DNA of 41,141 nt from contig JAJYXV010000009.1 in the NCBI GenBank assembly GCA_021801565.1, positions 1 through 41,141 of the forward strand, written 5' to 3'. Positions 1 to 41,141 of the stretch are shown here, one piece after another (within the stretch, counting starts at the first letter, position 1; every line of letters begins with the position of its first letter). The notes under the pieces were generated by a model, which worked only from the letters and a program-made list of their open reading frames with translations, searched no databases and was not told where the DNA came from. Source of the DNA: a bacterium (GTDB taxonomy: Bacteria; Patescibacteriota; Minisyncoccia; UBA6257; GWB1-50-10). The translations under genes were made by a program, and so were the position numbers.

Positions 1-99
1 TCGCTACTACAACCATGAGAGACCACACATGGCACTCATGATGAAGACCCCTGTCGATATTTTATATGAATATGGTTACAAGCTATTGACCTGAAAACA
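1..99. mobile_element. Right end of a probable IS481/IS3-family insertion sequence
   Basis: Transposase tail followed by ...tgaaaACA ending at 99, matching the TGT...ACA ends of IS481-type elements; left end lies outside the window. Confidence 0.5.
2..94 (+). CDS. 3' end of IS3/IS481-type DDE transposase (integrase core C-terminus), truncated by window start
   Basis: Frame 2 reads RYYNHERPHMALMMKTPVDILYEYGYKLLT*; YYNxERPHxAL..TP is the C-terminal signature of rve-type IS3/IS481 transposases. Confidence 0.8.
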   Translation, partial: RYYNHERPHMALMMKTPVDILYEYGYKLLT

Positions 100-175
100 G
101 GGGGTGGAGTTGATAGTAATTATTAGCTAATAATAGTGGATAAGTGCTATACAATAAAAATGCTATAATATACTC

Positions 176-1396
176 ATGATAAAGGAACTAAAAAATAAAC
201 TTATTTTTATTTCGGGGGTCGTATTTGCACTTGCATTGCTTTTTATTTCGGTGCAAATAATACAAGCGGGATGGACCGCCCCGACGGCACCGTTTCCGGG
301 GGGAACAATTTATCCGCCAATTGATACAAGTTCAAGCACACAAACAAAAGCTGGTGTGTTGATATTAGGTACGGATGTAGCACCTGGTAGTGTGTTGAGA
401 GTTCAAGTGGGTCAGGGATTAGCTGTTAACGCTGCAGATGGTGGGTCTTTTTATCCAAGTCAGGGATCTGTAGGGGCGGTTTTAAATTCTCAAAAGGGAT
501 TTTATGTGAATACTGCTGGATTTGTTCTTCCTAGAATTCCAAGGACTGGTGTTTCTGCTCCATATGCGGATGAAGAAGGAATGATTTATTATGACACCAC
601 TAAAAAGGGGGTGAAGCTTTTTAATGGAACGAATTGGGTGGATATCGGAAGCGGCGGAGGTGATTCGTTTTGGACACAAACTGCCGATGGAATTCAGTAT
701 GGCGGAGGAAATGTCACAATCGCTCCATTTACCTCTGGATGGTTTGCCACTGGTTTTCAAGCAGCGGTAAATAAGGATGAAAAGGCTTTTTCGTTTCTCG
801 CAAAAATTGTAAACGCGGCAAATGCGCCCATTCCCGCTTCACAAAGAATGAGTTGTGATAAAAGCGACACCGCACTCGACTGTCCGAATAGTTATTATGC
901 AAAAGTTGCAAGTGATGGAATTGTAAATAATGGGGATAAGAAATATGATGTGTGGGAAAAAACGGAATATATTTGTCCTGCAGGATATTTTCCTTATAAC
1001 AATCGATGTTGTGATGGGTGGAGTGATGAAACAACACCGATTGGATGTATAAATGTGCAACCAACAACAAAAGTGATGACAAAAGAATTTATGTTTGAGA
1101 CAAAAACAGGTAGTGTTCAAAAGGGTACGCTTTCCGTTGATAATTTGTCGACTGCAAAAGTATCGTTCACTGGGAATGCGGCACCTCAAGGATCGGGGGG
1201 AAATGTGTATCTCTCAAAATCATTTGACAAGTGGTTTACTGTTTCGAATGAATTGTGTGATATCGCTGATAAGAATATCGGGCGTAATGGTGCTTGTTCA
1301 GTGCTTTGTGGTGCCCCTGGAAAACTCTTAAATACAAGGGTGGGAAATAAATGCGGAGATTTCTATTGTAGATGTCAACCACTTGTTCTCGAATAA
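176..1396 (+). CDS. Secreted/surface protein, Cys-rich C-terminal half
   Basis: 406-aa ORF with N-terminal signal peptide followed by AGWTAPTAPFPGG; has a G-x-I-Y-Y-D-T-T...N-G-T-N-W fibre-like motif and Cys clusters; TG-TATAAT lies 6 nt before the ATG. Confidence 0.75.
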   Translation: MIKELKNKLIFISGVVFALALLFISVQIIQAGWTAPTAPFPGGTIYPPIDTSSSTQTKAGVLILGTDVAPGSVLRVQVGQGLAVNAADGGSFYPSQGSVGAVLNSQKGFYVNTAGFVLPRIPRTGVSAPYADEEGMIYYDTTKKGVKLFNGTNWVDIGSGGGDSFWTQTADGIQYGGGNVTIAPFTSGWFATGFQAAVNKDEKAFSFLAKIVNAANAPIPASQRMSCDKSDTALDCPNSYYAKVASDGIVNNGDKKYDVWEKTEYICPAGYFPYNNRCCDGWSDETTPIGCINVQPTTKVMTKEFMFETKTGSVQKGTLSVDNLSTAKVSFTGNAAPQGSGGNVYLSKSFDKWFTVSNELCDIADKNIGRNGACSVLCGAPGKLLNTRVGNKCGDFYCRCQPLVLE

Positions 1397-1400
1397 GGTT

Positions 1401-1438
1401 GTATCAAAAATCCCCACTTTTGTGGGGATTTTTGATAC
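1401..1438 (+). terminator. Intrinsic (probably bidirectional) terminator
   Basis: Perfect 17-bp stem gtatcaaaaatccccac / gtggggatttttgatac with a 4-nt loop, directly after the stop codon. Confidence 0.8.
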
Positions 1439-1522
1439 ACTTTTTGAATATAACATTTTAATATCGATCGGTGTGATAGTGTAATTTACAATTTACAATC
1501 AACAATCAACTAGTAACTTGTA

Positions 1523-1566
1523 CCCAGCATCTGCCAACAGGGTACTATTTAGTTTTCACTGCTGGG
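1523..1566. mobile_element. Internally deleted remnant of the 20-bp-TIR family (family 1)
   Basis: Ends are cccagca...agttttcactgctggg; the right end matches the family consensus gagttttcactactggg. Confidence 0.5.
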
Positions 1567-1584
1567 TTTGCTATAATATTGATA

Positions 1585-4500
1585 ATGGAAAAAAAGAAAC
1601 TCCTCTTTTTTGTTTTCGTTATTATCTTGCTTTTTGGTGGTGCATTTTTTGCGATAAAAACGTACGCCGACAACACTAATTTTGATTTATATGGAATTGG
1701 TTGGAGTGCGCACGATAACAAGGGAATTGGATGGGTGGTGTTGAATTCAGAAAATCCTGCGAATCAACCAAGAGGCACACCAAACATTCCATTTAAAGTG
1801 AGTGTCAAAAATAAAACAACACTTGAGGGACAGGGATGGGCTTCAATACAAGACCCAAAGACAGGGAAGGATTCTTATGGATGGCTTTCGTTTAGTACGA
1901 ATGATCTTACTGGATGTCCAGACAAAAATGCAAATCCCGGAAATTGTAAGGCAACGCTCGATTATGCAAGTGGAACGATAAGTGGATGGGCAAAATTTAT
2001 TTGTGTTGCGGGTGGATGTCCAGTCGGTTCTTCACAGGGTTCGTGGGATGGATGGGTGAGTTTAAGAAATGATCCATCAGAGGCTGTAAAGTATGGATTG
2101 TGTCTTGGAAGAACAGGGACGCGCAAACAAGATTTTATTGTGAACAATGGTGATACACTCAGTTACATTACTGGGGAAACCTGTCAGTGGGATGGAATAA
2201 TTAACAATAATCAAGTTGAAGTGAGTGGTATTGCGTGGGGCGGATCATCAATTGGCGGGTGGATTGTGTTTGGAAATTCTGCGCCAGCGTCGTTATTTGG
2301 TTTGACACCAGCTGGTTCTATAACTTTACTTCCAAAAGAGAAACAAGATTTTTCCGTTGAAAAAAGTGCGGCGTGGTTTGTAAATAATATGTTAGGAGGG
2401 AACATCAATACCGTGGGAAATGTTTCTCCGCAAAATACTGGCGGAGGAACAGCGAATCCCACAACATATCAAGCACCTAATTTCGGCGGGCCGTTCACTG
2501 TGAAAGCAAGTTCAACCGCATCGACCGAAACAGGAATAGCGACTACAACTGTGAAGTTTCCATATACACTTACCTGCGAACCGAGTGGAACATCGACGTT
2601 GGTACTTACATGGAATTGGTCAAAAGCTCCAGTTGATACCGGACACAACGGGGGATATCCGAGTTATGCTGAGCATAATATTTCAATTACTCGAAATGGC
2701 ACGGCAATTCCCGCGATTCTCAGTAATCCAGCTTCTTTTTCAAATATTCCCGGGTCCTATTCTGATAAAGGACTTTCTACGAGTACAAAATATACTTACG
2801 TACTTACTGTAAAATATACTTCAGATAATTATTCAACTTCAACGCAAGTAAAAGATTGCCAAATTCCTTCGGCAATACAAACAACGGATGCACCAAGCAA
2901 ATTAAAAGCGTTTGGAATTGATACCACGACAATTTATGTAAACTGGAAAGATAATACCACCACTACGAGTCCGTACAAATTTAATGTAGAGCGTATTAAA
3001 CTTACTCCCGCATCGAGCACTGATATAAAAGTGTTGAGTGCAACCGATTCAAGTATCAATCTTGAATGGAAGAACAACACCACATCAACGCCGTACTTTA
3101 ATTGGATTGAACGGAGTACAAGCACGTCAAACAGATTTTTGAATAATCCAGCACCGAATGACGCGGGAAACGATAAGGCGATGACAAAATTTGAATACTC
3201 AGGAAGTAATTCTCCATCCGATGGATTAAAAACATATTCTTATTTCAACGGAGGACTTCAAGACGCAACGACATATTATTATCGTGTAAAGGCATGTTCA
3301 ACGTATCGCGACTCAAGCCTTATCGAATCATATACAAAAGAACCTCCGGATCTTGTTGCGGGAAAAATAGATCGGCCGAATCCTGTCTGTGGAAAATATG
3401 CGCCACTTCCGAACGGAACACAACTTCATAATGGAACTCCTTCGGTTGCGACAACCACACTTCCAAAAACACCGACGCAGGCGACCTCAACAGCTTCATA
3501 CAATAAAACAACCGGTATACACAGCATCACAATTCGATGGAACGATAATTCAAAACGCGAAACCGGCTATCAGATTTGGAGAGAAGGAATACTTATTGAT
3601 GAGCGAAGTTATAATACAAATGCAACCGGCACACTCACACACATCGATAGTCCAACCTCGAATAATAAAAATACCTCTGCGTTGAATCCGGGAACCAATT
3701 ACACATATGAAATAAGGGGATATTATGATATTCCCGCGGAAAACGGAGGGGGAAGAGTATATTCATCTTCCGTATCGACCAATACATACACTTACTATTA
3801 TATAACCGTGACTATACAGAATTCTGGAGAGGGTACTGTATATGGTCCCGGGAATCTGAATAATTGTACGACTTCCTGCGAAGATTACTTTTCATGGGAT
3901 AATGTTCCGCAGGTGCAGCTTACCACTTCCCCAAATAGTGACACAAAGTTTACTGGATGGAGTGGCGCCTGTAGTGGAACGGGAACGACGTGTACGTTGG
4001 GGAGGGGAAATCATGATGTTACTGCAAATTTTGAGAAAACGATATTTACAGTGGGTATGTTGATGCGTACAACCAATGCAACAGGAACGGTGAGAAGTAC
4101 CCCTGCGGGTATAAACTGTACGTGCGGAGGTCCTAATAGTACCTGTGGAGTAGATGGAGGAAGTGCGTGTAATGCGAGTTTTTCTGCGGGGACAACAATA
4201 ACTCTTACAGCAACAACAACTTATTCAAATGTGAGGTTTGCAAGTTGGGGAGGAAGTTGTTCGGGAACAATTCCAACGTGCGTCTTGCAGTTATCGAGTA
4301 ATGTAACCGTGATAGCGAACTTTTCTCAAACAATTCCCGCAGAGATTCACAAAAACTCATTCCTTGCAGATTTATGGAGTAATGCAAGATATATGTGGAA
4401 AGGGTTGTTTGTCGATCGGAGTCAAGAAAGAGTATCGGCATTATCCGCGAGCTTTTTGAATATCGTAAAAGGAATCCAGGATGGGTGGAATAATATTACC

Positions 4501-4959
4501 ATGCTCTTTTCCCAAATAATGAAACAGACGGAAGAAGCGGCAACAAAACTTGCACAGGAAACCACAAAAGTCGCGGAGGGGCAGTCTAAAGGAAATCCGC
4601 TTGATTTGTATTTCAGATCAGTTGCGACGACGACTGCGCCTGTGTATGTTGATAAGAATCTCGAACCAGACACCGTGTATCTCTATCGTGTGCGCGCAGT
4701 GTATGACGGAACGCCCGCAAGAATTACCGAATGGAGTAATTCAGGCGCAACAAAGACATTAAGGGATGTTGGGGGAGGAACGATAACAAATAGGGGGGTA
4801 TGTACACGAAACAGTTACTGTGATTTTTCTGTGAAGTCTTACAATTCGTTAAATGATCCGAACGCGGCAGTAAAAATGGAAAATACGGAACAGCAATGTC
4901 TTTCAAATATCGATTGTAAGAACGTAGGGCGATATGGACAATCGTTCCAGGAACGATAG
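1585..4959 (+). CDS. Large surface protein with fibronectin type III domains and InlB-B/Flg_new-like repeats
   Basis: Signal peptide MEKKKLLFF...AYA; FN3 motifs (LxW.DNS, L.P.T.Y.Y.VRA); two F.GWSGAC.GT..TC repeats. Start moved to ATG 1585 (TATAAT 7 nt upstream). Confidence 0.85.
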   Translation: MEKKKLLFFVFVIILLFGGAFFAIKTYADNTNFDLYGIGWSAHDNKGIGWVVLNSENPANQPRGTPNIPFKVSVKNKTTLEGQGWASIQDPKTGKDSYGWLSFSTNDLTGCPDKNANPGNCKATLDYASGTISGWAKFICVAGGCPVGSSQGSWDGWVSLRNDPSEAVKYGLCLGRTGTRKQDFIVNNGDTLSYITGETCQWDGIINNNQVEVSGIAWGGSSIGGWIVFGNSAPASLFGLTPAGSITLLPKEKQDFSVEKSAAWFVNNMLGGNINTVGNVSPQNTGGGTANPTTYQAPNFGGPFTVKASSTASTETGIATTTVKFPYTLTCEPSGTSTLVLTWNWSKAPVDTGHNGGYPSYAEHNISITRNGTAIPAILSNPASFSNIPGSYSDKGLSTSTKYTYVLTVKYTSDNYSTSTQVKDCQIPSAIQTTDAPSKLKAFGIDTTTIYVNWKDNTTTTSPYKFNVERIKLTPASSTDIKVLSATDSSINLEWKNNTTSTPYFNWIERSTSTSNRFLNNPAPNDAGNDKAMTKFEYSGSNSPSDGLKTYSYFNGGLQDATTYYYRVKACSTYRDSSLIESYTKEPPDLVAGKIDRPNPVCGKYAPLPNGTQLHNGTPSVATTTLPKTPTQATSTASYNKTTGIHSITIRWNDNSKRETGYQIWREGILIDERSYNTNATGTLTHIDSPTSNNKNTSALNPGTNYTYEIRGYYDIPAENGGGRVYSSSVSTNTYTYYYITVTIQNSGEGTVYGPGNLNNCTTSCEDYFSWDNVPQVQLTTSPNSDTKFTGWSGACSGTGTTCTLGRGNHDVTANFEKTIFTVGMLMRTTNATGTVRSTPAGINCTCGGPNSTCGVDGGSACNASFSAGTTITLTATTTYSNVRFASWGGSCSGTIPTCVLQLSSNVTVIANFSQTIPAEIHKNSFLADLWSNARYMWKGLFVDRSQERVSALSASFLNIVKGIQDGWNNITMLFSQIMKQTEEAATKLAQETTKVAEGQSKGNPLDLYFRSVATTTAPVYVDKNLEPDTVYLYRVRAVYDGTPARITEWSNSGATKTLRDVGGGTITNRGVCTRNSYCDFSVKSYNSLNDPNAAVKMENTEQQCLSNIDCKNVGRYGQSFQER

Positions 4960-4979
4960 TCGCTACGAAATACGAAATC

Positions 4980-5005
4980 AGACCTCCTTATTATGAGGGG
5001 GTTTT
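4980..5005 (+). terminator. Intrinsic terminator
   Basis: agacctcctt-attat-gagggggtttt hairpin with T-tract after the stop. Confidence 0.55.
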
Positions 5006-5071
5006 GTGTCTTATATATTGATGTATTATCAGTATGAATCAGTTATATCTGCATTAATTCGCGTTTTTATA

Positions 5072-5210
5072 TCCAGTAGTAGAAATTCGATTTGTCGCGA
5101 GACGACATATAAAAATAGTAGTTCATATAGGGTTCTATATTTTTACAAAAAATATTGTTTTTATGTATAAGGCGTGTGGTTATTTTTATTATTGAATTTT
5201 CACTACTGGG
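5072..5210. mobile_element. MITE-like element, 20-bp TIR family 1
   Basis: tccagtagtagaaattcgat ... attgaattttcactactggg; AT-rich interior; abuts the comF stop codon. Confidence 0.75.
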
Positions 5211-5939
5211 TTATGTTTTTGCGCATACTAGTGCGATAATGCGTTTTGCTCCGTGTTGTTTTAAAATTCTTACCGCTTCACCGATTGTCGCACCAGTCGT
5301 GTGTACGTCGTCAATCAAAACGATATTTTTTTTCTCAACGATTTTTATTGGAGAAACAGAAAAACATCCGGAAATATTTTTTTTCCTTTCTTTTATATTC
5401 TGACATTCTGTCTGTGAAAGCGTGTTGGTATTTCGGGTGATGATATCTGTGTGTATTTCAGGAAACATCATCCCATGCATTTCGAAAATTTTTTTTAATT
5501 CTTCAGCAATAAGGAATGATTGGTTATATCCCCGTGTACGTTCTTTCCGTTTATAGAGTGGAATTGGAATCGCGATGTACTCGGAAAAATCAAGTAATGA
5601 AAGGGGAAGTACCCGCTTTAAATATTCGAATATAATGTGAGCAATAAGCATTGCGCCCTCTCTTGTTTCGCTGTATTTTAACGCATGAATAAGATTGCGT
5701 ACGGCTTTTTGTTCATACGACGTTGCGGCAGCGAGTATATATCCCGCGTCTCCATGGCAGATTTTTTCTCCTGGTGGAACGCGTGCTTCGCACACAGGAC
5801 AAAAAAATGAAGAGTGAAGCATAATACTTTTTATGCAAGAAATACAAAGCACAACATCTTCATTTTCCACTCTTTTTTCACATGAAACACAGAGAGGGGG
5901 AAACAACATTGAATAAAAAGTTTTGAAAAATGCCGTCAT
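5211..5939 (-). CDS. comF: ComF family competence protein (double zinc ribbon + phosphoribosyltransferase-like domain)
   Basis: CxxC pairs at the N-terminus, PIPL..R...RGYNQ and VLIDDVHTTGAT motifs. Confidence 0.92.
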   Translation of the reverse strand: MTAFFKTFYSMLFPPLCVSCEKRVENEDVVLCISCIKSIMLHSSFFCPVCEARVPPGEKICHGDAGYILAAATSYEQKAVRNLIHALKYSETREGAMLIAHIIFEYLKRVLPLSLLDFSEYIAIPIPLYKRKERTRGYNQSFLIAEELKKIFEMHGMMFPEIHTDIITRNTNTLSQTECQNIKERKKNISGCFSVSPIKIVEKKNIVLIDDVHTTGATIGEAVRILKQHGAKRIIALVCAKT

Positions 5940-5992
5940 ATGTTTATTTTAGTACCTTAACGGTTTTTCCAGACCTATGATAAAATAAAGAC

Positions 5993-7093
5993 ATGAGACT
6001 CGGTGCTTTTGATTTTATCACAGATATACAGAATTTTTTTAAGGGAGGGAAAGTATTAGGAACCGACATTGGTACCGCTTCCATAAAAATAACAGAACTC
6101 TCAAAACGAGGAGAGTCTTTCATATTGTCCAACTACGGTATGTTAGAGACAAAAAAATATCTTGATTATCCAAATCAGGCGATACAAACAAGCTCACTGC
6201 GTATTGTGGAAAAAGATGCAACGCATTTATTGAAAACACTTCTTTCAGAAATGAAAACGCGTTCGCATCTCGCAATCACCTCGGTTCCACTCTTTGCGAC
6301 ATTTGTCACGGTATTTGAGATGCCAAAATTTTCACGTGAAGAAACCAATAAGGTAGTAATGTTTCAAGCACAACAATATGTTCCTATGCCACTTGATCAG
6401 ATATCAGTCGAGTGGTTTGTCATTGAAGAATTTGATACCGAACGTGGGCAAAAATATCAACGCATACTTCTTGTTGGCATTCCAAATGATGTGATTATGA
6501 AATACAAAAAGATACACAAAGATGCGGGACTTCGGCTTGTTGCTATGGAAGTTGATATATTTGCGATATTGCGGGCACTTGATAAATTTCTTACGGAAGT
6601 TCCCACGCTTATTGTTGATATTGGAGCACAGTCAACGGGTATGATTGTGGTGGAAGGAAAATCGGTACGACACGCGAACCAGACCGATTACAGCGGAATT
6701 TATCTTACACAAGCAATTGCGAAAAGTCTTGATGTAAGCATGATCCGTGCCGAAGAATTGAAGCGGCGAAAAGGGCTTTCGGGAGAGGGAGTCGATTCCG
6801 AGTTATCAACACTACTCCTTCCATTTTTAGATGTTATAATACAAGAAGTAAGGCACGCCAAAGATGTGTATGAGCGTCGATATGCAAAAAAGGTAGAAAA
6901 AATAATGCTTATTGGAGGTGGCGCGAACCTTATTGGTATTGAAAAGTATTTTTCAAGTCAAATAGGGCTTACCATTGCTCACCAGTCGCTCCTTATGGGA
7001 GTTCAATATCCGGAAACACTTCGCCCCGTTGAAAAAAATATTGATAATGAATTAGTGGTGAGTTTCGGACTTGCAAAACGTTACTTTTTATAA
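5993..7093 (+). CDS. pilM: Type IV pilus assembly protein PilM
   Basis: GTDIGTASIK, VDIGAQST and LIGGGANL actin/FtsA-like motifs; first gene of the pil cluster. Confidence 0.9.
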   Translation: MRLGAFDFITDIQNFFKGGKVLGTDIGTASIKITELSKRGESFILSNYGMLETKKYLDYPNQAIQTSSLRIVEKDATHLLKTLLSEMKTRSHLAITSVPLFATFVTVFEMPKFSREETNKVVMFQAQQYVPMPLDQISVEWFVIEEFDTERGQKYQRILLVGIPNDVIMKYKKIHKDAGLRLVAMEVDIFAILRALDKFLTEVPTLIVDIGAQSTGMIVVEGKSVRHANQTDYSGIYLTQAIAKSLDVSMIRAEELKRRKGLSGEGVDSELSTLLLPFLDVIIQEVRHAKDVYERRYAKKVEKIMLIGGGANLIGIEKYFSSQIGLTIAHQSLLMGVQYPETLRPVEKNIDNELVVSFGLAKRYFL

Positions 7094-7096
7094 CAT

Positions 7097-7660
7097 ATGA
7101 TAAGCAATACCCCACAAAATCTTCAAAATAATTTTTCTGGAGAATCATCATATGCACCAATGTCACTTGGGTTACCATGGCGCATATTATTATTTGCAAT
7201 CATTCTGTTTGCATTTTCAATTTTTATTTTCTTGGGGCTAAAATTTGGATATAATTCTTATATTGATAGCACAGATAAAAAATTAGATCAGAAAATTGAT
7301 GATCTCGCGACAACAGTAAGCCAGGATGAACAAAAAACACTTATCTCTTTCTATTCGCAGTTAAATAATTTAAAGGATGTGTTGGGGGAACACAGATTTA
7401 GTGTCCGTGTGTTTGATTTGTTGGAAAAATATACAATTCCATCGGTGTATTTTAATGATGCAAAAATAAATATTGAAACCAACAAAGTACAATTATCGGG
7501 ATTTGCGAAAAGCACGGAAGATTTAGTTGAGCAATTAGGAGTGTTTGATAAATCTCCTGAATTTCCAAATTCTGTGTTGCAACAAATGAATTTTGTTCCC
7601 CAGGGAGTCGGGTTTACTGTCATTCTTTCCCCGAAAACCGCTGTGCTTTCCAAATTATAA
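7097..7660 (+). CDS. PilN-like pilus alignment protein
   Basis: Single TM, coiled coil, then a ferredoxin-like domain (P.V.F...V.LSG.A.S); follows pilM. Confidence 0.7.
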   Translation: MISNTPQNLQNNFSGESSYAPMSLGLPWRILLFAIILFAFSIFIFLGLKFGYNSYIDSTDKKLDQKIDDLATTVSQDEQKTLISFYSQLNNLKDVLGEHRFSVRVFDLLEKYTIPSVYFNDAKINIETNKVQLSGFAKSTEDLVEQLGVFDKSPEFPNSVLQQMNFVPQGVGFTVILSPKTAVLSKL

Positions 7661-7730
7661 TATGTATTCAGTCAGAAATTTTGCCCAAAGCAAACAAGCA
7701 CAACCACAAAAATTTACTCAATTCAAATAG

Positions 7731-8297
7731 ATGAAAAACTCAACAAAAAGAATTCTAAGTATTGGATTTTCCGCCGTGTTTTTCATTGCGACACTTGCGG
7801 TATATGGGAATTTTATTCGTCCGGAAATGGACACTATTCAAGAAAAGCGATCAAAAGTAAATGCAAAGCAGACGCTTTTTGAGACGCAGCAGGTTGCAGT
7901 GAGTCAAGTGGAACAGGTAATTTCGACATTTCAGAATGCAAACAGATTTAAAGAAACCGTATCCCTTGCCATCCCCGAAAGTCCACGCGTAACAGATGCA
8001 CTTGGACAGTTCCAAGCAATCGCCAGAAGCAACCAAGTCGAGTTTGCGAAATTCTCTGTAAAACAAAACCCCCCACTTGCATCATCAGGGTTGCTTATAC
8101 AGGGGTTAAATGTGCTTTCACTTGATATTGGAGTGAGAGGAACATATCAAGGAGTAAAAGAATTTCTTAGAGCTCTTGAAACAAATGTACGCGTTGCAAA
8201 TACAAACACCGTTTCCCTTGCCCCATCGAAGGATTCACGTCAAGGATCGGAAGAGTTTTACGAATTAAATGTAAACGTCGATATCTTTTATCAGTAA
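7731..8297 (+). CDS. PilO-like pilus alignment protein
   Basis: TM + coiled coil + GTYQGVKEFLRALE...R motif typical of PilO; synteny. Confidence 0.75.
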   Translation: MKNSTKRILSIGFSAVFFIATLAVYGNFIRPEMDTIQEKRSKVNAKQTLFETQQVAVSQVEQVISTFQNANRFKETVSLAIPESPRVTDALGQFQAIARSNQVEFAKFSVKQNPPLASSGLLIQGLNVLSLDIGVRGTYQGVKEFLRALETNVRVANTNTVSLAPSKDSRQGSEEFYELNVNVDIFYQ

Positions 8298-8301
8298 TTA
8301 T

Positions 8302-8595
8302 ATGGCTATTATCGTTGAAGAAGAAAAAAAATCGGTAAATTGGTTTATGGTGATCGTTGTTCTTATTGTTGTCACAGTGGTTTTTTCAGGTGCATATTTT
8401 TTGTTTTTCAAAAGACCCGATGTGATTGAGGTGGTAACTCCAGGAAAACTTGATCAAATAAACAAACTTTCAAAAATTTCATTCAAGCCAGAAGAGGTGG
8501 TAAATTCGCCATCCTTTAAATCGCTCCGCCAGTACGGATCAAATGCTTCTTCGACGCAAGTGCCAGGGAGAGAAAATCCATTTAAGCCATTCTAA
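8302..8595 (+). CDS. Small membrane-anchored pilus-locus protein ending GRENPF (PilP-position analogue)
   Basis: One TM and a C-terminal GRxNPF motif; lies between the pilO-like gene and pilB. Confidence 0.65.
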   Translation: MAIIVEEEKKSVNWFMVIVVLIVVTVVFSGAYFLFFKRPDVIEVVTPGKLDQINKLSKISFKPEEVVNSPSFKSLRQYGSNASSTQVPGRENPFKPF

Positions 8596-8667
8596 GCGGA
8601 GCAATGTGTTTTGTTTTTTCTCTTTTTTTTCTGCCCTACTTCGAAGAAGTGATGTATTTATTTTTAT

Positions 8668-10419
8668 ATGACCGACCAAGAATTATTTAAAGAATTAGTA
8701 GATAAAAAAATTATTTCACAGAGTATTTCCGATCAAATACTCAAAGAGGCATCACTTTCCGCATCTTCCGCGGAAGAATTACTTTACGAGCGTCAGGTTG
8801 CCGATGAAGTTGCTGTGGCAAAAGTGAAAAGTGCGCTTTTTGGTGCGCCTTACAAAAAAATTGATCCCACGTCGATTTCTAACGAATTATTGCAAATCAT
8901 TCCAAAAGATACTTCACAAAACTACAGGATTATTCCGGTAGAAAAAAGAGACGGAATGTTGGTGGTGGGAATGCTTCATCCGGACGATATCCGGGCACAG
9001 GAGGCATTGCGTTTTATTGCAAAACGAGAACGGGTAAGTTTGGGAGTGTATGTGGTTACTCCGACGGATCTGTCACTTGTGTGGAGACGATATGTGCCGT
9101 ATCGGGATGAAGTGGAGGCTGCGGTAAAAGAGATGAACTTACGAAAAAGTATAAGTGAAGAAAATCGTTTGGTAATGCTTGAAGAAGGTGCGCGCTCATC
9201 CGAAGATGCGCCAATCATCAAGGTGGTTGCCGCGACACTTCGTCATGCTATTGAAAGCGGGGCATCTGATATACATATCGAACCACAGAGAAAATATCTT
9301 CGCATAAGGTTTCGATTGGACGGGGAATTAAAAGAAGTAGCGACTCTTCCTGCTGTATTAAGTCAGCCGGTTATTTCACGCGTAAAAGTACTTTCAAATT
9401 TAAAACTTGATGAAACGCGTGTACCGCAGGATGGAAGATTTCGAACAATGATCAGTGGAAGAGAAATTGATTTTCGTGTAGCGACATTTCCTACACCATC
9501 AGGAGAAAAAGTTGCACTTCGCGTGCTTGATTCGGTAACAGGACTCAAGGGATTAAAGGAAATTGGATTGAATGACTATAATCTCGCGATACTTGAACGT
9601 GCAATCAATGCGCCATTTGGAATGATCCTTATTTCTGGTCCCACTGGTTCCGGAAAAAGTACGACGCTTTATGCAATAATGCAGACAGTAAATTCCGAAG
9701 GAGTAAACGTGGTAACACTTGAGGATCCTGTCGAATACTTTATGAATGGAATTAATCAATCACAAGTGAAGCCGGAGATTGGATATACATTTGCTTCTGG
9801 ATTGCGTCAGATACTCCGGCAAGATCCTGATGTAATTATGGTGGGAGAAATCCGGGATGCAGAAACCGCATCACTCGCAGTAAATGCGGCACTTACGGGA
9901 CATCGCATGCTTTCTACGATTCATACGAATAATTCAATCGGGGTTGTCCCGCGTCTTATTGATCTTGGGGTTCCACAGTTTCTTCTTCCTTCGGCGCTCA
10001 ATGTGATGCTTGCCCAACGTCTCGTGGGGCGTTTATGTAGTGAATGTAAGAAACAAGTTGAATTGCCGGATGGTTTGAAGAAAGAAGTGCAGAGTGAAAT
10101 AGACAAATTACCGGAGAAATTGAAAGCGGAAGTAAAACAAAAGTATGGTATGAAGCCCGAGCGTATGTATAAAGCAGAACCGAATCAGGAATGTAAGGTG
10201 TGTAAAGGAAAGGGAATTGCCGGACGTGTGGCACTTTTTGAAATATTTGAGATGACAAAACAACTTGGAGAAATTGTGGCAGGCGGGTTTACTGAAGCAA
10301 AATTAATAGATGAAGCAAAACGACAGGGAATGCTCACGCTTCGCCAAGATGGCATTTTAAAGGCGCTTGATGGACTTGTGGGACTTGAGGATGTATTTCG
10401 CGAGACATCAGAAGATTAA
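8668..10419 (+). CDS. pilB: Type IV pilus extension ATPase PilB/GspE
   Basis: ASDIHIEP, GPTGSGKST, TLEDPVE, LRQDPD and a tetracysteine zinc motif. Confidence 0.95.
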   Translation: MTDQELFKELVDKKIISQSISDQILKEASLSASSAEELLYERQVADEVAVAKVKSALFGAPYKKIDPTSISNELLQIIPKDTSQNYRIIPVEKRDGMLVVGMLHPDDIRAQEALRFIAKRERVSLGVYVVTPTDLSLVWRRYVPYRDEVEAAVKEMNLRKSISEENRLVMLEEGARSSEDAPIIKVVAATLRHAIESGASDIHIEPQRKYLRIRFRLDGELKEVATLPAVLSQPVISRVKVLSNLKLDETRVPQDGRFRTMISGREIDFRVATFPTPSGEKVALRVLDSVTGLKGLKEIGLNDYNLAILERAINAPFGMILISGPTGSGKSTTLYAIMQTVNSEGVNVVTLEDPVEYFMNGINQSQVKPEIGYTFASGLRQILRQDPDVIMVGEIRDAETASLAVNAALTGHRMLSTIHTNNSIGVVPRLIDLGVPQFLLPSALNVMLAQRLVGRLCSECKKQVELPDGLKKEVQSEIDKLPEKLKAEVKQKYGMKPERMYKAEPNQECKVCKGKGIAGRVALFEIFEMTKQLGEIVAGGFTEAKLIDEAKRQGMLTLRQDGILKALDGLVGLEDVFRETSED

Positions 10420-10447
10420 TCATTTATAATAAAAAGAACACCATAAT

Positions 10448-19308: not shown

Positions 19309-20790
19309 ATGGATACGCACACGCTTACTATACATTCCCTTTCCCAGGGATTTCGCGAAAAGAAGTTTTCAGTGACAGAAATTACGAAATATTTTTTTGA
19401 AGAAATACAAAAAAAAGATAAGGATATTGGCGCCTATCTCTCTCTTATGAATGAGGAGGCGCTTGTTGAAGCAAAATATGCGGATGGGTTGTTTCATGAA
19501 AATAAGGTAACGTCTTTGCTTACAGGAATTCCTCTTGCGATCAAAGATAATATTCTTATTGAGGGAATCAAGACGACGGCAGCATCAAAAATATTGGAGC
19601 AGTATACTGCAAGTTATGATGCTACAGTCATCAAAAAATTAAAGGATGAACACGCAGTGTTTTTGGGAAAAACGAATCTTGATGAATTTGCAATGGGTTC
19701 TTCCACTGAAAATTCGGCATTTCACATTACGAAAAACCCACACGATTTTACACGGGTACCGGGAGGATCTTCTGGGGGATCTGCCGCGGCTGTTTCTGCG
19801 GGACTTGCAGTCGGTGCTCTCGGATCTGATACGGCGGGATCTGTTCGTCAGCCGGCGGCACTTTGCGGCGTGGTGGGGTTAAAGCCGACATATGGATCGG
19901 TGTCGCGCTTTGGCTTAATTGCGATGGCATCAAGTTTTGACCACGTCGGACCGATTACAAAAACAGTTGAAGATGCGGCGATATTGTATGACGCAATAAA
20001 GGGACATGATCCATTTGATGCAACAAGCATTTCTGAAGAACAATTATCGACAACACATCCGGATCCTCATTATATAAAGAAACTTGTTATAGGAATTCCA
20101 AAAGAATGTTTTGAATTTGAATTAGAAAAAGAAGTGAAAGAAGGAATTGAAAGGGCAATGGAAAAATTTAAGAGACTTGGATTTGTTTTGAAAGAAATTA
20201 GTCTCCCCCATATAAAATATTCTGTACCAGCGTATTATATTATCACTCCCGCTGAAGTGAGTGCGAACCTTGCTCGGTTTGATGGGATCAGATATGGAAA
20301 TATTCAAAATTTGAAATCTGTCCGTGCAGATGGACATCAAATTCTAAATCTTAAGGAGTTGTATGAAAAAAACAGAGGGACTGGGTTTGGTTCTGAGGCG
20401 AAGAGAAGAATTCTTTTAGGAACGTTTGTCCTTTCTGCCGGATATTATGACGCATATTATGGAAAAGCAAAAAAAATTCAGGAGTGTATTGCGGAAGATT
20501 TTGACAAGGCGTTTGATAATAAAACAGAAAATGGAGTTGATGTTATGTTTATGCCGACAACACCGACGCGGGCATTCAAAATCGGTGAAAAAACAGAAAA
20601 TCCGGTATCGATGTATCTTTCGGATATTTTCACCGTTCCGATGAATTTTGCGGGAGTGCCGGCGCTTTCACTTCCCGTGGAACGGTATGATCTAAAAAAG
20701 AAAGAATTGCCCGTGGGATTTCAGTTGGTGGGTAAAAAAATGCACGAGAGAGATATTCTCGGGCTTGGAATGTACTATGAAAGGAATTAA
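19309..20790 (+). CDS. gatA: Asp/Glu-tRNA amidotransferase subunit A
   Basis: Amidase signature GGSSGGSAAAV, GSDTAGSVRQPA, NLARFDGIRYG and RRILLGTFVLS. Confidence 0.96.
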   Translation: MDTHTLTIHSLSQGFREKKFSVTEITKYFFEEIQKKDKDIGAYLSLMNEEALVEAKYADGLFHENKVTSLLTGIPLAIKDNILIEGIKTTAASKILEQYTASYDATVIKKLKDEHAVFLGKTNLDEFAMGSSTENSAFHITKNPHDFTRVPGGSSGGSAAAVSAGLAVGALGSDTAGSVRQPAALCGVVGLKPTYGSVSRFGLIAMASSFDHVGPITKTVEDAAILYDAIKGHDPFDATSISEEQLSTTHPDPHYIKKLVIGIPKECFEFELEKEVKEGIERAMEKFKRLGFVLKEISLPHIKYSVPAYYIITPAEVSANLARFDGIRYGNIQNLKSVRADGHQILNLKELYEKNRGTGFGSEAKRRILLGTFVLSAGYYDAYYGKAKKIQECIAEDFDKAFDNKTENGVDVMFMPTTPTRAFKIGEKTENPVSMYLSDIFTVPMNFAGVPALSLPVERYDLKKKELPVGFQLVGKKMHERDILGLGMYYERN

Positions 20791-21476
20791 TCCTTTTTAT
20801 TGTGAAGTATCTTTTCCGCTCTTTTAATATCTTCCGGTGTTGCAACAGGAAACCAGAAATTTCCCATAATTGCCTTTATTGCATGTTCTTTTGCCATATT
20901 ATGTATCGCTAAAGAAAGATAAAATTCCCCATTCTCATGTTGCGTCGGGGGATATAAAAATATATTTTTATTCAGCACCACGCCATTCATAAGTGCGAGA
21001 TTTGACTTTGGATGTTCCGGCTTTTCTTCAATATCTTTTATATACATATGTTCATCGGTAATAGCGACGCCAAATTTTCTCGGATCTTCCACCTTATAAA
21101 CCGCGATCGCAAGATCATGGGTGAGGAGATCGTCAACTGTTTTTTTGTCAATGAGATCATCGGCATAGAAAAGACAAAATGATTCATTTTTATTGAGATA
21201 GGGTTCGCATAATTTAACTGCATGAAATGTGCCTAATTTTTCCGGTTGCGTAATATAAGTAATTTTTCGTCCTAAATATTCACTTCCTATCGCTTCTTTT
21301 ATTTTATTTCCAAGATATCCAACAACAAGAATAATTTCATTAACACGCGACGGAAATTTTTCTATAAGATGGTGGAGTAGTGAAGTTCCATTAACAGTCA
21401 CCAGTGGTTTTGGTATGGTGAGCGTGAGTGGGCGCATGCGCACCCCCTCTCCTGCGGCTAATATAACTGCTTTCAT
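20787..21476 (-). CDS. Sugar-phosphate nucleotidyltransferase (NTP_transferase family)
   Basis: MKAVILAAGEGVRMRPLT..PKPL. Start moved to 21476 because the longer ORF overlaps tRNA-Asp. Confidence 0.9.
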   Translation of the reverse strand: MKAVILAAGEGVRMRPLTLTIPKPLVTVNGTSLLHHLIEKFPSRVNEIILVVGYLGNKIKEAIGSEYLGRKITYITQPEKLGTFHAVKLCEPYLNKNESFCLFYADDLIDKKTVDDLLTHDLAIAVYKVEDPRKFGVAITDEHMYIKDIEEKPEHPKSNLALMNGVVLNKNIFLYPPTQHENGEFYLSLAIHNMAKEHAIKAIMGNFWFPVATPEDIKRAEKILHNKKD

Positions 21477-21490
21477 ATGATTTTTATTTG

Positions 21491-21564
21491 CGCGGGCGAT
21501 GGGACTTGAACCCACGACCTTCTGCGTGACAGGCAGACGCTCTAACCAACTGAGCTACGCCCGC
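21491..21564 (-). tRNA. tRNA-Asp(GTC)
   Basis: Cloverleaf GCGGGCG/CGCCCGC, anticodon arm TCTGC-CTGTCAC-GCAGA, GGTTCAAGTCC T-arm, G73; CCA not encoded. Confidence 0.95.
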
Positions 21565-21628
21565 AAACCTTTTCTAGTTTATCAATATTTCTCTTTTTTG
21601 CAATTTGGATTAATTTTTACTAAATCCG

Positions 21629-21701
21629 TAGCGGAGGTGGGAATTGAACCCACGACCTAACGCTTATGAAGCGCTCGCTCTAACCACTGAGCTACTCCGC
21701 C
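21629..21701 (-). tRNA. tRNA-Met(CAT), probably elongator (Ile2 not excluded)
   Basis: GGCGGAG/CTCCGCT acceptor with G2-C71 and C3-G70; anticodon arm AGCGC-TTCATAA-GCGTT. Confidence 0.9.
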
Positions 21702-21726
21702 ATAAGGAGGAATATATCCTCCCTTT

Positions 21727-22209
21727 TTATTTTTTTATGTACAAGTCTTCTATTTTTTTCTGTTTGTTTTCGTTGAATTCATTTCGTTCTTTTTCGCTCA
21801 TCTTATTCCACTTTTCAGCATCTACGTGTTCGTGTATGATTTTTACAACTTTTTTTCCGATCTTTCCAGGAAGGAAATTTCTTTTCGTTGATTTTATTTC
21901 ATTTAAATTTTCTTCACCGCTTTCTTTTTCTTTGTCTATGGAATCAATAAATTCGTTTGTATCTTCGTTGTTTGAATATTGCTCATCCAGTTCATCGCGT
22001 GAGATATGGTATTCTTTTTTTGCTTCGTCGTAGACTCTTGGGAATTCTTTCTTTTTTTCCTCGAAACCATTTAGGAGGTCGGTATCTTCTGTTTGATTTT
22101 CTTCTCGAATTTCATCAAGCTCTATTTTTCCTTCTTCTCCTCGGTCTGTTTGTTCTTTTATAACAACATGTGGTTCTTCAAACGGATTTTTTTCTTTTGG
22201 CATATACAT
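21727..22209 (-). CDS. Hypothetical highly charged (E/K-rich) protein
   Basis: 160-aa ORF lying between two same-strand tRNAs; no recognisable motif. Confidence 0.65.
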   Translation of the reverse strand: MYMPKEKNPFEEPHVVIKEQTDRGEEGKIELDEIREENQTEDTDLLNGFEEKKKEFPRVYDEAKKEYHISRDELDEQYSNNEDTNEFIDSIDKEKESGEENLNEIKSTKRNFLPGKIGKKVVKIIHEHVDAEKWNKMSEKERNEFNENKQKKIEDLYIKK

Positions 22210-22271
22210 AGCAGATTTTATTTACATTCGACTTTTAAACCCGGTTTTATCAAATTAGAATTAATTTTTTG

Positions 22272-22343
22272 TTGCGGGGGTTGGAATTGAACCAACTACC
22301 TCAAGGTTATGAGCCTTGCGAGCAACCGTTACTCTTCCCCGCG
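22272..22343 (-). tRNA. Initiator tRNA-fMet(CAT)
   Basis: CGCGGGG/CCCCGCA with C1:A72 mismatch; anticodon arm CAAGG-CTCATAA-CCTTG. Confidence 0.92.
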
Positions 22344-22461
22344 GAACCATAATAACAGAAAAATGCTCCACTGTGCAAGTAAAACCTCGATTTTATGACG
22401 AGGGAGGGCTCAATATATGAAATTTGATTCTCCAGAATAAATTATGTATACTGTCTCTACA

Positions 22462-22506
22462 ATGAAAAAAGTCGCAAAGAAATTTTTTAGATTTTTCTTT
22501 ACCTAG
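22462..22506 (+). CDS. Phe-rich leader peptide of pheS (PheM-like), MKKVAKKFFRFFFT
   Basis: 14 codons, five of them Phe within FFRFFF, directly upstream of PheRS; TATACT -10 box at 22447-22452. Confidence 0.85.
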   Translation: MKKVAKKFFRFFFT

Positions 22507-22574
22507 CTCATACTGGGGGTTCTTTTCTCATAGTGTCTACATGTGAACCCCTTGTATCAAGAGGGTTTTTATTT
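22501..22574 (+). promoter_or_regulatory. Ribosome-mediated transcription attenuator (antiterminator/terminator)
   Basis: gggggttc (22515-22522) can pair with gaacccc (22545-22551), which is also the 5' arm of terminator aaccccttg-tat-caagagggtt followed by a T-rich tract. Confidence 0.8.
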
Positions 22575-22576
22575 GT

Positions 22577-23740
22577 ATGGAATTCTACGAAAATTTATCA
22601 AAGCTTCGTTTACATATAACTTCGCCTGATGAAGCACGGTTGCGCGAGGAGCTCAAAAAAAAGGACGATGCGGACAGTATGCGTTTAACACGCTTTCTTG
22701 CACTTTCTGACCAAACACGTATTCAGGGACATCCGATATGTGAGGTTGCAACGCGTATTTTCGGGATACCTGAATTTCAAAATTTTGACCATATCCAAGT
22801 TCCTGAAATTGTTCGCGCAGATCAAAGTTTTGATTTATTTAATTTTCCACCCGACCATCCAGCGCGAAGTGCATCGGACACATATTTTGTGAATAGTGAA
22901 TATATTCTCCGAACGCATACGACTATTATGTGGTATTACTACGTGAAATCGAAAGAGATACAAGAGAGGATAAAAAATAACCAACCACTTGGCTCTCTTT
23001 CGTATGGAAAAGTATACCGCAAAGATGAAATTGATCGCTTTCACTTGAATGTCTTCCATCAGATTGATGGGTGGTATTTACACCCCACAAGTGACAAGAT
23101 AGTTCCCTTTGATGAGTTGAAAAATATTCTTGGGAAAATTGCGAGGGCAATTTTTGGGGAAGACACTAAATTTCGTTTCAATGAAGACACATTTCCTTAC
23201 ACGGATCCGAGTGTTGAGATGGAAATTGAAAGAAATGGACAGTGGATTGAGGTATTGGGAGGAGGAATGGTGCGTCCTGTCGTGCTTCAAAAACTTGGTG
23301 TTGATCCAAATCAATACACTGGATGGGCATTTGGATTTGGTGCAGAACGGCTTGCCATTGTGAGTATGGAGCTTCCTGATATTCGCCTACTTCGTTCGGA
23401 AGATCCTCGAGTGAAAAAACAATTGATGCTTGGAAATAAATACAAAGAAGTAAGTAAGTTTCCTCCGATTACGAGAGATATTTCATTTGTGGTAGGAAAA
23501 GATTTTTTTGTAAATCAATATTATGATGTGATACGAGATATCGGAGGCGATCTTATTGAGGAAGTGCAATTACTTGATAAATATGAAGACGAGAAAAAAT
23601 TCGGGCCGAATCGCGTAAGTTATACATTTCGTGCGGTGTATCGATCGAATGATCGTACACTTGTGTCCGAAGAGGTTGATAAGCTTCAAGATAAACTTTA
23701 CAAGGAAACCGTATCTCAATTTGGAGCGGAATTAAGGTAA
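22577..23740 (+). CDS. pheS: Single-chain phenylalanine-tRNA ligase (alpha catalytic domain fused to FDX-ACB anticodon-binding domain)
   Basis: HPARSASDTY, LRTHTT, YRKDEID..H..VFHQ, FPYTDPS.E and GWAFGFGAERLA, followed by SKFPPITRDISF...YRSNDRTL (B8/FDX-ACB). Confidence 0.92.
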   Translation: MEFYENLSKLRLHITSPDEARLREELKKKDDADSMRLTRFLALSDQTRIQGHPICEVATRIFGIPEFQNFDHIQVPEIVRADQSFDLFNFPPDHPARSASDTYFVNSEYILRTHTTIMWYYYVKSKEIQERIKNNQPLGSLSYGKVYRKDEIDRFHLNVFHQIDGWYLHPTSDKIVPFDELKNILGKIARAIFGEDTKFRFNEDTFPYTDPSVEMEIERNGQWIEVLGGGMVRPVVLQKLGVDPNQYTGWAFGFGAERLAIVSMELPDIRLLRSEDPRVKKQLMLGNKYKEVSKFPPITRDISFVVGKDFFVNQYYDVIRDIGGDLIEEVQLLDKYEDEKKFGPNRVSYTFRAVYRSNDRTLVSEEVDKLQDKLYKETVSQFGAELR

Positions 23741-23961
23741 ACGAAAGACTAAAGACCCAAGGCTGAAGACAAAAGATAAAAAAAGAGAAGATTAAAAACA
23801 GGGAAAAAATTTTCTTGCAGTTTTCTCTTTTTTTTGCGAAAGTTAGAGATGTATTGCCCCGATAGTTTCCGCCCCAGGCGGACCAGCCTTGGGCTGGCAA
23901 TATCTGATGGAATATTCTTATTTTATCGTAGTGTGATGGTCAGCGTAGATTTAAGTACTAT

Positions 23962-24033
23962 GCCCCGATAGTTCAATGGATAGAACAGGGCTCTTCTAAG
24001 GCCTTAATGTGGGTTCGATTCCTACTCGGGGTA
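23962..24033 (+). tRNA. tRNA-Arg(TCT)
   Basis: GCCCCGA/TCGGGGT acceptor, GGGCT-CTTCTAA-GGCCT anticodon arm, GGTTCGATTCC T-arm. Confidence 0.93.
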
Positions 24034-24036
24034 CAA

Positions 24037-24077
24037 AAACAAATAACTCCGTACTAAAAGTACGGAGTTATTTGTTT
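24037..24077 (+). terminator. Terminator hairpin after tRNA-Arg
   Basis: aaacaaataactccgtact-aaa-agtacggagttatttgttt perfect stem. Confidence 0.8.
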
Positions 24078-24086
24078 ATTGATTTT

Positions 24087-24423
24087 GCAGGAATGGAAGG
24101 GAACCCGAATGCCTCCATTGGAGGATAAAGTGAGGGTCCCAGGCTTCGGAGGAATCCTGAGTGAAGTCGAAGGATGGGGGAGAAGGATTCCTACTCGGGG
24201 TACAAAAAACATAAACATCGCATTTTTGCGGTGTTTATGTTTTATCCCCGAAGTAAGTATATCTTGCGTGCGGAATCGAAGGACGTCCGCCTGCCGTCGG
24301 GCAGGGAGCGATGTGTATTTAGTAGAATACACTGTGAGTCCAGGCTCGAAACCTTTTTGAGCGACGGCGAAAAAAGAGTTGAGAGGGTTCCCTGTCTGCG
24401 CGGACAGGCTGCTCGTGGTACCA
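24087..24423. repeat. Two tandem tRNA-Arg 3'-end repeat units with structured cassettes
   Basis: gattcctactcggggtacaaaaa at 24186-24208 equals 24017-24039; degenerate copy at 24386-24423; inverted T-arm copies at 24087-24098 and about 24270-24280. Confidence 0.8.
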
Positions 24424-24492
24424 AATAGTTGCTTTTCTAGAATATTAGTGGTATGGTGTTTTCAGAAATTTCACTCATAAAAAGGAGGTGTT

Positions 24493-24726
24493 ATGGGAAC
24501 CATAACAGTGACCATTAATACTGAAATAAACGATCTTCTACAGAAACTTGCCTTAGAGAGCGAGAAAACAGACAAAGAACTAGTTGAGGAATTAATCAAA
24601 AAAGAAGATGAAAAAAGGCACGTAACAGTTGTTCCTTTTGAGGGAGAGAAAAGATTCAAATGTACATGCAAAAAGTGTTTTGAAACACAAACTAGATCAA
24701 CGGAGATTATTGAAGAGGGAAATTAA
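24493..24726 (+). CDS. Small hypothetical protein (ribbon-helix-helix-like N-terminus, CxCxxC)
   Basis: Strong SD aaggaggt; 77 aa; followed by a terminator hairpin. Confidence 0.6.
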   Translation: MGTITVTINTEINDLLQKLALESEKTDKELVEELIKKEDEKRHVTVVPFEGEKRFKCTCKKCFETQTRSTEIIEEGN

Positions 24727-24793
24727 AAAATAAAATACCCGGCGAATAAAAACGGGTATTTTTATTTCATACGCGGGTATTTATATGTGAAGC

Positions 24794-25564
24794 TTATTTT
24801 CTCATTCTGAAGAGACTTATAAGAAAGAAAAACGTGCTAATGAATACTGTCGCAACACCTGGATTAATTGAGCGAGTGAAGTATGAAACAATTATTCCTC
24901 CGAGAAGTGAAATAGTTGCAATACACATACTCCACCACACATACATTTTGAGATTTCTCGAAAGATTGCGTGCAGTAACAGCGGGAATAATAGAAAGAGC
25001 GCTCATAAGAAGTACCCCTACAAATCCGATACCGATAGAAATAGTGAGTGCAATAAGTACAAGGAGAAGAAGTTCTAATTTTGTCCGTGCTATTTTCTCC
25101 GAGTAGGTGAGGTCTGGAGCGATTGAGACGAGCATGAGTGATTTGAAGTTTTTTGCGACAATGCCAATGATACCGAGCGCAATAATTGTTTGAATAAGAA
25201 GCTGTATTGAGGAGATATTTTCAACACTTCCAAAGAATGCTTCAAGAAGATCGGTTTCGCTGATAAGTATTGATCCTATTGCAAGTGCGGTCACAAAAAG
25301 AACTCCAGTGATTGATTCGGTTGCCAGTTTGGTTTTATTTTCTATTCTCCAAATGAGAAGGATAGAAAGAAAAAGAAATATAAGCCCGCCGATAATCGGT
25401 TCAAATTTAAAAATGACTCCGAGCGCGATACCGGGAAGTGCAACATGAGAGAGCGCATCGCTCATGAGTGTCATTTTTTTAAGCACGAGGAATGAGCCAA
25501 TAAGCCCACTTGCAACAGCGACAAATGCCCCGGAGATGAGTGTGTAAATAAAATAATCAGTCAT
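24794..25564 (-). CDS. Zn/Mn ABC transporter permease (ZnuB/MntB family)
   Basis: DALSHVALPG and VGVLLMSALSIIPAVTAR motifs; polytopic membrane protein. Confidence 0.92.
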   Translation of the reverse strand: MTDYFIYTLISGAFVAVASGLIGSFLVLKKMTLMSDALSHVALPGIALGVIFKFEPIIGGLIFLFLSILLIWRIENKTKLATESITGVLFVTALAIGSILISETDLLEAFFGSVENISSIQLLIQTIIALGIIGIVAKNFKSLMLVSIAPDLTYSEKIARTKLELLLLVLIALTISIGIGFVGVLLMSALSIIPAVTARNLSRNLKMYVWWSMCIATISLLGGIIVSYFTRSINPGVATVFISTFFFLISLFRMRK

Positions 25565-25566
25565 AA

Positions 25567-26265
25567 TTAATGAGTATGATGAAATAATGTATGTGTGTCG
25601 AAAAGCTCTTTTATTTTTTGTTCGGTGAGTGCTTCATAGGGCGCTCCATAACAAAGCATTTTTTGGTTGAGGCAAAGCACTTGGTCCGCATAGCGATATA
25701 CGAGATTCAAATCATGCGAAACAATAATGAGCGCCACATGAAGTGTTTCTTGAAGCTCGTGAAGAAGCCGATAAATTGACTCTTGTCCTGCAATATCCAC
25801 GTTTTCCATTGGTTCATCAAAGAGAAGTATTTCTGGTTTGTCGAGAATTGCCCACGCAAGGAGTATTTTTTGTAATTGTCCGCTCGAAAGATGGGCAAGA
25901 TTTTTTTTGCGCCATCCTTTTTCTATTTTTATAAGAGAAAAGACTTCACTCAGCGAATATTTTGGATTTTTTTTAAGCGAAAGAAATTCTTCTATTGTCA
26001 TAGGGAGGTAATGATCCACCTGAAATCGTTGTGGGAGATATCCAACTTTTGTTTCGGGTGCCCATGTGATAGTTCCCGACGTCGGGATATTGATTCCTAC
26101 AAGAGTTTTCAAAAGCATTGATTTTCCCGATCCATTCGGACCGATGATCGCAAGCACTTCCTCAGGTTTTATTTCAAATGAAATATCGGTAAGAATCTTT
26201 TTCTCATCAATTATGAGAGATAGATTCTCTACTTTAAGTACTTGTTTTGTGTCTTTTTGTTCCAT
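25567..26265 (-). CDS. Zn/Mn ABC transporter ATP-binding protein (ZnuC family)
   Basis: GPNGSGKS, GYLPQ, LSSGQLQK, FDEP, VSHDL and a His-rich tail. Confidence 0.92.
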   Translation of the reverse strand: MEQKDTKQVLKVENLSLIIDEKKILTDISFEIKPEEVLAIIGPNGSGKSMLLKTLVGINIPTSGTITWAPETKVGYLPQRFQVDHYLPMTIEEFLSLKKNPKYSLSEVFSLIKIEKGWRKKNLAHLSSGQLQKILLAWAILDKPEILLFDEPMENVDIAGQESIYRLLHELQETLHVALIIVSHDLNLVYRYADQVLCLNQKMLCYGAPYEALTEQKIKELFDTHTLFHHTH

Positions 26266-26391
26266 AATTTATCCGTCTATGTTGGTTAAGTATAACATGT
26301 ATTGTTCTCTTAAATAAATTATCTCTTTTCATAATTGAAAAACGAAAATGTGTGTGGTATTCTCGAATATGAAGAAATTAACAATTGAAAT

Positions 26392-26463
26392 GCCGCGGTA
26401 GCTCAGTGGTAGAGCGCAGCCCTGAAGAGGCTGGCGTCGGGTGTTCGATTCACCCCCGCGGCA
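26392..26463 (+). tRNA. tRNA-Phe(GAA)
   Basis: GCCGCGG/CCGCGGC acceptor; CAGCC-CTGAAGA-GGCTG anticodon arm. Confidence 0.95.
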
Positions 26464-26552
26464 CATTCGACAAGCTCAGTGCGAGCACAAAAAAATCCGC
26501 CATTTGGCGGATTTTGTTTTGTCGGAGAGCACACAAACTGCTTTGTGTGCGT

Positions 26553-26715
26553 GGTGAATTGAACGCCGGAACGTTGTGCAACGAGCACGTTGCACCCGTG
26601 AGGCGGTGCCCAGACCAAATACGAGCGACGGCGAGTATTTGAGTCGCGGGCGATTCCCCGCCTGCGCAGATAGGATTCCCATGACACGTTCGACAGGCTC
26701 AATGCGGACACGAAA
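26553..26715. repeat. tRNA-Phe 3'-end repeat unit with structured cassette
   Basis: Inverted T-arm ggtgaattgaac at 26553-26564; degenerate direct copy of 26446-26491 at 26651-26715. Confidence 0.7.
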
Positions 26716-26797
26716 ACCCAGCCTATCCATGAATAGGCTGGGTTTTTAATTCGTATCATCCGCATAAATCGGTTACAATCAGCATATATCAGCGTCT

Positions 26798-27127
26798 ATG
26801 AACTTATTAAACAAAAAATGTGTGCCATGTGAAGGGGGAACAAAACCGATGACAAAAGAAGAATCGCAGAAATATCTTGCTGAAACGTTGGGGTGGAATA
26901 TGATCGAGGATGGGAAAAAGATTTCAAAAGAATTTGTATTTCCTGATTTTGTACGGGCAATAAAATTTATAAATAAAGTTGCTGAAATTGCCGAAGCGGA
27001 AGGGCATCATCCGGATCTCCATATTTTCTACAATAAAGTGCAAATCGAATTGTGGACACATGCGATTGGAGGACTTTCAGAAAATGACTTTATACTTGCA
27101 GCGAAGATAAATAATATAAGAAATTAG
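26798..27127 (+). CDS. Pterin-4-alpha-carbinolamine dehydratase
   Basis: KCVPCEGG, AEAEGHHPD and WTHAIGGLSENDFILAAKI motifs. Confidence 0.93.
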   Translation: MNLLNKKCVPCEGGTKPMTKEESQKYLAETLGWNMIEDGKKISKEFVFPDFVRAIKFINKVAEIAEAEGHHPDLHIFYNKVQIELWTHAIGGLSENDFILAAKINNIRN

Positions 27128-27194
27128 ACTTGTGTTTATAGACTGTTTTTATTAATCTGAGAATAGAAAATTAACTTTCAAAGGAGAAATAAAA

Positions 27195-28175
27195 ATGATA
27201 TTGAAAATAGGCAAGATAGCGAAATATCTTTTCGTTCTTGTTTTGTGTTTCACGCTTTTTTTGACGGTGGACACAAGAGTGGAGAACAGCAAACGGCATA
27301 GCGATATATATGCACAAATTGCGAATATTAAGTCACCCTTTACCGTTTCAGATTTTCCATATATTCCTGATACAGTCCATTTTTTTGGCGGACGCGTCCC
27401 TCTTGAAGTGTATGGAGTGTGGGAGGATATTGACGAGTGGATAAAATTTTTCACCAGTGCGAAAAATAGATGGAGAATAATTTCATACATAGGCACTCTA
27501 AAGGAATATTCGCCAATAGTTGATTCAATATTTAAAGAAGAGGAAGTGCCGATCGATATGAAATATGTAGGCATTGGAGAGTCAGGACTCAACTCAAATG
27601 CGACATCATCAAAAAGTGCAACGGGAGCATGGCAATTTATACGAAGTACCGCAATACGGAATGGATTGAAGGTGAATAGTAGCATTGATGAAAGACGACA
27701 GTTTGAATTAGCAACTCGTGCATCGTGTCGGGAAATGAAAAACCTTTATAGTGAATTTAGAAAGACATATAATGAAGAAGAGAGTTGGTGGTTTGCGCTT
27801 GCAAGTTATAATGCCGGTTCCGGAAGAATCTGGAGAGCGATAAAAATCGATGGGGAGAAATCGTATTTCAGATTATCTTCACTTCCCCGCGAGACGGAAC
27901 GATATATTCCCTGTATCATCGCTTTGAAGCTTATACTTGAAAATCCAGAACACTATGGGTTTGTAGAGGGAATAACGTATAGCGGACCCAAAGTGATCGT
28001 CATTGAAAAATATTTTTCGAAATTTACTCCATGGAAAACTTTCTTATCTGAATTACGGAATAGTGGATATGATATTTCGTTAAAAGAACTTACTCGAGCG
28101 AACACGCACATCAAGAATAAGAACGGGATTCCAAAAGGAACTTTTCTTCTGAGAATTCCTGATCGTCATAGGTAA
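27195..28175 (+). CDS. Lytic transglycosylase (SLT, MltD-like)
   Basis: GES, ATGAWQFI..TA...GL, ALASYNAG.GRI and LPRETERY motifs; N-terminal TM; possible degenerate LysM at the C-terminus. Confidence 0.88.
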   Translation: MILKIGKIAKYLFVLVLCFTLFLTVDTRVENSKRHSDIYAQIANIKSPFTVSDFPYIPDTVHFFGGRVPLEVYGVWEDIDEWIKFFTSAKNRWRIISYIGTLKEYSPIVDSIFKEEEVPIDMKYVGIGESGLNSNATSSKSATGAWQFIRSTAIRNGLKVNSSIDERRQFELATRASCREMKNLYSEFRKTYNEEESWWFALASYNAGSGRIWRAIKIDGEKSYFRLSSLPRETERYIPCIIALKLILENPEHYGFVEGITYSGPKVIVIEKYFSKFTPWKTFLSELRNSGYDISLKELTRANTHIKNKNGIPKGTFLLRIPDRHR

Positions 28176-28302
28176 CAAAAACCCCAGTGTAATATCTGGG
28201 GTTTTTATAATGGAAGTTTTAGAAATGTCTAGTATGGAGCGATCGCTCCATACTAGACATTTCTCTCTTGGTATTGCTCTTGGATTTAATGGATAATTAC
28301 TA

Positions 28303-28965
28303 TTATGGTTTCTCTTCAAATTTTTCTTCAATTGCTTCTCCGATAAATTCCGCCTTTTCTTCAACAGATGCATACTTCTTTAAAAATCTGCTTAAGAAGT
28401 GTTCTCCTATAAAAATAAGTATAAAAATCAATAAAATTCCGATTTCCACTTGTTTGAATACCTTTGTAGACCTTAGATAATGAAGCCCAGACATAAAGAA
28501 GTATGCTATGGCGGTCATACTAAAAAACCATATAAGGAGACTTTTTATATATGAAGGGAAAAAATCTTTGAATTTTGTTTTAGTCCAACCAATAAGACTG
28601 ATAATCATGAGATTTGTCGCGGGAATAAATTTTGTGACGATAAGCAGTTTTGTCATGTTCTGTTTGAGATAATATGTGTACGTTTGCACTTTTTTATTCC
28701 CTTTTATTTTTTTAGAGAGTCTCCATCCAAAGCGGGTATTGCGAATATTTTTTCCAACTAAATAAACAAAAACTTCTGCGAATGCAATTGCTCCAAGCGT
28801 TGGAACGATAAATTGTATCCACGTTATTTTCCCACTGACGGCAAGATACATAGAAAGGAGAATGGTAAGTTCTCCTTGAATAATCATACATATTCCTAAA
28901 ATTGCATCAGTCCATGTTGGATTTTGTGTGATCCATGAACCTGCAATTTCCATCAAATTGTTCAC
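28303..28965 (-). CDS. DedA/VTT-like membrane protein
   Basis: IQGE, YLVG, TKFIP and F.....L.W pattern. Start moved to GTG 28965 (TATAAT 6 nt upstream) to avoid overlap with arfB. Confidence 0.7.
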   Translation of the reverse strand: MNNLMEIAGSWITQNPTWTDAILGICMIIQGELTILLSMYLAVSGKITWIQFIVPTLGAIAFAEVFVYLVGKNIRNTRFGWRLSKKIKGNKKVQTYTYYLKQNMTKLLIVTKFIPATNLMIISLIGWTKTKFKDFFPSYIKSLLIWFFSMTAIAYFFMSGLHYLRSTKVFKQVEIGILLIFILIFIGEHFLSRFLKKYASVEEKAEFIGEAIEEKFEEKP

Positions 28966-29011
28966 AGGTTCATTATACCGTATAATTTTGATATTGGAAA
29001 TTTTCAAGAAT

Positions 29012-29434
29012 ATGTTTGTAAACGGAGAAAATATAAAAATAAAAACATCACGATCGAGTGGTCCCGGTGGACAAAACGTAAATAAGCGTTCAACGCGTGT
29101 ACAGGCATGGGTGAATATCAATGATTTAGATATCTCAGAAGCGAAAAAAAAGAAATTAAGAATTAAACTCGCACATAAAATAAATGAGAAAGACGAACTT
29201 GAAACGGAAAGCGATGAAGAAAGAGCACAAGAGCAAAATAAGGATCGGGCAATCGAAAAATTAAACGAGCTTATTGAAGACGCACTTCATGAAGACAAAC
29301 CTCGTATCCCCACGGGACCTCATCAAGGGTCGATAGAGGAGCGCCTTCATCATAAGCATCTTCGTTATCAAAAAAAGAAATCTCGAAGGGAGGCAAAAAG
29401 TGTTGGGGTTGAAGAACATCATAAAACGATTTAA
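29012..29434 (+). CDS. arfB: Alternative ribosome-rescue factor B (peptidyl-tRNA hydrolase YaeJ)
   Basis: SRSSGPGGQNVNKRST GGQ motif, R.Q.QN..RA and a basic C-terminal tail; start moved to 29012. Confidence 0.9.
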   Translation: MFVNGENIKIKTSRSSGPGGQNVNKRSTRVQAWVNINDLDISEAKKKKLRIKLAHKINEKDELETESDEERAQEQNKDRAIEKLNELIEDALHEDKPRIPTGPHQGSIEERLHHKHLRYQKKKSRREAKSVGVEEHHKTI

Positions 29435-29508
29435 TCTAATTACAGGGTTTTATATTTAGAAATTAGAATTTAAAATTTAGTAATTCCCCGCCTGGGGCGG
29501 GGTGGTAT

Positions 29509-29581
29509 GGTGCCTGTAGCTCAGTGGTAGAGCGCCCGCCTGTGGAGCGGGATGTCGCGGGTTCGACCCCCGTCAGGCACC
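29509..29581 (+). tRNA. tRNA-His(GTG)
   Basis: G-1 plus GTGCCTG/CAGGCAC and C73; CCCGC-CTGTGGA-GCGGG anticodon arm. Confidence 0.95.
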
Positions 29582-29586
29582 CTGGG

Positions 29587-29616
29587 AAAAACGATAGGTA
29601 AACCCTATCGTTTTTT
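29587..29616 (+). terminator. Terminator after tRNA-His
   Basis: aaaaacgatagg-taaac-cctatcgttttt hairpin. Confidence 0.75.
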
Positions 29617-29690
29617 GTACCCGTCAATCCGAAAGTTTACTGAAGGATGATGCCCTGACGAGAGGTTCGAACTAGGATATAATTATTTTC

Positions 29691-31400
29691 ATGAATGCAG
29701 AGATAAAAGTCTGCCAGAATTGCAAACAGAACTTCACGATTGAGAGTGAAGATTTTGATTTTTATAAAAAGATTAATGTGCCCGCACCAACATTTTGTTC
29801 TGAGTGTAGAATCGTAAGAAGAATGACGCGGAGAAATGAGCGGGCACTCTATAAACACATATGTAATTTGTGTAAAAAAGAAACTATTTCGATGTATGAA
29901 GAAAATTCTCCATATTCTGTATTCTGTGTAGAATGTTGGTGGTCCGATAAATGGGATTCATTATCTTTTGGAAAGAATTTTGATTTTTCTAAATCCTTTT
30001 TTGAGCAATTTAAGGAGTTGTCTCTTAGAGTTCCTCGTGCCGCACTGCTCCAAAAAGGAGATGTCGATAGTCCATATACGAATTTTACCGACCACAATAA
30101 AAATGGATATCTATTATTTAATTGTGGACTTTTAGAAGATTCTTTATATAGTCGCTGGGGGATTAGCTCAAAAAGCATTGTAGATACATTCAGCGTCTTT
30201 GATTCAGAGCTTATTTATGAATCTCAGGAATTGAAAAAATGTTATCGCGGAGTCTACCTCGTCTTATCCGAATCGTGTGTGGACTCGTCGTTTCTTTTTA
30301 ACTGTCATGGATGTCAGAGTTGTTTTCTTTCCTCTAATTTGAGAAATAAAAAATATTGTTTTAAAAATAAACAATATAGTAAAGAAAGTTATGAGGAATT
30401 AATATCAGAGATTGATTTAGGAAGTTATGATGTGTTTGAAAATATAAAGAAAGATTTTTTTACAAATATTATTCCCAGTTCTTCAAGAAAATATCTTATC
30501 GGAAATAAACTTACTGATTCTACAGGCGATTATTTATTTGAATGTAAAAATGTAAAAAAATCGTTCCATGTTTCTGAATCCGAGGATAGTATATATTGTA
30601 CTGATTGTGCAAACTTGAAGAATTGTGCAGATGCATACGAATCAGCTTTTAATTGTGAGCTTCAGTACGAATGTCATGGGTGTAATAGAACGTCGCGTTC
30701 GAAATTTACAAGTTCATCATATGATGATTTTGACCTCGAATTTAGTGAGTTTTCTCATAATTCTCACAATCTTCTTGGTTGTATCGGACTTCGCAATAAG
30801 CAGTACTGTATTTTCAATAAACAATACACAAAAGAGGAATATGAAGAATTGGTACCAAAGATAATCAAACATATGTCTGATATGCCCTACATCGACCAGA
30901 AGGGCAGAATCTATACATACGGCGAATTCTTTCCTTCAGAATTGTCTCCATTTGCATACAACGAGACTATTGCTCAGGAATACTTTCCCCTTACCAAAGA
31001 ACAAGCACTTGCACAAGGATATCGATGGAAAGATTTAGATACAAAAAATTATAAACCAACAATATTTTTAAACAATCTTCCAGACCATATCAAAAATGTG
31101 CCTGATTCAATTACAAATGAAGTCATTCAGTGTGCTCATATCTCTTGCACTCATCAATGCACCACTGCATTTAAAATCATTCCCCAAGAGCTTGAGTTTT
31201 ATCGAAGAATGAACCTCCCCCTTCCGCGACTTTGTCCCAACTGTAGACATTACGAGCGCCTAGCGCAACGAAACCCGATGAAACTTTGGCACCGAAAATG
31301 TATGAAGGAAGGATGTAAAAACGAATTCGAAACCTCCTATTCTCCAGACAGAAAAGAAATTGTTTACTGTGAATCATGCTATCAAGCTGAGGTGGTATAG
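29691..31400 (+). CDS. Cys-rich multi-zinc-ribbon protein of the CPR-typical family (CQNCK..F.I ... YCE.CY..EV)
   Basis: 569 aa with many CxxC motifs and a central beta-helix-like Cys/Ser repeat region; leaderless promoter. Confidence 0.8.
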   Translation: MNAEIKVCQNCKQNFTIESEDFDFYKKINVPAPTFCSECRIVRRMTRRNERALYKHICNLCKKETISMYEENSPYSVFCVECWWSDKWDSLSFGKNFDFSKSFFEQFKELSLRVPRAALLQKGDVDSPYTNFTDHNKNGYLLFNCGLLEDSLYSRWGISSKSIVDTFSVFDSELIYESQELKKCYRGVYLVLSESCVDSSFLFNCHGCQSCFLSSNLRNKKYCFKNKQYSKESYEELISEIDLGSYDVFENIKKDFFTNIIPSSSRKYLIGNKLTDSTGDYLFECKNVKKSFHVSESEDSIYCTDCANLKNCADAYESAFNCELQYECHGCNRTSRSKFTSSSYDDFDLEFSEFSHNSHNLLGCIGLRNKQYCIFNKQYTKEEYEELVPKIIKHMSDMPYIDQKGRIYTYGEFFPSELSPFAYNETIAQEYFPLTKEQALAQGYRWKDLDTKNYKPTIFLNNLPDHIKNVPDSITNEVIQCAHISCTHQCTTAFKIIPQELEFYRRMNLPLPRLCPNCRHYERLAQRNPMKLWHRKCMKEGCKNEFETSYSPDRKEIVYCESCYQAEVV

Positions 31401-31490
31401 ATTCTAGTTCCAACATCCTCCACTATGGCACCCACATTTATAAAAACTTCCATTTACTGGAGGTTTTTTGTAAATATGAAATGTTCGTTT

Positions 31491-31617
31491 GGGGGTCGAA
31501 CGGAATCCCGCCGCCATTGGTTCAAGGCGGGATCCGTGGCTTCGGAGCCTGCCTGCGCAGGCAGGGAATCCTGAGCGAAGTTGAAGGATGGAGGAGAAGG
31601 ACCCCCGTCAGGCACCC
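31491..31617. repeat. tRNA-His 3'-end repeat unit (att-like 18-bp direct repeat plus cassette)
   Basis: gacccccgtcaggcaccc at 31600-31617 equals 29565-29582; inverted T-arm gggggtcgaac at 31491-31501. Confidence 0.85.
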
Positions 31618-31688
31618 AATGAAAAATCCTAGATAAACTCTAGGATTTTTGTGTATCAAAAAGGGAGAGTAGAAGATTATCATAACAT

Positions 31689-31717
31689 TTGACAAATAGT
31701 GAGATTAGTGCTATACT
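31689..31717 (+). promoter_or_regulatory. Sigma70-type promoter
   Basis: TTGACA-17 nt-TATACT with an extended TG. Confidence 0.8.
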
Positions 31718-31767
31718 TAAGACAGTAATTTAAGTTAAGAATTTATCAATAACCAGAGGAGTTCTTT

Positions 31768-32277
31768 ATGAATCTCTCGATTATTTGGATTGTGTTTATT
31801 ACCATCGGAATAATAGTTTTGAAATATTCCTGGTACATTACACTTGATTCTGTTGGATTTAAATGTCCACAGGAATCCGATGCTCGCCTCTATCTTGATA
31901 AGACGTATAAATCATGGGGTTCATTGTATTTTATCCCCATATCTGGATATGCTTTTTTGGAAGAAATGATTTTCCGATTAATTCCTATATATTTGGCAAT
32001 GAGTTTGTTTAGTGGATTACCGTATATTGGTATTATTATAATTTTTTCCGCTCAAATAACTTTTGGATATATGCATGGAAACGAAAAAAATATAGTATTC
32101 CAAGGAGTAAGTGGAATTCTCTATGTATTTCTTTTTATTCTTTTTGGAGGATTATATAATCCACTTCTCGGAGTATTGGTTACCACAGCAGTTCATTTAT
32201 TATGGAATTTAGATTGCCAATATAATTGGGTATGTAGGGGTATTAATTATTTTCAAAGTTTAAAACTCGGCACATAG
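31768..32277 (+). CDS. CPBP/CAAX (Abi/Rce1-like) intramembrane metalloprotease
   Basis: EEMIFR, FGYMH and H..WN motifs within TM segments. Confidence 0.8.
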   Translation: MNLSIIWIVFITIGIIVLKYSWYITLDSVGFKCPQESDARLYLDKTYKSWGSLYFIPISGYAFLEEMIFRLIPIYLAMSLFSGLPYIGIIIIFSAQITFGYMHGNEKNIVFQGVSGILYVFLFILFGGLYNPLLGVLVTTAVHLLWNLDCQYNWVCRGINYFQSLKLGT

Positions 32278-32340
32278 TCGAGTTTTTATATACTTGTCCG
32301 CCTCTGGAAAATATTGTTCAAACTTTGGTATAATAAGTAT

Positions 32341-32907
32341 ATGAAGAACATTATAGTTATTTTGATTTTGTTAGTTATAGTAGGAGGAATTTCTTACTAT
32401 GTCGGAAAAAACCAAGTTCCGATAAATAATGTTGAAGATGTAAAAAATACTAATAATGTTTCACCTAATAATAATCTTTCTTTGTTTAAGAATGATGACT
32501 TATCTTTTACCTACCCCAGTAATTGGAAATTAGAAACATATGGCACAAAAACTGATAAATTTGTTTCAGTTATACTCGACCCCGTGAAAGTTTATTCTCC
32601 ACAAATTCAGGTTGATATGCCATTAGGAATGATTGCAATTTCTGTAAACCACGATTCTTCAGAGAAAAACAGTTTTGTTATAGGATATGAAACTTTTCCG
32701 AATGTTACTATTGGGAAAAATAATAACGTTGTCGCAAAAGAATTTGATAAGTTATATCCAGACAATGCTCCCGAGGTATCTCTACAAGGGAAGCATAATA
32801 TTACTTACTATATAAATGAAAATATAAAAATTGAGTATGTTGGTAATAAAGATGATTCCTACCTAAAAGATTTTAACCAAATAATAAGTAGTCTCGAGTT
32901 AAAATAG
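32341..32907 (+). CDS. Membrane-anchored secreted protein, PsbP-like fold suspected
   Basis: Start ATG 32341 (TATAAT 6 nt upstream); SFTYPSNW ... FNQIISSL pattern. Confidence 0.7.
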   Translation: MKNIIVILILLVIVGGISYYVGKNQVPINNVEDVKNTNNVSPNNNLSLFKNDDLSFTYPSNWKLETYGTKTDKFVSVILDPVKVYSPQIQVDMPLGMIAISVNHDSSEKNSFVIGYETFPNVTIGKNNNVVAKEFDKLYPDNAPEVSLQGKHNITYYINENIKIEYVGNKDDSYLKDFNQIISSLELK

Positions 32908-32993
32908 TTCCCACATCCTCCGCCCGAGGCGGATAAATCTACTACAGCACCCCAGCTTAGCTGGGGTTAGGTGTACTCAGCGTACCACCAAAT

Positions 32994-33036
32994 ATTGACA
33001 CATACCACCGAAAGGTGGTATTTTGTTTCTAGTATT
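32994..33036 (+). promoter_or_regulatory. Promoter with palindromic spacer (copy 1)
   Basis: TTGACA-cataccaccgaaaggtgg-TATTTT; matches 34031-34073 at 35/43. Confidence 0.65.
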
Positions 33037-33050
33037 TAATTAACAACAAA

Positions 33051-33575
33051 GTGAGTAAAATGGAATTAAAAAAACGTAGTCTGCTTTCGACAATAAAAAC
33101 TGAGGCCATTTTTTTGGGACCAACGAGAGCGGTGTGTGATAAAAAAATCCGCACCCTCTGTCTTTGTCCATATCACGCTCACCCCCATGGATGTCCAAAT
33201 TTCGGAATACACAAAGATTGTCCTCCTAATGTCAGATTTTTTCCGAAAATATTTGATGAAAGAGATGTTTATATCGCCGCCGTTTCTCTTGATTTTAAAA
33301 CATACGTAGAGAGGAGAAAACAAATTCACCCGATGTGGACCGAACGGGCGTTAAAAAATCCAAGACACTGGCAGGGATATTTGAGATCGGTACTAAAAAA
33401 ATTTACGAATGAGCAGAAAGAAAAATTGCCGGAAGGATATGAGCTGCTAACCAATCCAGAGGCAATGGGAGTTAATCTTACGCAGACCTGCTCGAATGTT
33501 GGGCTTGTTCTGGAATGGCCACCAGAACGGAAGGTATATAAAATCGCTTTGTTTGCAAAAGAAAAAAATAAATAA
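33051..33575 (+). CDS. DUF2284-like metal-binding protein
   Basis: R.LC..PY....GCPNFG...CPP and PEAMGVNL..T motifs. Confidence 0.7.
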   Translation: MSKMELKKRSLLSTIKTEAIFLGPTRAVCDKKIRTLCLCPYHAHPHGCPNFGIHKDCPPNVRFFPKIFDERDVYIAAVSLDFKTYVERRKQIHPMWTERALKNPRHWQGYLRSVLKKFTNEQKEKLPEGYELLTNPEAMGVNLTQTCSNVGLVLEWPPERKVYKIALFAKEKNK

Positions 33576-33656
33576 ATCCCAATTCGCTGGCTTGCGGATT
33601 GGGATTTTTATATGAAAGAAAATGTGGGATGTATAGATCTGCTATAATTTTAAAGT

Positions 33657-34007
33657 ATGAAAAATATAATTATTTATTTTATCACTGGAGGCATTTTCAC
33701 CACGCTTATTGTTCTTCTTGAAGAAAGCGGATTTCGTTTGTTATCGGGACTTGCTGCCCTCATCCCAGTTTTCACCCTTGTTTCGTATATTTTTATTGGC
33801 GGATTAAAAGGGGGGATAGCGGTAGGACAACATGCAAAATTTGTTCTCTGGGGAACAATTGTCTCTTGGATACCATATATGATTGCGGTCGTTTATCTTT
33901 CGCCGAGGATCGGTCCGAATAAGGCAATTGCCGTCGGGATGCTTATATTTTTTGTATTGGCAATCGCTTTTATTCTCATCACCACTCGTTATAATTTCTT
34001 TCAGTGA
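33657..34007 (+). CDS. Small 4-TM membrane protein (DUF3147/GlpM-like)
   Basis: YFITGG...GLAALIP pattern; four hydrophobic helices. Confidence 0.65.
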   Translation: MKNIIIYFITGGIFTTLIVLLEESGFRLLSGLAALIPVFTLVSYIFIGGLKGGIAVGQHAKFVLWGTIVSWIPYMIAVVYLSPRIGPNKAIAVGMLIFFVLAIAFILITTRYNFFQ

Positions 34008-34030
34008 TACCGATTGCTCATTGGCACATG

Positions 34031-34073
34031 ATTGACAAATGCCACTTAGAAGTGGTATTTTGTTATTAGTATT
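34031..34073 (+). promoter_or_regulatory. Promoter with palindromic spacer (copy 2)
   Basis: TTGACA-aatgccacttagaagtgg-TATTTT. Confidence 0.65.
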
Positions 34074-34096
34074 ATTCATAAATTGGAGAAGTAAAA

Positions 34097-34498
34097 ATGA
34101 GAATCTTTGAATCGTTTATTAAATATTTTCTTTTTTTGGTTTTAGTTTTTTCATCTCTCTATATTTTTTCTTTTCAACGAGGGGATATTCCAAATGAAAC
34201 TATCGGGGATCTTACTGAGGTAATAAACGGGTATACGCTTTTTGCGTGTCTCATTATCTCTGCAGTGTCTTCCTTCCTCTTCCCTATGTGGAGCGTAAGG
34301 AAATATCTGGGTACTCAAGATGTGGAAAAGATAGCGGAATATATACGGCAATACAAACGAGTATTCGGGATGTTTGTCTTAGGTTTTTTTGGTGATATTC
34401 TTTTGTGTAACAGCCCACAGTCATTTTTCTGGTGGGTGGGCGTTGCTTCCCTTATTTATTTCTTTTTCTGGTTCTTTTTTTTAAGAAAAGAATTTTAG
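34097..34498 (+). CDS. Hypothetical membrane protein
   Basis: SD ggag upstream; four hydrophobic segments. Confidence 0.6.
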   Translation: MRIFESFIKYFLFLVLVFSSLYIFSFQRGDIPNETIGDLTEVINGYTLFACLIISAVSSFLFPMWSVRKYLGTQDVEKIAEYIRQYKRVFGMFVLGFFGDILLCNSPQSFFWWVGVASLIYFFFWFFFLRKEF

Positions 34499-34507
34499 GA
34501 GGAGTAT

Positions 34508-34921
34508 ATGAGATGCAAAGAAAAAGGATGTATTGGGGTTGTTAGTTTTTTACATACAACTCCGCTTCAGACTGGATGTGGTGGTATGTGCACCCCATGT
34601 TATCCATGTAATATGTGTGGTGCGTTGTATTCCTCAGATGGGTTCCGCATGTATCAGCGCGGATATGATAAAAAACCATTTTTGAAAAATGGTGAAATCA
34701 TACTCGAACCAACCGAGGAAGAAGAGGTGAGATCACTCAAGGTTGATCATATGATCTCTCTTTTTGATGCTTTTCCGGAAGAAGAGCAAAAAAGTGTGCT
34801 CAAAGAACTCGAAAAGATTTCTAAATTTGAACACACAGAAGATTGTGCACTTGGTTCAGTGCCGACATGTACATGTGGAATCGCCGACGCGAAAGAATTT
34901 TTGAAGGTTCATGATTATTAA
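34508..34921 (+). CDS. Hypothetical Cys-rich (zinc-finger-like) protein
   Basis: SD aggagg; C....C, C..CG and H...C......CTCG motifs; followed by a terminator. Confidence 0.65.
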   Translation: MRCKEKGCIGVVSFLHTTPLQTGCGGMCTPCYPCNMCGALYSSDGFRMYQRGYDKKPFLKNGEIILEPTEEEEVRSLKVDHMISLFDAFPEEEQKSVLKELEKISKFEHTEDCALGSVPTCTCGIADAKEFLKVHDY

Positions 34922-34998
34922 ATAAAAACCCCGAAGTATTTCGGGGTTTTTTGCTATTCTGAGAAAATTATATGCATAAGTCCGTTGGATTTTATTTC

Positions 34999-35036
34999 AA
35001 ACTACTTTCCTATTCGCGTGAATAGGAAAGTAGTTT
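34999..35036. repeat. Perfect 17-bp hairpin
   Basis: aaactactttcctattc-gcgt-gaataggaaagtagttt. Confidence 0.8.
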
Positions 35037-35069
35037 CTTTTTTTCTCCTCTGATACAATAACGAGATGA

Positions 35070-35366
35070 ATCCCGTTAATGATAAATCTTTTGAATAGAT
35101 AAATATGTATTATACTTATATACTACAAAGCATAAAAAATGGAAGGAGGTATACAGGATATACAAAAGATTTACGAAAACGTTTTATTGAGCACAATCGG
35201 AGAAGTGGAAAGAAATATACAAGCAAAGGCGCGCCGTATGAATTAATCTATTATGAAGCTTGTATCAATGAATATGATGCAAAAACTAGGGAACAATATC
35301 TCAAGTCGGGTCCTGGAAAACGATATCTTGCATATCGCCTAAAACGTTTTCTATCATTAACGGGAT
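35070..35366. mobile_element. GIY-YIG-carrying inverted-repeat element (family 2)
   Basis: Perfect 15-bp TIR atcccgttaatgata / tatcattaacgggat; ATGAAT duplicated at 35066-35071 and 35365-35370. Confidence 0.85.
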
Positions 35367-35368
35367 GA
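35105..35368 (+). CDS. Stand-alone GIY-YIG nuclease (UPF0213/SLX1-like)
   Basis: YYTYILQS....RYTGYT.DL..R..EHN and YYEA.....A..RE..LK motifs. Confidence 0.92.
   Translation: MYYTYILQSIKNGRRYTGYTKDLRKRFIEHNRRSGKKYTSKGAPYELIYYEACINEYDAKTREQYLKSGPGKRYLAYRLKRFLSLTG

Positions 35369-41141: not shown

Follow-up and report, generated by a model that had tools for sequence, protein, structure and literature searches.

The analysed window, a stretch of 41,141 nucleotides, carries four short structured cassettes on the forward strand, two behind tRNA-Arg(tct), one behind tRNA-Phe(gaa) and one downstream of tRNA-His(gtg). They belong to two related families, A and B, each with a core of ~90-100 nt that folds into a three-way junction. 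Whole units are non-coding, measure ~120-170 nt, lack an ORF and share one order from 5' to 3': a hairpin, which is often the tRNA terminator, an inverted T-arm segment (invT), the three-way-junction core and a direct copy of the tRNA. Two covariance models, R1 for cassette A and R2 for cassette B, were used for scoring.

The tRNA-Arg(tct) gene at 23962-24034 (ARAGORN; Rfam tRNA, 63.8 bits) anchors two units, Arg-A and Arg-B. It is followed by a hairpin/terminator with a 19-bp stem (24037-24077), in which a strain variant differs by compensatory changes at 24045 and 24069 (A>C / T>G). This hairpin lies within the inserted segment and is missing from the empty site of the congener G003. The invT of Arg-A (24087-24098) is antisense to positions 54-65 of tRNA-Arg with two mismatches in this genome; complementarity to the T-loop is restored in a strain variant (24095 G>C), and the ortholog in the related genome G002 is a perfect 13-nt reverse complement. 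The A core (24099-24185; R1 109.7 bits), whose helices P2, P3 and P4 form the three-way junction in the consensus fold and show covariation, is followed by a direct tRNA copy that begins at position 57 and extends 5 nt past the 3' end (24186-24208), a 23-nt exact repeat of 24017-24039. A second hairpin/terminator (24206-24243) is, in an alignment by eye, the ortholog of the terminator native to tRNA-Arg in G003. Arg-B consists of an invT with a 9-nt inverted match (24270-24280), a B core with a GC hairpin inserted near its 5' end (24281-24385; R2 96.2 bits) and a degenerate copy of the tRNA-Arg T-arm to 3' end (24386-24423), split by an 18-nt GC palindrome at 24391-24408. Over 87 nt, this core shares 89-94% identity with B units that congeners carry behind tRNA-Gly or tRNA-Pro.

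Behind tRNA-Phe(gaa) (26392-26464; ARAGORN and Rfam) and its terminator (26492-26515), a hairpin read from the sequence and also present in other B units, H0 (26529-26550), stands directly 5' of the invT (26553-26563), which has two mismatches to tRNA-Phe 54-65. The B core (26564-26651; R2 104.7 bits) is followed at 26652-26746 by a degenerate tRNA-Phe 3' copy with an 18-nt GC palindrome (26657-26674), a diverged trailer copy and a terminator hairpin (26713-26746). For tRNA-His(gtg) (29510-29582; ARAGORN and Rfam), the preliminary description had placed the cassette directly behind the gene, and this has to be corrected: it lies 1.9 kb downstream, past a 569-aa ORF (29691-31400). This ORF is contained in a strain-variable 1851-nt insertion (29576-31426), which does not belong to the element and has a 7-nt repeat of the end of tRNA-His at its borders. 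In a contig of a different study (run X9), 29575 is joined to 31427, with seven letters fitting both sides, and the layout of the His unit without the insertion is canonical. It comprises an invT placed by the R1 alignment (31490-31500), an A core with an inserted 18-nt palindrome at 31548-31565 (31501-31599; R1 95.9 bits) and a direct tRNA-His copy from position 57 with a diverged terminator copy (31600-31650). The tRNA-His 3' end (29565-29582) is repeated exactly over 18 nt at 31600-31617 and at 78% identity over 51 nt including the terminator.

The tRNA-linked cassettes reported in the preliminary description are thus real and far exceed chance. Its pairing of cassette A with Arg and His holds (37 nt at 92% identity, with both R1 scores above), as does that of cassette B with Arg and Phe, and the inverted T-arm copy before each cassette was found at all four. 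The direct 3' copies that it had reported throughout are exact for Arg-A (23 nt) and His (18 nt), whereas those of Arg-B and Phe-B are degenerate and palindrome-split. Outside the window, the same genome has a third B cassette, which follows tRNA-Gly(gcc), and a cassette of a third type, which follows tRNA-Leu(gag). Of the 45 tRNAs of this genome, only four have an inverted match to their T-arm downstream, all four with a cassette, which indicates that the invT arrives with the cassette. The genome also contains a cassette-less 35-nt tRNA-end duplication behind tRNA-Gly(tcc), a tandem pseudo-copy of tRNA-Gln without a cassette, and small GC palindromes inserted at many sites.

The flanks on both sides of the core fit the local tRNA in A and B copies alike. 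The invT is a 12-nt antisense copy of the T-loop and the 3' strand of the T-stem (positions 54-65), and the direct copy begins exactly at T-loop position 57, reaches the tRNA 3' end and often extends through trailer and terminator; these positions were the same in all A and B units examined. Units always lie on the strand of the tRNA, usually end in a terminator and are uniform in size, and the distance from tRNA to invT is 41-85 nt in most loci. In a single-stranded unit, the invT pairs with copy positions 57-65, so that the closing helix has the sequence of the tRNA-gene duplex at the junction. In one case, a tRNA-Ile with TCC instead of TTC at 54-56, the junction reads GGA, not GAA; since these bases lack a partner in the copy, the invT follows the intact tRNA here. 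Many units have a broken tRNA copy or inserted palindromes.

Both folds are backed by covariation. For A, 92.0% of the cells are paired compared with 71.1% in shuffles, none of 500 shuffles reaching 92.0%, and both partners vary in 19 of the 23 pairs (slid controls 36-62%). For B, the values are 91.3% against 58.3%, with compensatory changes in 28 of 29 pairs (slid controls 37-49%). G-U pairs are not favoured over A-C mismatches, with 14 versus 17 of 689 cells in A helices and 34 versus 24 of 1055 or 22 versus 22 of 723 in B helices, while the genome's tRNAs have 61 G-U and no A-C among 978 bracketed pairs. This suggests a DNA-like complementarity, an argument weakened by the fact that the alignments are model-fitted and the copies possibly decaying. 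On the sense strand only, conserved unpaired purine-rich stretches (GGAGGA and GGGGGAGAAG) and internal loops occur; the stretches resemble recognition motifs of RNA or single strands. The 18-nt CCTGAGYGAAGTYGAAGG inside A is a hairpin motif frequent in relatives and not specific to A. Neither the core's last base nor the junction bases are conserved in the manner of known ribozymes.

The preliminary description had suggested scanning with covariance models, and nearly all matches sit behind a tRNA or tmRNA gene, with flanks that fit this upstream gene. The scan detected A in 27 of 101 related genomes (up to 11 copies) and B in 32 (up to 18 copies). According to the scan tables, both occur in 17 genomes, which gives 42 carriers with 1-18 copies each, Patescibacteria of the Minisyncoccia type. 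The distribution is patchy, with 0-18 copies among close relatives. In a sample of 150 other genomes across the phylum, B was found in four, again behind tRNAs; sequence and fold of both cassettes are kept across families, and those of B also across classes. ARAGORN placed a tRNA or tmRNA upstream on the same strand for 26 of 31 A matches and 30 of 38 B matches in the fetched loci, and most of the others are accounted for by tmRNA, intron-bearing tRNA-Phe or truncated loci. The joining of one cassette to different, locus-specific tRNAs, seen before at three genes, extends to tmRNA and a minimum of 15 tRNA types, across dozens of genomes.

Comparison of orthologous tRNA-Arg(tct) sites shows G003 empty, G002 with A only and the window with A and B; judged against G003, it is the terminator following the copy that is native. 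The empty site could alternatively reflect loss by direct-repeat recombination and not the ancestral state. The related genome G027 has B units on both tRNA-Pro(cgg) and tRNA-Pro(tgg); their cores are identical at 84 of 86 positions, the invTs at 8 of 11 and the copies at 15 of 18, each fitting its own tRNA. Likewise, the 3' half of A matches at 39 of 41 positions between G002-Arg and G003-Gln, compared with 36 of 45 between the positional orthologs G002-Arg and G000-Arg. These identities probably reflect spread or conversion between tRNA types, and the near-identical cores on two tRNAs could stem from gene conversion of old units instead of transposition. Exact duplications from position 57 to 20-55 nt past the tRNA, present at 7 of 42 anchored loci, appear to be recent, and exact 163-nt tandem units were also found. 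A search for an excised circle, a fresh insertion or a precursor site lacking the K segment returned none.

No integrase was found in or beside the units, as the preliminary description had stated. A Xer-like tyrosine recombinase occurs once in each of four genomes checked and lies elsewhere in the window's own genome. The search for a co-occurring recombinase or nuclease, proposed earlier, yielded nothing that tracks the elements: Y1 transposase is present in 19 of 42 cassette-bearing genomes versus 42 of 101 overall, and reverse transcriptase in 21 of 42 versus 40 of 101. Reverse transcriptase had no match in the genome of the window or in G072 with its 10 cassette copies. No Nop-domain match was obtained in the 101 genomes, and no parent insertion sequence was found. 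In viral contigs, the B pattern had no matches and the A pattern ten, none confirmed by the model. An integrase, IS110 or a Tas system was considered as the source, and none fits. The Rfam search of the units gave no family, including no ribozyme, and no described element matching the cassettes was found in the literature, in agreement with the earlier view of an undescribed element. Cassettes apart from tRNA fragments, or matching the ends of an integrase-bearing island family, which had been named as counter-evidence, were not found. Overall, the earlier interpretation is partly supported; its fold-back copying and its RNA products are conjectural.

The reading we favour, at a probability of roughly 0.42, is that A and B are a non-autonomous element of tRNA and tmRNA genes, propagated by recombination, directed at the T-loop and active as a folded single strand of nucleic acid. 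The family looks undescribed and without an enzyme of its own. The unit would spread as DNA through recombination with tRNA genes, in which the complete tRNA (left) and the 57-76 copy (right) could serve as homology arms for one contiguous, highly conserved target, and such arms would permit transfer between genomes at the same tRNA without an own recombinase. The folded core and the target-mimicking helix may set the place of strand exchange or copying at 56|57, and the match between the invT and the local tRNA would be maintained through templating, by copying or palindrome correction, and not by slow point mutation. The enzymes may be host functions or a factor supplied in trans. Insertion by homology arms covers the spread at one tRNA type, but not the first arrival at a new type without breaking the tRNA.

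The main rival, unlikely though still to be taken seriously, is a structured RNA made by read-through from the tRNA promoter, that is, a 3' external-spacer RNA specific to its own tRNA. In this view, the T-arm of the tRNA or pre-tRNA would be the pairing partner of the invT, and the 3' tail would mimic the tRNA 3' strand, so that the RNA could act as a decoy, a guide or a processing or quality-control module. Functional small RNAs from tRNA 3' spacers are a known theme. The strong covariation supports a single-strand fold, and the conserved purine-rich internal loops on the sense strand only, the constant orientation with mostly terminal terminators and the 54-56 complement in the invT, which pairs with the intact tRNA only, all fit such an RNA. 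However, a strong terminator usually stands between tRNA and unit, and no sigma-70-like promoter precedes any cassette in the window, strong hairpins standing upstream instead. The G-U counts that differ from those of the genome's tRNAs, the patchy copy numbers and the many units with broken copies or inserted palindromes also count against it. No RNA run containing the locus was found. An origin through RNA appears improbable. Here the core with its invT would be, or have been, a ribozyme-like RNA with an internal guide across 56|57 that joined itself to the 3' part of the pre-tRNA (57 to the transcript end), the chimera then being copied into DNA behind the gene. By analogy with the guide of a group I intron and its ligated exons, the invT as reverse complement across the junction would suit this, as would the position of the 56|57 junction exactly at the three-way junction and the duplications from 57, several exact cases of which end ~8-10 nt after the terminator hairpin, where transcripts end. 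Other duplications stop inside the next hairpin, reverse transcriptase is missing from the window's genome and 21 of the 42 carriers, including G072, neither ribozyme-type conservation nor an Rfam ribozyme match was found, and the rewriting of the invT for a new tRNA is left unexplained.

Scars of tyrosine-integrase islands or phages integrating in the T-loop, with attL/attR remnants and an attP arm left after later deletion, would account for the displaced tRNA 3' fragment, which forms a direct repeat at the far end of such islands and prophages (PMC4383910), and for the T-loop, a known crossover place (PMC1762012). This origin is very improbable: random deletions would not leave units of uniform size with a folded core abutting the copy, the copy starts at 57 without 54-56, so that there is no shared 7-nt crossover segment of the usual kind, and the integrase and viral-contig results above offer no source. 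Passive by-products, in which tRNA 3' ends are recombination hot spots and hairpin debris is homogenised by gene conversion without function or mobility, are as improbable as the RNA-mediated origin. The cassette-less duplications at tRNA-Gly(tcc) and tRNA-Gln, the 7-nt repeat around the 1851-nt insertion and the scattered GC palindromes speak for them. Debris would not be expected to keep sequence and fold across families or classes, the exact 57 junction with a matched invT in nearly every unit, or compensatory changes in most pairs of both folds.

Among known systems, tyrosine-integrase islands and prophages share the tRNA or tmRNA target, the intact gene, the displaced 3' repeat and the T-loop with the units. 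The units differ in having no integrase or ORF, a size of 120-170 nt, a repeat from position 57, an antisense target copy with a folded core, and one core family for at least 15 tRNA types. MITE, REP and BIME elements, as described in PMC2229807 and PMC10969869, are like the units short, ORF-less, multi-copy, hairpin-rich, patchy among relatives and mosaic. The units lack terminal inverted repeats of their own and a detectable parent IS, have a variable duplication length (20-75 nt), strictly use one class of target genes and have flanks rewritten to the target. TIGR units are described as RNAs of 36 nt that carry two 9-nt spacers without overlap and stand in long arrays beside a Nop-domain protein (PMC12045711). 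As in TIGR-Tas, found in CPR bacteria and their phages (PMC12045711), two segments match both strands of one DNA target. Compared with that description, the segments of the units overlap and pair with each other, the core is ~90 nt long and the 101 genomes have no Nop-domain match. The internal guide of group I introns is the reverse complement of the ligated exon junction, and the 5' segment of the units is likewise the reverse complement of the target across the insertion junction; the units have no P3-P9 core, conserved terminal G, junction U-G or Rfam match, and the upstream 'exon' is not adjacent. IS200/IS605 elements transpose as single strands with internal guide bases and have ORF-less derivatives. 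They resemble the units in their hairpin-rich ends, target recognition by complementarity within the element, action on one strand and insertion just 3' of a fixed short motif (...TTC, 54-56, in the units), whereas the guide of the units is 12 nt and not 4, the 3' part of the target is duplicated, and Y1 occurs in a minority of carriers. Integron attC sites and the CTX-phage attP hairpin are folded single-strand recombination sites. The units lack an IntI-type integrase, gene cassettes and the R-box consensus, and they have a tRNA-specific arm and a three-way-junction core with conserved unpaired purines. They share with these sites a length of ~60-140 nt, a structure conserved over sequence, paired arms that rebuild a target-like duplex and an arm whose part past the crossover derives from the target.

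The modules discussed here are folded, lack an open reading frame (ORF), are conserved and are tied to tRNA and tmRNA genes. They are flanked by antisense and sense sequences of the local tRNA around the T-loop junction between tRNA positions 56 and 57 (56|57), and they are multi-copy, patchily distributed, polymorphic and exchanged between tRNA types. Their cores belong to two related families, cassettes A and B, described by the covariance models R1 and R2, respectively. Within the window, units lie behind tRNA-Arg(tct) (23962-24034, +; Arg-A and Arg-B), tRNA-Phe (26392-26464, +; Phe-B) and tRNA-His (29510-29582, +; His-A), each of these tRNAs being called by both ARAGORN and Rfam. The preliminary description of shared cassettes joined to copies of the tRNA 3' end is borne out by exact repeats and by the model scores of the window's copies (109.7 and 95.9 bits with R1, 96.2 and 104.7 bits with R2), although it needs correction on the position of the His unit, the Arg-B and Phe-B copies and one signature sequence. 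At 24186-24208, the 23 nt of the tRNA-Arg 3' end from the T-loop on (24017-24039) are exactly repeated, and 31600-31617 repeats the last 18 nt of tRNA-His and is followed by a diverged terminator copy. The Arg and His cassettes are 92% identical over a 37-nt stretch. The tRNA copies are exact in Arg-A and His-A, whereas those in Arg-B and Phe-B are degenerate and interrupted by 18-nt GC palindromes. The sequence CCTGAGYGAAGTYGAAGG, taken before as part of the cassette A signature, is a generic hairpin that is widespread in relatives, and CCTGAGYGAAGTYGAAGGATGG was rejected as a cassette A probe because it matched a widespread generic hairpin instead. Elsewhere in the same genome (742 kb in 16 contigs, 38% G+C, 98.7% complete), a third B copy follows tRNA-Gly(gcc). 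A third cassette type was found behind tRNA-Leu(gag), also outside the window (G000:C8 72266-72460, G000 being the window's own genome), with a terminator, an inverted T-arm copy with two mismatches and a different core; its tRNA copy starts at about position 53 and contains a small palindrome.

The His cassette had been placed immediately behind its tRNA, but the actual distance is 1.9 kb. This distance includes a 1851-nt insertion (29576-31426) located directly at the tRNA-His 3' end, with a 7-nt repeat of that end at its borders. In contigs of another study, 29575 is joined to 31427, with 1851 nt missing and 7 letters compatible with either side. Since the strain without this piece shows tRNA-His, terminator, inverted T-arm copy, cassette A and tRNA copy at the usual spacing, the His unit is a canonical unit with a later insertion. 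In another run, a contig connects the end of the 1851-nt unit to its own start, which indicates that a tandem or circular form was present there. The insertion carries a cysteine-rich ORF of 569 aa (29691-31400), for which no Pfam family was found, the AlphaFold model is poor (pLDDT 67.5) and the Atlas offers only the name hypothetical zinc-binding protein. Its family has 12 matches in the own genome and up to 28 per genome in relatives, often in tandem arrays; paralogs occur in 20 of 61 genomes, and by our own tally their presence does not follow the cassettes. This ORF was rejected as the cassette enzyme, as the gene is missing from the strain that keeps the cassette, its family is independent of the cassettes and it has no Pfam assignment.

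The anatomy was compared across copies from the window, three congeners and one other genus. Every compared copy has the same order of a hairpin, the 12-nt reverse complement of tRNA positions 54-65 (invT), the core and the tRNA from position 57. The core of about 90 nt comprises three helices and ends on a variable base; the copy starts at position 57, and the end of the core stands in place of positions 54-56. RNAalifold recovered three helices from five A copies: a closing helix P1, in which invT pairs with positions 57-65 of the copy; P2, a long variable hairpin with a conserved base; and P3, a 4-bp helix that surrounds purine-rich loops and a variable hairpin P4 and adjoins position 57 without a linker. 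Cassette B follows the same structural plan.

Single-sequence folding of A gave only modest z-scores (-1.5 and -2.4), and therefore the case for the structure rests on covariation. In A, 92.0% of the alignment cells are paired, compared to 71.1% after shuffling (0 of 500 shuffles reach the observed value) and 36-62% in slid controls, and 19 of 23 pairs have changed on both sides. The corresponding values for B are 91.3% against 58.3%, slid controls of 37-49% and 28 of 29 pairs. These alignments were fitted to the models, which favours structure, but the margin is large nonetheless, and the structure is under constraint. Within the helices, G-U pairs are not more common than A-C oppositions (14 vs 17 in A; 34 vs 24 and 22 vs 22 in B), while the bracketed pairs of the own genome's tRNAs include 61 G-U and 0 A-C, a count in which ARAGORN may bracket allowed pairs only. 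This parity hints either at plain Watson-Crick complementarity, kept as in DNA, or at many copies that are decaying.

Scanning of related genomes with both models extended the initial observation to the whole family. R1 matches 27 of 101 related genomes, including 24 of 60 within the same family, with 1 to 11 copies each, and R2 hits 32 of the 101, the largest copy number being 18; beyond these relatives, R2 was found in 4 of 150 other genomes sampled across the phylum. By our own tally, A or B occurs in 42 genomes and both occur in 17. The tie to tRNA genes was evident in 29 fetched loci, where 26 of the 31 R1 hits have an upstream tRNA on the same strand, mostly 41-56 nt away. At least 15 identical nt from position 57 are shared with that tRNA in 20 of these 26 loci, and an inverted match of at least 9 nt is present in 19. 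The remaining five hits comprise two behind tmRNA, one behind a tRNA-Phe missed by ARAGORN, the window's His unit and one at the beginning of a contig. Of the 38 B hits, 30 follow a tRNA or tmRNA; the misses are mostly truncated loci, array members or an intron-bearing tRNA-Phe, with one hit lacking any detected tRNA. The anchors include tRNAs for Arg, Asn, Cys, Gln, Glu, Gly, His, Ile, Leu, Lys, Met, Phe, Pro, Ser, Thr, Tyr and Val as well as tmRNA. An exact 18-mer pattern search in named public records gave 25 hits, with the labels Patescibacteria group, Minisyncoccia, Candidatus Jorgensenbacteria and Candidatus Brennerbacteria among them; roughly half fall in unrelated phyla, which chance would produce for an 18-mer. 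The window's organism is present at mine-drainage, sediment and groundwater sites.

Several of the surveyed loci have features of their own. Two tRNA-Phe genes missed by ARAGORN (L181 in G088:C3 and L076 in G006:C1) contain an extra segment of about 250 nt behind the anticodon-stem region, which is probably a group I intron. At three loci of the related genome G027 (L148, L144 at 1491-1608, and L154), the closing arms of some B units are not tRNA-derived (GTTTTG / CAAAAC); these units stand in arrays or are nested inside other B units, each with a conserved 13-nt leader before it. Insertions of an 18-nt GC-rich palindrome (CCTGCCTGCGCAGGCAGG and variants) interrupt the AT-rich sequence of the own genome in many places (window 24391-24408, 26657-26674 and 31548-31565; G000:C3 35002 and 42316; G000:C8 118792), among them cassette A, a pseudo-tRNA and the T-loops of tRNA copies. 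The gene for tRNA-Gln(ttg) has a tandem pseudo-copy that begins in the D-loop, extends to the 3' end and carries such a palindrome in its D-arm (G000:C8 118730-118842, -). At a distance of 20 nt behind tRNA-Gly(tcc), 35 nt of this gene, spanning the anticodon stem to the 3' end, are directly duplicated without a cassette (G000:C12 141922-141976, -). A conserved trailer, TTCGACAAGCTCAGTG.GA.CAC, directly follows some tRNA genes (window 26465-26488 and 26688-26712; G000:C12 behind tRNA-Leu(taa)), and its complement-like hairpin with the loop GAGCGAAGTCGA is scattered in relatives, sometimes in tandem.

Comparison of sites and units points to movement or exchange. At the orthologous tRNA-Arg site, the congener G003 has only the tRNA and a terminator, the congener G002 carries A, and the window carries both A and B. 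The native G003 terminator has its ortholog in the terminator that follows the copy; the inserted block thus consists of the stretch from position 57 to the end of the tRNA, followed by a new hairpin, invT and the core, or of an equivalent shifted frame. Two B cores on two tRNA-Pro genes of G027 are identical at 84 of 86 positions; their flanks are less alike (8/11 in invT, 15/18 in the copy), those of each core fitting its own tRNA-Pro. The 3' half of A is more alike between the tRNA-Arg unit of one congener and the tRNA-Gln unit of another (39/41) than between positional orthologs (36/45). Exact tandem units exist, and A and B also follow each other in both orders. Of 42 anchored loci, 7 have exact duplications that extend 20-55 nt past the tRNA. 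A strain variant combines a compensatory pair in hairpin 1 with a change that restores invT, and in one case, a tRNA-Ile with TCC at positions 54-56, the junction reads GGA and not GAA. This suggests that invT is copied from, or required to fit, the intact T-loop, beyond the downstream copy. A search of the genome and the fetched loci revealed no core-less precursor with invT fused to the copy and no invT standing alone behind a tRNA.

The active form may be DNA or RNA, and this choice carries the largest uncertainty. On the favoured reading, the units would spread as DNA through recombination at tRNA genes, with the intact tRNA and the copy of positions 57-76 serving as homology arms to a single conserved target. 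In this process, the closing helix would imitate the target duplex and set the junction, and a templated step could maintain the match of invT to the local tRNA. This account covers neither the enzymes nor the step by which a unit would initially come to a tRNA of another type. The main rival is that the units are tRNA-specific structured RNAs, which would give a stable transcript with defined ends. No promoter-like site was found ahead of the cassettes, and a search for RNA runs containing the locus returned none. Three odd features would fit an RNA-mediated origin in which the guide is ribozyme-like, namely the junction at position 57, the guide that spans it and the duplications ending near transcript ends, but half of the carriers have no reverse transcriptase. 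A hammerhead-like junction was rejected after comparison by eye with the consensus. Integrase scars and passive debris both fit poorly.

The absence of an integrase from the units holds, as there is no ORF inside them and the only PF00589 match of the genome is on another contig; G004, G010 and G027 have one match each. No candidate enzyme family examined tracks the cassettes, and the Y1 transposase, reverse transcriptase, IS110 recombinase, Nop/Tas and additional tyrosine recombinases were rejected for this reason. By our own tallies, Y1 transposase and reverse transcriptase each occur in about half of the carrier genomes, the same as in non-carriers. As separate observations, the single Xer-like tyrosine recombinase gene (G000:C12 65135-65944; also G010:C17) adjoins tRNA-Leu(tag) tail-to-tail in two genera, with a B unit between the two genes in G010, and a single IS200-like Y1 transposase gene (G000:C8 146490-146852, -; 142 aa) has hairpins with similar feet on either side.

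The preliminary interpretation of a tRNA-targeted element is supported in part. A more novel reading, to which we assign a probability of roughly one in five, is that the core and invT constitute a self-targeting nucleic-acid device. Here, a folded single-stranded DNA or RNA would capture both T-loop strands of any tRNA gene, direct insertion and copying at 56|57, whether through host enzymes alone or by catalysis of its own, and rewrite its guide from the new target. The closing helix would then reproduce the T-arm duplex of the tRNA gene, and each arm would carry a single-stranded extension, one of 3 nt that corresponds to positions 54-56 of one strand and one of 11 nt that corresponds to positions 66-76 of the opposite strand. 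Such a device would amount to protein-independent, reprogrammable homing aimed at the most conserved sequence of a genome.

Transfer RNA genes are universal and almost invariant. If mobile, the units would be a gene-less element that uses these genes as insertion sites, leaves each tRNA intact and has to be re-aimed at more than 15 different tRNAs, which to our knowledge is unmatched among described small repeats or tRNA-gene islands. If they act as RNAs, they would be structured, tRNA-specific RNAs that form a family in bacteria in which tRNA biology is little understood. On either reading, they account for much of the tRNA-fragment debris in these genomes and will mislead island finders that take displaced tRNA fragments as island ends. 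The two covariance models can now be used on all candidate-phyla genomes.

The cassettes are unexplained by any family tested. At the gathering threshold of Rfam 15, only the tRNAs of the window match, and a permissive scan of 23900-24500 gave nothing near gathering score over the cassettes; its hits were weak and unrelated, for example to ylbH and rimP leaders over the terminator. In viral contigs, the B pattern had 0 hits and the A pattern had 10, none of them model-confirmed or near a tRNA. Full-text literature searches of main articles returned no account of such elements. In TIGR-Tas systems, a single short RNA is already known to read both strands of the DNA, but these systems combine a Nop-domain Tas protein with arrays of 9-nt dual spacers (PMC12045711); the cassettes are laid out differently, and the Nop domain (PF01798) has 0 matches in the 101 genomes. 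IS110 elements with bridge RNA or seekRNA rely on a DEDD recombinase (PF01548), which has 0 matches in the window's genome at 98.7% completeness. IS200/IS605 derivatives and REP-RAYT systems depend on a Y1 HUH transposase in the same genome; PF01797 is present in 42 of 101 genomes but absent from the cassette-bearing G004, G016, G026 and G027, which are 98-100% complete. Group I introns have a catalytic core and conserved splice-site bases, whereas the cassettes have no Rfam intron match and a variable last core base.

The R''/R' boxes of integron attC sites follow the consensus RYYYAAC / GTTRRRY. In the units, the arms are tRNA-specific instead, and there is neither a second tyrosine recombinase, as IntI would be, nor ORF cassettes between units. 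MITEs have terminal inverted repeats of their own and a target-site duplication of fixed length, while the inverted pair of the units is target-derived and different at each tRNA, and their duplication ranges from 20 nt to 20+55 nt. Among 69 examined hits, no autonomous ORF-bearing relative was found, and the sole cargo case is the unrelated paralog-family gene missing from the strain variant. Tyrosine-integrase islands in tRNA genes carry the integrase gene inside the element, in contrast to units without any ORF, and their identity block spans the whole T-loop crossover segment, whereas the copy in the units begins only at position 57. What these islands have in common with the units is the displaced tRNA 3' fragment, which stands as a direct repeat at the far end of both.
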